A stretch of DNA of 64,000 bases from Peptococcaceae bacterium SCADC1_2_3 (GCA_000681355.2 JJNX02000004.1:757-64756); one strand, 5' to 3'. Numbered from the stretch's first letter, positions 1 to 64,000 are shown. Notes: generated by a model not told the origin, from the letters alone. Numbers and translations: made by a program.

Positions 1-153
1 TCCTGTTTCGGATTTCTAAGTTCATTTCTTTAAAAGGGTCATCCTTCTCCGGAAAAATACTGCGGCTTTATAATTTATTGTTACCCTATTTTGTACCCAA
101 ATTTACGTAATAGGGCTACCCGGTCGTTTATTTCTTTTTCTGATTCTATTCCT

Positions 154-1803
154 TTAATAGTAATGTGGTTTTTGGCTAAGCATCGTAATTTTATACCAGT
201 ATTCCCACTCTTCCCTTGGGGTGGTAATAATAAGTTTATGGAGTTTCCATATGGATGTACTGTATATTTTTTCTGTTGTCTCATAGATAAAGTATTTTTT
301 TCCCTTAAGAGTATCAGGAAGTTCCAAGAGAGAACCTTTAAATAAAAGGTAGTAGCCTTTCTTACCGGCACTAAACTCTGCTTCTACGTAGTAACAGTCT
401 TGAGAACAGACTAGCCCTAAATGGTAAACGCCGGCTTTTAACACTTTATCCTTTGTTTTTTCTTCTATGGTTTTAATTTTAGCCCCGGGGTCTATAAATT
501 TGCTGTCCAAAAGCACCTTAGCCAGGTCAGTTAAACCAAAGCCGGCGGAGTCTAAGTACCGGATTTTGTCTTGGGGATTAATGGTCCAAGCCTTATCTTT
601 ACTATAAAGGTACAGTATATTTTCGCCTACCGCATAGTTAACAATATTGGTTACCGGAATCACCTTTAATATTTTCCCGTTAGAAACTTTAAATACCTTA
701 TTTTTGGCTATTAAATATAGGCTTTTGTTAAAAGGAACCGCGGCCACAGCTTCTTGCAGGATAAAAGGATAGGATTTAGGCGGCAAACTAACTATTTTCT
801 TTTTCTCATTGGGAACATAACTGGAAGTCAAAGCGGAGGTAAAAGAAGTAAGCATACCGGTTTTTTCCCCGTTTTCTAAGATGTTTTCCAGATAATAGGT
901 AACAATACCGGTGTTATCCCTAACGTAAGTTCCCAGGAAGCGGCGGGGATAATCAAAGGTGCTTACTACCTTATCGTTGGCGTAAACAGAAAGGGTTTCT
1001 CCGTTTTCAATTATGCTCAGGTCAAGGCCTTTATCGTTGACCAGCTTTTGTCGGCTGGTAATATTTGCATATTCGCCCGGGGCCGCTTCTTTTTTGGTAT
1101 ACTGTTTGGTTTTAAAGTTATAGTTGTACCGGTAGGTCTTATAACAATATCCACTATAACCATAATGGTTGCCGTTTAGTATAAGCTCAAGCGGGTCTTC
1201 TTCATGCCGGACAAAGGTAAAATTATCCCCGTTAATAGCCAGGCAGTCTGCAAAGTCGGGATAGGTAAACCAGGATTCCTTCTTTTTTTTGTCCAATAAT
1301 GCCTTTTCTTCCTCGGAAAAGATAGTTTCAAAAGGGGTTTGCCCTTCTCCGGTAGACAGATCAAGCAGGTGCAAAACATTTTGCTCATTGTCCCGCAAAA
1401 CCACGTAATCTTTGGAAGCCCGGACAACCCCGGGATTTTTAAAGTTCAAGGTTAATTTTTTTATACCGGTGAAAGAAGGTAAAGAATAGACGGCCATTTG
1501 GTCTTTTTGGGTAGCTACCAGAATATTTTGTTCGGCCCAGACCGGCAGGACGCTTCCTCCGCCATAGGAGTTATTTCTCCAGTATCCTTTTAGCCGGTTA
1601 TTTTTAATGAGCAGGCAATGGCCGGCAGAGCCAAGGTGTGGTTCGCCAAAAGATTCTAAAAGAGAAATTAAACTATAGCCGCCAGGAAGTTTAACGGCTG
1701 AAAAAAAGGGTAAGGAATCATTCTTAAATTCCTTTAAACTGGCCAGAAAAACCATCTTTTTTGCCTGGGGGTCAAAAAGATAAAGCTTTGCTGAATTGCG
1801 CAC
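154..1803 (-). CDS. hypothetical protein; likely the C-terminal bulk of a split lipoprotein gene
   Basis: 549-aa ORF with no recognisable motif. It is in the same frame as ORF 1993..2316, and ORF 1734..2087 bridges the two in another frame. Confidence 0.55.
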   Translation of the reverse strand: MRNSAKLYLFDPQAKKMVFLASLKEFKNDSLPFFSAVKLPGGYSLISLLESFGEPHLGSAGHCLLIKNNRLKGYWRNNSYGGGSVLPVWAEQNILVATQKDQMAVYSLPSFTGIKKLTLNFKNPGVVRASKDYVVLRDNEQNVLHLLDLSTGEGQTPFETIFSEEEKALLDKKKKESWFTYPDFADCLAINGDNFTFVRHEEDPLELILNGNHYGYSGYCYKTYRYNYNFKTKQYTKKEAAPGEYANITSRQKLVNDKGLDLSIIENGETLSVYANDKVVSTFDYPRRFLGTYVRDNTGIVTYYLENILENGEKTGMLTSFTSALTSSYVPNEKKKIVSLPPKSYPFILQEAVAAVPFNKSLYLIAKNKVFKVSNGKILKVIPVTNIVNYAVGENILYLYSKDKAWTINPQDKIRYLDSAGFGLTDLAKVLLDSKFIDPGAKIKTIEEKTKDKVLKAGVYHLGLVCSQDCYYVEAEFSAGKKGYYLLFKGSLLELPDTLKGKKYFIYETTEKIYSTSIWKLHKLIITTPREEWEYWYKITMLSQKPHYY

Positions 1804-1992
1804 CAGGAAATATACCTTTTCCCCGTCCGAAACAGAAAAAAACCTTTCTCCCAGGGACTGGTTGCCAAGCCGGGGGTGATTCCTGCGGGGTAAGGAAGGT
1901 AAGTTTTTCTCCCTAGCTTATCTTTAAAGGTGATGTTTTGCGGGACAAAGAAAACCAGCCCCTCTTTCACATATTCCATATGAATGAGAGAT

Positions 1993-2316
1993 TTATTTTT
2001 CAGGTAAGGAGCGGCAATAATTTTTGCATAATTTATTATTACCATGCCTTTCGCTTCGCTCAAGGCACAAAACCTTAATGAAAGCATTTCTTTCAGACTT
2101 TTCTCCTTTGGTTATTGCTTTTATTGGTTCATTACCGGAAATGTCTTTGTATTGAGGTACAATAACAATTGTTTCTTTTTGCCCGTTACTTTCGTAAAAA
2201 TACCGCTTTATGTTTTGCGGAACACCTAAATTGTTATGAATACTTAAGTAAGGTAACTCATTTGCTGCCCTAGCCTGGTATGGGCAACTGGCAAGACTCA
2301 AGAAAAGGACGGCCAA
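1993..2316 (-). CDS. N-terminal fragment with a lipoprotein signal peptide
   Basis: Translation (KRKIFIFF)LAVLFLSLASC has a hydrophobic core followed by the lipobox L-A-S-C. The ORF ends at an in-frame stop upstream of ORF 154..1803. Confidence 0.4.
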   Translation of the reverse strand: MAVLFLSLASCPYQARAANELPYLSIHNNLGVPQNIKRYFYESNGQKETIVIVPQYKDISGNEPIKAITKGEKSERNAFIKVLCLERSERHGNNKLCKNYCRSLPEK

Positions 2317-2432
2317 AAAAAAGATGAATATTTTTCGCTTTATTCTTAATTCCCCCCAATCTTCATTCGATGCTTCCGAAACTAAAATCCGCAGCAGTTA
2401 CTTTATTTCCCTAATATTAAGACGTAATAATC

Positions 2433-2669
2433 GTAACTATTCAGGTAGGCACAGAGATTCAAAGGCACAAGGTTATTTTGCCTATTTGCTGCTTAACTTT
2501 CTGATTAAACTGCTAAGCATTCGTTCTATTCAGGTGGATAGCCTGTAGGCAGTTAGGCTGTAGGAGGAAATTATGCGCGACTAACAGCCTATAGCCTATA
2601 GCCTAAACAACCTGTTTTTATTTCCCTTTGTGCCTCTGTGCCTTTGCCCCTATGAACCTGAGTAGTTAC
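2433..2669 (-). mobile_element. MITE-like element, copy A (inverted orientation, variant internal cargo, no TSD)
   Basis: The ends GTAACTATTCAGGTAGGCACAGAG and CCTTTGCCCCTATGAACCTGAGTAGTTAC match the termini of the copies at 6105, 33647 and 43660. Confidence 0.75.
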
Positions 2670-2703
2670 AATTTTTAACTGATTAGCTGACCGTCGAAAA
2701 CAG

Positions 2704-3495
2704 CTAGCTTTGCTTAAAATAGAGGTGGGCCTTTTCTACAACCTTAGTTATTTCTTTTTCCGGCTCCACTGAATTTAACGCTTCAGAATTAAACCATACC
2801 AGGTACTCAATATTTCCTGCCGGTCCGGTAAGGGGTGAAAAATCCAATCCTTTTACCCCCCAGCCTAACTCGTTAATCGTGCGGCATATATTGGTAATAA
2901 CCTCCTGATGAACCAAAGGGTCCTTTACCACCCCCTTTTTGCCTACCTTATGGCGGCCGGCCTCAAACTGGGGTTTAATTAAGGCTACTCCTTGGGCCAA
3001 AGGGGAAAGAAATTTTTCTAAAACAGGCAGAACTTTGGTTAAGGAAATAAAAGAAACATCAATGGTTACAAAATCAACAGGTCCGTTAATTTTTTCGGGC
3101 GTTAAATAACGAATATTTGTTCTTTCCAGGACCACTACCCGGGGGTCAACCCGCAGCTTCCAGGCTAACTGGCCGTAACCAACATCAACCGCAAAAACCA
3201 GTTTAGCCCCGTGTTGCAAGGCACAATCAGTAAAACCGCCGGTTGAAGCACCAACATCCATAATGACCTTATTTTGCAAATCCAGTTTAAAATTGCGGAT
3301 AGCCGAGGCTAATTTTAGACCGCCTCTACTAACGTAAGAAGGCGGACAAACAACCTCCAAACAGGCGCTAACACCCAACTTGTAACCAGACTTACAAATT
3401 TTTTGCCCGTTTACTTTTACCTGTCCCGCCATTATGGCCGCCCGGGCAGCTTGGCGGCTGACAAAGTATCCTTTCTCGACTAGTATTTGGTCCAA
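2704..3495 (-). CDS. tlyA: TlyA-family rRNA 2'-O-methyltransferase (S4 domain plus FtsJ-like domain)
   Basis: 263 aa containing VSRGGLKL and DVGASTGGFTD (SAM motif). Lies downstream of dxs, as in other Firmicutes. Confidence 0.9.
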   Translation of the reverse strand: MDQILVEKGYFVSRQAARAAIMAGQVKVNGQKICKSGYKLGVSACLEVVCPPSYVSRGGLKLASAIRNFKLDLQNKVIMDVGASTGGFTDCALQHGAKLVFAVDVGYGQLAWKLRVDPRVVVLERTNIRYLTPEKINGPVDFVTIDVSFISLTKVLPVLEKFLSPLAQGVALIKPQFEAGRHKVGKKGVVKDPLVHQEVITNICRTINELGWGVKGLDFSPLTGPAGNIEYLVWFNSEALNSVEPEKEITKVVEKAHLYFKQS

Positions 3496-3517
3496 CCTTT
3501 GTTTAGTCTCTATCTTC

Positions 3518-5437
3518 TTAGAACCTGCCCTGTGAATAACTTGGTGAGGCTTTAAGTTGCCCGCTATAGTTTAAAAGGGACCTTGCCGTAACCACCACCT
3601 GGTCAGCGGTTAAGCCGCAAAAAGAAAGCAACGTCTCTCTGTTTCCGTGCGGGATAAATTGCACCGGAAGACCAAGACATTTAACGGAAATATTAAATAA
3701 ATTTTTAATCGTTAAAAGTTCCAAAACGGCGGCTCCAAAACCACCGGCTAAAATATTTTCTTCAATGGTAATTATTTTTTTTGTTTTTAAGGCGTAAGCA
3801 AGAATAGTTTCCTCGTCCAAAGGTTTAATAAAACGGGCGTTAATTACCGCGGCTTCAATCCCCAACTTGGCCAGATTATTAGCTGCCTCGGTTGCTACTA
3901 ACACCATGCTTCCTGCCGCGAGTAAGGTAAGATCATCCCCCTCGCGTAAAACCTTTGCTTTCCCGATCGTCAAATTTACCGGCTTTCCAAGCATAGGTTT
4001 ACCTTGCCCCGGTCCGCGCGGGTAACGCAAGGCGGCCGGACCCGGATATTCAAGCGCGGTTTTTAGCATGTGGCGGAGTTCATCCTCGTCAGCCGGGGCC
4101 ATCACAATCATATTGGGCATGGACCGTAAATAGGTATAGTCAAAAATCCCGTGATGGGTTGCCCCATCTTCCCCTACCAGACCACCCCGGTCAACGGCAA
4201 AAGTAACCGGTAATTTTTGCGAACAAACATCAATCAATATTTGGTCATAAGCCCGCTGCAGAAAAGTAGAATAAATTGCCACCACCGGCTTTAAACCTCC
4301 GGTAGCTAAGCCGGCGCTAAGGGTAACGGCATGTTGTTCAGCAATACCCACGTCAAAAAGACGCCCGGGAAAAGCTTGCGCAAAATAATTTAAGCCGGTC
4401 CCAGAAGCCATAGCCGCGGTAACGGCCACAATTTCTTTTTTTTCCTGGGCTAAGTCAACCAGGGTACGTCCAAAAACTTCGGTGTATGAAACAGGATTAT
4501 TCTTGCGGTCAGGCTTTTTACCGGTCAGTTCAAGTGGACCTACGCCGTGAAATTTATCGGCATTAGTTTCGGCCGGCAAATAACCTTTTCCTTTCCGGGT
4601 TATCAAATGAATTAAAACCGGTTTTTTAATTGTTTGGATTTTTTGAAAAAGAGAAATTAATTCTTCTAAATTATGGCCATCTATAGGTCCGAAATAAGTA
4701 AAACCAAGTTCTTCAAAAAACTTTCCCGGCACCATTAAGTGTTTTATGGATTCTTTAAGCCGTTCCCCGATCTTAACCATTTTTGGACCTATGGCCGGTA
4801 ACTTGCGTAATATTTGTTCAATTTCTTCCTTACGGCGCAAGTATTTAGGGTCGGCCCGCAGGCGGCTTAAGTAACCAGACAGGGCTCCTACGTTAGGAGC
4901 AATAGACATCTCGTTATCATTTAAAATTATAATTAAACGCGTCTGTAAGTGCCCGGCGTGATTTAGGGCTTCAAAGGCCATTCCTCCCGTTAATGCTCCA
5001 TCGCCAATTACCGCAATTACGTGGAATGTTTCTTGATTTAAGTCCCGCGCTAAAGCCAGACCTAAAGCGGCGGAAATGGAGGTACTGCTGTGCCCCGTAG
5101 CAAAAATATCATAAAGACTTTCCTCGGGAGAAGGAAAACCATTCAGCCCCCCAAATTTTCGTAAAGTATGAAATTTAGTTCTTCTCCCGGTTAAGAGCTT
5201 ATGGGTGTAACATTGGTGCCCCACATCCCAAACAATTTTGTCCGCGGGAGTGTTAAAAACATAATGCAAAGCCAGGGTAAGCTCCGCTACCCCTAAGTTA
5301 GAAGCCAGGTGGCCTCCGTTTTGAGCCACCGTATCAATTATTTCCTGCCTGATTTCCTGGACTAATTGCTGTAGTTGAATTAAATTAAGCCTTTTAATGT
5401 CTTCAGGAGAATTAATTAACGGTAAAAGTTTATCCAC
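3518..5437 (-). CDS. dxs: 1-deoxy-D-xylulose-5-phosphate synthase
   Basis: 639 aa with GHSSTSISAALG and GDGALTGGMAFEALN (TPP-binding), plus transketolase-like C-terminal domains. Confidence 0.95.
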   Translation of the reverse strand: MDKLLPLINSPEDIKRLNLIQLQQLVQEIRQEIIDTVAQNGGHLASNLGVAELTLALHYVFNTPADKIVWDVGHQCYTHKLLTGRRTKFHTLRKFGGLNGFPSPEESLYDIFATGHSSTSISAALGLALARDLNQETFHVIAVIGDGALTGGMAFEALNHAGHLQTRLIIILNDNEMSIAPNVGALSGYLSRLRADPKYLRRKEEIEQILRKLPAIGPKMVKIGERLKESIKHLMVPGKFFEELGFTYFGPIDGHNLEELISLFQKIQTIKKPVLIHLITRKGKGYLPAETNADKFHGVGPLELTGKKPDRKNNPVSYTEVFGRTLVDLAQEKKEIVAVTAAMASGTGLNYFAQAFPGRLFDVGIAEQHAVTLSAGLATGGLKPVVAIYSTFLQRAYDQILIDVCSQKLPVTFAVDRGGLVGEDGATHHGIFDYTYLRSMPNMIVMAPADEDELRHMLKTALEYPGPAALRYPRGPGQGKPMLGKPVNLTIGKAKVLREGDDLTLLAAGSMVLVATEAANNLAKLGIEAAVINARFIKPLDEETILAYALKTKKIITIEENILAGGFGAAVLELLTIKNLFNISVKCLGLPVQFIPHGNRETLLSFCGLTADQVVVTARSLLNYSGQLKASPSYSQGRF

Positions 5438-5478
5438 CGGGCAGTTTAACCAACCTTTTTAAATTTAAAATCTTCAAG

Positions 5479-6027
5479 TTAGCGGCGTAACTTTTTTACG
5501 GCCGCCAGAAATACTCCGGCCATAAACACAATATCATTTGGCCGGCTTAAGGCTATTTTTTTCCCCGCGGCCTTCCCGCTTACGATTAACGCGGCAATCA
5601 GGCCGGTCATAAGAACACTTGACCAAATCTCGCCAATTTTGGGCCAGGAAAAAAGAAGCTGTAAAGCAACAGTAATACCTAGCGCCCCGCTCAATGTGCC
5701 GGCAATATCGCCAATCACATCATTACATATATTAGCCACTCTATCAGCGTTACGGATAAAAAACATTCCTTCCACTGCTCCGGCCACTTTATTGGCGGCT
5801 TTGGCGTGAAAAGGAGCTTCGGTAGCGGCAGTTACGGCTGTACCTAAAATATCACTTAAAATATTGATCAGAATAAAAAAAACTAAAAAAATAAAAGATA
5901 AAAAAACACCTTTAGAAACCTCGGCTAATGCCTGGGTTAACCAAAACATGACTATAGCTATTAAAAATGAGACCAAGCCTATAAGTATAATATAGCGGTT
6001 AGAAACACTGGACTTACTGCTCCGCAA
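5479..6027 (-). CDS. oapA: small polytopic membrane protein, OLE-associated protein A-like
   Basis: 182 aa with about four TM segments. It lies immediately downstream of the large structured RNA and upstream of dxs, which is the position described for oapA. Confidence 0.6.
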   Translation of the reverse strand: MRSSKSSVSNRYIILIGLVSFLIAIVMFWLTQALAEVSKGVFLSFIFLVFFILINILSDILGTAVTAATEAPFHAKAANKVAGAVEGMFFIRNADRVANICNDVIGDIAGTLSGALGITVALQLLFSWPKIGEIWSSVLMTGLIAALIVSGKAAGKKIALSRPNDIVFMAGVFLAAVKKLRR

Positions 6028-6104
6028 AAATAATATACCTCATATACCATTAATTAAAGTTTTTGATAGTTTTTAAATATATATACTATATATACAAAAA
6101 CATG

Positions 6105-6295
6105 GTAACTACTCAGATTCATAGGGGCAAAGGCACAGAGGCACAAAGTTTTTTTGCCAGACTTGCAGATCTCTAGTAGTAGGTAGTTGACAGTTTTTAG
6201 TTTACAGAAAAGGAAGTACCAATGTTGAGACTAAAAACTAAAAACTATCCACGAAAAACTATCAATTGGACCTCTGTGTCTACCTGAATAGTTAC
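6105..6295 (+). mobile_element. MITE-like element, copy B (long form)
   Basis: 191 bp with terminal inverted repeats GTAACTACTCAG and CTGAATAGTTAC. Flanking 8-mers are AAAACATG and AAAATATG (7 of 8 identical). By eye it is near-identical to copy D at 43660. Confidence 0.8.
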
Positions 6296-6307
6296 AAAAT
6301 ATGTTAT

Positions 6308-6930
6308 AAAAAACAGGCAAGTGATAACAACGCAGGTAAATATTATGGCTTAGGTCCAGCAGGTTTTCCCAAACAATCACTGGCTGTCGCCATCCCAGCG
6401 GTTTCCCTTTAAGATTGTTTCCATACGTTGCCGCACCTGGGACTGGATTACCACTTAGTCCATACTGTAATTCCTGCATTGTCCTGGCTTCCCAGACAGC
6501 CTAGGAGTTTTCCTCAACGAAGTGTACCTTCTTCTAGCCTCTTTTGCAATAACGGTTTCAGTCTGACCGACTTTTTGCTTATAGGCCTATAACTAAAAGT
6601 CAGCCTTTTTAAAACTCATCCACCGTTACCACTCAAGGCGGGCTACACTGCACGCAGCTTGCTACCACATGCAGGTTCACACCCCAAGCCATAGACTCAC
6701 TACCCAAAAGAGATAGCTGCTCCACAAACTTAGGTCTCCGCGAAGGCAGGGTCAACGCCTGCATGCCCTTGCAGCTCGCCCTACCTTCTTAACCCCCAGT
6801 ACCAACCCCCAACTGGGCGTCGGCAGCCAGCACCAGGGACTTCATCGATGTGCCTTTAACGGATTTTTAGCCCCGCCTTCGAAAAAGACATTCCGACTAG
6901 GATACTGCATCACTTGCCTTGTTTGAATTA
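6308..6930 (-). ncRNA. ole: large structured ncRNA, most likely OLE RNA (about 620 nt)
   Basis: About 620 nt with no credible ORF between ispA and oapA. The 5' segment AAACAAGGCAAGTGATGCAG pairs with the 3' segment CTGCGTTGTTATCACTTGCCTGTTT, followed by a U-tract. Size and ispA/oapA/dxs synteny match published OLE loci. End coordinates are approximate. Confidence 0.7.
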
Positions 6931-6954
6931 ACCTTTTTAATGATGTTCACAATA

Positions 6955-6982
6955 ATTATATCATAAAAAAAGAAATCTTCAA
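6955..6982 (-). promoter_or_regulatory. sigmaA-type promoter upstream of the structured RNA
   Basis: On the minus strand: TTGAAG, 16-nt spacer, TATAAT. It lies about 30 nt upstream of the closing helix. Confidence 0.4.
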
Positions 6983-7059
6983 CATTAGTACAAAAAAAGC
7001 TAAAACACTTTATAGGTTAATAAGTATGCTCAGGATATTAAATGGATTAATATTTTTGT

Positions 7060-7947
7060 TTAGCTCTTATTAACTATAAATTTTGTCAGTTCCCTTAAGA
7101 AATCTGCTTCTTCCTTAAAAGGAGTCAGGGCTTGCAACGCGGCTTCTGCCGCCCGGCCGGCCTTTTCTCTTGCTTTGGTTAAACCAAAAAAAGAAACATA
7201 GGTATTTTTTTTATTTTTTAAATCACCCCCGGCCGGCCTGCCTAATTGAACCATATCTCCGGTTACATCTAAAATGTCATTTTGAATTTGAAAAGCCAGG
7301 CCTAAATTTTCAGCGTATTGGGTTAAAGCATTCAAGGAATAATCATCTGCTCCGGCTAAAACAGCTCCGGCCCTCACTGCTGTTTTAAATAAAGCCCCTG
7401 TTTTATGCCGGTGAATATATTCTAAAGTAGTAGCATCTACCGGAGCATTGGTGGTCAAAATATCTACCATCTGCCCTCCGATTAAGCCTTTCGTCCCGGC
7501 TGCGGCACTTACTTCCACAATTACCCGAACTACCTTATTTAACGGGGCTAAAGACAGGGTGGCATTACGGGCTAAAAGAGCAAAGGCCAGGGTTAGTAAA
7601 GCGTCACCAACCAGTATCGCCACTGCTTCCCCATAAATTTTATGACAGGTAGGCTTTCCCCGCCGAAAATCATCATTATCAATAGCCGGTAAATCGTCAT
7701 GAACTAATGAGTAAGTATGGATTAATTCAAGGGCACACGCGGCAGGCAGTACCATTTTAGGAGTGCCGCCAACTACTTCGGCTGCTTCTATAACCAAAAC
7801 AGGGCGTAAGCGTTTCCCTCCGGCAAATACAGCTTCGCGTATTGCCTGGTGAATTACCGGCGGATAAACATCTGCGGCGGGTAAAAATTCGTTTAAAGCT
7901 TCATTTACTAAAGCAACTTTTTGTTTTAGTTCGGCGTAAAAGTCCAA
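7060..7947 (-). CDS. ispA: farnesyl/geranyl diphosphate synthase (polyprenyl synthetase)
   Basis: 295 aa with aspartate-rich motifs LVHDDLPAIDNDDFRRG and IQNDILD. Confidence 0.93.
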   Translation of the reverse strand: MDFYAELKQKVALVNEALNEFLPAADVYPPVIHQAIREAVFAGGKRLRPVLVIEAAEVVGGTPKMVLPAACALELIHTYSLVHDDLPAIDNDDFRRGKPTCHKIYGEAVAILVGDALLTLAFALLARNATLSLAPLNKVVRVIVEVSAAAGTKGLIGGQMVDILTTNAPVDATTLEYIHRHKTGALFKTAVRAGAVLAGADDYSLNALTQYAENLGLAFQIQNDILDVTGDMVQLGRPAGGDLKNKKNTYVSFFGLTKAREKAGRAAEAALQALTPFKEEADFLRELTKFIVNKS

Positions 7948-8041
7948 TTGTTAAGCTCCTTTAAATTAAACATAAACACTTAATCCTCAACAGCCAGTTG
8001 ATAACTGATTGCTGCTAACGGCCAATTACTAAATTAAATAG

Positions 8042-8281
8042 TTAACTATTCACTTTAAAATTTAAGGCGGCTTCCTTTAAAACCATACCTTTATTTTCAT
8101 CCGTCATTAATTCTAAAATTCTTGTTTCTGCTTTTTCAAGCTGCTGATAGCAGAATTTTGACAACCGCATTCCCTCTTCAAACAAAGCCAGGGCCTTCTC
8201 TAAAGGCAACTGTCCATCTTCCAACTCTTTTACCGCCGTTTCTAACCGATTTAGAGCTTCCTCAAAACTAATATTTCCCAT
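8042..8281 (-). CDS. xseB: exodeoxyribonuclease VII small subunit
   Basis: 79 aa with the FEEALNRLETAVKELEDGQLPLEKALALFEEGMRL signature, immediately upstream of ispA. Confidence 0.9.
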   Translation of the reverse strand: MGNISFEEALNRLETAVKELEDGQLPLEKALALFEEGMRLSKFCYQQLEKAETRILELMTDENKGMVLKEAALNFKVNS

Positions 8282-8466
8282 TTCATCCTCCGTACCCCTT
8301 AAGTTCCCAATAATTTTATCATTTTTTCACTATCCTGTATACTAAAAACTAAAATATATTCAAAACCCCTTAAATCTTCCAAAGCAAAATACTCAGGCAA
8401 ATTTACTTTGGAAAAAAGGGGTTTTAAAGGGGTTTTATTGTTAGCTTCCTTGCTTACTTAGCTTAC

Positions 8467-8667
8467 TTATTTTGTTTCTATTTCCCCGCTCTTTATCCTG
8501 GTTCCTCTTCTTTCTTCCGTCATCAAAGCGTACGACCCTGCAGTCACCAAAATACCTAAAATAATATCATTCCACATTGCGGTTATATTTTGCGCGTACC
8601 CCAATATAAATGGCGCAATTATTAACCAGATACCAAGTATAATTCCTATCCAGGTATACTTTAGCAA
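8467..8667 (-). CDS. small two-TM membrane protein (SPW-repeat-like)
   Basis: 66 aa containing WIGIILGIWLIIAPFILGY and a second hydrophobic helix. Confidence 0.4.
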   Translation of the reverse strand: MLKYTWIGIILGIWLIIAPFILGYAQNITAMWNDIILGILVTAGSYALMTEERRGTRIKSGEIETK

Positions 8668-8762
8668 AAATTTTACCTCCTTTTTTCTTTAGATTTTTTC
8701 TTTACCTGTAGTTTAACTATTTTTACGTTAAATTATTCCTCAATTACAATACTCAGTCCTTT

Positions 8763-9347
8763 CTACTTTTTTAAAAGACCACATTTAATTATTCTTTTTT
8801 CGGTTACTATAAAATGCATCCTATAATCATGCGGACGGTTACAAATTTCCGGATATACTTGAAGCTCAAAAGCTAAAGCTAAAATTACCGTATCCGGCCT
8901 TGTTTGAGGTAAAAAGCGATCGTAAAATCCACCTCCGTAACCCAAACGGTTACCTTTAAAGTCAAAGGCTATACCCGGCACAACTACCAAATCTAAATCT
9001 TCTGGTTTTAACGGGTGCAACCGGTCAGGGGCGGGTTCAAGGATACCCCACGTTCCCGGGACCAATTCAGCCCATGAGTACTTCAAAAGCGAAGGGATAA
9101 GCCGGCAATTAGTCACATCAGTAAACGGGACAGCCACCCGCTTACCTCGCTTTAACGATTCGCCGATTAGTTCCTTTGTTCCTACTTCGTTTTGAAAATC
9201 TACGTAGGTCATAAGCGTACCCGCGTGACGATACGCGGGCAGGGTAAGTAAATTTGTTAAAACCAGCGTGCTTTTTTCTTCTGCCTCTTTAAGACTTAAA
9301 GATTTGCGCAAGGCTAATACTTTTTTGCGCAGTTCGTTCTTGGCCAT
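8763..9347 (-). CDS. 5-formyltetrahydrofolate cyclo-ligase
   Basis: 194 aa with LVVVPGIAFDFKGNRLGYGGGFYDRFL. Confidence 0.88.
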   Translation of the reverse strand: MAKNELRKKVLALRKSLSLKEAEEKSTLVLTNLLTLPAYRHAGTLMTYVDFQNEVGTKELIGESLKRGKRVAVPFTDVTNCRLIPSLLKYSWAELVPGTWGILEPAPDRLHPLKPEDLDLVVVPGIAFDFKGNRLGYGGGFYDRFLPQTRPDTVILALAFELQVYPEICNRPHDYRMHFIVTEKRIIKCGLLKK

Positions 9348-9399
9348 AAGAATTCCTTTTTTGTAGGTTGCTTCAATTTACTTGTAGCGGTTTTTTTAG

Positions 9400-10416
9400 C
9401 TAAACTACCCCGAGCTTTAGCCCGGGGGTAGCGTTTAAGGAAAGGGGGGCCTGTTCCCCCCGCAAATATTTATAGTACCCCGCGCACGCAGTCATCGCCG
9501 CGTTATCCGTGCAAAACACCGGTTCCGGATAAACAACTCCGACTTTTTCCTTATTTGATCGCTCTAAAAACTGAGCCTTTAACTGTCTGTTTGCCACTAC
9601 CCCGCCGGCTAAAACAACTGTTTTTACCTCGTACCGGGCGGCAGCAGCAAAGGTTTTATCAACTAAAACGTCAAATACGGCTTTTTGAAAACTGGCCGCC
9701 ACGTCAGCCGGATTTATCGTTTCGTTTTTTTGCTGGCTTTTTCGTAAGTAATTAATTACCGCTGTTTTTAAGCCGCTAAAACTAAAGTCCAGGCTGTCTT
9801 CGGCTAAATAGGCCCGGGGGAAAAAAATGGCCTCTTCTTTTCCTTGACGCGCTATTTCTTCAATAAGCGGTCCACCAGGATAACCTAACTTTAAAACCCG
9901 GGCTATTTTATCAAAGACTTCTCCCGCGGCATCATCCAGGGTACCGCCTATTAACTGGTAGCTGCCGTGACGTTCCATTAAAATTAATTCGGTGTGTCCG
10001 CCACTAACAATCAGACAAATTAAAGGAAATGGCAAGTCGGGCCGGCTAATAAAATTAGCGTATATATGTCCTTCTAAATGATTAACGGCCAACAAAGGAA
10101 TATTTAAAGCGTAAGCTATGGCCTTAGCCGCGGCTATACCCACTAATAAAGCTCCGGCCAGCCCTGGGCCGTGGGTAACGGCTACGGCCCGAAGCTCTTT
10201 AAAACTAAAACCGGCTTCTTCTAAAGCAGCCTGAATTACGCCGTTAATTAACTCCAGGTGTTTGCGGGAGGCTACTTCGGGCACAACACCGCCAAATTTT
10301 TGGTGAATTTCTACCTGGGAGGAAATAATATTTGAACGAATTGTTACCCCGTCTACCACAACTGCGGCGGCGGTTTCGTCACAGGAAGTTTCTATCCCTA
10401 AAATAGCTACACTCAT
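9400..10416 (-). CDS. tsaD: tRNA N6-adenosine threonylcarbamoyltransferase
   Basis: ILGIETSCDETAAAVV, GVVPEVASRKH, and the HLEGH and SGGHT motifs. The start is placed at the internal Met (MSVAILG) rather than the ORF-track start at 10476. Confidence 0.92.
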   Translation of the reverse strand: MSVAILGIETSCDETAAAVVVDGVTIRSNIISSQVEIHQKFGGVVPEVASRKHLELINGVIQAALEEAGFSFKELRAVAVTHGPGLAGALLVGIAAAKAIAYALNIPLLAVNHLEGHIYANFISRPDLPFPLICLIVSGGHTELILMERHGSYQLIGGTLDDAAGEVFDKIARVLKLGYPGGPLIEEIARQGKEEAIFFPRAYLAEDSLDFSFSGLKTAVINYLRKSQQKNETINPADVAASFQKAVFDVLVDKTFAAAARYEVKTVVLAGGVVANRQLKAQFLERSNKEKVGVVYPEPVFCTDNAAMTACAGYYKYLRGEQAPLSLNATPGLKLGVV

Positions 10417-10559
10417 TATTTTTATTATCCTTTTCTTTCGTCTGTAAATAAAATATCTAGAGCCAAATAAATTCAAATTCCCGATTAAAAAATAGGTTAT
10501 TTTCTCATCCTCAAATTTCGGTAAGTATCATTTAGAACTTTAAGAAGGAAAAAAATAAA

Positions 10560-11258
10560 TTGCGCCTGCTTACTTACAATATTCATTCGGGCCGGGACGT
10601 TAACGAAAAACTATCCTTACGTAAACTAGCCCGGGAAATTCAGCAAATTAAAGCCGATATAATTGCCCTTCAGGAAGTGGATAGCTACTTCTGGCGCAGT
10701 CGTTTTCGTCACCAGGCCCGTTATTTGGCCCGTTTCTTAAAAATGAACTTTGTTTTTGGGGTTAATATGCGCTACTTTTGGGTAATGCGGTACGGAAACG
10801 CTATTTTGTCCCGTTATCCTATTTTAGCTTACCACAACTATCCCCTTCTCTCATTTAAAGAAAAGCGGGGCCTGCTTTTAGCCTTAATAGCTTGCCCAAA
10901 ACAAAAAATTATTTTTCTTAATACCCACTTAGGATTAAGCAGCAGGGAGCGTGCTTTTCAAGTTAAAGAAATTCTTCATCTCGCCACCGCTTTAAACCTA
11001 CCTTTTATTTTAGCCGGAGATTTAAATGCCTCTTTTGCGGCTAAAGAATTAAAACCTCTTTTATCTTGTTTCCAACCGGCCAAGCCAGTTGTTCACAACA
11101 ACTGCGCTACTTTTCCGGCCAACCAGCCTCAGTTTTGTCTGGATTACATCCTTTTGTCAAAAGACTGGGAGGTAAATACAACCTTTATTTTACCGGCTGA
11201 AGGATCTGATCACCTTCCGGTAATAGCAAACGTTGGTTTAAATATCGTTTCGTCTTAA
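10560..11258 (+). CDS. endonuclease/exonuclease/phosphatase (EEP) family protein
   Basis: 232 aa with LTYNIHSG, IIALQEVD, GDLN and SDHLPV. Confidence 0.8.
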   Translation: MRLLTYNIHSGRDVNEKLSLRKLAREIQQIKADIIALQEVDSYFWRSRFRHQARYLARFLKMNFVFGVNMRYFWVMRYGNAILSRYPILAYHNYPLLSFKEKRGLLLALIACPKQKIIFLNTHLGLSSRERAFQVKEILHLATALNLPFILAGDLNASFAAKELKPLLSCFQPAKPVVHNNCATFPANQPQFCLDYILLSKDWEVNTTFILPAEGSDHLPVIANVGLNIVSS

Positions 11259-12004
11259 AGAGGCTCCCCTAATTCAGTCATTAAATCTCTAAAAACCTGA
11301 CCCGTTGAATAAGGCAAGATTAATTCAGCCTGAGCATCCCAGGGGGTAGACTCGCGGTTAATAATTACTAAACGACGGGCCAAACGGGGTAAATTTGCCA
11401 CAGGATAAACCTGTAAACTGCTACCGGCTACAATCATCAATTGACAGCCGGACAAAGCCTGGGAGGCTTGAGAAAAATCCTCGCTCATTTGGTCCTCAAA
11501 TAATACCACGTCAGGACGGAGTACGCCACTACAGGCATCACAAAGGGGCGGGTTTTGGTTATGATTGAATTTAGTTACCAGGAGATCAAAAGGGTAGCTT
11601 ACCGCACATTTCATGCAGTGACAGGTGCGGAAATGACCGTGCACTTCCCATACTTTTTCTGACCCTGACTTACGGTGTAGGCCATCCACATTTTGCGTAA
11701 CTACTCCCTCTATATAGCCTAATTTTTCTAAATGGGCCAGGGCTACGTGAGCTTCATTAGGCTTTGCTTCAGTAAAAGTTACCCAGCGCGGAAGATTAAT
11801 TTCATAAAAACTTTTAGGGTCACGTCGCAAAGCGCTTAAAGTAGCCGCTTTTACCGGGTCAATTTTTGTCCATAAGCCTGTGCCCGGGCTACGGAAATCC
11901 GGAATCCCACTTTCCGTGCTTATGCCAGCCCCGGTTAAAGCAAAATTATAGTTACACTCTTTTAAAAGATTAGCCAAATTAACAATTTGTTCATGGTATT
12001 GCAT
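11255..12004 (-). CDS. cobB: NAD-dependent protein deacylase (Sir2 family)
   Basis: 249 aa with GAGISTESGIPDFRS, QNVDGLH, and Zn-ribbon cysteines CHCMKC and CDAC. Confidence 0.9.
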   Translation of the reverse strand: MQYHEQIVNLANLLKECNYNFALTGAGISTESGIPDFRSPGTGLWTKIDPVKAATLSALRRDPKSFYEINLPRWVTFTEAKPNEAHVALAHLEKLGYIEGVVTQNVDGLHRKSGSEKVWEVHGHFRTCHCMKCAVSYPFDLLVTKFNHNQNPPLCDACSGVLRPDVVLFEDQMSEDFSQASQALSGCQLMIVAGSSLQVYPVANLPRLARRLVIINRESTPWDAQAELILPYSTGQVFRDLMTELGEPL

Positions 12005-12142
12005 TTTCCCACTCCTAAAAATTAATTCTTTAGCTTATTTTAAAACATTTTCCATAAGGAAGCAATATTCTGGCTTTATAACCAAAGAATATTAATTTAT
12101 TTCATATTAGAAGTTAAAGTAACATCTTTACCGTAAAATTAG

Positions 12143-12171
12143 TTTACAAAATTTAAAAATTAGTTTATTAT
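12143..12171 (+). promoter_or_regulatory. candidate sigmaA promoter of the mutase cluster
   Basis: TTTACA, 17-nt spacer, TATTAT. It is embedded in a direct repeat of AAAATTAGTTTA (two copies). Confidence 0.3.
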
Positions 12172-12217
12172 TTCATTATATTTATTTTTTTAATTATTAA
12201 GCTGGAGGTGATAGTTT

Positions 12218-13900
12218 GTGTTTAAAGAGGAAGACATTTCTAAAATTAAAGTAGAAAAAGAAAAATGGATTGAGAAAACAGGCTGTCAGCAAGATGCAGA
12301 AACATTTCGTAATACTCCTTCTGGGATTAAAATTAAAAACCTTTATACCCCAAGGGACGTCAGTAATTTAGACTATCTGAAAGATCTTGGTTTCCCAGGA
12401 AGTTACCCTTTTACCAGGGGAGTTTATCCCACCATGTACCGGGGACGGACCTGGACAGTAAGGATGTTTTCTGGATTTGCCACCCCGGAAGAAACAAACG
12501 AAAGGTGGAAGATGCTCCTCAATTCTGGCGAAACCGGTTTTTCGGCCGCCGTTGACGTACTTACTTTTAACGGTACTGACCCTGATACTCCAGGGGTAGA
12601 TGCCGAAGTAGAAGTAGGAACATCAGGAGTGCCTCTTTATTCCATAAAAGGTGTTGAAGCGCTAGTTAAAGATTTACCAATAAAAGACATTAGTGTAGCC
12701 CTGGTAACAGAACCAATGACTGCCGTTGGTCTTACCTCAATGTACTTTAACGTAGCAAAAAATAAAGGTGTTCCCTTAAGTCAAGTGGCCGGTACCACCC
12801 AAAATGACCTAGGTACAATGACCATTGGTTATATAACCTATGATTCTTTAAAACCTGATAAACTTTTAAAGCTTGCTTGCGATATGATTGAATACTGTAC
12901 GGCTATGAAACAGGCCCCTAAATGGAACCCGATAAATTTTACCACTTACAATTACCGGGAAGGGGGCATTAATGCTATTCAGGAAATAGCTTTTGGTTTT
13001 ACTAACGCCATTGACCATATTGAAGAGTTGCTGCAGCGAGGTTGGAAAATTGATGATTTTGCTTCCCGGCTGGCTTTTCACCTTTCCGCCGACCGCAATT
13101 TCTTTGAAGAAATTGCCAAATATAGAGCCGCCCGCCGGATATGGGCCAAAATAATAACTGAAAGGTATGGGGCAAAAGACCCCCGTTCAATTATCATGAA
13201 GTATCACGTTCAAACAGCAGGCAGCTCTTTAACCGCTAAGCAGCCCCTGGTTAACGTTGCCAGAACCGCAATTCAGGCTCTGGAGGCTGTTCTGGGGGGC
13301 TGTCAATCTCTACATACTAACTCTTATGATGAAGCAATATGTTTGCCTTCCGAAGAAGCCGTAAAGATAGCCGTAAAAACACAGCAGGTAGTTATGGAAG
13401 AAACAGGAGTTGTAGATACTATTGACCCACTAGCCGGCTCTTATTACGTAGAGTGGTTAACTAGCGAAATTGAAAAACGTATCCTTGTTTACATGCAAGA
13501 AATTGAAAACCAAGGGGGTTTTGTCAAAGCCCTCAGCAACGGTTGGCTGTTTAACGAAATGAGCAAGGCTTTTAACGAGAGGCAAAAGGCAATTGTAGAA
13601 GGAAAAGAAAAAGTCATTGGTGTTAACTGTCACCTGGAAGAAGAAAAAGAAAGACCCATTCCATTTAAAACAAACCCCTGGGCTGCTGATATTGAAAAGG
13701 AGAGACTCAGGAAATTAAGAGCGGAACGGAACAACCAAAGGGTAGCCACCTTGCTTGATCAACTAAGGCGTGACTGCGCCCAAAATAAAAATGTAATGCC
13801 CACCGTAATGGAGCTTACGGCCGAAGGAGCTACTTTAGGTGAAATAACCAGGGTATACCGTGAAATTTGGGGTATTTGGGAGTTACCCATTGCTATTTAA
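12218..13900 (+). CDS. B12-dependent acyl-CoA mutase, catalytic (large) subunit, paralog 1
   Basis: 560 aa with a methylmalonyl-CoA-mutase-like TIM-barrel signature: YPFTRGVYPTMYRGRTWTVRMFSGF, SAAVDV, GTTQND. Confidence 0.85.
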   Translation: MFKEEDISKIKVEKEKWIEKTGCQQDAETFRNTPSGIKIKNLYTPRDVSNLDYLKDLGFPGSYPFTRGVYPTMYRGRTWTVRMFSGFATPEETNERWKMLLNSGETGFSAAVDVLTFNGTDPDTPGVDAEVEVGTSGVPLYSIKGVEALVKDLPIKDISVALVTEPMTAVGLTSMYFNVAKNKGVPLSQVAGTTQNDLGTMTIGYITYDSLKPDKLLKLACDMIEYCTAMKQAPKWNPINFTTYNYREGGINAIQEIAFGFTNAIDHIEELLQRGWKIDDFASRLAFHLSADRNFFEEIAKYRAARRIWAKIITERYGAKDPRSIIMKYHVQTAGSSLTAKQPLVNVARTAIQALEAVLGGCQSLHTNSYDEAICLPSEEAVKIAVKTQQVVMEETGVVDTIDPLAGSYYVEWLTSEIEKRILVYMQEIENQGGFVKALSNGWLFNEMSKAFNERQKAIVEGKEKVIGVNCHLEEEKERPIPFKTNPWAADIEKERLRKLRAERNNQRVATLLDQLRRDCAQNKNVMPTVMELTAEGATLGEITRVYREIWGIWELPIAI

Positions 13901-13933
13901 TTGCTATTTAAAGGAAGGAGAGTATTTAACTGC

Positions 13934-14353
13934 GTGGATAAAAAGATAAGGGTTTTAACGGCAAAAGTTGGGTTAGATGGTCATTGGCGGGGAGTAACAA
14001 CTGTATCACTCATTTTGAAAAACGCCGGTATGGAAGTAATATTTGGCGGCTTTCAAACTATTGAAAATGCGGTTAATGTGGCCGTTCAAGAGGACGTTGA
14101 TGTTATAGGATTAAGTATTCATTCAGGGGCCCATATTACGTGGATAAGAAAATTCGTGGAGGAATTGAAAAAAAGAGGACTGGAAAAGGAGTTCATTTTA
14201 GTAGTAGGAGGAGCAATTCCAGAGCATGACTTTGCTATGTTAAAGCAAATTGGCGCACACGATGTATTTGGACCAGGAACTCTGCCTGATAAAATTATCC
14301 AATCAATCCAGGAAAAGGTGGAAATAAAGGAGCTGGAAGGCAAAATTGTTTGA
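13934..14353 (+). CDS. cobalamin-binding small subunit of the acyl-CoA mutase
   Basis: KIRVLTAKVGLDGHWRG carries the DxHxxG base-off/His-on motif in a Rossmann-like domain. A GTG start downstream of GGAAGGAG is preferred over the ORF-track start at 13901. Confidence 0.85.
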   Translation: MDKKIRVLTAKVGLDGHWRGVTTVSLILKNAGMEVIFGGFQTIENAVNVAVQEDVDVIGLSIHSGAHITWIRKFVEELKKRGLEKEFILVVGGAIPEHDFAMLKQIGAHDVFGPGTLPDKIIQSIQEKVEIKELEGKIV

Positions 14354-16025
14354 AGAAGAGGAAATCAAAAAAATTGAGGCAGAAAAAGAAAAATGGATTG
14401 AAAATACCAGTTGCCAAAAAGATGCCGACGCTTACCGGTTAACACCCTCAGGGATTAAGGTTAAAAACATTTATACTCCTTCCGATATAGCCGACCAGGG
14501 TTATCTAAAAGACCTTGGTTTTCCAGGAGCATATCCTTACACCAGGGGGGTTTATCCTACTATGTACAGGGAACGGCCCTGGACTATAAGAATGTTTTCT
14601 GGATTTAGCACCCCAGAAGAAACAAATGCCCGCTGGAAGATGCTTTACGAGGAAGGGGAAACTGGTTTTTCAGCCGCTTGCGACATTCTTACTACCTCAG
14701 GCTTTGACCCTGATAGTCCCGGCGTAGACGCTGAGGTGGAGGTAGGTACGGGAGGAGTACCTCTTTATTCCATCAAAGGGGTAGAGGCTTTGGTAGAGGG
14801 GTTGCCTATAGATAAAATAAGCGTGGCTTTAGTTACGGAGGTAACAGCCACTTCTTTATCCGCCATGTATTTTAATGTAGCTCAAAAAAGAGGTGTTCCT
14901 CTTACTAAAATAGCCGGTACAACACAAAATGATATTGGAACTATGCCCTTATCATTAATGTGCCGGGATTCAATTTCTCCAGATAGGTTGTTAAAGCTTG
15001 CTTGTGATTTAATAGAATTTTGTACGGCAATGAAACAAGTACCTAAATGGAATCCGATAAACTTTACTACCTATAATTGCCGGGAAGGCGGCATAAATGC
15101 CTTCCAGGAAATAGCTATTGGTTTTTCGGCCGCCATTGACCATATTGAAGAGTTGCTGCAACGGGGTTGGAAAATTGATGATTTTGCTTCCCGGCTGGCT
15201 TTTCATCTTTCAGCCGACCGAAATTTCTTTGAAGAAATTGCCAAATATAGAGCCGCCCGCCGGATATGGGCCAAGCTTCTTACCGAGAGATACGGAGCAA
15301 AAAATTCTCGTTCAGTAGCAATGAAATATCACGTTCAGACTGCCGGAAGTTCGCTTACGGCCCAACAACCAATGGTTAACATTATCCGGACTACTATTCA
15401 AGCCCTGGAAGCAGTTTTAGGCGGATGTCAATCGCTGCATACCAATTCTTACGATGAAGCAATATGCTTGCCGGCCGAAGAATCGGTAAGAATTGCCATA
15501 AGAACCCAGCAAGCGATCCAGGAGGAAACAGGAATAATTGATACAATTGACCCCCTTGCCGGTTCTTATTATGTAGAATGGATCACTAATGAAATGGAAA
15601 ATCGTATTCTTGGTTATATGAAGGAAATCGAGGCTCAAGGAGGATTTATAAAAGCACTTATAAATGGCTGGCTTTATAAGGAGATGCGTAAAGCTTTTAA
15701 CGAAAGACAAAGGTCAATTGTTGAAAGCAAAGAAAGGATAATAGGGGTAAATTGTCATGTTATTAAAGAAGAGGAAAGACATGTTCCGTTTAAAACAAAT
15801 CCCTGGGCGGCCGATATTGAAAAGGAAAGACTAAGGAAACTAAGAGAAGAACGTGATAATCAAAAAATTGCTGTTTTAAAAGATCGGCTCCGGCGTGATT
15901 GTGAAAAAAATAAAAATGTTATGCCTTCGGTTATGGGGCTAACTGCTGAAGGAGCTACTTTAGGTGAAATAGCAAATATTTACCGTGAAATTTGGGGGAT
16001 TTGGGAATTACCCATTACCATTTAA
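14346..16025 (+). CDS. B12-dependent acyl-CoA mutase, catalytic (large) subunit, paralog 2
   Basis: 559 aa, collinear with and highly similar to 12218..13900. The start overlaps the stop of the B12-binding subunit. Confidence 0.85.
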   Translation: MFEEEEIKKIEAEKEKWIENTSCQKDADAYRLTPSGIKVKNIYTPSDIADQGYLKDLGFPGAYPYTRGVYPTMYRERPWTIRMFSGFSTPEETNARWKMLYEEGETGFSAACDILTTSGFDPDSPGVDAEVEVGTGGVPLYSIKGVEALVEGLPIDKISVALVTEVTATSLSAMYFNVAQKRGVPLTKIAGTTQNDIGTMPLSLMCRDSISPDRLLKLACDLIEFCTAMKQVPKWNPINFTTYNCREGGINAFQEIAIGFSAAIDHIEELLQRGWKIDDFASRLAFHLSADRNFFEEIAKYRAARRIWAKLLTERYGAKNSRSVAMKYHVQTAGSSLTAQQPMVNIIRTTIQALEAVLGGCQSLHTNSYDEAICLPAEESVRIAIRTQQAIQEETGIIDTIDPLAGSYYVEWITNEMENRILGYMKEIEAQGGFIKALINGWLYKEMRKAFNERQRSIVESKERIIGVNCHVIKEEERHVPFKTNPWAADIEKERLRKLREERDNQKIAVLKDRLRRDCEKNKNVMPSVMGLTAEGATLGEIANIYREIWGIWELPITI

Positions 16026-16043
16026 AATCATTTTTAAAAGTAT

Positions 16044-16622
16044 ATGTTTAATTTTAACCCTTTTTATCCTCCAAAAACAGAAAATATCCAACAAAAAATT
16101 TTTCACCTAAAGGCCACTTATCCGGGTTTGCCTTGTCGGGAGTTAGCTAAAAAACTTATTTCGGAAAAGTGTTTCTGGTGTGCTTTGGTGGGATTTATTT
16201 CGGCCATACCGGCTATTTTACCTGGAATAGGTACGGTAATTGCTTTAGTATTAGGTATGGTCCTTGATATGACCCTCTTTACCTATTTACTGGTTAATAT
16301 GGTAGTTGAAATAGCTGCTGTTTATGGGCGGGACCTTACGGGAGAAAACTACCACCGGGAAGTTTTTTGGGCTTTTCTTTTAGCCACTGGTACCGGCGGC
16401 CTGGGGAAAAACTTATCCCGCGTGGCGGTAACCCAAATGTCAAAGGATGTTTTTGTATCATTAACCGAAAGAATGCTTGTTTCCTTCGGCATAAGAATAA
16501 CTACCCATTCCACCCTGGCCCGTATAATTCCTTTTCTAGGTTTATTTTTAGCCGGTGGTTTAAACTACCGGGTAGCCAAAATGTTAGGTGATCGGGCTAT
16601 TGAGTATTACGAAAATATCTAG
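16044..16622 (+). CDS. membrane protein (EcsC-like)
   Basis: 192 aa with Gly/Ala-rich hydrophobic helices (ISAIPAILPGIGTVIALVLG). The family assignment is weak. Confidence 0.35.
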   Translation: MFNFNPFYPPKTENIQQKIFHLKATYPGLPCRELAKKLISEKCFWCALVGFISAIPAILPGIGTVIALVLGMVLDMTLFTYLLVNMVVEIAAVYGRDLTGENYHREVFWAFLLATGTGGLGKNLSRVAVTQMSKDVFVSLTERMLVSFGIRITTHSTLARIIPFLGLFLAGGLNYRVAKMLGDRAIEYYENI

Positions 16623-16637
16623 TTTAATTATAAATTT

Positions 16638-17678
16638 TTAGCTTATGTTTTCTAGATAGGAATATTTTTTACTAATATTGCCAGATAGTAGCTTTAGCAT
16701 AGATAACGCTTTGCCAGTCCCAAGGGCTACGCACGAAATGGGGTCTTCAGCTACATAAACAGGCAACTTTGTTTCTATTTTAAGTAAAGTGTCTATGTTG
16801 TGTAAAAGCGAGCTGCCTCCCGTCATTACAATGCCTTTATTAACTATATCTGCCGCCAGCTCTGGCGGCGTACGTTCAAGAACATCTTTTACCGCGCTCA
16901 CCACTTGAGCTAAAGGTTCTTTGATTGCTTCGTAAACCTGCACGCGCGTTATTTGAACTGACCTGGGTAAACCTAAAGTTAAATCACGCCCGCGAACTTC
17001 ATAGCTTATGTTTGTTTCTAGATTTGTAAGGCAGGCGGTAGCAATATTTATTTTTATTTCCTCTGCACTTTGCTCTCCCATAGCCAGGTTAAACTCACGC
17101 CTAACGTAACGAATAATTGCCTCATCAAGCTTATCTCCTCCGACACGCAAGGAATTACAGCACACAATTCCACCTAAAGAAAGAACGGCTATATCGGTAG
17201 TTCCACCACCAATATCCACCACCATAGTTGCTTTAGGTGAAGATATATCCAAACTTGCCCCTAGCGCCGCAGCCAATGGTTCTTCAATAAGATAGGCTTG
17301 TCTTGCCCCGGCTTGTATTGCTGCTTCACGCACTGCCCGTTCCTCCACCCCGGTTATCCCAGTTGGAATACAAATCATTACCTTGGGGCGGAAAAAGAGC
17401 TTTCGTCCATTTGTTTTTTTTATAAAATAGCTTAACATTTTCTCGGTAACTTCAAAATTTGTAATTACTCCTCCGCGCAAGGGACGTATAGCTATAATGT
17501 TTCCGGGGGTGCGACCTAACATTCGTCGCGCCTCAGCTCCAACAGCAATAATTTTTTTATTATCTTTATTTATGGCTACTACCGAGGGTTCCCTTAAAGT
17601 AATCCCCTTTCCTTTAACATATACCAACACATTCGCCGTGCCCAAATCAATACCAATATCTGCACATGAGCCGAGCAT
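16638..17678 (-). CDS. mbl: MreB/Mbl actin-like rod-shape protein
   Basis: 346 aa with IGIDLGTANVLV and DIGGGTTDIAV. It is adjacent to spoIIID, as in Bacillus subtilis. Confidence 0.92.
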   Translation of the reverse strand: MLGSCADIGIDLGTANVLVYVKGKGITLREPSVVAINKDNKKIIAVGAEARRMLGRTPGNIIAIRPLRGGVITNFEVTEKMLSYFIKKTNGRKLFFRPKVMICIPTGITGVEERAVREAAIQAGARQAYLIEEPLAAALGASLDISSPKATMVVDIGGGTTDIAVLSLGGIVCCNSLRVGGDKLDEAIIRYVRREFNLAMGEQSAEEIKINIATACLTNLETNISYEVRGRDLTLGLPRSVQITRVQVYEAIKEPLAQVVSAVKDVLERTPPELAADIVNKGIVMTGGSSLLHNIDTLLKIETKLPVYVAEDPISCVALGTGKALSMLKLLSGNISKKYSYLENIS

Positions 17679-17794
17679 AAAATATATTTTCCTTTCTCCT
17701 TTCCAAAATAAGCAAGGACACTATTAGACTATCCATGGTAATATTCTACATCTTTCGAACAATTCCTCTTTGCCCGGCTATTTTTTTAATTATT

Positions 17795-18046
17795 TTAAGT
17801 TATCCCTTTATACTTTTTACGGGTAGCCTCTCCTCCCCTTAAATGACGTTCAGCTTTATTGTGTTCCAAAACGACCCTTATTTCCCGGGCCAGTTTTTTA
17901 CTTAACGATGGAAGTCTTTCCGTCATATCCTTATGCACCGTACTTTTACTTACCTGAAAAACTAGAGCGGCTTGACGCACAGTGGCCTGAGTCTCCAGAA
18001 TATAGGCACAAATATCCAACACCCTTTTTTGGATATAGCCCTGCAT
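17795..18046 (-). CDS. spoIIID: sporulation transcriptional regulator SpoIIID
   Basis: 83 aa with YIQKRVLDICAYI and VSKSTVHKDMTERL (HTH). Confidence 0.92.
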   Translation of the reverse strand: MQGYIQKRVLDICAYILETQATVRQAALVFQVSKSTVHKDMTERLPSLSKKLAREIRVVLEHNKAERHLRGGEATRKKYKGIT

Positions 18047-18206
18047 TGCCTAACCTCCCTAGTTTGTTAACTTTACCGTTACTAGCATAATTTTTTGTTA
18101 ACTATCCTTTACTTTAAAACATTTTTTCATTATACGGTTAATAAGATTTATATGCTTGCCTTATGATAAAATATGCTAATATATCTATGGTCACTTAAAT
18201 CAGGAT

Positions 18207-19211
18207 TCATAGCTTTGTTAACTCAACTCCGGTATAATAATGGGTTAAAATTTGCGCAAAGGTCCAGCCATGCAAGGCCATTCCCTTTGCTCCATACTGA
18301 CACATTCCTACGGCGTGGCCGTAACCCCGGGTGTTTATTTCCACCTGGTTCCCTGTTGTCTCCCACGTAAAATCTGTAGAGCGTAAACCTAATAAATCTC
18401 GCATGGTGGTAGCTAAAATTACTTGATCATTAAGACAAACAATTTTTGGGCGACCTGAGGTAGTAAACGTTAAAACAACAAAAGAAGGTAAATTTTTTTC
18501 TTTTTGTAAGCCTGCACTTTCTTTTGCCGGTAAATGTTGAGGCCGCCTATTTTCTTTATTTATAGCCATTGCAGACATGCTTTTTAATAAATAATTAAGC
18601 TTAGATGTTTTCAAACTAACCGTTTGAACCGGAGCCGGGTCAGCACAATAAGGACAGGAAACTCCTTTTAAATATGGTACTTCGTCTTGCCATACTTCAA
18701 CTGCATTTTCCGTACCCCGGCCCCCGCAAGAAGAATGGTAAACCGGGTCAATCAGTTGACCCTGATAGGTGAGAACAGTGCCGCGCGTATTTTCTACCGA
18801 CCGCTTTATTTTTTGGTGGTAACGGTAATAATCTATTAAACCCCACCGGTTACGCATTTCCTGAGGTGATGCCCAGGCTTGTCCGTGACGATAGTCATCA
18901 CAAATATCTGCCCCGGGGTGGATATTATTAGCCAACCCGCCGGCTTTAATTCTTTTAAGAATATACGTCCGGGCTGCTACGGCCTGCGCCTTAAGGGCTT
19001 CTTCCGGAAATGCGGCCGGCATCTCTGCCGCCACTACACCGTATATATAATCTTCTAAAGGCAAAGATATAATTTCACCTGTTTTGTGCCGGTAAAGTCT
19101 TACCTGGAGCAATTCTTTTTGCTCAGGGATTAAAATACCGTATTTTTTTAGGTAAATCAGGCTTAAGCCAAGCAGAAAAATTAAAAAAACAAAACCGGCT
19201 AATCTGCGCAC
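18207..19211 (-). CDS. spoIID: stage II sporulation protein D (SpoIID/LytB domain)
   Basis: 334 aa with an N-terminal TM segment, then AVAARTY, SSCGGRTE-like and GYGHAVGMCQYGA. Confidence 0.88.
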   Translation of the reverse strand: MRRLAGFVFLIFLLGLSLIYLKKYGILIPEQKELLQVRLYRHKTGEIISLPLEDYIYGVVAAEMPAAFPEEALKAQAVAARTYILKRIKAGGLANNIHPGADICDDYRHGQAWASPQEMRNRWGLIDYYRYHQKIKRSVENTRGTVLTYQGQLIDPVYHSSCGGRGTENAVEVWQDEVPYLKGVSCPYCADPAPVQTVSLKTSKLNYLLKSMSAMAINKENRRPQHLPAKESAGLQKEKNLPSFVVLTFTTSGRPKIVCLNDQVILATTMRDLLGLRSTDFTWETTGNQVEINTRGYGHAVGMCQYGAKGMALHGWTFAQILTHYYTGVELTKL

Positions 19212-19302
19212 AAAAAGTCTCCTTTTAAAAGATTTGGGTGTTTAGTTATATTTATATTCCCATATATAATATATTATGTTTAATCTAACCATAAGTTTAT
19301 CT

Positions 19303-19354
19303 TATAATAAAAGAAGCAGACCCATTTTCAAAAGAAAAAATAGGTCTGCTTCTT
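19303..19354 (-). terminator. rho-independent terminator after atpC
   Basis: 12-bp stem AAGAAGCAGACC / GGTCTGCTTCTT, with a T-run on the minus strand. Confidence 0.7.
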
Positions 19355-19386
19355 TTATGGTTTAATATTCTATTTTTCGGTTGCGA

Positions 19387-22151
<2,765 letters not shown>

Positions 22152-22249
22152 TTCCTCTTTTTTTCACCACCTCATTATAAGAGATAACCTTTTAATTACT
22201 TGATTTACTAAAATAAACAAACCATAAGTAAATGCCCTTTTTTAATTTT

Positions 22250-23803
<1,554 letters not shown>

Positions 23804-24346
23804 TTAACCTATTTGTACAAGATGCTCGCGTAAGCTGTTTAATTTAGACCTTATGCTGCCATCAATTACTTTATCGCCAATGCGTAGTATGACTCCCCCA
23901 ATAATTGACGGGTCTACCTTAAAAACAGGTTCAACCTTTTTTCCGGTAAATCTTTGAATAACCCCGCTCAGTTTCTCTTTTTCGGTTTCGTTTAACTCAA
24001 CCGCACTGCTTACTTCAGCCTGGATAATCTGACGAGCACTATTTACCAGTTTGACGAAGGCGATAAAAATGTCCTTCAAAAAAAACTGCCGGTAATTATC
24101 AATTAATAAATACAAAAAGCTTAAGGTAATGGCTGAAATTTTATCCTTAAAAATTTCAGCTACAATATCCTTCTTTTCTTTAATTGTAATTAACGGATGC
24201 TCCAAAATTTTACGTAAGTCGGTTATACTCTCAATTGTACTCACCACTAGCTTTATTTCTTCCTCTATTTGGTCTATCATTTTTTGCGCTACAACAACAT
24301 TATAAAGCGCTTCTGCGTAACGACTGCTTACCGCTCCTTTTAACAT
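23804..24346 (-). CDS. atpH: F1 ATP synthase delta subunit (OSCP)
   Basis: 180 aa, placed between atpF and atpA. Confidence 0.9.
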   Translation of the reverse strand: MLKGAVSSRYAEALYNVVVAQKMIDQIEEEIKLVVSTIESITDLRKILEHPLITIKEKKDIVAEIFKDKISAITLSFLYLLIDNYRQFFLKDIFIAFVKLVNSARQIIQAEVSSAVELNETEKEKLSGVIQRFTGKKVEPVFKVDPSIIGGVILRIGDKVIDGSIRSKLNSLREHLVQIG

Positions 24347-24828
24347 AACAGCTCCCCTGCCTCATCAATAAATTTTTGCACCATAGTATGCTGTAAATCA
24401 GGACCAACAGTTTGATTGATAATTTTTTCGGCGACAAGGATAGATAAGGCAGCTACTTGATTCTGAACTTCCAAAATTGCCTTTTCTTTTTCACGGGCAA
24501 TATCTTGCATAGCACTTTCTTTAACCCGCGTCGTCTCTGCTTTAGCTGCTTCAACAATTTCCTGGGCCTGAACTTCTCCCGCTTTAGTTGCTTGCTGAAT
24601 AACCTTCTGTGCTTCCTCGCGGGCTTTTTGCATCTCAGTCATACGCTGGTGATGAAGCGCTTCCGCTTGACTTTTTTCACTTTCTGCCGCAGCAACACTG
24701 CTAGTTATTAATTCCTGACGGGCAGTAAAAAGCTTAACAATTGGCTTATAAGCAATAAAACGCAAGACTACCAAAAGGATTATAAAATGTAATATTTGGG
24801 CCAATAAGGTTCCATTAAATTCTAACAA
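24340..24828 (-). CDS. atpF: Fo ATP synthase subunit b
   Basis: Single N-terminal TM segment followed by a long charged helix. A TTG start after GGAGGAGGGGAG is preferred over the ORF-track start at 24921. Confidence 0.88.
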   Translation of the reverse strand: MLEFNGTLLAQILHFIILLVVLRFIAYKPIVKLFTARQELITSSVAAAESEKSQAEALHHQRMTEMQKAREEAQKVIQQATKAGEVQAQEIVEAAKAETTRVKESAMQDIAREKEKAILEVQNQVAALSILVAEKIINQTVGPDLQHTMVQKFIDEAGELLC

Positions 24829-24963
24829 GCCTCGCTCCCCTCCTCCTTTCAAAATATTGCCCCTTTGGTTTATTGCGTGTCGGACGCCAGTTTTTACCCT
24901 GGAAAAACAAAGTAAGAACAAAGAAATTACCCTTAATCACCTGGCATCCGACCTTATCCATAT

Positions 24964-25197
<234 letters not shown>

Positions 25198-25270
25198 TTA
25201 TTTCCCCTCCTTTCTTTACCTTAACTTTTAAATTTAATTTTATTAAAAGCTTAGTTAACCAGATAATTTA

Positions 25271-26014
25271 TTAATGACTTTCTCCAATTGATTGACCAAA
25301 GTAAACAATGCTCAACATGGTAAAAATAAAAGCCTGGATGCAGCCCACAAAAATACTGTACCCCAGCCATATTGCCGAAGCAATAAACCCTCCCCCTAAA
25401 TCAATAAACCAGGGGAACAAACCTAAAAGTACCGCAATTAAGAGTTCACCAGCGTAAATATTTCCGTAAAGCCGGAAAGATAAAGTGATTGGCTTGGCTA
25501 ACTCTTCAACAATATTAATGGGCAAGAAAACAACACTTGGCTTCAGGTAATGCCCGTAGTGCTTTAAGGGTCCTTTAAATGCAATCCCGTATACCTGGAC
25601 CATAATGAAAGTAATTAAAGCCAACCCAACCGTAGTATTAATGTCCGCCGTAGGCGAACTTAAGGTAGGAATTAAACCAAGAAGGTTAGAAAATAAGATA
25701 AAAATAAAATACGTTAATACAAGACTAATTACGGCCGAAGCTTTTGTTGGATCAATTTGCTGGGTGGCCAAGCCTTGAATAAAATTATAAACTTCTTCAA
25801 AGATGTACTGGACGGCGTTTGGTTTTCGTAAATCTAATTTGCGGGTGGCTAAATAAGCAAAGATAATTATTAAAACCATAGTTAACCACGTCATGACGAT
25901 AGTCCGAGGGTTAAAATCTAAACCAAAGCCACCAATAGCCAAATGCCATGGTTCGTGGGGAAAACCCCAAAAATTAAGTTTTTCTTCAATTATACGATAA
26001 TCAACCATACACAT
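25271..26014 (-). CDS. atpB: Fo ATP synthase subunit a
   Basis: 247 aa, polytopic, with LSFRLYGNIYAGE (essential Arg). Confidence 0.95.
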   Translation of the reverse strand: MCMVDYRIIEEKLNFWGFPHEPWHLAIGGFGLDFNPRTIVMTWLTMVLIIIFAYLATRKLDLRKPNAVQYIFEEVYNFIQGLATQQIDPTKASAVISLVLTYFIFILFSNLLGLIPTLSSPTADINTTVGLALITFIMVQVYGIAFKGPLKHYGHYLKPSVVFLPINIVEELAKPITLSFRLYGNIYAGELLIAVLLGLFPWFIDLGGGFIASAIWLGYSIFVGCIQAFIFTMLSIVYFGQSIGESH

Positions 26015-26042
26015 CCCCCCTTTCTATATAATTTTTCCTACT

Positions 26043-26471
26043 TTAATGTACCTTTGCTTTTAAAACCTTTCCTGCTCTTAAACTTTTAAGAACAAAAACC
26101 GCTACCACTCCAGCAAAGATTCCCCATATGGCAATAATACCTATTGCCGTAGCAATAAGCATTACTAGCGAAATACGTGAAACTGCCCATAGTACTGCTA
26201 TAACTGTAAAAATACGCACCAAAGAACTTACCCCTATGGCCAGTTGAAACTTGGGCACTAAACTTTTATCCGGCTTAAGTCCGCTCAGCCTCTTTTCTAA
26301 AAAATATAAGTTCCACATTCCCACGCCTAAACCAACAAAAAGGCCCCATAGTAAATAATTACCCGTTTGCCAAATTAAAAATAAACTTACTACGGCTAAA
26401 ACAACTGCACTAATTTTTAAAGTAAACCTGACAAATTTTTTAAAGGGTAAATTAAGCGGTAAACCCCGCAA
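26043..26471 (-). CDS. atpI: ATP synthase protein I
   Basis: 142-aa membrane protein directly upstream of atpB. Confidence 0.7.
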   Translation of the reverse strand: MRGLPLNLPFKKFVRFTLKISAVVLAVVSLFLIWQTGNYLLWGLFVGLGVGMWNLYFLEKRLSGLKPDKSLVPKFQLAIGVSSLVRIFTVIAVLWAVSRISLVMLIATAIGIIAIWGIFAGVVAVFVLKSLRAGKVLKAKVH

Positions 26472-26474
26472 ATT

Positions 26475-26657
26475 TTATTTCTCCTTCCCAAAAAACTGCT
26501 TAGTAATTTTAATTATCCCGGTGATGCCGGCAGTCAATCCTAAAAACAAACCCGCCACCATCAACCAGGGCGTTGTACCAAGCCAATGGTCCAAATACCG
26601 CCCTAAAAAAACACCCAGTAAAACAGAGCCGGCTAACTGAAAACTAATAGTTGACAC
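26475..26657 (-). CDS. atpZ: AtpZ/AtpI-family small membrane protein
   Basis: 60 aa with two TM segments; first gene of the atp operon. Confidence 0.65.
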   Translation of the reverse strand: MSTISFQLAGSVLLGVFLGRYLDHWLGTTPWLMVAGLFLGLTAGITGIIKITKQFFGKEK

Positions 26658-26840
26658 CAGGGTAAAGGCTTTCGCTACGTTTGTGGTTTTTTTTATCTTT
26701 TCCCCATCGTCTTTTTTGGGAACATTATTTATTTACCATTCAATTCCTTTTTAGTTTTATTTCATAATTAATTATCTGAAACGATTAATAATAACTTCCA
26801 TATTATTTTTATATCTTTATTATTTTCTACAAAAAAATTA

Positions 26841-28031
26841 TTAATCCTTCCTTAAAAAATATTTTTTTAAGATATTTTTAGGGCTAAATTCTAAAGGAAG
26901 CTGCCTGACTATATTAAATCTGGATAAAATAAACCTGACAATTCGTTCTGCCGCTTGTCCGTCGCCATAAGGATTTATGGCCTCCGCCATCGCTTGATAC
27001 TTTTGCCCGTCTTCCATAAGAGCTTTTGTTTCCGCCACAATGTTCTTTTGCTCCGTCCCTACCAGTCTTGCCGTACCTGCGGCCACTGCTTCGGGACGCT
27101 CGGTAGTGCTGCGCATTACCAATACCGGTTTGCCCAGGGAAGGTGCTTCTTCTTGTAATCCTCCTGAATCGGTAAGTACCAGGTAACTTTTGGCCATTAA
27201 ATTTACAAAAGATTCGTAACTTAAAGGTTCCGTAAGATGAATACGGGGAGAAGCATTCAGTATTTTGGTTGCCTCCAAGCGTATAGCCGGGTTCTTATGA
27301 ACCGGAAATACAATTTCTACCTCGGGATAATTTTCACTGATTTCTTTTAAAGCAAAAAAAATTTCCCGTAAAGGCTTACCCCAATTTTCCCGCCGGTGAG
27401 CGGTAACCAAAAGAATACGTTTTTTATCAGGTGAATAAACAAGCCTATTAAATAATTCGTCTGCAAAACCGTAGTCAGGTTTTATAGTGGCCAGCAAAGC
27501 ATCAATTACCGTATTGCCGGTAACAAAAACATCTTCTTTTTTTACCCCTTCCCGTAATAAATTATCCCGGGCGGTAGGGGTAGGAGCAAAATGTATATCC
27601 GCTAATACCCCGGTTAACGTGCGGTTAATTTCCTCAGGAAAAGGAGCGTATTTTTTTCGGGTGCGTAAACCTGCTTCCACGTGACCAACGGGTATTTGTA
27701 AGTAAAAAGCAGCCAAGGAAGCAGCAAAGGTGGTGGTTGTATCTCCGTGAACTAAAACCAGGTTAGGCTTTGCCGTTAAAAATACTTTTTTAAAACCGGT
27801 CAAAACCCGGCTGGTTACGTCAAAAAGGTCTTGTTTTGCCTGCATGATATTTAAGTCATAATCAGGGGAAATTTTAAACAAAGTCAACACCTGGTCCAGC
27901 ATTTCGCGGTGCTGGGCGCTAACAGCTACCTTGCAGTCAAGCAAGTCAGGGTATTTTTTTAATTCTTTAACTACCGGGGCCATTTTTATTGCTTCCGGAC
28001 GGGTACCGAAAACAACCAGTATTTTAAGCAT
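26841..28031 (-). CDS. wecB: UDP-N-acetylglucosamine 2-epimerase (non-hydrolysing)
   Basis: 396 aa with FGTRPEAIKMAPV, VHGDTTT and DSGGLQEEAPSLGKPVLV. Confidence 0.92.
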   Translation of the reverse strand: MLKILVVFGTRPEAIKMAPVVKELKKYPDLLDCKVAVSAQHREMLDQVLTLFKISPDYDLNIMQAKQDLFDVTSRVLTGFKKVFLTAKPNLVLVHGDTTTTFAASLAAFYLQIPVGHVEAGLRTRKKYAPFPEEINRTLTGVLADIHFAPTPTARDNLLREGVKKEDVFVTGNTVIDALLATIKPDYGFADELFNRLVYSPDKKRILLVTAHRRENWGKPLREIFFALKEISENYPEVEIVFPVHKNPAIRLEATKILNASPRIHLTEPLSYESFVNLMAKSYLVLTDSGGLQEEAPSLGKPVLVMRSTTERPEAVAAGTARLVGTEQKNIVAETKALMEDGQKYQAMAEAINPYGDGQAAERIVRFILSRFNIVRQLPLEFSPKNILKKYFLRKD

Positions 28032-28057
28032 AAATATGCTCCCTACTATAACCCACC

Positions 28058-28540
28058 TTAACTATTATCGAATCTCGAACCTCGAACCTCGAAAAGGCCG
28101 GTAGAACCAAACCCTCCGGCGCCGCGTTCCGATTCAGATACTTCATCTACCTCTTGAAAACAAGCCGTAACTACAGGTGTTACCACTAACTGAGCAATTT
28201 TTTGCCCTATTTTTACCCGGTAGGTATCCTGGCCTAAGTTTATTAAAATAACTTTAATCTCGCCGCGGTATCCCGCATCTATTGTACCGGGGGTATTCAG
28301 CACCGTTAAGCCGTGAGATAGGGCCAGCCCGCTTTTTGGCCGCACCTGCAGTTCAAAACCAGGCGGTACTTCAGCGCAAAGGCCGGTGGGAATTATCTTT
28401 CTTTCCAAAGGCGGCAAAATAAACTCTTCCAAAGCGTATAAATCGGCCCCTGAATCACCAGGGTGTTCGTATTTAGGAAACCGGGCGTCAGGGTGAATAC
28501 GTTTAATTTTTACCTGACAGGAGATATTTTTAAAACCCAT
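28058..28540 (-). CDS. dut: dUTP diphosphatase
   Basis: GDSGADL, RPKSGLA, GTIDAGYRGE and GGFGSTG motifs. The start could also be the upstream TTG at 28558. Confidence 0.92.
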   Translation of the reverse strand: MGFKNISCQVKIKRIHPDARFPKYEHPGDSGADLYALEEFILPPLERKIIPTGLCAEVPPGFELQVRPKSGLALSHGLTVLNTPGTIDAGYRGEIKVILINLGQDTYRVKIGQKIAQLVVTPVVTACFQEVDEVSESERGAGGFGSTGLFEVRGSRFDNS

Positions 28541-28590
28541 ATATTTTTTCCTTTTCAATTTAAACTATTTACTATAAAAGTAATGTTTAA

Positions 28591-29220
28591 CTATTTAAAG
28601 TCAGCGGACTTTTTTACCGTCATGGTTGCCGGATCAACTATAAGGTCAGCAAAAACAGCCGGGGTATGCTGTTTTAAAAGCCTTAAAATTTCCAAGACTA
28701 CATACCTAATTTCCCATTGGGCAGAAGGGCCGCCCCTTAACTCAATAATGTGCCGCCATTCCCTTAAGTTTGCCGTAACTACAAGTTGTGTTTCAACTGC
28801 GTTAGGGAGGACAAATCTAGCGTCTTCATTTTTTATTCCCAGCTTTTGCAAGGCCAGGTATGCTTTTTTTACCTCGGCCATAAGGCTTACAAATATAGCG
28901 TGTGCCTCTGGATTTTTTTTTACCGTTTCAGGTTCAATATAAGCAAAGTTTGCCTCACTAACAAATCTTTGTGACTGTTGGGTAAGGGAGCATAAACGGT
29001 GTCTTACGAATTGGTGGGTAAAAGCGCGCGAAACCCTGCTAATCTTAAAGGTAGCGTAAGCGTGCTCAAATACGGAATGATGTCCTTTTAAAAGAAGCAT
29101 TTTGATAAATTTTTTTTCTGTATTTTCCGCTTGCCTCTCAAAAGACAGGTAAGCCGTCCGCCCTGCTGTTTCAATTAATTTTTCAGCCTGGGGGGTGACA
29201 AATAACAACTCAACCTTCAT
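28591..29220 (-). CDS. thyX: FAD-dependent thymidylate synthase
   Basis: 209 aa with the ThyX motif in QFVRHRLCS. Confidence 0.92.
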   Translation of the reverse strand: MKVELLFVTPQAEKLIETAGRTAYLSFERQAENTEKKFIKMLLLKGHHSVFEHAYATFKISRVSRAFTHQFVRHRLCSLTQQSQRFVSEANFAYIEPETVKKNPEAHAIFVSLMAEVKKAYLALQKLGIKNEDARFVLPNAVETQLVVTANLREWRHIIELRGGPSAQWEIRYVVLEILRLLKQHTPAVFADLIVDPATMTVKKSADFK

Positions 29221-29672
29221 TTAGTTCCCCGTTCCCCCAAAATATCTACCTGTATATCATGCTGAAGCAAAAAATTTATTCCTTCCTCTGTTCCTTTATA
29301 GTCTCGTCTTATAATTACCCGATTTAGAGCACAACTTACGATAAGCTTGGCACAAGTAACGCAAATATCCGCATTTACGTAAAGGGTCCCTCCCTGTACC
29401 GCCAGACCCCTTTTGGCGCAAACACATAAGGCGTTTTGTTCGGCGTGTACGCACGGTTTATAGTCCTCCCGCCCGGCTAAATCCTTCCGGCATACGCCAA
29501 TATCGCAGCAATGTTCTTCCCCGCTGACCACGCCGTTATATCCATGAGCAATGATTCGTTTATCCACCACAATTACCGCGCCTACTTTTTTACGTAAGCA
29601 CGTAGAACGACGGGCAATAATATCTACTACTTCCATATAGGTTTCGTCAAAGGTAGGACGTTTCACAACCAT
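29217..29672 (-). CDS. deoxycytidylate (dCMP) deaminase
   Basis: CVHAEQNAL and CVTCAKLIV zinc-binding motifs. Start placed at the internal Met (MVVKRPTFDETYM). Confidence 0.88.
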   Translation of the reverse strand: MVVKRPTFDETYMEVVDIIARRSTCLRKKVGAVIVVDKRIIAHGYNGVVSGEEHCCDIGVCRKDLAGREDYKPCVHAEQNALCVCAKRGLAVQGGTLYVNADICVTCAKLIVSCALNRVIIRRDYKGTEEGINFLLQHDIQVDILGERGTK

Positions 29673-29685
29673 TATAAAAAATTCC

Positions 29686-30924
29686 TTAATAAAGGGGGTA
29701 TTGCCTGCACAACTCTTCAACCATTTGCCTGGCCTGGGCCAGCCGTTGAGGATCATTTCTATGATGTAAAGCCAAGTGAATAATTTCGGCTAATATCTCC
29801 ATATCTTGCTCAGCCATGCCACGAGTGGTAACCGCGGGAGTTCCGATTCTTATACCACTGGCTTTAGCCGGCGGAAGGGGGTCAAAGGGAATGGCATTTT
29901 TATTTACGGTTGCCCCCACCTGATCCAAAACATCTTCGGCTTCTTTACCGGTTATATTTTTATCTCGTAAATCCACTAAAATCAGGTGCGTATCCGTTCC
30001 GCCACCGACTAAATTATAGCCTTTTCTTTGCAAAGCATTTGCCATGGCCCTAGCATTTTTAACCACCTGCTGCTGGTAAGCTCTAAATTCTGGCTGCAGA
30101 GCTTCTTTTAGGGCTACCGCCTTGGCTGCAATGACGTGCATTAAAGGCCCCCCCTGGATTCCGGGAAAAACGGCCCGGTTAATTTGGCTCTCGTACTTTT
30201 CGGGGCATAAAATCATGCCCCCGCGTGGCCCACGAAGGGTTTTATGAGTGGTAGTGGTAACCACATCGGCATAAGGAACGGGACTCATATGCTCTCCGGT
30301 AGCCACCAGCCCGGCAATATGAGCCATATCTACCATTAAGTACGCCTTTGCCGCCGCGGCAATTTCTTTGAACTTAGCAAAGTCAAGTGCCCGGGGGTAA
30401 GCGCTGGCTCCGGCCACAATCATTTGCGGGCGGTGTGTCATGGCTAAATCAAACAACTTATCGTAATTAATCTGACCCGTTTCTTCTTCTACCCCGTAAA
30501 ATACAACCTGAAAATATTTTCCGGAAATGTTTAAGGGGCTACCGTGAGTAAGATGGCCTCCGTGGGCCAAATTCATCCCCATAATAGTGTCGCCAGGTTT
30601 TAAAAAGGCAAAGTAAGCAGCCGTGTTGGCCTGAGCTCCCGAATGGGGCTGCGCGTTAACACTTTCCGCCTGAAAAAGTTCTTTAGCCCGCTGAATGGCG
30701 AGGCTTTCCGCAATATCTACAAACTGACAACCTCCATAATAGCGCCGGCCAGGATAACCTTCAGCATACTTATTGGTTAAAACAGAACCTTGGGCCTCCA
30801 TCACCGCCCGGCTGGTGGCGTTTTCCGAAGCAATTAATTCTAAAGTATTTTGCTGGCGGGCTAATTCTAAATTTATGGCCTGGGCAATATCTGGGTCTAC
30901 CTCAGCAAGCGGTCTGGTAATCAT
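29686..30924 (-). CDS. glyA: serine hydroxymethyltransferase
   Basis: 412 aa with [14 protein letters not shown] (PLP lysine). Confidence 0.97.
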
Positions 30925-30927
30925 TTT

Positions 30928-31380
30928 TTATTCCTTTCCGTATTTTTGTTCCATAGCGGTAATTTTAGCTACCCGGCGGGCATGCCGGCCTCCTTGAAAT
31001 TCAGCCTTAAGCCAGGTACGGACTATTTCTATGGCCAGGCCATTCCCAATCACCCTTTGACCCAGCGTTAAGATATTGGCGTCGTTGTGTTCCCGGGCCA
31101 TCCGGGCGGAAAAACAATCGTGGCATAAGGCCGCCCTCACGCCAGGAATTTTGTTGGCGGCAATAACCATCCCAATACCTGTACCACAGCATAAAATACC
31201 CTGTTCAAAATCACCTTTTCGGACAACTTCAGCCACCATTAAAGCATAATCAGGATAATCAACGGCTTCTTCCGAAAAAGGACCTAAGTCATGGAAAGCA
31301 ATACCTTCTTGTCGCAAAAAAACTATAATTTCTTTTTTTAAACGAAACCCACCGTGGTCACTAGCCAGGGCAACCCACAT
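30928..31380 (-). CDS. rpiB: ribose-5-phosphate isomerase B
   Basis: 150 aa with GILCCGTGIGM and a C-terminal GGRHARRV. Confidence 0.93.
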   Translation of the reverse strand: MWVALASDHGGFRLKKEIIVFLRQEGIAFHDLGPFSEEAVDYPDYALMVAEVVRKGDFEQGILCCGTGIGMVIAANKIPGVRAALCHDCFSARMAREHNDANILTLGQRVIGNGLAIEIVRTWLKAEFQGGRHARRVAKITAMEQKYGKE

Positions 31381-31454
31381 TGTTACCTACCTTTACTTTC
31401 CTTAATATTTTCTACAAGAACTAAGATATTCCTCTAAATAATTTAAAAATTATA

Positions 31455-31907
31455 TCATGGCTTTTTAAAAACTTGGGTAATCAGATCTTTTAACGTGGTC
31501 GCACACTTACGGTAAACATTTATGGAATAACCCAGCGGGTCAATAATATCCTCATCACTTTCTCCTGCGTACGCTACTAAAGTAAAAGTTTTATTTGCTG
31601 CCTCAGGAACCATTTCACATACCTGGACCCGGTGCATTCTGGTCATGGTTAAAATTAAACCGGCCTGTTTTACCATTTCCGGTGTTAGGAGCTTAGCCCG
31701 GTGTTTACTTAAATCCAACCCCATTTCCTGCATAACCGTAACCGCTTCTTTGGAAGCAGGCGCACCTGGCCATGCGGCCAGGCCGGCGGAAGAGATTTCA
31801 ATTTCTTTTTCCCGCCCTTGACTTTTCAACACCTGCCTGGCAATAACTTCAGCCATACTGCTGCGGCAAGTATTGCCCGTACAAACAAAAAGAACTTTTT
31901 GGGCCAT
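31455..31907 (-). CDS. low-molecular-weight protein (arginine/tyrosine) phosphatase
   Basis: 150 aa with the VCTGNTCRS P-loop and a DP motif. Synteny matches B. subtilis ywlE. Confidence 0.88.
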   Translation of the reverse strand: MAQKVLFVCTGNTCRSSMAEVIARQVLKSQGREKEIEISSAGLAAWPGAPASKEAVTVMQEMGLDLSKHRAKLLTPEMVKQAGLILTMTRMHRVQVCEMVPEAANKTFTLVAYAGESDEDIIDPLGYSINVYRKCATTLKDLITQVFKKP

Positions 31908-31917
31908 TTATTTCACC

Positions 31918-32460
31918 TCAAAAAAATAACTTTACCCCTACTCCAATTAAAACAAGACCGCCGCACATTTGAGCCCGGCGGCCTGCCAGACGGTTTAAAT
32001 AACGCCCGCCAATAAGGCCGCTTAAGGTCATTAAACCCGCTACCAACCCAATTACTATTACCGTCCAAAATAAACTTATTTTTTGGGTTCCCAACGAAAA
32101 ACCAACGCTAAGAGCATCCATACTGACGCTAAGCCCTAATAAAAAATACCCCCAACTGCTGTTTAACAGCCTGGTAGAGATTTCTTGGCCAGTTTTTTGG
32201 CGGGTTACCCAAATTAAATGAACCCCGAGATAAATTAAAATCAAAGCCCCGACAAGGCTGGCCAGCCGGCCTAAATAGTTACCCATTATTTCTCCTATTT
32301 GCCAGCCCGCAAGCGGCATGGCAATATGGAAAAATAAAATAATTAAACTTAAGGTTATTGCTTGCCGAAAATTAACGCCGGCTAAGCCCAAACCCAGGCA
32401 TAAAGAAAAAGCATCGGTACCCAAAGCTAGGGCCAGTAAGATTAAAAGAATTAAGTCCAA
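31918..32460 (-). CDS. mntP: manganese efflux pump MntP
   Basis: 180 aa with six TM segments and a duplicated DAFS / DALSVG motif. Confidence 0.85.
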   Translation of the reverse strand: MDLILLILLALALGTDAFSLCLGLGLAGVNFRQAITLSLIILFFHIAMPLAGWQIGEIMGNYLGRLASLVGALILIYLGVHLIWVTRQKTGQEISTRLLNSSWGYFLLGLSVSMDALSVGFSLGTQKISLFWTVIVIGLVAGLMTLSGLIGGRYLNRLAGRRAQMCGGLVLIGVGVKLFF

Positions 32461-33566
32461 CAGTTGTCTCCCAGTCTGATAATATTATTTCCCGCCGCCC
32501 GGCGCAAACGGTTCATTACGGCTAAGCCTACGCCAACCGGGGGCGTCCCTTCCGCTAAAATGAGGTCTACCCCTAATTCATCAAAGCGCCTTAGGATACG
32601 GTACAGGTTTGCCGCTACACTGGCCGGTTCACACCGGTCACCGGCCACCAGCACTTCTCCTTGCCGGTAGTGCTCGGCCGTTTCTTTATAGGTAAAAATG
32701 CCTACCCGTAAACCGGCTTTTTGGTAACGACTAGCTAGTTCATTAATATATTTGGTCACTTGCGGGACATTTCCTTCAATAAGATATAAAGGAGCCCGGG
32801 GGGCATAGTGCCGGTACTTCATCCCCGGTGAACGCGGCCGCCATTTTTCAGAGGTAGTATCTGTTTTAAAGCTGGTTATTATTCCTTTAGCGGCCGGGTC
32901 TAAACATACTTTTCCCGCCACGGCTTCAATTTCAGCCGGGGTTATTTTTCCCGGACGCAATATTGCCGGGATTGCCCCGGTCAAGTCCACCACCGTTGAC
33001 TCCACTCCTATTTCGGTCGGCCCGCCGTCTATTATCGCGTCAATTTTTCCGTTTAAATCGGCCCAAACATGTTTGGCGGTGGTAGGGCTGGGGCAGCCCG
33101 AAAGATTTGCGCTTGGAGCAGCTATGGGTACATCAGCAGCTCTGATTAAAGCTAAAGCCACCGGATGAGCCGGCAAGCGAATGGCTACGGTATCCAATCC
33201 CGCTGAAACCTCTGCGGGTACTGTTTCCGGACGCGGCAAAATTAACGTAAGTGGTCCGGGCCAAAAAACTTCCGCCAAATAAAGAGCAAGAGGAGATACA
33301 GAAGAAGATAACTGATAAATATCGGCCAGGACAGCAATATGAACAATAAGCGGGTTATCTAAAGGACGGCCTTTGGCGTTAAAAATTTTCGCAATTGCCT
33401 TACGGTCAAACACGTTTGCTCCTAAGCCATAAACAGTTTCGGTAGGAAAAGCTACTAAACCACCCTGCCGGATTATTTCCCCCGCCTGTTTAATAACTTC
33501 TTCCGCCGGTTCCTGGGCGTTTACCTTCCAGTAAAAAGTTTTTAGCGGCAAAACAAGATCTCCCAA
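32451..33566 (-). CDS. tsaC: L-threonylcarbamoyladenylate synthase (long YwlC/Sua5 type)
   Basis: 371 aa with FPTETVYGLGAN, KGRPLDNPLIVH, SANLSG and a Sua5 C-terminal domain. Confidence 0.9.
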   Translation of the reverse strand: MGDLVLPLKTFYWKVNAQEPAEEVIKQAGEIIRQGGLVAFPTETVYGLGANVFDRKAIAKIFNAKGRPLDNPLIVHIAVLADIYQLSSSVSPLALYLAEVFWPGPLTLILPRPETVPAEVSAGLDTVAIRLPAHPVALALIRAADVPIAAPSANLSGCPSPTTAKHVWADLNGKIDAIIDGGPTEIGVESTVVDLTGAIPAILRPGKITPAEIEAVAGKVCLDPAAKGIITSFKTDTTSEKWRPRSPGMKYRHYAPRAPLYLIEGNVPQVTKYINELASRYQKAGLRVGIFTYKETAEHYRQGEVLVAGDRCEPASVAANLYRILRRFDELGVDLILAEGTPPVGVGLAVMNRLRRAAGNNIIRLGDNCWT

Positions 33567-33646
33567 ATAAGTTACCCCTCAAAGCTTAGCCATCTGTAAA
33601 TTTTAAGCTATTAATTTAGTTTAATAAACCAATAAACTTGTATATT

Positions 33647-33775
33647 GTAACTACTCAGGCACATAGGGGCAAAGGCACACAGGCACAAAGTTTTTTGCCA
33701 GACTTGCAGATCTCTATATGTTTTTATTTCCCTTTGCCCCTCTGTGCCTTTGCCCCTATGAACCTAAATAGTTAC
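33647..33775. mobile_element. MITE-like element, copy C (short, nearly palindromic form)
   Basis: 129 bp with roughly 45-bp terminal inverted repeats. Flanked by a perfect 8-bp direct repeat TGTATATT (33639-33646 and 33776-33783). Confidence 0.85.
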
Positions 33776-33944
33776 TGTATATTAATTATAGCTTAAAAAC
33801 TAATAAAAAATAATTTCTATTTTGAAATATTTTGGCCCAGGCTATCTTGTAAAGAATATTTTAATCCAATTCAATAAATCATACTCCTGATTAGTATGCT
33901 ATAATGAAGCATTACAATCTTAATCTTAGAAAGTCTGTATAGGC

Positions 33945-35159
33945 ATGAAAAAAAGCGAAGAAAAAAAAGAAAAAATAAATGGGAAGTCAGGCTTACCTTA
34001 TAATACTTCAAATAAAAATTTAAAACTAAAAGCAAATCTGATTAATTTCTTAATATATTTTGCCATTGAAACATCCATTCTTTTTATTCCCTTGCTGGCG
34101 GTTGAGTTAGGGGCCTCAAATTTTTTGGTTGGGGTGAATGGGGCGGCTTACGGAGTAGCCTTTTTAATTTCCTCCCTTATTTTTGGCCGAAAATCAGATA
34201 CCCGTGGCCGGGTTATTTATATTCAATTAGGGTTAGGTATAGGCAGCGTGGCTTATTTAACCCAACTTCTTGCCTTTAACCTGGCCATTTTAATTGTGGT
34301 AAGAGCATTTGTTGGGTTTGCTCTAGGTATTTCAACGGCTGCATTAGTTGCCTATATTTATGAATCACAAGGGAATATGGGTAAGTTTAGTTCTAATGGT
34401 TCTTTGGGTTGGATTGCCGGCGCGCTTACGTGCGCCATATTAAAAGAATACCACTACCTATTTCTCATTAGTGCGGCTTTATCATTATTTGCCTTTGTAA
34501 TCTCCTTGGGTTTAAAAGAAGCGCCGGGCACAAAAAAACACATACCTCCTAATTTGTGGAGGGTAACCCAAAAAAATTTCCGGGTTTACCTGGCTGTTTT
34601 TCTCCGTCACCTGGGGGCGGCTTCCGTCTGGGTTATTTTACCTTTATTTATGGCCTCCTTAGGCGCCGATAAAACCTGGATTGCTATTCTCTGGAGTATC
34701 AATTTTGGCGTGCAGTTTATTACCATGCGTTACGTAGATAGGTTTCCAGCCTCCACTATATTTATGTGGGGTCAGGTATTATCCGTGTTGGTTTTTCTGG
34801 GCTATGGTTTTTCAGCTTACTTTTTTCATGGGTTTACCCAGTTGATAATTGTGCAGGCTATCTTGGGATTCTCCTGGTCATTTCTTTACGTGGGAGCACT
34901 TCTTATGGTACTTAAAAAGGGGGAGGAAAAAGGAACCGCCAGCGGGATTTTCAACGCTACTTTAAACCTTTGTAACGCCGTAGGCCCCTTTCTTGGTGGG
35001 GCCATAACCCAAGTATGGTCTTTTCAAGGGGCAATGTTTTTTGCGGCCGGTACCGGTTTAATTGGACTTTTAACCAACCTATGGCCGCAAATGGCTGTCC
35101 AGGAAGAAAAGGGGCCTCAAAAAGCACCTTCTTTTTCCGGCAGTAAGGCCCGGCCCTGA
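33945..35159 (+). CDS. MFS transporter
   Basis: 404 aa with about 12 TM segments and GRKSDTRGR (MFS loop 2-3 motif). Confidence 0.85.
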   Translation: MKKSEEKKEKINGKSGLPYNTSNKNLKLKANLINFLIYFAIETSILFIPLLAVELGASNFLVGVNGAAYGVAFLISSLIFGRKSDTRGRVIYIQLGLGIGSVAYLTQLLAFNLAILIVVRAFVGFALGISTAALVAYIYESQGNMGKFSSNGSLGWIAGALTCAILKEYHYLFLISAALSLFAFVISLGLKEAPGTKKHIPPNLWRVTQKNFRVYLAVFLRHLGAASVWVILPLFMASLGADKTWIAILWSINFGVQFITMRYVDRFPASTIFMWGQVLSVLVFLGYGFSAYFFHGFTQLIIVQAILGFSWSFLYVGALLMVLKKGEEKGTASGIFNATLNLCNAVGPFLGGAITQVWSFQGAMFFAAGTGLIGLLTNLWPQMAVQEEKGPQKAPSFSGSKARP

Positions 35160-35218
35160 TCCTATTTACTAATTAAAAAAGTAATGATAAATTTAAAAGG
35201 CAAAGATAACTAAAAGGA

Positions 35219-36478
35219 GTGATTTATTTGCTTCAACTGGTCGACGTGGGAAAACAAGCTATTGAGGCTTACCTCAACATTGTAGGCAAGGAAGCGGTCG
35301 CGGAACTTAAGGAACTGGCCAGGCCCCTTGCGGGCTTGCGTCTGGCCCACATTAACGCTACTCCTTATGGAGGAGGGGTTTCGGAACTTTTGCGTTCCAT
35401 AGTACCGCTAGAACAAAACTTAGGCATTAGGGCCGAATGGCGGGTTATTTCTGGCGACGAGAAATTTTTTAACGTTACAAAACGTTTTCACAACGCCCTT
35501 CAGGGGCAGGTATGCCCTTTTACCAAAGAAGAAGAGGAAACATACCTGGTCTACAATATTCGTAACGCCAGACTTTTAGAAGATGAATATGACGCTATTA
35601 TTATTCATGACCCCCAACCCGCTGCTCTGCGGGCTTTTTGCAAAACCTTCTACCCCCATAAAAACATGAACACAAAATGGATTTGGCGCTGTCACATTGA
35701 CACCTCTCAACCATGTCCAGACTACTGGCGCTTTTTAAGGGACTATATTGCTGACTATGATGCGGTTATTTTTACTATGGCAGATTTTGTCCCACCGGAC
35801 TTTAAGCACCAAAATATTGTCTTTATTCCTCCGGCTATTGACCCGTTAAGCCCTAAAAACCTGCCTCTTTCCGATGACCTGGCCCAAAATATCCTGGACT
35901 GGATAGGAATATACCCTGAGGAGCCATTTATCACGCAAATATCGCGTTTTGATCCCTGGAAGGATCCTTTTGGGGTTATTGAGGTCTACCGCTTGGTGCA
36001 AAAGGAGTTTCCGCACATTCATTTGGCTTTGGTTGGTTCTATGGCCCTTGATGATCCTGAAGGATGGGAAATTTACGAAAAAATAATGGTTGAAGACTCA
36101 AAAGACCCCTACATACATGTATTTACTAACCTTATTGGGGTAAGCAATATTGAAGTAAATGCCTTTCAACATTTAGCCCAGGTGGTCATTCAAAAGTCTA
36201 TCCGGGAAGGATTTGGGCTGGTGGTTTCCGAATCACTTTGGAAAGGAACGCCGGTAGTAGCCGGTAAAACAGGGGGTATTCCCATGCAATTGCAAGACGG
36301 CGGGGGTTTTTTAGTCACCAGCATCCAGGAGTGTGCCGAGCGGGTTATTTACTTGCTTTCCAACCCTGAAGAAGCAAAATTCATCGGTCAACAGGGCAAA
36401 GAAGGGGTAAGAAAAAAATTTTTAATTACCCGTCTGCTGCGTGACGAACTACGCTGTCTTTTGTCTTTGACCGGTTAG
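35219..36478 (+). CDS. treT: GT4-family glycosyltransferase, TreT-like (trehalose synthase)
   Basis: [34 protein letters not shown] and [10 protein letters not shown] resemble TreT as I remember it. A TTG at 35228 is an alternative start. Confidence 0.5.
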
Positions 36479-36553
36479 AGGGAAGCTTTAGGAAACAGGC
36501 CGAAGGGGCAGGGAAACAGGTTTTAATTCCTATAAAAATCCAGGGAGTTTTTT

Positions 36554-37738
36554 ATGGTCACTTTGTTTATTTTCTCTCTTGACAATGCTTTTAGAAAAAA
36601 ATCCGCGTCCCTAATTGCCATTTTAGGCGTAACCCTTGGTTGTGCCTTAATGATTTTTATTTTATCCTTATCACAAGGCATAAACAAAAAGGTAGAAAAA
36701 ACATTTAACGCACTTGCTTCCACGATTATTATTTCCCCCAAAGATGCTTTTTTTGGCGGCCTTTTTTTGGGCGGGGGAACGCCACTGCCAAAAAGTTATA
36801 TAGCGGAATTAAAAAGAATTCCTTATTTGAAGAGTGCTTACACCCAGGTTTCCGCCCTTATACGCTCTCAGATTTTTAAAGAAGATTTAAACATAATTTT
36901 ACCCATAGTTGGTTATGAAACGCAGGAAAATAACGTAATTCTAGACAACATTATTGAAGGAAGAAAACCTTTGGCAGAAAATGAAATTGTTGTGGGCCGG
37001 AGACTTAAAGATTCTTTAAATTTTTTAAAAGTAAACCTTAAATACAACCAGTCCTACCAAATGATTAATCCGCAAGACAAAAGAGGAATTATCAGGTTTA
37101 AAATTGTGGGGACCTTTGAGACCGGCAGCGAATTGGTTGATACAACCTTTTACGGCCCGGCAAATTTGGTTAGAAAATTTGCCCTCATGCCGCAAGACAA
37201 GGTATCCAGCATTAATGTAGTGGTTATTGACCTTAAAAAGGTTGACCAGGTTTCGAAAAGCATAGAAAGAGCCTTAAAAAACAAAAACCCGCCCGTGCAG
37301 GTGGTTGTTCCCATAAATATCCTTAATCCTCTTTTAGACACTTTAAAGGTCTTTAATTATTTTTTATATACCATAGTCGCCGCCGCAGCCTTGGCCGGTG
37401 GTCTTTTTATTCTAATAATCATGCTGGCTTCTGTTACCGAAAGAAAAAGGGAATTTGGGGTATTAAAAGCCATTGGCTGGAGTTCCGGTAACATTATCTT
37501 CTTGGTAATGCTAGAGTCTTTAATTTTATGCTTTTTGGGCACTTTTCTAGGGGTTGCTTTGGGATACGGAGGGATAACCCTGGTTCAAAACCTCATTTTT
37601 AAAGAAATTTTAAGCTTAAACGGGCACACGGTAGTTTATACCGGGTTTTTTGGGGTCTTTTTGGGTGTGATGGGAGGCATTTATCCTGCCTGGCGGGCCC
37701 AAAAGGTAAGCCCGGTGGAGATTTTACGCCAGGTTTAA
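36554..37738 (+). CDS. ABC transporter permease (FtsX/MacB-like)
   Basis: 394 aa with an N-terminal TM segment, a large extracytoplasmic domain and a C-terminal FtsX-type three-TM bundle. Confidence 0.85.
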   Translation: MVTLFIFSLDNAFRKKSASLIAILGVTLGCALMIFILSLSQGINKKVEKTFNALASTIIISPKDAFFGGLFLGGGTPLPKSYIAELKRIPYLKSAYTQVSALIRSQIFKEDLNIILPIVGYETQENNVILDNIIEGRKPLAENEIVVGRRLKDSLNFLKVNLKYNQSYQMINPQDKRGIIRFKIVGTFETGSELVDTTFYGPANLVRKFALMPQDKVSSINVVVIDLKKVDQVSKSIERALKNKNPPVQVVVPINILNPLLDTLKVFNYFLYTIVAAAALAGGLFILIIMLASVTERKREFGVLKAIGWSSGNIIFLVMLESLILCFLGTFLGVALGYGGITLVQNLIFKEILSLNGHTVVYTGFFGVFLGVMGGIYPAWRAQKVSPVEILRQV

Positions 37739-37760
37739 TAAACTACGGGGTGGAAAAAAC

Positions 37761-38429
37761 ATTCAAGAAACATTAACCTTAATAAGGGTAGAAAACTTAA
37801 CTAAAATATATCAGCAGGGCCGCTTTGCCGTAAAAATTTTAGAAAATTTTAACCTGGAAGTAAAAAGGGGTGAGTTTTTGGCGGTGGTAGGGCCATCGGG
37901 ATGCGGTAAAACCACCCTTTTAAACCTGATGGGGGCCCTGGATAAGCCCACCGCGGGAAAAATCTTTCTTGAGGGCAAAGACATAACCGGCATTCCTGAA
38001 ACCAGCCTTTATAAAATAAGAAGGGAAAAGGTGGGGTTTATTTTTCAAGCCTATCATTTAATTCCCACTTTAAACGTCATGCAAAACGTACTGGTTCCTG
38101 CCCTGCCGCTGAAGGCAAAAAACAAACACTATCCGGACAGGGCAAAAGAGCTTTTAAAAATGGTAGGGCTGGACGGTAAAGAAAAACGCAGACCGGGTGA
38201 GCTTTCCGGTGGCGAACAGCAAAGGGTGGCCATTGCCAGAGCTTTAATTTTAGACCCCGTATTAATTTTAGCCGATGAACCCACCGGAAATTTAGACCTG
38301 AAAACCGGGCGAAAAATTTTTGCCCTGCTTAAAGAACTAAACCTGACCGGAGAAAAAACAGTCATAACCGCCACTCACGACCAAAAAATTAAGGAGCTTT
38401 GCGGCAGGGTAATTTTCCTTAAGGGCTAA
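37761..38429 (+). CDS. ABC transporter ATP-binding protein (MacB/LolD type) with a probable ATT start
   Basis: GPSGCGKTT Walker A, LSGGEQQRVAIARAL signature and ILADEPTGNLD Walker B. The conserved LIRVENLTKIY strand lies upstream of the first ATG/GTG/TTG in this frame. Confidence 0.8.
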   Translation: MQETLTLIRVENLTKIYQQGRFAVKILENFNLEVKRGEFLAVVGPSGCGKTTLLNLMGALDKPTAGKIFLEGKDITGIPETSLYKIRREKVGFIFQAYHLIPTLNVMQNVLVPALPLKAKNKHYPDRAKELLKMVGLDGKEKRRPGELSGGEQQRVAIARALILDPVLILADEPTGNLDLKTGRKIFALLKELNLTGEKTVITATHDQKIKELCGRVIFLKG

Positions 38430-38488
38430 CCAGTGGGTGGCTAGCCTGGAACTTCTTGATAAAGGAAAAATCAAAACCCCCCTTTGCC

Positions 38489-39271
38489 TTACTCTCCTTT
38501 AAAATTTGGAGCTCTTTTTTCCTTAAAAGCATTTACCCCTTCCTTAAAATCTTCTGACTTAAGGCAAATGCTCTGACTGTACACTTCATAGGACAGGCCA
38601 GCTTTAATATCGGTATCCAGGCCTTTGTTTATGGCTTGTTTGGCCAGGCCAATGGCTATTGAAGGACCCTGGGCTAGTTTTTGAGCCAACTCCTGAGCGG
38701 CAGTAGTTAATTCTTCCGTCTTTACCACTTTATTTACCAGATTAATTTGTAAGGCCTCTTGGGCATTTACCATTTCACCGGTAAAAATAAGTTCCTTTGC
38801 TTTTCCCAGGCCAACAATACGCGGCAGCCTTTGTGTTCCCCCTAAATCAGGCACAAGACCAACCTTAATATATTGTTCGCTAAAAAGTGCTTTTTCCGAA
38901 GCTATTCTAATGTCACAAGCCAAGGCAAGATCACACCCGGCCCCCAAAGCAAAACCATTTACCGCCGCAATAACGGGTTTATCCATTTCTTCAAAACTGG
39001 AAAAGACGGCTTGTAATTCCTGGAGCTTTTGCCTAAAGGCCAGCGGGGCAAGAGATGTAATTTGGTGAATAAAAGTTAAATCAATGCCGGAGCAAAAAGC
39101 CCGGCCCGCACCGGTTATAATTACCGCTTTGATTGTTTCGTCCCCGGCAACCTCACGACTGGCCTGGGCAAGCTCTTCAAAAGTTTGTAAATCTAAAGCG
39201 TTTAAAACATCCGAACGATTAATGGTTATCGTGGCTACGCGGTTGTTTTTTTCTAATTTTACTTTTTCCAT
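38489..39271 (-). CDS. enoyl-CoA hydratase/isomerase (crotonase) family protein
   Basis: 260 aa with TGAGRAFCSGIDL and AAVNGFALGAGCDLALACDIRIA. Confidence 0.9.
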   Translation of the reverse strand: MEKVKLEKNNRVATITINRSDVLNALDLQTFEELAQASREVAGDETIKAVIITGAGRAFCSGIDLTFIHQITSLAPLAFRQKLQELQAVFSSFEEMDKPVIAAVNGFALGAGCDLALACDIRIASEKALFSEQYIKVGLVPDLGGTQRLPRIVGLGKAKELIFTGEMVNAQEALQINLVNKVVKTEELTTAAQELAQKLAQGPSIAIGLAKQAINKGLDTDIKAGLSYEVYSQSICLKSEDFKEGVNAFKEKRAPNFKGE

Positions 39272-39474
39272 AATATTGTTTTCCTCCCACTCTAATATTT
39301 ATAATCTATGCTTGCATAATCTTTAATAATTATAGCTAAATTTATGACTAAATTATACCTTAACCCTGAAAATTAGTAAACAGATTGAATTATTTTTTTT
39401 ATAATGCTATTATACCTAAGGAAAAAAATAACTGTCTAGCCCGGCTCAAAAAAGGCGGAGGTTTTAAATTTAAA

Positions 39475-40572
39475 ATGATTCGCATCCGGAGAGGCAAAGT
39501 TTTACGTTTGTTATCTTCTAGTCAAAATATAACTATCATAAAAGTAAAGGTAGACGGATTAGAAGAAAAAGCAATTAATTACAATTTATTAACTGGGGCG
39601 GTTAAACCTGACGATGAAGTAGTTTTAAATACCACCGCTGTGTATAAAGGGTTAGGCACCGGTGGGGTGCATTTTGTGATGGCCAACCTGGCCCAGAAAC
39701 AAAAAGAAACCGCCGAAGCAGGACATATCATGAAGACACGTTATACCCCTTGCCAGGTAAAAGTGTTAGCTATTGAAGAGCAAGAACATCCGGAAAATTA
39801 TTTATTCCGGCAAACACGCTCCTTAGCAGGAACACCGGTAGTAATTGGCAGTTTACACAGTATGCTGGCCCCGGTAGCCGCCGTCATTTACTATTTAACC
39901 CGCGGTCAGGCCAGGGTTGTTTACCTGATGACTGATGGAGCGGCATTACCCCTGGCCTTAAGCAACCTGGCTGCCGAACTAAAAGAAAAAAAGTTGATCG
40001 TCGCTACGGTTACTTGCGGGCAAGCCTTCGGGGGTGATTATGAAGCGGTTACTAAATACAGCGGATTGCTGGCGGCATTTGGAGTGGCAAAAGCAGACAT
40101 AATTGTTGCTGTTATGGGGCCAGGCAATACGGGAACAGCTTCAGAATTTGGTTTTACCGGGGTGGAACAAGGAGAATTGGTTAACGCGGTAAATATTTTA
40201 GGGGGTTGTCCCATAGCCACTCCCCGGATTAGTTTTGCCGATAACCGAATAAGGCATAAAGGAATAAGTCACCACACCCATACCGCTTTAGGCCGGATAG
40301 CTTTAAATCCTTGTGTAATTCCCGTGCCGGCGATGGAACCGGAAAAAGAAAAGTACGTCTGGCAGCAGATAAGGGAAAACAATTTAGAAGAAAAACACCG
40401 GGTGATAAAAATAGAAGCCGCCATGACGCTTAAAATAATGGAAAAGTATGGTTTAAAAGTAACCACGATGGGCAGGAGTATAGACCAGGACCGTGAGTTT
40501 TTTATGGCGGCCGGAGCAGCGGGAATCTATGCGGCCCAGCAATACTTGAAAGAAAGCAAGGCGAAAAAATGA
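39475..40572 (+). CDS. DUF3866-like protein
   Basis: MIRIRRGKV, LNTTAVYKGLGTGGVHFVMANL. Start placed at the internal Met after GGCGGAGG. Family recalled from memory. Confidence 0.5.
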   Translation: MIRIRRGKVLRLLSSSQNITIIKVKVDGLEEKAINYNLLTGAVKPDDEVVLNTTAVYKGLGTGGVHFVMANLAQKQKETAEAGHIMKTRYTPCQVKVLAIEEQEHPENYLFRQTRSLAGTPVVIGSLHSMLAPVAAVIYYLTRGQARVVYLMTDGAALPLALSNLAAELKEKKLIVATVTCGQAFGGDYEAVTKYSGLLAAFGVAKADIIVAVMGPGNTGTASEFGFTGVEQGELVNAVNILGGCPIATPRISFADNRIRHKGISHHTHTALGRIALNPCVIPVPAMEPEKEKYVWQQIRENNLEEKHRVIKIEAAMTLKIMEKYGLKVTTMGRSIDQDREFFMAAGAAGIYAAQQYLKESKAKK

Positions 40573-41225
40573 GGGTAGCATTAACGGCTAATGCCAGCGG
40601 GGCGGTTTATGGCGCAGAGTTAGGCCATCTGGTTTTAGTTGTTGACGTATGTGATATGTCCACCAGTTTGGAAGCGGCCCTGGATGCCGGAGCCATAGCC
40701 GTTTTTGGCGCCAGCCCTGATGACGCCCGGCCCCCTGTGCCCGTTGACCCTTTTAATGTAGGGGTAAGGGCCGGCGAGTGCGCTCAAGAAGCAGCGAATA
40801 AAATTATTTTAATTGCCGAGCCAAGAACAGGACCGGCTGCAAAACGATGGGAACGAGTCCAAAGGGTTTGCCAGGGGATTGAATCTGCCGGAGCGAAAAT
40901 AGAAAAAATAATTCCTAATTTAGGTAAAGAAATAGTAAACCTGTGTTCCCTAAACAAACGGGTGGTAATTGCCGTAACAAATTCAGGCGGGGTGGCCTTT
41001 GACGCTGCCCTAACGGCTGGAGCGCCGGTTGTATGCACGGGAACAATTGCCCGAACCACCTTTAAAAAGGGAATCAAGCCGGCTCAGGCAGCCGCAGCGC
41101 GAGCCTTTGAGGCGGCGCAACAAATAAATGCAGGGATTACCGTAGTGGCGGCCAGCAGTAATTCATTAGAGGATGTTCTGGCGGCAGAGTATATTTATAA
41201 TCTTATCCTTCAAAAGGTAAAATAA
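40569..41225 (+). CDS. hypothetical protein, translationally coupled to the DUF3866 gene
   Basis: 218 aa. The ATGA start/stop overlaps the upstream gene. Ala/Gly-rich alpha/beta pattern (LVLVVDVCDMSTSLEAALDAGA), faintly ComB-phosphatase-like. Confidence 0.45.
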   Translation: MRVALTANASGAVYGAELGHLVLVVDVCDMSTSLEAALDAGAIAVFGASPDDARPPVPVDPFNVGVRAGECAQEAANKIILIAEPRTGPAAKRWERVQRVCQGIESAGAKIEKIIPNLGKEIVNLCSLNKRVVIAVTNSGGVAFDAALTAGAPVVCTGTIARTTFKKGIKPAQAAAARAFEAAQQINAGITVVAASSNSLEDVLAAEYIYNLILQKVK

Positions 41226-41504
41226 AGGAGAGAGGCAAAGAATTAGCTTGAAGGCGTTAACCGATGTACCGGTTAATCTTAGTGGCTTAATTATAAAAAC
41301 GTATATTATGATATTTATATCCTGGTATAATAATATTTTCCATGGGAAAAATAATATTAGGACTACAAATATTTGCACAGGATAGTATTAATAAAAAATT
41401 AACATAATTTTAAGTAAAAAAGAGGAAATGAAATATATTATGAGATATTCTTCCTAAAGGGGGCAGCAGAGGTTTTTTTGGTTCTTTAAAGTAGTTGCGT
41501 TTAT

Positions 41505-41534
41505 TTCCTATTGTTAAGTATGATTTAAAAGTTA
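41505..41534 (+). promoter_or_regulatory. sigmaA promoter of groESL
   Basis: TTGCGT, 18-nt spacer, TATGAT, immediately upstream of CIRCE. Confidence 0.5.
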
Positions 41535-41561
41535 TTAGCACTCAATTAAATAGAGTGCTAA
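41535..41561 (+). promoter_or_regulatory. CIRCE operator (HrcA binding site)
   Basis: Perfect TTAGCACTC-N9-GAGTGCTAA upstream of groES. Confidence 0.93.
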
Positions 41562-41617
41562 TAAAAAATAAAACCCAAGGTATTAAGTAAAAATTAAATT
41601 GTTAAGGAGGGATTGTA

Positions 41618-41905
41618 GTGATTAGACCATTGGGTGAACGAGTCGTGGTAAAAGCACTTCCCGGTGAAGAGGTTACCAAAGGGGGCATAGTGCTACCGGA
41701 TACCGCCAAAGAAAAACCACAAGAAGGTGAGGTTATAGCCGTAGGACCAGGAAGGTTACTGGATAACGGCACCCGGGTAACTATTGATTTGAAAGTAGGC
41801 GATAAAGTCTTGTTTTCAAAATACGCGGGCAACGAAGTTAAACTAGATGACGTAGAATATTTAATTATGCGGGAATCAGATATATTGGGTGTTATTGAAA
41901 AATAA
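41618..41905 (+). CDS. groES: co-chaperonin GroES
   Basis: 95 aa with [11 protein letters not shown] and [18 protein letters not shown]. Confidence 0.97.
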
Positions 41906-41916
41906 AAAGGGGGTAG

Positions 41917-43581
<1,665 letters not shown>

Positions 43582-43596
43582 AAATATAGAAGATAT

Positions 43597-43641
43597 AAAA
43601 ACCCTTGGGCTAGAAAAACCCAAGGGTTTTTGCTTTTTTTG
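43597..43641 (+). terminator. rho-independent terminator of groESL
   Basis: AAAACCCTTGGG / CCCAAGGGTTTT stem followed by TGCTTTTTTT. Confidence 0.85.
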
Positions 43642-43659
43642 TTTATAGATAAAATAATT

Positions 43660-43849
43660 GTAACTACTCAGGTTCAAAGGAGCAAAGGAGCAGAGGCACA
43701 AAGTTTTTTGCCAAACTTGCAGATCTCTAGTAGTAGGTAGTTGACAGTTTTTAGTTTACAGAAAAGGAAGTACCAATGTTGAGACTAAAAACTCAAAACT
43801 ATCCACTAAAAACTATCAATTAGACCTCTGTGCCTACCTAAGTAGTTAC
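43660..43849 (+). mobile_element. MITE-like element, copy D (long form)
   Basis: 190 bp, flanked by a perfect 8-bp direct repeat AAATAATT (43652-43659 and 43850-43857). Confidence 0.85.
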
Positions 43850-43928
43850 AAATAATTTACGTTTTATGTCTTTTGTTGTATTGAAATATTTCAGATATCG
43901 GGTTAAAATATAAATGTGTAAACGACTG

Positions 43929-44003
43929 GCTGGTGTAGCTCAGTGGTAGAGCAGCGCACTCGTAATGCGCAGGCCGTGGGTTCAAATCCCACCACCAGCT
44001 CCA
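43929..44003 (+). tRNA. tRNA-Thr (anticodon CGT)
   Basis: Cloverleaf: acceptor GCTGGTG/CACCAGC, anticodon stem GCGCA/TGCGC with loop CTCGTAA, T-arm GTGGG TTCAAAT CCCAC, encoded CCA. Confidence 0.93.
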
Positions 44004-44285
44004 ATAAATGCAGAAATGGCAAGGCTTTAAGGGTTGGAAGCCCTTGTTATATGGAACGCAAGTTAAAGACTATTATGAAGTGGGATAATGAGGCGCAGGT
44101 TTATGCAAATCGGAGCGGGATATTGGCGAACCGCTAAACCAGGCCAAGTTTAAAGCGATAAAACACTATGCTAATGAGAACGGATACAGCTTTGAGGTCT
44201 GGACTAATTGAACTATACTTCCCGCAATATTGAAAGAGGTAACCGCCAGCGGCGAAAAGCCGCCGCTTCCGAAAGGAGGATGAAC

Positions 44286-44624
44286 ATGGAACGCAGGTTT
44301 AAGGTTATTCTAGAGTGGGATGGCGAAGGGAAGGCTTATCATGTTTCTGTACCGGCATTGCCCGGTTGCTTTACTTATGGGAGTACTAGGGGGGAAGCAT
44401 TAACAAGAGTGCAAGAAGCTATACGAGGACATATCAAAGGGTTAATGGCAATCGGGGAGCCTGTACCGGGAAATGATATTGAGATTGGTTATTTTGCATA
44501 CGAAATTCCATCCATTGACGAATTACATCTTCAGGAACTAGAAGTATACGAGGACTACGCGGATAAAAGAAGTTGCCGAAGGCAATTTGGGCGAAACAGG
44601 ACGAAGCCTTTTATCCGCTGTTAG
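44286..44624 (+). CDS. HicB-like (UPF0150) antitoxin-family protein, no adjacent hicA
   Basis: FKVILEWDGEGKAYHVSVPALPGCFTYGSTRGEALTRVQEAI is typical of the HicB N-terminal domain. The C-terminal half is atypical. Confidence 0.6.
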   Translation: MERRFKVILEWDGEGKAYHVSVPALPGCFTYGSTRGEALTRVQEAIRGHIKGLMAIGEPVPGNDIEIGYFAYEIPSIDELHLQELEVYEDYADKRSCRRQFGRNRTKPFIRC

Positions 44625-44959
44625 ATGAAGTTGCTGCCTTTTTTATTTTCCGATAACTAAAACCTCTTCTAAATGATTATTGCTTAAAACATACTTGTAA
44701 TTATTTCGTTTTACTTCCTCTGCATTTGACTTATATTTTTTTAACAGAGTAACCAATTCATTGATGGCGCCGGTAAGTTTTGTCGTTAGGCCAAAACAAC
44801 ATCATTTTGTAAAACAGCCCGCTTGAAAAAGTCAGCCAGAATATGGAAATCAGTAACATATGCCTAAGGTATAACCACTCACTTTCCATGATGGAAAAGA
44901 GTGGTTTTCTCTACCCATCTTCTGACCGTGTGTTACCTAAAAGATAAAGAGAGCAATTA

Positions 44960-45409
44960 TTAACTTTCAGGGTGGCCGTCCTGAAAATCACCAACAAATT
45001 TTAAGCGGGGCGATTTTCCCTCTAACGCATTGCAAAGCCTTTTGTCTGCCGTCCAGAAATCGCAATCTTTAATTTCAGCCACGGCCAGGTATTGCATATC
45101 ATAGGTTCTCGGACGGTTGTGCTTTTTTGCCAGTTCCCAGGCCTTTCTTTGCATCCGGGTAGAATCCCGGATAATCTCCACGCCCATATCCAGGTACAGC
45201 GAAAAAGCTTCTTCACCTTCTTCAGGCAGAAGCTTTTGGTAATAAACTTGTTTACGTAGAACGGAAGTAACCTCGGCATTAAATAAGGGGGTACTGATCA
45301 ATTGTACGTTTTCAGTATCCCACTTCTTGCGCAAGGCGTTGGCTTGATTATTTAATTCGGCGGGTAAAAGCCACGTCAGGGCCAAACTGGCGTCAATACA
45401 AATCTTCAT
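44960..45409 (-). CDS. PIN-domain toxin (VapC-like)
   Basis: 149 aa. ICIDASLAL places an acidic residue at the start, and the conserved D in WTADKRL is typical of PIN. It overlaps the upstream antitoxin gene. Confidence 0.75.
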   Translation of the reverse strand: MKICIDASLALTWLLPAELNNQANALRKKWDTENVQLISTPLFNAEVTSVLRKQVYYQKLLPEEGEEAFSLYLDMGVEIIRDSTRMQRKAWELAKKHNRPRTYDMQYLAVAEIKDCDFWTADKRLCNALEGKSPRLKFVGDFQDGHPES

Positions 45410-45710
45410 CCGAAAAACTCCTCGTCCGGGATTCCTCTATCAAAAGAGGAATATCAAAATCTGTTTTCGTCCGGGCCCGAATTTTTTCCTGAAAAGCCTG
45501 GGCGCATTCTAAAAAATCATGACTATTTTTAGGTTTACTTTTTCGCGCTCTCTTTAAGTTTAGCAGATCTTTTCTGCCAATAAAAAGCTGATTCCCTATT
45601 TTTTTAGCATTCAATCTCCCCGACCAGACCCACCGGCGGATGGTTTCCGGGTTTCGTCCATATTCAGCGGCAACGTCTCTTACGGTAAGCATTTCTTCTT
45701 CCATGAGCAC
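45393..45710 (-). CDS. HTH (excisionase/MerR-like) antitoxin of the PIN toxin
   Basis: LTVRDVAAEYGRNPETIRRWVWSGRLNAKKIGNQLFI. The 17-nt overlap with the PIN gene suggests translational coupling. Confidence 0.65.
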   Translation of the reverse strand: MLMEEEMLTVRDVAAEYGRNPETIRRWVWSGRLNAKKIGNQLFIGRKDLLNLKRARKSKPKNSHDFLECAQAFQEKIRARTKTDFDIPLLIEESRTRSFSDEDLY

Positions 45711-45756
45711 TCACCTCTTAACTTAAAATTTTTGCACTTGCGATATATTGTAGTAA

Positions 45757-45777
45757 CCTACTACAATTAAATACTAT
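45757..45777. promoter_or_regulatory. candidate operator of the PIN/HTH module
   Basis: Perfect inverted repeat ATTGTAGTA-ACC-TACTACAAT, about 50 bp upstream of the antitoxin start. Confidence 0.45.
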
Positions 45778-46240
45778 CTTAAATTTTGCTAATCGTCAAA
45801 TGTTTTTTACCTTGTTTAAACAAAGACCGTTTAAAAGTATGAGTATTCAGTCAATGCCTGTATGCACAATTTTTTACTCATCTGGCATTGCAACTTCCTT
45901 TAAGTTGGCAGCGTTTCAGCAAGGTTCACTATATTTTTAACATAAAAAGGGATATAAATAAATATCTTTTTTACCAAATAAGGGTGGTCTCTTGTTTCTT
46001 TTTTCCTACAACAATTTTACACTATGGAGCCGTCCCCATGTCTCGCATGAGAAAATTTATTTATATAGAATTAAATTTGTGATATTCTTTTGCTAAGGAA
46101 TAAAAGCTGGAGAAAGGCACTAAAACGGCCTTCTAATTGTTCGGTTAATATTAGGGGAGAAAAATTACCCGTTAGGAAGTTAAAGCCCTCTTGGTGGCCA
46201 AAGAGAGGCCATTCTAATGATTTGCGGATGATCCGCCGCC

Positions 46241-46270
46241 ATAAAAAGCAAGGCCGGGAATTAACCCGGC
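46241..46270 (-). terminator. rho-independent terminator after gene 46372..47511
   Basis: On the minus strand: GCCGGG-TTAATT-CCCGGC followed by CTTGCTTTTTAT. Confidence 0.55.
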
Positions 46271-46371
46271 TTTGCTGTCAAAGGAGGCCGACCCTCTGTA
46301 TTAAATAAAGCAACCAACATTTCCCAAAGGGCTAAAGCAAAAAGTTAATAATATCAAAACCTTTAAAATAA

Positions 46372-47511
46372 TCAATACCGGAACACAGCCGCTAATGGTG
46401 CGTCATCAGGCATTTCTTCCCGTTTGACTACAAAAACAGTTCCTCCGTTCATAATGGTTTGGATGGCGGCAAAGTCCAACAGGTCCCTGTCGCCAGGTTC
46501 TACTTCTTGGTGTAAATGAACTATATTGTCGTCTGGGTTAAAAGTTCCCCACTGCCAAAGATCAACAGCCACAAACAATAAATCAATCTTTCCAAAGTGG
46601 GCTGCCGGAACAATTTCTTTTATTTCTTTAGAGGTTCGTCCCGTACCTGCAAGCTGTTTGTATTGGTCAACTGCTTCCTTTTGTTTCTTCTGAAAGTAGG
46701 GTTGTATTATGGCCCAGGCCTGTTCGTGTATTTTTTCCACACTCATGCTTTCAGGATTGCCCTTAATCCCTTCGTCCATGAGGTAGGGATAATTATTTGC
46801 CTCTTTATAAATCGGAAAGAGATAATCAACCCCTGCCAACAGTAAAGGTACCTGTTCTTCTCGAAGCAATCCATGCAATCCCTTATCAATTTTGCGAAAG
46901 TACCGCAGGATATTATCCTTAGCATCATCGGTAACTGAGTGTCCATGAAAAATAGCAGTTCCTGCCGGTGAACCGCCGCTGTGCGACTGAAGCTGTCTTT
47001 CCGGATCATCATACTTTAAGGCTTCCGCCAGACTTTTAGGAATACTTTCCAGGTGAAGCGCTTTAATGAAGTCACGCGTACCCTGAAAAAATTTAACCTC
47101 GTTTTGACTGATAGCCATAATATAAAATTGCCCGTCGCCGGTAAGCAAACGAAGCAAAGGCTTAGTATGGAAATGATCCGCTACGACGGTCAATTCTTCA
47201 AAGTCAAAGGGCAGGAAATAATAGCGAAACACTTTTGACGAAAGAAACATAGCCAATCCATTGCTTTGTCGCCAAAAAGGGGCGTCCCATAAAAGTTCTT
47301 GGGCCGGTTTCAATAATTCTTTTGTCTCTGGGGAACGAAGACCGTTAGTGCTTAGTTGTTCCTCAACCCCTTTGAGCAGATTCTTAAACCTGATTAGATT
47401 TTGCTGGGATTTTGCTCCTGTCCGGTACGTAGGCATAAAAATTGAAACACAAGGCCCCTTGGATTTTTCCATAACTAATGTTTTTAGTTCATCTTTAGAC
47501 AGTATGTTCAT
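46372..47511 (-). CDS. release-factor-like protein (bacterial archaeo-eukaryotic RF family, baeRF3-like)
   Basis: 379 aa. The N-terminus LSKDELKTLVMEKSKGPCVSIFMPTYRTGAKSQQNLIRFKNLLK matches my recollection of baeRF-type proteins. Not verified. Confidence 0.4.
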   Translation of the reverse strand: MNILSKDELKTLVMEKSKGPCVSIFMPTYRTGAKSQQNLIRFKNLLKGVEEQLSTNGLRSPETKELLKPAQELLWDAPFWRQSNGLAMFLSSKVFRYYFLPFDFEELTVVADHFHTKPLLRLLTGDGQFYIMAISQNEVKFFQGTRDFIKALHLESIPKSLAEALKYDDPERQLQSHSGGSPAGTAIFHGHSVTDDAKDNILRYFRKIDKGLHGLLREEQVPLLLAGVDYLFPIYKEANNYPYLMDEGIKGNPESMSVEKIHEQAWAIIQPYFQKKQKEAVDQYKQLAGTGRTSKEIKEIVPAAHFGKIDLLFVAVDLWQWGTFNPDDNIVHLHQEVEPGDRDLLDFAAIQTIMNGGTVFVVKREEMPDDAPLAAVFRY

Positions 47512-47693
47512 CCGGGTTACTCCTTTTCGTGTTATTATATACTTGTATTCTACCTATTTAGGGCCATCTATAATTTTAAAAAGGGCTTTAAAAAGGAAAG
47601 GGGTCAGCCTATATTGAATTTACTAAAGAAAGCTGCTTTTTAAGTATAGTCCAAATGGCCGTTTTTATGTTTTTATATTATAGCAGATAAAGA

Positions 47694-47706
47694 TTGATTT
47701 AAACAA
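47694..47706. promoter_or_regulatory. imperfect FNR/CRP-type box
   Basis: TTGAT-TTAA-ACAA in the divergent intergenic region. It shares TTGATTTAAA with the box at 48518. Confidence 0.3.
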
Positions 47707-47752
47707 GAAAAATAATACCCTTAAACAAAAGGCAAAATGTTTTTACGTCAGA

Positions 47753-47764
47753 GTTTACGTAAAC
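47753..47764. promoter_or_regulatory. 12-bp perfect palindrome upstream of the Crp/Fnr gene
   Basis: GTTTACGTAAAC, preceded by a direct copy of TTTACGT, about 45 bp upstream of the ATG at 47807. Confidence 0.3.
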
Positions 47765-47806
47765 CAGTGCACCATAGACAAAGCTTTTTTCAAAAGGGGG
47801 ATAAAT

Positions 47807-48514
47807 ATGGAGCCGGAGCCATGTTCCCACTGTCCTTTGTGGACTAACAATAATACACAGGAAAAGAATATTCTGCTTTTAAAAAATCTTGAAGGGATTA
47901 CAAGGCCCCTCCGGTTTAAGGAAAATCAACTGCTTTTTACGGAAGATGAACCGTGCAACGAAGTTATTGTTTTAAGAAAAGGCAGGGTAAAGCTGTTTTA
48001 CCAGGATACAGGCGGCAAGGAACTGATCGTAAATATTGCTGGTCCCGGAGATATACTTGGTATAGCTAGTTTTCAAAACCAAAAATATTATATAAATGGT
48101 CAGGCCCTTAATGACGGCGAAGCTTGTGGATTTTCCCGCCAAGATTTGCGTTCACTTCTGGCTAACTATCCTGAGCTTGCCCTTTGTTTTTTGGAACATT
48201 GTGAAGATCTTTTGCTCCGTTCTCATCTAGCGATCCGTAAGGTAGGTTTACTACGAGCCCAGACGCGCCTCGCTTCGACAATTTTTGAGCTGGCAAAAAG
48301 TGCGGGAAAACTCAATCAAGAAGGAATTGTTATTGAGATGCCCGTAACTTCAAGTATGTTAGCTGCTTTAAGCGGCGTTACGGCGGAAACGGCCGCCCGC
48401 ATCATTGCCAAGTGGAAAAAAGAAGGAGTTCTGGTGCTGAAAAGGAAAAAACTTATTCTTCCAAATCTTAATTTCTTTCAAGAGCATTTAAAAAAAGAGG
48501 GTTTTATCCTCTGA
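47807..48514 (+). CDS. Crp/Fnr-family transcriptional regulator
   Basis: 235 aa with a cNMP-binding-like beta-roll (VLRKGRVKLF, GPGDILG) and a C-terminal HTH (MLAALSGVTAETAARII). Confidence 0.88.
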   Translation: MEPEPCSHCPLWTNNNTQEKNILLLKNLEGITRPLRFKENQLLFTEDEPCNEVIVLRKGRVKLFYQDTGGKELIVNIAGPGDILGIASFQNQKYYINGQALNDGEACGFSRQDLRSLLANYPELALCFLEHCEDLLLRSHLAIRKVGLLRAQTRLASTIFELAKSAGKLNQEGIVIEMPVTSSMLAALSGVTAETAARIIAKWKKEGVLVLKRKKLILPNLNFFQEHLKKEGFIL

Positions 48515-48517
48515 AAA

Positions 48518-48531
48518 TTGATTTAAATCAT
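48518..48531. promoter_or_regulatory. FNR/CRP-type box upstream of the small sulfite-reductase-like gene
   Basis: TTGAT-TTAA-ATCAT, which is 9 of 10 against TTGAT-N4-ATCAA. It lies about 80 bp upstream of 48610. Confidence 0.45.
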
Positions 48532-48609
48532 TTTTTGTCCTCTGCATTTCCTTTAAAATTAAAAGGATGAAAAAAATAAAGAAAAAAAATTTAGGGGGGT
48601 CGGATTAAA

Positions 48610-49266
48610 ATGAAAGAATTGCCACGTGGGGCGGTTTTGCAACGGGATAAGACAACCTACGCCATTATCCCTCGTCTTAAGGGAGGGCTTATTGATGTCG
48701 AGGTATTAAGAAAAATTGCCAATGTAGCCGAAAAATACAAGATTCCGGTGCTGAAGATTACCGGAGCCCAAAGAATTGCCCTGGTAGGAATAAAGGCCGG
48801 GGATGTGGAGCCTATTTGGCAGGAACTAGGTATGGAACCTGCTCCTGCTGTGGGAAGAGTGGTAAGAAGCGTAAAGGTTTGTCCTGGTACGGCGGCCTGC
48901 AAGCTGGCCCAACAGGATGCCCTTGGCCTGGGGCTAAAACTTGATGAAAAGTTTTTGGGCATGGAGCTACCGGCAAAATTTAAAATTGGTGTTTCCGGTT
49001 GCCCCAACAACTGTGCCGAAAGCTGGATTAAAGACTTTGGAGTTTTCGGCCGGAACAATGGTTACACCGTAGTGGTTGGGGGCAACATTGGAAATAACCC
49101 GCGCCTGGCTAAAAACTTGGCCGAAGGATTAAATGAAGATGAGGTATTTGCCCTTGCCGAAAAAATAATTAATATTTATAAAGAGAAAGCAAATCAAAAG
49201 GAACGTTTTGGTAGTTTTATCGATCGGGTGGGGTTGGAAGAATTTAAAAAGATGGTTTCTTTATAA
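48610..49266 (+). CDS. small nitrite/sulfite reductase-like siroheme/[4Fe-4S] protein (alSiR type)
   Basis: 218 aa with cysteine pattern CPGTAAC (CX5C) and GCPNNC (CX3C), typical of the SiR/NiR hemoprotein cluster-binding site. Confidence 0.7.
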   Translation: MKELPRGAVLQRDKTTYAIIPRLKGGLIDVEVLRKIANVAEKYKIPVLKITGAQRIALVGIKAGDVEPIWQELGMEPAPAVGRVVRSVKVCPGTAACKLAQQDALGLGLKLDEKFLGMELPAKFKIGVSGCPNNCAESWIKDFGVFGRNNGYTVVVGGNIGNNPRLAKNLAEGLNEDEVFALAEKIINIYKEKANQKERFGSFIDRVGLEEFKKMVSL

Positions 49267-49321
49267 GCCTTAAAGTGTTACCTTTGTATTGCTAACCAGT
49301 TTAATTTGTTTTATGTAGTCT

Positions 49322-49357
49322 TAAAGCGCAGCATTATTTTTGTTGCGCTTTCTTTTT
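49322..49357 (+). terminator. rho-independent terminator
   Basis: AAAGCGCA / TGCGCTTT stem followed by CTTTTTT. Confidence 0.6.
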
Positions 49358-49397
49358 TATTGCCTATTATTCCTTAACAAGTTCATTCGGAACCCCC

Positions 49398-49607
49398 GGT
49401 CGTATCAATCACGATTCGACCAAGTTTTATAAAAGCAGGTTGTATGCTGAATTACATAAAGGTCAAGACGTAAAACATATTGAAAACGAAATACCCAGCG
49501 AGAATCTTGACAAAATATTCTGTAAATCAATGGACATTTCCGGCAGTTTCAGCAAGACAAATTGGGCTTTAAGAAAAAGAATTGACCCTCATTCTCTTTT
49601 GATATAG
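49398..49607 (+). pseudogene. 5' remnant of a DNA methyltransferase gene (N4/N6 type)
   Basis: Open frame without a start codon: GRINHDSTKFYKSRLYAELHKGQDVKHIENEIPSENLDKIFCKS. It resembles the N-termini of site-specific MTases and ends before any (D/S)PPY motif. Confidence 0.35.
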
Positions 49608-49701
49608 AATATTGCCATTCATGGAATAAGTTGAAAAATGTTTCCGTAAACAGAGATTTTCAGACCAGATTCGAAGAGGAAAGAAAGGTGGAGAAAGTTT
49701 C

Positions 49702-51015
49702 GTGAAAGTTAAAATATTTACGGTATTTCTTTTATTATTATTGTTAGTTTTAGCCTTTCCCTTAATCGCTAAGGCAGATAGATGTATAATTGTTCCCCGT
49801 GACGATGTTGTCTTAAGTGAACCGGGCCAAAAAGCCTTTATCGCCCATAACGGCCAAGAGGAGTTGCTTATTTTAAGTACCGATGTTAAAGCCAGTAAAA
49901 GCGTTTCTGTTTTAGAGTTTATGCCCTTGCCGTCCCGGCCGGAGGTAAGTCTGGCCCAAGAAGATTGTTTTATCAACTTGAAAGAACTGATTAAACGTTA
50001 TAATTTACATTACCCGCCTGTTTACCGGATTATGACCGAAGGAGCAAAAGGCGGTGAGGCAGCTTACGCGCCGGTTGAGCTTATATCTCATCAAAAGCTT
50101 GGTGTTCACGATGTTACGGTAGTTAAAATTAATGATATGACGGGATTTATCTGGTGGATAAAAGACTACTTTAAGAAAAGCAAAATACCTTACCGGGAAT
50201 TAAGCCGGAAAGAGAAGGACATCGTAACTGATTATTTTAACCGGGGCTTTAAATATTTTGTTTTTGATTTAATTCAGGTGGAAGAAGAGGTCCGGACGGT
50301 GCCTCCCCTGATTTACCGGTTTAAATGCGGTTATTTTTATTACCCCTTAATAGTAACCAACCATATTGGCGGGGTTGGGGAAATTGAATTAGTTTGCTAT
50401 GCGGACGAAAATATTCTAAAAAAGCTTTCCTCTTACCTTAAGGTTGCCATACCGCCGGAAAATGTTCCGGAAGTTGCTCCTCAAATCTGGCCGCCGCCTC
50501 CTTTGTGGCTGGCTTCAACCAGGGCGGGGGTTGGGGAAATTGAAACAAAAGAAATTAGCCCTTTAATTTCCGAAATAACCGGCAGTTCTGCTTACTTGCA
50601 GGCTTTTAAATATGAGGGTCCGCTGGAGTTCAAAAATGACTTATGGCTGAAAGTTTTACCGGAAGAAATTAAAGTGTTTATCAATAATTCTTTAGTCATT
50701 TTTGATGTGCCGCCAGTACTTTTCAGAGGAGTGTGCCTTGTTCCGGCCAGAGGTTTTTCTGAATCATTAGGGGCAAAAGTTTACTGGAATGGGGTAAAAA
50801 AAGAAGCGGTGATAAAAAAGGGGGAGCTTAACCTGGTTTTTCCTCTTTATCGGAATTATGCCTTTATTAACGGAAAAAAGGTTTATCCGGACGTTCCGGC
50901 CCAACAGATAGGTGGCCGGACAATGATTCCCTTACGCTTTATTTCAGAAGCATTATGTTTGAAGGTGGAGTGGGATAAGCAAAATAACCTGGTAAGGGTG
51001 GTAGCTCCAATTTAA
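49702..51015 (+). CDS. secreted protein: DUF2330-like N-terminal region plus a C-terminal copper-amine-oxidase-N-like (stalk) domain
   Basis: Signal peptide MKVKIFTVFLLLLLLVLAFPLIAKA. The C-terminus VCLVPARGFSESLGAKVYWNG and GRTMIPLRFISEALCLKVEWD is typical of Cu_amine_oxidN1-like repeats. Confidence 0.6.
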   Translation: MKVKIFTVFLLLLLLVLAFPLIAKADRCIIVPRDDVVLSEPGQKAFIAHNGQEELLILSTDVKASKSVSVLEFMPLPSRPEVSLAQEDCFINLKELIKRYNLHYPPVYRIMTEGAKGGEAAYAPVELISHQKLGVHDVTVVKINDMTGFIWWIKDYFKKSKIPYRELSRKEKDIVTDYFNRGFKYFVFDLIQVEEEVRTVPPLIYRFKCGYFYYPLIVTNHIGGVGEIELVCYADENILKKLSSYLKVAIPPENVPEVAPQIWPPPPLWLASTRAGVGEIETKEISPLISEITGSSAYLQAFKYEGPLEFKNDLWLKVLPEEIKVFINNSLVIFDVPPVLFRGVCLVPARGFSESLGAKVYWNGVKKEAVIKKGELNLVFPLYRNYAFINGKKVYPDVPAQQIGGRTMIPLRFISEALCLKVEWDKQNNLVRVVAPI

Positions 51016-51039
51016 AATTTTTACGGGCCGTTAGACGTA

Positions 51040-52239
51040 TTAATCATATTTGAAATCGTCAAATATTTGGCCAAAATTAATTCCGGCTATTTGGATGGTC
51101 TTGCACATATCATAAATTTTTCTTTTTCCTTCCTCCAGATAGCGTGATTTTATTCCGTGCTTGATAGATAAAGATGTTTCTATAAAGGCGGCTAAATGAT
51201 CGCAAACCTTTAAGATATTACCATCTATGGGCGAAAAGCTATCTTCGTTATACTTATGGTTAATTTCCTCGCTAGAAATCCCTTTGATAATTTTCCCCTC
51301 TTGCTTAATTTTGTTTTCAAACTCATCTTCAATAAAGTACCTTATTTCTTCGTGCCAGGATGGAGGAAGTAAAGGCAATAGTTTTTCTTCCACTTGGATC
51401 TTTTCGTACTCTTTTATTATATCCTGCAAGCCCTCAACTGAACTTTTTATAGGAGATACTATGTCCCGCGTCAACATTTCTGGTAAATCATGATATAAAG
51501 CCGCCCAAAAGTTATTGCAGGTTCTTTTCCGGCAAGCTTCAAGCTCGCTAGAGCAAAGGTAAGAAATCATAGCCACTATTAGCATGTGACCCAACACGGA
51601 TGTTTTTGGTATTCTGGGGGATTGGGCCCACCTTTGTTGAAATCTGAGTTGTCCGCAAAGGTCTACGAAACCAAAGGATTTTTTACCTAACGATATTTTT
51701 TGAACCCCTATTAAATCATAATGGTCTTCAATTTGGTTTTCTATTTCCTCCTTTGTTTTTTCTATCCCGTAAATAAAAGGACTGACATTGTATATAATTC
51801 TGAATTCCCAATTCGTTGCCAGGTAATGGGCCGCCTTAAGGATCCTTTTTTCCATCTTAGAATAATCGCTATTAAATAAATAATCTTTAAACTTTTTTTT
51901 AAAATTTCCTTTTACGTCCTGAACATTGCTTTCCAACTGTTTTATAACCCATTCATTTAATTCCTTTCCCTTTTGCATCATCATTTTATGAAAGACCGGC
52001 GGCTTAATGTCGGTTAATACTACTCTTTGAAGAAACTCAAATATCCCCCCTTCAATGAGGCGCAACCAATTTATTTCTGCCCCTTTGTCTGTTTCTTCGG
52101 ATTTCGCAATTACATAAGCTATTACCATTTTATGGGCTTGCTTATCCAATTCGGTTAGTTCAACCGGCCTTATATGATCGTTCCATCTTTGAATGCTTGC
52201 CGCCTCAAAAAATCTTTCAATTAATCCCTTTCTGATCAT
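51040..52239 (-). CDS. HD-domain phosphohydrolase with a duplicated YfbR-like module
   Basis: 399 aa. The N-terminal half has RWNDHIRP and AHKMVIAY (degenerate). The C-terminal half has QRWAQSPRIPKTSVLGHMLIVA and LYHDLPEMLTRDIVSPIK (intact H...HD...D). Confidence 0.65.
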   Translation of the reverse strand: MIRKGLIERFFEAASIQRWNDHIRPVELTELDKQAHKMVIAYVIAKSEETDKGAEINWLRLIEGGIFEFLQRVVLTDIKPPVFHKMMMQKGKELNEWVIKQLESNVQDVKGNFKKKFKDYLFNSDYSKMEKRILKAAHYLATNWEFRIIYNVSPFIYGIEKTKEEIENQIEDHYDLIGVQKISLGKKSFGFVDLCGQLRFQQRWAQSPRIPKTSVLGHMLIVAMISYLCSSELEACRKRTCNNFWAALYHDLPEMLTRDIVSPIKSSVEGLQDIIKEYEKIQVEEKLLPLLPPSWHEEIRYFIEDEFENKIKQEGKIIKGISSEEINHKYNEDSFSPIDGNILKVCDHLAAFIETSLSIKHGIKSRYLEEGKRKIYDMCKTIQIAGINFGQIFDDFKYD

Positions 52240-52397
52240 ATCTTAAGAACACCTTTTTTCTCGAAATTTAATTTATAGGTTTAAGAAGGCCAAATTTTTC
52301 ATTGCTGTTTGGCGAAAAAACAAAACTAGCATAAGCTATAATACTTCCTTCGCTACTTACTTCGCTTAAATTTTCATATTTCCTCTTTTAAAGTCGA

Positions 52398-52478
52398 AGA
52401 CCTGCCTGCTCATTGCCTCTTGCTGGATTAAAATCTACCAAAAAAACGTCGCCACGTTTAATCTCCACTTAAAATCAC
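52398..52478 (-). pseudogene. truncated MazF/PemK toxin gene
   Basis: VEIKRGDVFLVDFNPARGNEQAGLRL followed by a stop. This is the canonical MazF N-terminus, cut after 26 codons. Confidence 0.55.
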
Positions 52479-52705
52479 CCCGGATTGCGCTGCAAGAAAA
52501 ACTTCAGCGTCTTTCTGATTAGATTTTGCCCAAGCAGCATATCCTTTCGTTAATTCTTTTTCTAGTTCCTTTTGTTCAACTTGACGCAATAGCTCAGCTA
52601 CTGCTCCACTTCTAGTGGTATTCCATTGAGTTGCTACCCGGTCAAGATAGCTGCCGACCTGCTGCCAGCGCGCCGGGTCGTCTACTGTTATCCGGACGTC
52701 CCCGC
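52468..52705 (-). pseudogene. MazE-like antitoxin frame lacking a canonical start
   Basis: Open frame VRITVDDPARWQQVGSYLDRVATQWNTTRSGAVAELLRQ, overlapping the mazF remnant by 11 nt. There is no ATG/GTG/TTG near its 5' end. Confidence 0.4.
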
Positions 52706-52730
52706 CGCTTTCTTCTTATTTTCGTACTTG

Positions 52731-53048
52731 TTACAGTAAATTTTCGTACTGCTGCGTACCATAAAGCACACGCATAATGACAACTTGTTTTTCTGTTTCG
52801 TCAATCAGGTAAAAGACAATGTTATTTTTTACAATCAGCTTGCGATAGCCCCGGCTGCTTAGAATGTCATCTGCAACAAGACTGCCCGAGTAGGGAAAAC
52901 CCTTGAGCTGCATGATGGAGGTTTCAATATTATCCATCAGGTCATTGGCGGCTTTTGGGGCAACCAGGTGTTCTGAAATATACCGGTATATCCCGTCTAA
53001 ATCATCATTGGCGATTGGGGTAAACTTTAGCTGATAACTATTTTGCAT
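52731..53048 (-). CDS. RelE/ParE-family toxin
   Basis: 105 aa with YQLKFTPIANDDLDGIYRYI and VVIMRVLYG. Confidence 0.8.
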   Translation of the reverse strand: MQNSYQLKFTPIANDDLDGIYRYISEHLVAPKAANDLMDNIETSIMQLKGFPYSGSLVADDILSSRGYRKLIVKNNIVFYLIDETEKQVVIMRVLYGTQQYENLL

Positions 53049-53301
53049 ACTTTTCTCTTAAACGATTGAACACTTGCTCACCCTCCAAAAGAGGGATACC
53101 GTCTGCAATTTGCTTTTCGGCTTCGCCCAGCCTCTTATAAACATCCGCAAGCGCCAATTGTCTTTCATAGGTTTCCATGCTCATAATCACTAAATCGCCA
53201 TATCCGTTTTTGGTGATGAACACAGGTTCCGATTGATTGTGGCAGATTTCTGAAATTTTACTTGTATTCCTTAATTCAGCGATGGGTCTTATCAGTGGCA
53301 T
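53038..53301 (-). CDS. Phd/YefM-family antitoxin
   Basis: 87 aa with RPIAELRNTSKISEICHNQSEPVFITKNGYGDLVIMSMETYE. It overlaps the toxin gene by 11 nt. Confidence 0.8.
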   Translation of the reverse strand: MPLIRPIAELRNTSKISEICHNQSEPVFITKNGYGDLVIMSMETYERQLALADVYKRLGEAEKQIADGIPLLEGEQVFNRLREKYAK

Positions 53302-53403
53302 ACGCTCAACTCCTTTGCTATGATTTGCGATATCATTATAGCATAATTATGTCATGATTTCAAACATAGCAAGGATATCATTATCGGCTTCTACCCGAAA
53401 AGG

Positions 53404-53643
53404 TATTTCAGCCATGACATTGCCCGGATCACCCGGCACAGCCCGGAGGCGGTGGACAGGTACATCGACGACTTTGAGCGTGTTTTAATTATGCATACTT
53501 ATGGCCTCCCACTGGAATTGATGGCCCGGGTGGTCAAACGGGGGTCGACGCTGGTGGCGGAGTACCTGAACATTATTGTTGAACATTTCCTTGATCGGGA
53601 TGCTGTCAAGTCTCGTTTAAGGATGAAAGGGGTCAAAATTTAG
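53404..53643 (+). pseudogene. C-terminal fragment of a DUF1670-like gene
   Basis: FSHDIARITRHSPEAVDRYIDDFERVLIMH, GSTLVAEYLNII. Only about 80 codons remain and no upstream body is present. Family recalled from memory. Confidence 0.3.
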
Positions 53644-53778
53644 CCTTACGGGTTATACCGGTTATCTTTAGCAAGCCGCAGCATACAGGAAAAGTTTTAT
53701 CAGATAGTCCCCTTTTTTGTGAATATGGGGCTAAAAATCGTTCCCTTTTAGACTAGCAAAAAGAAGAAGAGCATCGGA

Positions 53779-53935
53779 AAGCCGTGTGCGGGAAAACCGC
53801 ATGCACGGTTTGATGAGGAAGGATTGGCAAGTCTACTATGGTGCGGCTATTTAGGCACCGTCAAACGAAAGGGACGGAAACAGATAAGCCAGCCTAAAGC
53901 GGTCATTGCCAGTTCTCTACTCTACCTCGGTTTCT
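53779..53935 (+). mobile_element. group II intron 3' remnant (domain V and a possible domain VI/3' end)
   Basis: AAGCCGTGTGCGG-GAAAA-CCGCATGCACGGTTT (53779-53811) fits domain V: AGC triad paired to GUU, 2-nt bulge, GNRA-like loop. Downstream, CTACTCTAC resembles an intron 3' end. No RT ORF or domain I is present. Confidence 0.4.
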
Positions 53936-54045
53936 GGTTTCTGTTGATTTAAATGTAATGTTAGTCCGATTTAGATGCAAGTCAAACGATAGTCATAATA
54001 ATTCTTTTAAGATGACTTTCGATTTCATCTTGATTCCTGTTTTTG

Positions 54046-54843
54046 TTACATATTGGGAGTAAAATCCGACAAGGCCTTGCGGTCCTGTTTTATGCCAACA
54101 GCCAGCGCCAGCGTCTTTTCCCATGTCTTTTCCGTTTCATACCTGAGAAACTCATACAAGGAATTTAAATCCTCGGTTTCGTCATATTTTTGCAAGCACT
54201 CATAATACATCCGTTTATCTTCATCATAGAAAATGAGGGGTGGGTGGTTATTCGTCATGAGATAGTAATTTAGGAGCGTCCTTCCGACACGTCCGTTGCC
54301 GTCCGCAAAAGGATGGATAAATTCAAATCTCGCGTGAAGGTAGGCGGCGACTTTCAATACATCCTTGCCTTCATACGCATTGACTTCGTCAATCAGTTCC
54401 GTCAGATTGCATTCCACATCTTCCGCGGCTGAGCCAACCTCATGGATGCCGGTCACGTAATCGTGCTTTTTGAACTCACCCGGTCGTTCTTCGTTTTCAA
54501 TATATCTTCGTTCATCGTATGTTCCGCCGGTAAGTGCCCTATGGATTTCCTTGACCAGTTCCATACTCAGATGCTCCTTTTTCACGATTTTTTCTTTCAA
54601 AAGCTCGTAGCACATTTTTTGATTTTGCTGCTCAAATAAAGCGCGGGGATTACCGGTATAATTTGCGACCCTGCCGTTTTCAAAGATTTCTCTTGTATCG
54701 TGATAGGTAATATCCTCGTTTTCTATCTTTCCGGAATGGAACGCAAACAAAATACGGAAGCTGTCCAAACATTTATCCAGGTCGGCTACCGACATAATGT
54801 TGTACGACTGCCACAACTCGACCACCTGGCGATATTGATCCAT
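54046..54843 (-). CDS. fic: Fic-family protein (class II, intramolecular inhibitory helix)
   Basis: Active-site motif HPFADGNGRVGR. The N-terminal SGKIEN fits the (S/T)xxxE(G/N) inhibitory motif. Start placed at MDQYRQV after AAGGAGGG. Confidence 0.85.
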   Translation of the reverse strand: MDQYRQVVELWQSYNIMSVADLDKCLDSFRILFAFHSGKIENEDITYHDTREIFENGRVANYTGNPRALFEQQNQKMCYELLKEKIVKKEHLSMELVKEIHRALTGGTYDERRYIENEERPGEFKKHDYVTGIHEVGSAAEDVECNLTELIDEVNAYEGKDVLKVAAYLHARFEFIHPFADGNGRVGRTLLNYYLMTNNHPPLIFYDEDKRMYYECLQKYDETEDLNSLYEFLRYETEKTWEKTLALAVGIKQDRKALSDFTPNM

Positions 54844-54875
54844 GATGTATTCCCTCCTTTTTCCATTCTTTTTTA

Positions 54876-55013
54876 TTATATCACACCACGAAATGGAAAT
54901 GGGGAAATGCATTCCCTATCCCGGTCGTCGCTGAAAATCTTAAGCTTCGCATTTCCGCGGGTAGTGATGTGGTAAACTGCACCAGGATATTCTATTCTTA
55001 ACGGTCTAGCCAT
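54876..55013 (-). pseudogene. 5' fragment of an IS200/REP-associated Y1 transposase gene
   Basis: MARPLRIEYPGAVYHITTRGNAKLKIFSDDRDRE, then unrelated residues and a stop. It abuts the fic upstream region. Confidence 0.55.
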
Positions 55014-55159
55014 GTGGTATATTAAAATAAACATTTTCTTATATTTCAAGACCTGACCCCATTCAGCCCTTGTAAAACTCCTGAGGATAATTTATACTTT
55101 AGTTGCTTTTTATATATCTATCATTACCTTTATTTATCTACCTCATTGGAGGAAAACAA

Positions 55160-55624
55160 TTGCTTTATATTGGGGTAATTGGGACAGGAGAATGTACTGC
55201 TTCAGAAGCCTCCCTGGCCGAAGAAGTGGGGCGTGAAATTGCCCGCCGGAAGGCCGTACTCATTTGCGGGGGGCGGCGGGGCATAATGGAAGCTGCCGCC
55301 AAGGGAGCTAAGGAGGCGGGAGGACTTGTAATAGGTATTCTTCCCGGCAAAAGCCGCCAGGAAGGTAACCCTTACCTGACGGTAGCCCTGGCCACCGGTC
55401 TGGGAGACGCCCGCAATGCCGTTATTGCGTGTGCCTGCGATGTGTTAATTGCTATTTACGGAGGCTACGGTACTCTTTCTGAAATTGGACTGGCTTTAAA
55501 AATGGGTAAGCCTGTGGTGGGTCTTTTTACCTGGGAGTTAGTTCAAAAAGAAAAACGTTCTTTTGCTGTTCACCAGGCCAGGAGTGCGGTTGAAGCAGTA
55601 GAACTGGCTATTCAACTGGCTTAA
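55160..55624 (+). CDS. TIGR00725-family (LOG/DprA-like Rossmann) protein
   Basis: IGVIGTGE, LICGGRRGIMEAAAKGAKEAGGLVIGILPG, GGYGTLSEI. A TTG start after GGAGG is preferred. Confidence 0.75.
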   Translation: MLYIGVIGTGECTASEASLAEEVGREIARRKAVLICGGRRGIMEAAAKGAKEAGGLVIGILPGKSRQEGNPYLTVALATGLGDARNAVIACACDVLIAIYGGYGTLSEIGLALKMGKPVVGLFTWELVQKEKRSFAVHQARSAVEAVELAIQLA

Positions 55625-55708
55625 TGACAAATTAAAGGATAAATAGGGAAATATAGTCTTTTTTCAAAATTGTATCAAACACTAAAAAAAATTAGGGGGT
55701 TATAGAGG

Positions 55709-56113
55709 ATGGGTAATTATAACGTCCTTAACGTAAAAACTTCTTTCCGGACGCAATTTGTAGACATTACCAGTCAAATAAAGCAACTGGTAGCCGGAGC
55801 CGGTATACCGGAAGGAATTTGTCATTTTTATGCGCCCCACACTACTGCCGCCATTACCATTAATGAGAACGCTGATCCCAGTGTGGTTCAGGACATTATA
55901 AAACAGTTAGATAAGTTGGCTCCCTGGCAGGACAACTACCGGCACACAGAAGGAAATGCCGCTGCCCACATCAAAGCCAGTATTTTAGGCGCTTCCCAGG
56001 TTGTTTTTATCAACGACGGCCGTCTGGTGCTAGGTATCTGGCAGGGCATTTTCTTTTGCGAATTTGACGGGCCTAGGCAAAGAAAAGTGTTGGTCAAAAT
56101 AATAGCCGGTTAA
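55709..56113 (+). CDS. yjbQ: YjbQ/UPF0047 family protein (secondary thiamine-phosphate synthase)
   Basis: 134 aa with HTTAAITINENADPSV and NAAAHIKASILG. Confidence 0.85.
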   Translation: MGNYNVLNVKTSFRTQFVDITSQIKQLVAGAGIPEGICHFYAPHTTAAITINENADPSVVQDIIKQLDKLAPWQDNYRHTEGNAAAHIKASILGASQVVFINDGRLVLGIWQGIFFCEFDGPRQRKVLVKIIAG

Positions 56114-56321
56114 CCATAGTAAAAAATTACCCCCTTTTTTTACACGTAAAGACAAGGGATGCGTTATCTGTAAACGAACGGCTTGCGCTGAAGACTTACG
56201 TTTGGGTTTACTTTTTTATGACGCAAGCCAAGGCAAAGATTCATAGTATAAATAAAGCAACTGCCCAACTTTTAAATTAGCTTTGAGCCAAGCAATAAAG
56301 ACTAATAAAGGGGGGATTTTT

Positions 56322-57401
56322 TTGTTCGTTTATTACGTTCAACCCCAGGATACGCTTTACTTAATTGCCCGCCGTTTTAACACTACGCTGGAAAAGATTT
56401 TAACTTTAAATGATCTTCCTGACCCGGATAATATTAAGGTGGGAATGAAACTGTATCTTGATCTAGAAACTGACGAACCAGAGGTGGAAAATGACCCTTA
56501 CACCACCCGAATTGTTGATGGTCTTCTTTATATTTTAACTACCGAGAAAGCCCGGTTTTTACGAAGAGAACCCATTCTTTTGACCCTGACCAAACTAAAC
56601 ATTACCTCCGCCCCGGTTACTTTAAATTACCGGAGTTCCCAACGCTTTGATTTTGTTGTTTTAAAAGACAACCAGGAAATATGGCGCTGGTCGGAAGATC
56701 AGTTTTTTGCCCAGGTGATGGAAAGAATATCTATACGTCCCGGGGAAGCGCAAATATTTAGCGCCCTATGGGACCAACGGGATAATTCCGGGCAATTGGT
56801 GGCTCCAGGTTCGTATATTGTCCGCGGCTACAATTTAGCCGAAGAATTACGCCGCCGGTTTATTCCTACGACCATCAGGATTCGTTTGGCCCCGGCTCCT
56901 TTGCCGCCGCCAATTACCTGTCCGAGTGATAACCTCTTAAACAATCCCGGCCTGGAAAACTGGCTAAACCAGAACACTCCTTCCGGTTGGCAGGGGACAA
57001 ATTTAAACCGCACCCGTTTCAGCAAATCAGGTTCTTTTGCGGCCGAATTAGGAACGTCGCCTAACCAACGGGCTGCCTTAACTCAAATGGTAAGCGGGTT
57101 GCCAAGGCGTTTGTTCCGGCTTGAATTTTGGGCGCGCGAAATTCCACAAACGCCGCCAAGGGCAAATTTTACCCTGGGGGCAGAAACATTTTTTTATGAC
57201 ACTAAAGGCAACTTTATTAGCCGGGCCGACCCTGTTTTTAACCAGGCCGCCATACCTGAACAGTATACTTCGTATACCCTTACGACAGGATTAAGCCCTG
57301 CCGGCACGGCCCGGGCAGAAGTGCGTTTTATCTTTTCTCCCGCAACCGGTAATAACAGTACCGTTGGTATTGATAACGTGGATTTTCGCTGCTTGACATA
57401 A
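56322..57401 (+). CDS. LysM domain protein with a BsuPI-like (protease-inhibitor fold) domain and a C-terminal beta-rich domain
   Basis: YYVQPQDTLYLIARRFNTTLEKILTLN (LysM), then QRFDFVVLKDNQEIWRWS and SYIVRGY (BsuPI-like). The ORF-track start at 56283 is also possible. Confidence 0.65.
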   Translation: MFVYYVQPQDTLYLIARRFNTTLEKILTLNDLPDPDNIKVGMKLYLDLETDEPEVENDPYTTRIVDGLLYILTTEKARFLRREPILLTLTKLNITSAPVTLNYRSSQRFDFVVLKDNQEIWRWSEDQFFAQVMERISIRPGEAQIFSALWDQRDNSGQLVAPGSYIVRGYNLAEELRRRFIPTTIRIRLAPAPLPPPITCPSDNLLNNPGLENWLNQNTPSGWQGTNLNRTRFSKSGSFAAELGTSPNQRAALTQMVSGLPRRLFRLEFWAREIPQTPPRANFTLGAETFFYDTKGNFISRADPVFNQAAIPEQYTSYTLTTGLSPAGTARAEVRFIFSPATGNNSTVGIDNVDFRCLT

Positions 57402-57456
57402 TTTTATACAGTGGGTATGATAAACTTAATAAAGTTTCTCAAAGCATAAATATGAC

Positions 57457-57533
57457 GCGCCCGTAGCTCAGGTGGATAGAGCAGCGGTTTCCTAAACCGC
57501 GTGCCGGGGGTTCGAGTCCCTCCGGGCGCACCA
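57457..57533 (+). tRNA. tRNA-Arg (anticodon CCT)
   Basis: Acceptor GCGCCCG/CGGGCGC, anticodon stem GCGGT/ACCGC with loop TTCCTAA, T-loop TTCGAGT, encoded CCA. Confidence 0.93.
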
Positions 57534-57692
57534 GGAAAGTTAGGAAATGGCAAGGCTTCCGTTGTTTAAGTTGTTTAATAAGAGGACGATTTGGCAAGCC
57601 TAATTTTTCGCCAACCTTCAAGCGCTGGACAAATTTACCCACGGTGAGGTCAGCCTGCTTGGAGCCCAAAGATTTAGCCCAAGATTTTGTAG

Positions 57693-57968
57693 AACTTTCT
57701 ACGGAAAAACAACAAAGATATTAGTGATATTACCCAACGTTTTAAGAACGACCCAGAAGACGAGGCTTGGACCACCCGGGTGGCCAAAACAGTTTGTTTG
57801 TTGAAGTTTGTCCGTGATTTGTCGCGGACAGAAAATAATATTGCCGCCGTACTGGCAGATACGGTAGATCAACCCGCTCCTTTAGTGCCGGTTCAGGTAG
57901 CCCTAAAACACCTTATTGCGGCCCCAAAACAGAATCACTCCGGTGGAACGGACACAATACCTAATTAA
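57693..57968 (+). pseudogene. possible internal fragment of BREX brxC/pglY
   Basis: Open frame EDEAWTTRVAKTVCLLKFVRDLSRTENNIAAVLADTVDQPAPL resembles the region of BrxC following the ATPase domain. No ATPase domain is present. Confidence 0.3.
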
Positions 57969-58184
57969 TGCTCAGCAAATTAAAAATTAAGTATTGTGCC
58001 CCCCCGAATTATACCGAGCTTGTGCGCTTATAAAATGCTGGAGTGGCACAAACATATTCGGGAATCGGTCAGCCGCGGAGATCAGATGTTAAGGTAATGC
58101 TTTTGCAAACAGGAGAAGCTTATTATTTGGGGGTAAAAAAATAATACCTAAAAATTCTTGACAGCATCTTTGGCAAATTCATGT

Positions 58185-58213
58185 TTGACGCCTTTTTTTC
58201 ACTAATGTATAAT
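58185..58213 (+). promoter_or_regulatory. strong sigmaA-type promoter ahead of the two-gene cassette
   Basis: TTGACG, exactly 17 nt, TATAAT. A second TTGACA lies at 58158. Confidence 0.6.
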
Positions 58214-58275
58214 GGTATTAATGCTATCATACAAGGAAGGACAAGGGGTGCGCAGTCCAGTCGATGGACTTTGAC

Positions 58276-58302
58276 CCGGTTTATACAGTCTGTATAAACC
58301 GG
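58276..58302. promoter_or_regulatory. 27-nt perfect palindrome/hairpin in the leader
   Basis: CCGGTTTATACA-GTC-TGTATAAACCGG. A related half-site TTATACAG recurs at 58382. Confidence 0.5.
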
Positions 58303-58453
58303 AACGCCCGAAATAGAAGATAACCGTAATTGTATGAAATGACAAGCTTTAGCCGAATAAACAAGAAGGCACGGCAAAATCTTATACAGAAAGAGACAGC
58401 TTGTATTTGCTGTTTTATAAAGACTATATAATCATTGTTAGGCACTTAGGAGC

Positions 58454-59692
58454 GTGCGAGAGATGAACTTACCCTCATTCCGACGATTCCGCACCGAACT
58501 AGCCAGATTGAACGTACTTGCGCGAGCTTGTGATTTCGCTTTTGAGGTTGCTAGTGGCGCGTTGAACAGGCAAATTCGCGAAGGACGGATTGATCCCTTA
58601 TTCCCTGTCTATCTGCCATGTGATCCAGGCACAGAGGTCGCCAGCAGCCATTATATATTCCTAAATAGGCTAAAAAGTCAGTTTCCCCGCTACATCCGGG
58701 AAACAATCTTCGTAAGGCTGATTTCCACATTTGAGGTGTTCTTGGTCGATTTGGTCCGCGATGTATTCATGCATCGGACCGATCTTTTTCAAAGCACAAA
58801 TGTCATCGAACTCACTCACGCCGAGGCTCTATCAGTGGCAAGCTCCGCGCATCTTCGAGAACGAGTCCTTTCGAAGGAGCTTCGACAACTGCATTCCGCT
58901 GGAATCAAAGATATCGCAAAGTACTACGAGCGACGTATGGAAATAAAGTTCCCCGAATTGCTTGATGGCATCTCTCGACTTTGGGAAATGCATGATCGCC
59001 GGCATCTTCTTGTTCATCAGCTCGGACGTGCAGACCAAGCCTACAGGCACAAATATGGTTATGCAAGAAAAGGTCCGCTGTCTATTGACGAAGGTTACCT
59101 TTCAGAGGCAATAAATACTATCATTGAATTCGCCGATACACTCGAACCAAAGGTCACTGCGCTGTTATCGGATCTGCACAATCGTGAAGGGGCCGACCGA
59201 AATGTGTTTGAACTCGAAATAGAGGTTGAAACTGCCTCTGATGAGGCAGAGCACCTGTTCCTTCCGTCTTACCCATTCATAGTCAATGATCGTGCGACAG
59301 GGGAGCGTGGTGCTCTCCTTAGTGATATCCTCGCATATTCTCGTGACGGTGAGGAAGGGGTCGTGTTGCTGCTCTGTAGTGATCGTGAGACCGTGCTTGC
59401 GTATCTTAGTGAGCTCAAGAAGCTTGAGAAGAGAGGACTACTAAGTATCATTCGAAAGGATATTCACAAGGCGCCAAAAGACGGGATGCAAGACGAACCG
59501 CCTACTAATCTTGATAGGGATACAATTGAAGAGATTGCTCGCCGCCTTCCAGCACAACCATGGTCTAAAGGCATTCACAAGGAGATTGCACAAGCGCTTT
59601 CGATCAGTAATACGCAATGTTCGCGAGCGATAAAAACAATTCTTCGTGATGATTCGCTTCTTTCTCTCGTCGGCATTTTTGAAAGTGGCTAA
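58454..59692 (+). CDS. predicted HEPN-type RNase with a C-terminal HTH-like region (hypothetical)
   Basis: 412 aa, all-alpha N-terminal half with an Rx4H motif in LWEMHDRRHLLVHQLG. C-terminal IAQALSISNTQCSRAIKTIL is HTH-like. The ATG at 58463 is the likelier start (AGGAG 10 nt upstream). Confidence 0.5.
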   Translation: MREMNLPSFRRFRTELARLNVLARACDFAFEVASGALNRQIREGRIDPLFPVYLPCDPGTEVASSHYIFLNRLKSQFPRYIRETIFVRLISTFEVFLVDLVRDVFMHRTDLFQSTNVIELTHAEALSVASSAHLRERVLSKELRQLHSAGIKDIAKYYERRMEIKFPELLDGISRLWEMHDRRHLLVHQLGRADQAYRHKYGYARKGPLSIDEGYLSEAINTIIEFADTLEPKVTALLSDLHNREGADRNVFELEIEVETASDEAEHLFLPSYPFIVNDRATGERGALLSDILAYSRDGEEGVVLLLCSDRETVLAYLSELKKLEKRGLLSIIRKDIHKAPKDGMQDEPPTNLDRDTIEEIARRLPAQPWSKGIHKEIAQALSISNTQCSRAIKTILRDDSLLSLVGIFESG

Positions 59693-59774
59693 CAAGGTGC
59701 TGCACCGGACGGCAATTCCGCTATGCTCCATTGCCCCGGTGAGCTTGGTCGTTAGCATGAAAGAAGGATGAGGT

Positions 59775-60773
59775 ATGGGTACAGAGATCAAGACTTGGCA
59801 GATCATTGATGGGAAGCTCGCGTCTATTGAAAGTACGCTCAAGAAAGAAAGCCGCACTGAACCCTACGATCTGGAACCGTGGCTCGCGTCAAACCCGGAG
59901 ATAATGGGCACAGACATCATGCTTATCGGACGACAGATCATGACGAAGTCCGGACCCATTGACCTCCTTGGGATTGACAAATCCGGAAACACTGTCATCA
60001 TCGAGATCAAACGCTCCGAGTTGCCGCGTGAATCACTTGCGCAGGCCATTGACTATGCATCGGATGTTGCGGAATGGACCGTTGAAAGACTTGGCGAGGT
60101 CTGCTCGAAGTACACAAAGAAGACTCTTCAGGAATCGTTCAACGAATTCTTCCCTGACGTTGATCTGGAAATAGTCAACCTCAACAGCACCCAACGAATC
60201 ATTTTGGTCGGATTTTCCATCGAGGCATCACTTGAAAGGATGATCGAATGGCTGTCCGATTCCTACGGAGTCAATGTGAATGCTGTCGTTCTGAGTTACA
60301 TCAAGACAAAGGGCGGAGAAGAGTTGCTGACGAAGACTTCGATCATTTCTGAGGAAATGGAGGAAGAGCGAAGGCGTAAACAGAAGAAGTTCGAGATTCA
60401 AATGTCCGATGATCCAGGTACGCACGATCACCAAGTCTTGAAACAATTGCTTCGCGACTACCTTTCGCGTGAAAGGGTTACGAATCAACGAATGCGTGAC
60501 ATCCTATTTCCGGCACTGCTCAAAACCAAGGTCTTGATTCGAGACCAACTAAAGAAGGCATTTGTGGACTTTGACCCTAACTATGACGAATCGAAGGTCG
60601 GATACTATCTCACCCTGGTTTCTTCGCAACTTGGTATGAAGAAGAATGACTTTCTCCGACAGGTAGTGGTCTACGAATACCCAAGGCATCACTGGGAGAA
60701 GGACAACTTCGCTATCCGATCCGAGTATCAGGAGTTGGTCAGGGAAGTCCTCGAAGAGCTGAAAGAGAAATGA
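59775..60773 (+). CDS. NucS/DUF91-like PD-(D/E)xK nuclease domain protein with an unknown C-terminal domain
   Basis: 332 aa. LEPWLASNPEIMGTDIMLIGRQIMTKSGPIDLLGIDKSGNTVIIEIKR gives the D...ExK arrangement typical of NucS-like nucleases. Confidence 0.55.
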   Translation: MGTEIKTWQIIDGKLASIESTLKKESRTEPYDLEPWLASNPEIMGTDIMLIGRQIMTKSGPIDLLGIDKSGNTVIIEIKRSELPRESLAQAIDYASDVAEWTVERLGEVCSKYTKKTLQESFNEFFPDVDLEIVNLNSTQRIILVGFSIEASLERMIEWLSDSYGVNVNAVVLSYIKTKGGEELLTKTSIISEEMEEERRRKQKKFEIQMSDDPGTHDHQVLKQLLRDYLSRERVTNQRMRDILFPALLKTKVLIRDQLKKAFVDFDPNYDESKVGYYLTLVSSQLGMKKNDFLRQVVVYEYPRHHWEKDNFAIRSEYQELVREVLEELKEK

Positions 60774-60873
60774 TGCGAACAACGGCTTGCAGCAGACGGT
60801 GTTTCGCATCGCCGCTTATGCCGAACGTTGGCCTCTGGAGTAAAATAGAAGAATCTGGTAGGGTTATGTTGGT

Positions 60874-61164
60874 ATGAATAATCACGAAATTGCGAAACAG
60901 ATAGCCGATCGTACCGCCAAAGCAGTCGCTCACTAATGGAAAACAAGGGCTGCCCAGCGGAAGAAACAGGAAGCAGGTGGCAAAGCCGACCAAGATCTGC
61001 GTAGTGCCGTCACTGGCGGTGCACAGATGGACGGGTTCATTGAACTTTTCTCAGAACTTGTCACACAAGCCGGAATTCCTGGGAGCTGTATTTTTAGAAA
61101 GAAGGCGGTTGAACTTACTGGTTTCTTCAGACCCACCAAGGAATGGGATCTCCTTGTTGTGTGA
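60874..61164 (+). pseudogene. N-terminal remnant of a PaeR7I/XhoI-like type II restriction endonuclease
   Basis: In-frame TAA at 60934. Then AGGKADQDLRSAVTGGAQMDGFIELF, AGIPGSCIF and LTGFFRPTKEWDLLVV, and a stop before the catalytic (E)xKSQ region. Confidence 0.45.
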
Positions 61165-61522
61165 AACCATTTATCTTTGAGAAGGTTTCCACGGAGCGGG
61201 CTTCGATGCTCAAGGAAGATCAATCTTTGTACGAAGTGAGGCCTGCAAGGAGAAAAGTAAAATAGGCCTAACAATGCGCTGTACCTGACCGCTATTCCCT
61301 GTATTCCCTGAAAGAAGTAAAGCCCTGGATAAAATCGGCTTTGTTTGTACGTGTTACTGAACCAAAAATCGTGTTATAATTTGCAAAAGAGACATTATAA
61401 ATGACATTTTATCAAGAGAGGCTGAAGCATAATTTTTGCGAAATAAATTTTTTTAACCTGGAGGATAATTAATATTTAACTAAAGGATACAGGCAAGTAA
61501 CGGTTATCCGGGAGCGAAGATC

Positions 61523-64000
61523 ATGAATAAAAAAGCGCTGCATGATTTTACTTTAAGGGCCAGAAAACTTCTTATTTCTGAGGTAGAGGAATTACTGGAA
61601 GCGGTTTATGGCTTGCATAATAATGGAATATTTGAATCAATAGATCATTTGCCGGTAATTAGCACAGATAAAAATACAAAAAATACCAGAGCACATCTGG
61701 AAAAGTTCCTGATTGACGAATCTAAGGCCGGACTTAGAGGTCATAATGCTTATGAAAAACTGGTCAAGGAAATTGCCTTTACCTGGCTTAACCGTTTTAT
61801 AGCCTTTAAAATGATGGAAGTCCGCCGGCTTATTCGCCAGACTATCACCAAAGGAACAGATTCTAATAGTTTTAAATTGTGGCTTACCCAAGAAGGAAAT
61901 GAAGCTATCCTTTATCTATATGAAGAAGGCGATTCACCCAAGAATGCTTTCGGGGAAGGCCCCCGGGATATAGCCCTACCGGTACTTTATTTTATGGCAA
62001 TGTTCAGAGATAGCAAAGGAAATAAAAGTTCTTTTTGATCCAGGTAGTTTAGCCAGCCTTTTGTTTCCAAAGCCTCGCGCAATTAAAGAATTGGTCCAAA
62101 TGATCAATGCCAAAGAGCTTGCCGAGGAATGGCAAGAAGGAAATGAAGAAACAATTGGTTGGGTTTACCAATATTTTAATGAACCAGAAATTTTGGGTTA
62201 GTGGCCTTTGAACTCTTAGTTCAAATGTACCGCGAGGAGATAGAAAATACAGGTAAACCAGGTTGGCCTAACCAGCCGTCGGTCCCAGATACGGAACGTA
62301 TTCCGGCAGCTATTCTTGAAAATAACTTATATGGTATTGACCTTGATTTGCGTGCTGTTCAACTCTCGGCCCTGACGCTTTATTTTAAAGCCAGATCGTT
62401 CAATAGAACTGCTTTACTTAGGAATAGCAACTTAGCCTGTGCTGACGTGCTTCTTTTAAATGGCGAACGCCTGGAAGGTTTTTTACGAGAGATGCATTTA
62501 TCTCATCCTATTTACGAAAGAATTATAAAAACCCTCTGGCACCGGCTCAAAGATGCAAGCCAAACCGGTTCCCTGCTGCGTTTGGAAGATGAGATTCGTA
62601 AACTTATCTCCAAGGAGAAAGAACGGTTTAACCGGGAGGGCCGGCAGCTTGACATTTTCGGTTGGTCTTTAGAACAGTTTGAAAAGGAAGCGTCTAATGA
62701 AGAATATTGGAAAACTCTCGAACATAAAATTATTGAATCATTTAACGAGTTTGCTCGGCTTCAGGCAGAACAGGGAAAAGACGAGTCCTACTTTATCGGT
62801 GAAGCAACAAAAGGCTTGCGCTTACTTGATGTAATGCTGCGCCAGTATGATATAGTGGTAACCAACCCTCCTTACCTGGATGTCCGTGATTATAATTCCC
62901 GCTTAAAGTCATTTATGGAATCAGCCTACCCAAATAGCAAACGTAATCTTTACGCTGCCTTCCTTGAACGTTGTTTGGAGTTTCTTAAGCCGGGGGCCAG
63001 GCTGGGTATTATTACCCCCCCCAAACATTCATGTTCATTACTAGCTTTGAAAAAGTACGGGAACGCCTGCGTGGCTCAGTCACCATCGAATCGCTGGTTC
63101 ATACCGGTCTAAATACTTTTGAAGATACGGTAGTGGATTGTGCATTTTATATTTTACGCCGCGAAGCGGAGGCCGGGAAACGTCAAAACGCTGCGGCGAT
63201 CTATTTTCGCCTGGTTAGAGAACCAGATGCGCTGGCTAAGCGCCAAGCCTTTGAATCGGCGGTGGCTGCCCTCCAACGTGGCGAAAATTATCATCAAGTT
63301 TACCACTACCAGCAGGGTGATTTTGATGCTATTCCTGACAGTCCCTGGGTTTACTAGATTACACCTGGTATACGCCAGCTTTTTATTGATTTACCAAAAT
63401 TGGGTGATATAGCACAACCACGTCAGGGATTAGCTACTGCTGATAACTTCCGGTTTTTGCGCTTCTGGTGGGAAGTAGGTAAACCCCGGATTGCTTTTGG
63501 CTGCAAAAATCACGTTGAGGCTCAGGCTACGCAAAAAAAGTGGTTCCCTTACATGAAGGGCGGGGCTTACCGGAAGTGGTATGGGAATCAGGAATATGTG
63601 GTGAACTGGTATAAGGATGGTGTGGAGATCAAGAATTTAGTTGGGGAAAATGGGCGGGTTGCATCGCGCCCGCAAAACACTGATTTTTACTTTCGTGAAG
63701 GCGTAACCTGGACGGATTTAAGTTCGGCAGGCTTTGGCGCTCGTTACCTTCCGCAAGGGTTTATTTTTGACGTAAAAGGTTCGTCAGGTTTCCCTCCGGA
63801 GGATTTGATTCCTGAAGTGCTTGCGGTTTTAAATTCTAAGTGGTCGCAGTACGCACTGGCCATTTTTAATCCCACTGTCTCGTTTCAGGTCGGGGATATT
63901 GCCCGCGTTCCTGTTCTGGAAAAAAACCGGCTTTCCTCACAAATATTGTCGGGGCTTGCCCATAGAGCAATAATAATCCGTCAACAGGAGTCTACCGAAA
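61523..64000 (+). pseudogene. pglX: BREX type 1 methyltransferase pglX, disrupted (continues past the window end)
   Basis: PglX-like blocks: IAFTWLNRFIAFKMMEV, GWVYQYFNEPE, LENNLYGIDLDLRAVQL, VTNPPY, KWFPYMKGGAYRKWYGNQEYVVNW. They are spread over three frames, with an in-frame TAG and motif I missing. Confidence 0.7.

Follow-up and report, generated by a model that had tools for sequence, protein, structure and literature searches.

The interval at 58.4 to 60.8 kb of the window (the whole 64,000-nucleotide stretch of Peptococcaceae bacterium SCADC1_2_3 DNA that was analyzed) is best read as an integrase-less integron cassette array (CALIN), in which each of two genes forms a cassette of its own and which is embedded in a decayed type 1 BREX island beside a tRNA-Arg gene. 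We put the probability of this reading at about 80%. The two genes are intact, co-oriented ORFs on the plus strand (58454/58463-59692 for protein 1 and 59775-60773 for protein 2), with a spacer of 82 nt between them (59693-59774). The preliminary description had reported this gene pair and placed it at the brxC-pglX junction of a dead BREX locus; we recovered both the genes and the setting. The features of the region are collected in Table 1.

Table 1. Features of the cassette array and its surroundings, with positions counted from the first nucleotide of the window
Feature	Position	Strand	Basis
tRNA-Arg (CCT)	57457..57533	+	ARAGORN and Rfam tRNA model
brxC pseudogene fragment, 62 aa, mid-gene	57780..57968	+	PADLOC BrxC PDLC02476
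Promoter-like TTGACG-17-TATAAT	58185..58213	+	Consensus scan, 11/12 matches
Perfect palindrome CCGGTTTATACAGTCTGTATAAACCGG in the protein 1 leader	58279..58303	.	Sequence, pattern search
GTTAGGC box, putative 5' boundary of cassette 1	58437..58443	+	Sequence, homology break
Cassette 1 ORF, protein 1	58463..59692	+	ORF call, homologue N-termini, AlphaFold model
attC of cassette 1 (attC1)	59687..59757	+	Covariance models R1 and R2, fold, L098 homology
Cassette 2 ORF, protein 2, 332 aa, ATG start	59775..60773	+	Pfam, PADLOC, AlphaFold
attC of cassette 2 (attC2)	60774..60833	+	Covariance models R1 and R2, L029 identity
XhoI-family restriction endonuclease pseudogene, third-unit remnant	60866..61162	+	Pfam XhoI and sequence
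pglX (BREX methyltransferase) pseudogene, at least 3 pieces	61523..63357	+	PADLOC PglX matches

On its left, the island is bounded by the tRNA-Arg gene, and the ORFs further left are of the housekeeping type by their Pfam matches. The gene pair begins shortly past the tRNA gene and is flanked by the brxC fragment on the left and the fragmented pglX on the right. The brxC fragment matches its PADLOC model at profile positions 485-544 of 1180 (E 1.3e-9). The pieces of pglX lie at 61523-62038, 62201-63112 and 63031-63357 and correspond to profile positions 8-132, 359-610 and 543-642. An intact set of brxA, brxB, brxC, pglX, pglZ and brxL is absent from the 64-kb window, which holds only these brxC and pglX remains, and the BREX system at this locus is, as judged from them, non-functional. 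The XhoI remnant is matched by Pfam on 60937-61162 (E 1.8e-22); it has a frame break and ends after profile position 66 of 191. The survival of intact ORFs amid such decay had been taken as a sign of selection. This is not established, because acquisition later than the BREX decay gives the same pattern. The tRNA-Arg gene and the structured recombination site within the spacer had both been overlooked.

An attC site is an inverted repeat with imperfect pairing; the integron integrase acts on its folded strand and cuts it at G/TT. Such sites are defined by an R'' box RYYYAAC, an R' box GTTRRRY, L stems with extrahelical bases, and the G/TT crossover (PMC12901181). By their sequence and predicted fold, the spacer and the element 3' of the protein 2 gene are integron attC sites. 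The R'' box of attC1 (GGCTAAC) includes the TAA at which translation of protein 1 stops. The R' box of attC1 is GTTAGCA, with the crossover G at 59751, and its DNA fold has an energy of -15.6 kcal/mol. The R'' and R' boxes of attC2 are TGCGAAC and GTTGGCC, with the crossover G at 60827. The two boxes are complementary at six of seven positions in attC1 and at five of seven in attC2, with the outer positions off the strict consensus; AAC and GTT are invariant in all 19 attC sites that we aligned. The layout comprises five unpaired nucleotides, a 3-bp helix and, past one bulged base, a 6-bp helix; a bulged A and the variable loop come next, and then six unpaired nucleotides. attC2 is 83% identical to the attC located 5' of another copy of the protein 2 gene (locus L029). 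It has several stem mismatches, and its R'' fits RYYYAAC at four of seven positions; the site looks partly decayed.

A rule-based filter (5 to 6 of 7 complementary box positions, R'' near a stop codon) was too strict, finding 3 of 39 sites, and ranking by energy alone did not separate attC sites from shuffles. We therefore adopted covariance models. The first, R1, was trained on six attC-like sites from other loci and on no window sequence. With both strands scanned and filters off, R1 gave exactly two matches with E <0.01 in the 64-kb window, at 59687-59757 (45.4 bits, E 1.2e-9) and 60774-60833 (31.8 bits, E 6.2e-6), the E-values being rough because calibration was short. Both sites are on the gene strand; the first overlaps the stop codon of protein 1, and the second begins directly past that of protein 2. 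Model R2, a refinement of R1 whose training alignment included both window sites, scored them at 55.3 bits (attC1) and 46.8 bits (attC2).

Base pairing is conserved across the 19 sites. Overall, 90.1% of cells are paired, compared with 72% in shuffles (0 of 500 reached the observed value) and 20 to 44% with slid partners, and 11 of 18 pairs show compensatory changes. The L helix is 96.5% paired and covaries in 8 of its 11 pairs, with shuffled and slid controls far lower. As a positive control, R2 found six cassette-strand sites in three class 1 integrons (one at aadA1 in R100, one at aadA2 in pFBAOT6, and four in R46) at 24 to 59 bits, and nothing else with E <0.01. Five of the six coincide with the 3' end of aadA1, aadA2 or blaOXA-2 or follow it closely, and the two beside blaOXA-2 overlap its final ~37 nt. 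The sixth (L102, 2931-2990) is inside the annotated orfD CDS.

Comparison with other loci fixed the boundaries of cassette 2. The DNA homology to locus L098 (89% nt) is limited to 59751-60808 and begins at the G of GTTAGCA, and the flanks are unrelated; we found no synteny between the window and L098 past protein 2. For other copies of the protein 2 unit, the homology begins at 59733-59775 and ends mostly at 60749-60797, and at 60808 (L098) at the latest. Where a protein 2 copy has a scored upstream attC, its ATG is 18 to 25 nt past the end of the site. In these copies the ATG lies 24 to 31 nt past the G of the upstream GTT box, and in the window 24 nt past it. Cassette 2 occupies 59752 to 60827. 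The last nucleotide of cassette 1 is 59751, and its first, judging from the sequence, is probably 58438. The GTTAGGC box there is a perfect match to GTTRRRY located 20 nt before the ATG, and the left-flank similarity to two other loci (L094 and L071) ends at this box. Neither R1 nor R2 scored an attC upstream of protein 1, and the element that ends in GTTAGGC is not recognizable as attI or attC. Because no attC was scored to the left of the box, we only infer the 5' boundary of cassette 1.

A tblastn search with IntI1 (a query 100% identical to the annotated intI1) found no integron integrase or integrase pseudogene at E <= 1 in the 64-kb window, which reaches 3.2 kb past attC2. Without intI in the window, the region is not a complete integron (intI, attI and Pc promoter). 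The two attC sites are 1,017 bp apart on the plus strand. To count as a CALIN, a region needs two or more attC sites on the same strand within 4 kb and no integron integrase nearby (Cury et al. 2016, PMC4889954). Therefore, two attC sites with no integrase make this region a two-cassette CALIN. It resembles known CALINs and integron cassettes in having same-strand attC sites about 1 kb apart, each directly 3' of a promoterless ORF with its own RBS, and in its canonical attC architecture, its boundary at G/TT and the lack of a nearby intI. It differs in that only two sites were scored, the second partly decayed, and in that the array lies inside a BREX remnant by a tRNA gene and not downstream of attI. 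It also differs in its host, a Firmicute; for this phylum, only one complete integron and "a few CALIN" have been reported (PMC9024848).

Homologues of both genes also occur next to attC sites elsewhere. R2 matches lie beside protein 2 homologues in 13 loci and beside protein 1 homologues in L006 and L080, and all 21 R2 matches at homologue loci are on the gene strand. Conserved R''-L'' half-sites are present at the stop codon of the homologue P0003, and an IntI-like fragment adjoins the attC in L052. Most protein 2 copies, including those of Methanothrix, have no scoring attC next to them, so the family is not exclusively cassette-borne. In this respect the window genes resemble BRiCs, which are one- or two-gene cassettes with defense-type genes whose homologues are also found away from integrons, whether or not an attC adjoins them. 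However, BRiCs are phage-tested and come from mobile class 1-type integrons of Proteobacteria, whereas the window genes are candidates, and that study makes no mention of a HEPN- or NucS-type BRiC (bioRxiv 10.1101/2024.07.02.601719). Under the CALIN reading, the two genes would have arrived as independent mobile units and would act independently. Both cassettes might be driven from the putative promoter, about 250 nt 5' of protein 1.

Protein 1 had been described as a 412-aa product that starts at 58454. The ORF stands, but its start is probably another one: the GTG at 58454 is 1 nt past the AGGAG, whereas the ATG at 58463 is spaced 10 nt from it and agrees with the N termini of homologues. 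Protein 1 is therefore likely to have 409 aa (residues are numbered here from the GTG). Its AlphaFold model is confident (pLDDT 82.5) and consists of an N-terminal helix and hairpin, a HEPN-like helical domain (~66-244), an alpha/beta domain (252-339), and a C-terminal helix-turn-helix (HTH; 355-403). The central domain and HTH-like end that had been reported for protein 1 are thus both present in the model.

The Rx4H motif (RRHLLVH) was also borne out, and in the AF2 model it forms the end of helix 173-188. R183 and H188 are two of just six invariant columns among 77 family members (21 to 71% identical to the window protein). H184 is nearly invariant. HEPN proteins have a second, upstream acidic residue, typically inside an Ex3[KR] motif. 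In the protein 1 family, E94 is invariant and lies within the long helix 66-107, in a surrounding sequence that is not Ex3[KR]. The HEPN superfamily is marked by Rx4-6H at a helix end, with a polar residue after the R, and its domains are often toxins (PMC3710099). Region 66-244 of protein 1 is helical in the model. A Foldseek search of the PDB yielded no match at E <= 1e-3, and the 50 matches that it listed include no HEPN entry. Searching PDB sequences with profiles was likewise negative, and the sole match among viral models was an uncharacterized phage protein (E 2e-3). Given these searches, the HEPN fold of protein 1 is not structurally confirmed. The window protein did not match Pfam PF18735 (HEPN_RiboL-PSP; gathering threshold, 28.4 bits). 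Of the 77 relatives, 21 matched this profile full-length but below threshold, the best E-value of the 77 being 6.8e-5. Among members scanned individually, P0150 reached 22.4 bits (E 1.3e-4) in a match to profile positions 26-189 of 191. By profile comparison, protein 1 is a distant relative of PF18735 and not a member. The earlier HEPN-like assignment is supported by the invariant motif and the sub-threshold relatives, with no HEPN fold match listed by Foldseek.

Like AbiJ, protein 1 joins a DNA-binding domain and a HEPN domain in a single protein. The AbiJ-type order is HTH-HEPN, and the order in protein 1 is the reverse. With the Ribo L-PSP-HEPN and Abi2/Swt1 clade it shares an Rx4H with a polar residue after the R, an upstream invariant acidic residue, and stand-alone genes in conflict contexts (PMC3710099). 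Unlike Ribo L-PSP-HEPN proteins, it has no L-PSP domain but an alpha/beta domain, whose fold is unknown, and an HTH at the C terminus. At 50% identity and E <= 1e-3 the family comprises ~2,500 clusters, and it is not represented in Pfam, NCBIfam or PADLOC v2. We found no conserved partner gene among 149 neighboring ORFs of protein 1 homologues: no Pfam family recurred in more than 3 of them, and the commonest PADLOC models each matched at most 4. Many of these neighborhoods consist of housekeeping genes. Cassette 1 would encode a single-protein HEPN-type effector, putatively a metal-independent RNase using R183 and H188, that may act in an abortive-infection- or toxin-like manner. Its alpha/beta domain and HTH could serve sensing, nucleic-acid binding or autoregulation. 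The palindrome in the leader has a fold z-score of -2.9, and an Rfam search of the leader gave no match. We rejected TATACAGNCTGTATA as a protein 1-specific operator; it is present in 2 of 47 protein 1 loci and in one protein 2 locus, and the palindrome is therefore not a feature of the protein 1 family.

Protein 2 begins with a NucS_C-type PD-(D/E)xK nuclease domain, continues through an alpha/beta region and ends in a winged helix. Residues 32-95 score above the Pfam NucS_C threshold (39 bits; cut-off, 24), and the PD-(D/E)xK triad of D63, E77 and K79 is invariant, in agreement with the NucS-like core proposed before. The ~170 residues that follow had been said to lack a recognizable motif; this stretch ends in the winged-helix domain. 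The AlphaFold model has a pLDDT of 50, and its alignment was too shallow (all members at least 74% identical). Only its C-terminal domain is usable, so its Foldseek matches to winged helices and to NucS 2vld are weak. Among the PADLOC models of family PDC-S11, the best match is PDLC04916 (E 2.7e-44, residues 1-204); four others match at 1.6e-28 to 1.1e-16 and a sixth, PDLC04914, at 2e-4. Because the best model spans residues 1-204 only, the winged-helix half differs from most PDC-S11 profiles.

Judged by these models, protein 2 belongs to the single-gene family PDC-S11, and its homologues are stand-alone genes in every context examined. The gene pair had not been recognized as a named system; protein 2 by itself falls in a described candidate family. 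PADLOC PDC families are derived from defense-island association. PDC-S11 remains a candidate family, and in the literature consulted the support for a defense role is correlational only. Archaeal copies in Methanothrix MAGs are ~67 to 79% identical to the window protein and at most 82% identical to other bacterial members. Protein 2 shares with NucS/EndoMS the NucS_C (RecB-like PD-(D/E)xK) core with its D...ExK triad and the weak structural match to the Pyrococcus protein. However, its nuclease domain is N-terminal, and no NucS N-terminal domain was detected. We rejected it as a NucS orthologue, since it scored 41 and 32 bits in NCBIfam against equivalog cut-offs of 216 and 252. Like Shedu (SduA), it is a single-gene NucS-like nuclease; neither protein matched the PADLOC Abi or Shedu models. 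Protein 2 may be a DNA endonuclease with D63, E77 and K79 as its active site, and the winged helix could direct its targeting, much as in restriction nucleases of a type IV-like or Shedu-like kind that work alone.

The preliminary description had proposed that the HEPN RNase and the NucS-like DNase work together as one novel two-gene defense system. The genes are indeed neighbors on one strand with 82 nt between them, both are intact although the locus around them is decayed, and pairings of an RNase with a DNase are known in defense; the same arrangement recurs in L099, but this is a 99.86% identical contig from the same organism. The homologues tell otherwise. By tblastn, a protein 2 homologue is missing from all 47 protein 1 loci, and a protein 1 homologue from all 50 protein 2 loci, in a set that includes 24 protein 1 loci with at least 1.2 kb downstream and 37 protein 2 loci with at least 1.4 kb upstream. 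Even the closest relatives lack the partner: P0002 in L006 (71% aa identity) for protein 1, and P0025 in L098 (90% aa, 89% nt) for protein 2. The two families also differ sharply in divergence. The 22 word-indexed matches to protein 1 drop in identity from 71% to about 30%, and all of the 120 listed of 1457 word-indexed matches to protein 2 are at least 74% identical. An attC with a homology break at G/TT lies between the genes, which makes them separate mobile cassettes, and protein 2 falls in a single-gene family. The missing co-occurrence and the PDC-S11 match are findings that the proposal itself had named as counting against it, and we now give it almost no credence. We likewise consider it very improbable that both hairpins represent plain terminators, or repeats of another kind, and not attC sites. 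They do sit directly past stop codons, where terminators are expected, with no integrase near. However, neither is followed by a T-run, and a terminator scan called neither. Their terminal boxes are of the AAC/GTT type, they have extrahelical bases as well as spacers that do not pair, and the homology break falls at G/TT. R1, trained on other loci, matched both and nothing else in the window, and R2, whose training included the window sites, recovered the textbook attC sites of R100, pFBAOT6 and R46.

Both genes could instead be auxiliary or backup BREX effectors that were recruited into the BREX locus. HEPN and PD-(D/E)xK nucleases inside BREX core loci have been reported as backup effectors (PMC12839542), PARIS is embedded in a Salmonella BREX island (PMC11341690), the genes here lie between brxC and pglX, and the L098 homologue of protein 2 is directly 5' of a PglX/MmeI-like methyltransferase gene. 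We consider this recruitment unlikely, because the BREX here is non-functional, with 62 aa of brxC left and pglX fragmented, homologues of both genes are mostly outside BREX loci, the flanks of L098 and the window are unrelated, and the attC sites point to cassette-type acquisition and not to coevolution with BREX. A more serious, though still minor, possibility is that the cassettes are addiction or toxin modules, or have other non-defense functions, and are kept as selfish or recently acquired elements that give no phage protection. Among annotated functions of cassettes, toxin-antitoxin genes rank first (PMC9668308), P0003 is located after several toxin-antitoxin pairs, a BrnT toxin gene precedes the L008 copy of protein 2, HEPN domains are frequently toxins (PMC3710099), and housekeeping genes fill many protein 1 neighborhoods. 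Against this, Pfam and PADLOC searches of neighbors found no recognizable antitoxin partner for either gene, PDC-S11 is a PADLOC phage-defense-candidate family, several homologues adjoin Hachiman, Mrr, AIPR, R-M or E1/E2/JAB genes, and many defense systems have been shown experimentally on integron cassettes (bioRxiv 10.1101/2024.07.02.601719).

The reading as a two-gene immune system is thus replaced by a mechanistic one, that of two independently mobile integron cassettes. Their adjacency and the short spacer with an RBS mimic an operon, though the spacer is a recombination site. The array would be a further case of integron-type cassettes with defense candidates in a Firmicute, a phylum in which integrons are very rare. 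Nucleases of the PDC-S11 family circulate in cassette form in many bacterial phyla and have copies in archaeal (Methanothrix) MAGs, and the unannotated HEPN-HTH family is now flagged as a single-gene defense or toxin candidate. Both genes may have an anti-phage role, and both proteins the enzymatic activities proposed above. Tentatively, and with the odds still against it, the protein 1 family may be an uncharacterized stand-alone anti-phage or Abi system of HEPN-alpha/beta-HTH architecture that is spread partly by integron cassettes, and its presence here with a PDC-S11 cassette may reflect capture by Bacillota through an unrecognized route. If this is true, such a route could be, for example, cryptic integrase activity, secondary-site insertion, or transformation followed by recombination.

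The two genes lie exactly where the preliminary description had placed them, with a gap of 82 nt between the ORFs. The GTG start of protein 1 is 1 nt past an AGGAG. The ATG at 58463 has a 10-nt spacing and agrees with the homologue N termini. Therefore, the product is probably 409 aa long. The surroundings with brxC and pglX remnants were also as described, with additional features. Rightward, the order is tRNA-Arg(CCT), a piece of brxC, the two intact genes, an XhoI-family remnant, and pglX, which is split into at least three pieces. Ordinary genes, including those for a LysM/BsuPI protein and a SLOG-family protein, lie to the left of the tRNA, and on this housekeeping side a Fic-domain gene is another defence candidate. 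The OLE (ornate large extremophilic) RNA, by its known distribution, indicates a Firmicute host. There is no plus-strand ORF of at least 100 aa immediately upstream of the group II intron match, which may therefore lack an ORF or have decayed. The Rfam tRNA model, at its gathering score, did not confirm the tRNA-His call, which may be spurious or reflect an unusual tRNA with an intron.

Table. Features of the window.
Feature	Position	Strand	Details
OLE RNA	6305-6929	-	full-length, 501 bits
tRNA-His call	11035-11131	-	97 nt, ARAGORN
Bacterial eRF1-like (baeRF) family protein gene	46372-47511	-
HD_3/YfbR-like protein gene	51040-52239	-
Group II intron catalytic-domain match	53777-53925	+	44.5 bits
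Fic-domain gene	54046-54912	-	PADLOC PDC-S04 and SoFic models, E 1.5e-38
tRNA-Arg(CCT)	57457-57533		left of brxC fragment
brxC fragment			right of tRNA-Arg(CCT); 62 aa, mid-gene, profile positions 485-544 of 1180
Promoter-like site	58185-58213		strong
Protein 1 ORF	58454..59692	+	412 aa from GTG
attC1	59687-59757	+	gene strand; R1 45.4 bits, E 1.2e-9; R2 55.3 bits
Protein 2 ORF	59775..60773	+	332 aa
attC2	60774-60833	+	gene strand; R1 31.8 bits, E 6.2e-6; R2 46.8 bits
XhoI-family restriction endonuclease pseudogene	60866-61162		profile match 60937-61162

The preliminary description had proposed that the two genes form a novel two-gene defence system, and had named their co-occurrence elsewhere as a check. 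We retrieved loci from genomes for protein 2 (41) and from metagenomes for protein 1 (40) and searched reciprocally by tblastn. No protein 2 homologue was found in 47 protein 1 loci (24 with at least 1.2 kb downstream), and no protein 1 homologue in 50 protein 2 loci (37 with at least 1.4 kb upstream). The pair occurs on only one other contig (L099), which matches the window at 99.86% identity and is therefore from the same organism. Six protein 1 homologues, inspected in gene tables, had nothing NucS-like nearby and lay in contexts such as Hachiman, TA clusters, an E2/E1/JAB gene, and plain metabolic operons. At one such locus (L001, 4890-7543), the homologue adjoins Hachiman (HamA and a helicase), and the element there also has MobA and a transposase; on the P0007 contig it adjoins an E2/E1/JAB fusion gene. 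No conserved partner was found among 149 ORFs near protein 1 homologues at 20 loci, where each Pfam family occurred at most three times and each PADLOC model matched at most four times. Each of the three protein 2 homologues examined was a stand-alone gene, and their surroundings were unrelated. P0025, the nearest relative of protein 2 (90% aa identity), lies in a defence island at L098 (1583-12131), in the order AIPR, a TPR protein, Mrr, P0025, and an MmeI/PglX-like methyltransferase; the cassette itself is the sole part homologous to the window. With no co-occurrence in the 47 and 50 loci, the proposal is refuted by the criteria of the preliminary description itself: proteins 1 and 2 are not one system.

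The protein 2 unit is conserved in DNA from about 25 to 40 bp 5' of the ATG to at most 35 bp 3' of the stop codon. Homology between the window and the 89%-identical L098 copy spans 59751-60808 between unrelated flanks, and begins precisely at the crossover G, 59751. Across the flanks of many protein 2 copies, a pattern recurs: a GTTxxxx box 15 to 25 nt before the ATG, and a complementary xxxxAAC box at the stop codon, followed by an imperfect inverted repeat and a terminal GTT box. This is the layout of an integron attC site. The window spacer reads GGCTAAC-AAGGT-GCT-G-CACCGG-A-...-CCGGTG-AGC-TTGGTC-GTTAGCA, with a predicted fold of -15.6 kcal/mol and the protein 1 stop codon inside R'', one of the terminal boxes. 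Its features match the published attC definition (R'' RYYYAAC, R' GTTRRRY, extrahelical bases, crossover at G|TT; PMC12901181). Judged from sequence, protein 1 relatives also retain attC remnants: the stop codon of P0003 lies within GGCTAACAAGGCGTTGCACGTG, and the homologue in L080 is followed by TTCTAACAAGACGCTCCAGCGGACG.

A rule-based attC harvest proved too strict, and we therefore built covariance models. R1 was trained on six clear sites, all from other loci, and run over the whole window on both strands with filters off. It gave just two matches with E < 0.01: attC1, which overlaps the protein 1 stop codon, and attC2, which begins immediately past that of protein 2. Over 719 kb of loci, 20 of 20 R1 matches, held-out sites included, were on the gene strand, and they include sites adjoining protein 1 homologues in L006 and L080. 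The refined model R2, whose training alignment includes both window sites, again found just these two in the window. In the loci it found 21 sites, all on the gene strand, adjoining protein 2 homologues in 13 loci. A weak R1 match at 3151-3219 (minus strand, 17.9 bits, E 0.04) was not reproduced by R2 and is probably due to chance. Among 19 aligned attC sites, 90.1% of cells pair versus 72% in shuffles (0 of 500 as high) and 20 to 44% with slid partners, and 11 of 18 pairs have compensatory changes, figures somewhat favoured by the fitting of this alignment to the model. As a positive control, R2 with filters off found six sites on the cassette strand (24 to 59 bits) of three class 1 integrons, with no further match at E < 0.01. 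R46 has four of these sites, and R100 and pFBAOT6 have one each, following aadA1 and aadA2, respectively. Five of the six lie where an annotated cassette gene ends, at its 3' end or just past it; the sixth (L102, 2931-2990) falls inside the annotated orfD CDS.

The 5' flank of cassette 1 has a perfect GTTAGGC box, 20 nt ahead of the protein 1 ATG. The 110-nt stretch left of the box shares 81% identity with DNA that precedes a distant protein 1 homologue (L094, 7-118), and partly matches a site preceding an unrelated ORF (L071, 2453-2502). At all three loci the similarity stops exactly at TCATT|GTT, and differing ORFs come next. This leader element appears to behave in an attI-like manner. It is scored by neither R1 nor R2. 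The leader (58214-58462) also holds a perfect palindrome (58279-58303), which is not a feature of the protein 1 family, and the promoter-like site could drive both cassettes. The XhoI-family pseudogene, directly 3' of attC2, carries a frame break, is cut short at position 66 of the 191-position profile, and may represent what is left of a third cassette.

An IntI1 query 100% identical to annotated intI1 had no tblastn match in the window, the surroundings of the leader element included. Elsewhere, the query detected a weak recombinase remnant in L008. The Eubacteriales MAG L052 (1942-2172 and 3082-3551) has an IntI-like fragment, 56% identical to IntI1 over residues 254-330, on the same strand as an attC and a truncated protein 2 copy and about 900 bp upstream of them; this may represent a decayed Firmicute integron. 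As Cury et al. (PMC4889954) define the term, the window element is a CALIN, a cluster of attC sites lacking an integron integrase. Firmicutes have almost no complete integrons, just one case being known, yet "a few CALIN" are on record there (PMC9024848). Therefore, a CALIN here is unusual, not unprecedented.

Protein 1 matched nothing in Pfam, NCBIfam, PADLOC, or PHROGs. A word-indexed search gave just 22 relatives, and searching 1.84 billion representatives with a profile gave 2508 clusters at E <= 1e-3 (240 at E <= 1e-30). The best 150 are mostly about 380 to 440 aa, the remainder being shorter and largely partial. Just six columns, S91, E94, R183, H188, G191, and D194, are invariant in an alignment of 77 members, whose identity to the window protein ranges from 21 to 71%. 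The R and H of the Rx4H motif are both among the six, and the H after the R is nearly invariant. When each member was scanned against Pfam, HTH families recurred at the C terminus, and HEPN_RiboL-PSP was the sole recurring non-HTH family, matched by 21 of the 77 (best E 6.8e-5). The match of P0150, below the gathering score, covers profile positions 26-189 of 191 and residues 79-235, including the Rx4H helix. The AlphaFold model (pLDDT 82.5) has a helical region (66-244) in which the Rx4H motif closes helix 173-188, followed by an alpha/beta domain (252-339) and then a three-helix HTH (355-403). The motif so placed fits published HEPN criteria (PMC3710099), and the HEPN-like domain and HTH-like C terminus noted earlier are supported. 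However, Foldseek retrieved no solved HEPN structure among the matches listed. Protein 1 probably has a HEPN domain, distantly related to the Ribo L-PSP-HEPN and Abi2 clade.

The NucS-like PD-(D/E)xK core proposed for protein 2 holds: residues 32-95 exceed the Pfam NucS_C threshold, and D63, E77, and K79 are invariant in its relatives. It is not a NucS orthologue, because its 41 bits fall below the equivalog cut-off of 216. The pairing had been thought to match no named system; protein 2 alone (residues 1-204, E 2.7e-44) matches the PADLOC single-gene family PDC-S11, a candidate defence family with correlational supporting evidence. Its AlphaFold model is poor (pLDDT 50) because the available relatives are all very similar. 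The confident part is the C-terminal domain (about 212-332), which matches winged-helix DNA-binding domains, and the poorly modelled N terminus weakly matches Pyrococcus NucS (2vld). The best 120 of 1457 family matches are full-length, 74 to 100% identical, and from many phyla. Copies in Methanothrix/Methanosaeta MAGs (L020, L023, L024, L034, and L039) are 69 to 79% identical to the window protein (about 70 to 74% in nucleotides) and at most 82% to other bacterial members, a pattern suggestive of cross-domain transfer; none of these copies had a scored attC beside it.

Two independent cassettes, each of which would be mobilised as an ORF plus attC unit, are the best-supported picture. Cassette 1 would supply a probable HEPN RNase with an HTH, possibly an Abi- or toxin-like single-protein effector, and cassette 2 a PDC-S11 nuclease with a winged helix, possibly a DNA-targeting restriction-like enzyme. 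A minor alternative is that the genes are effectors embedded in a BREX locus. Embedded HEPN and PD-(D/E)xK effectors are known in BREX loci (PMC12839542), which also host other systems such as PARIS (PMC11341690). However, the BREX of the window is dead, which weakens this explanation. Integron cassettes are known to carry defence and TA genes (bioRxiv 10.1101/2024.07.02.601719; PMC9668308), and a CALIN carrying defence-candidate cassettes is an already known type of element. Its remaining interest lies in the unannotated HEPN-HTH family of protein 1, in the Firmicute host, and in the wide, cross-domain spread of PDC-S11, an attC-flanked cassette in many bacterial phyla.
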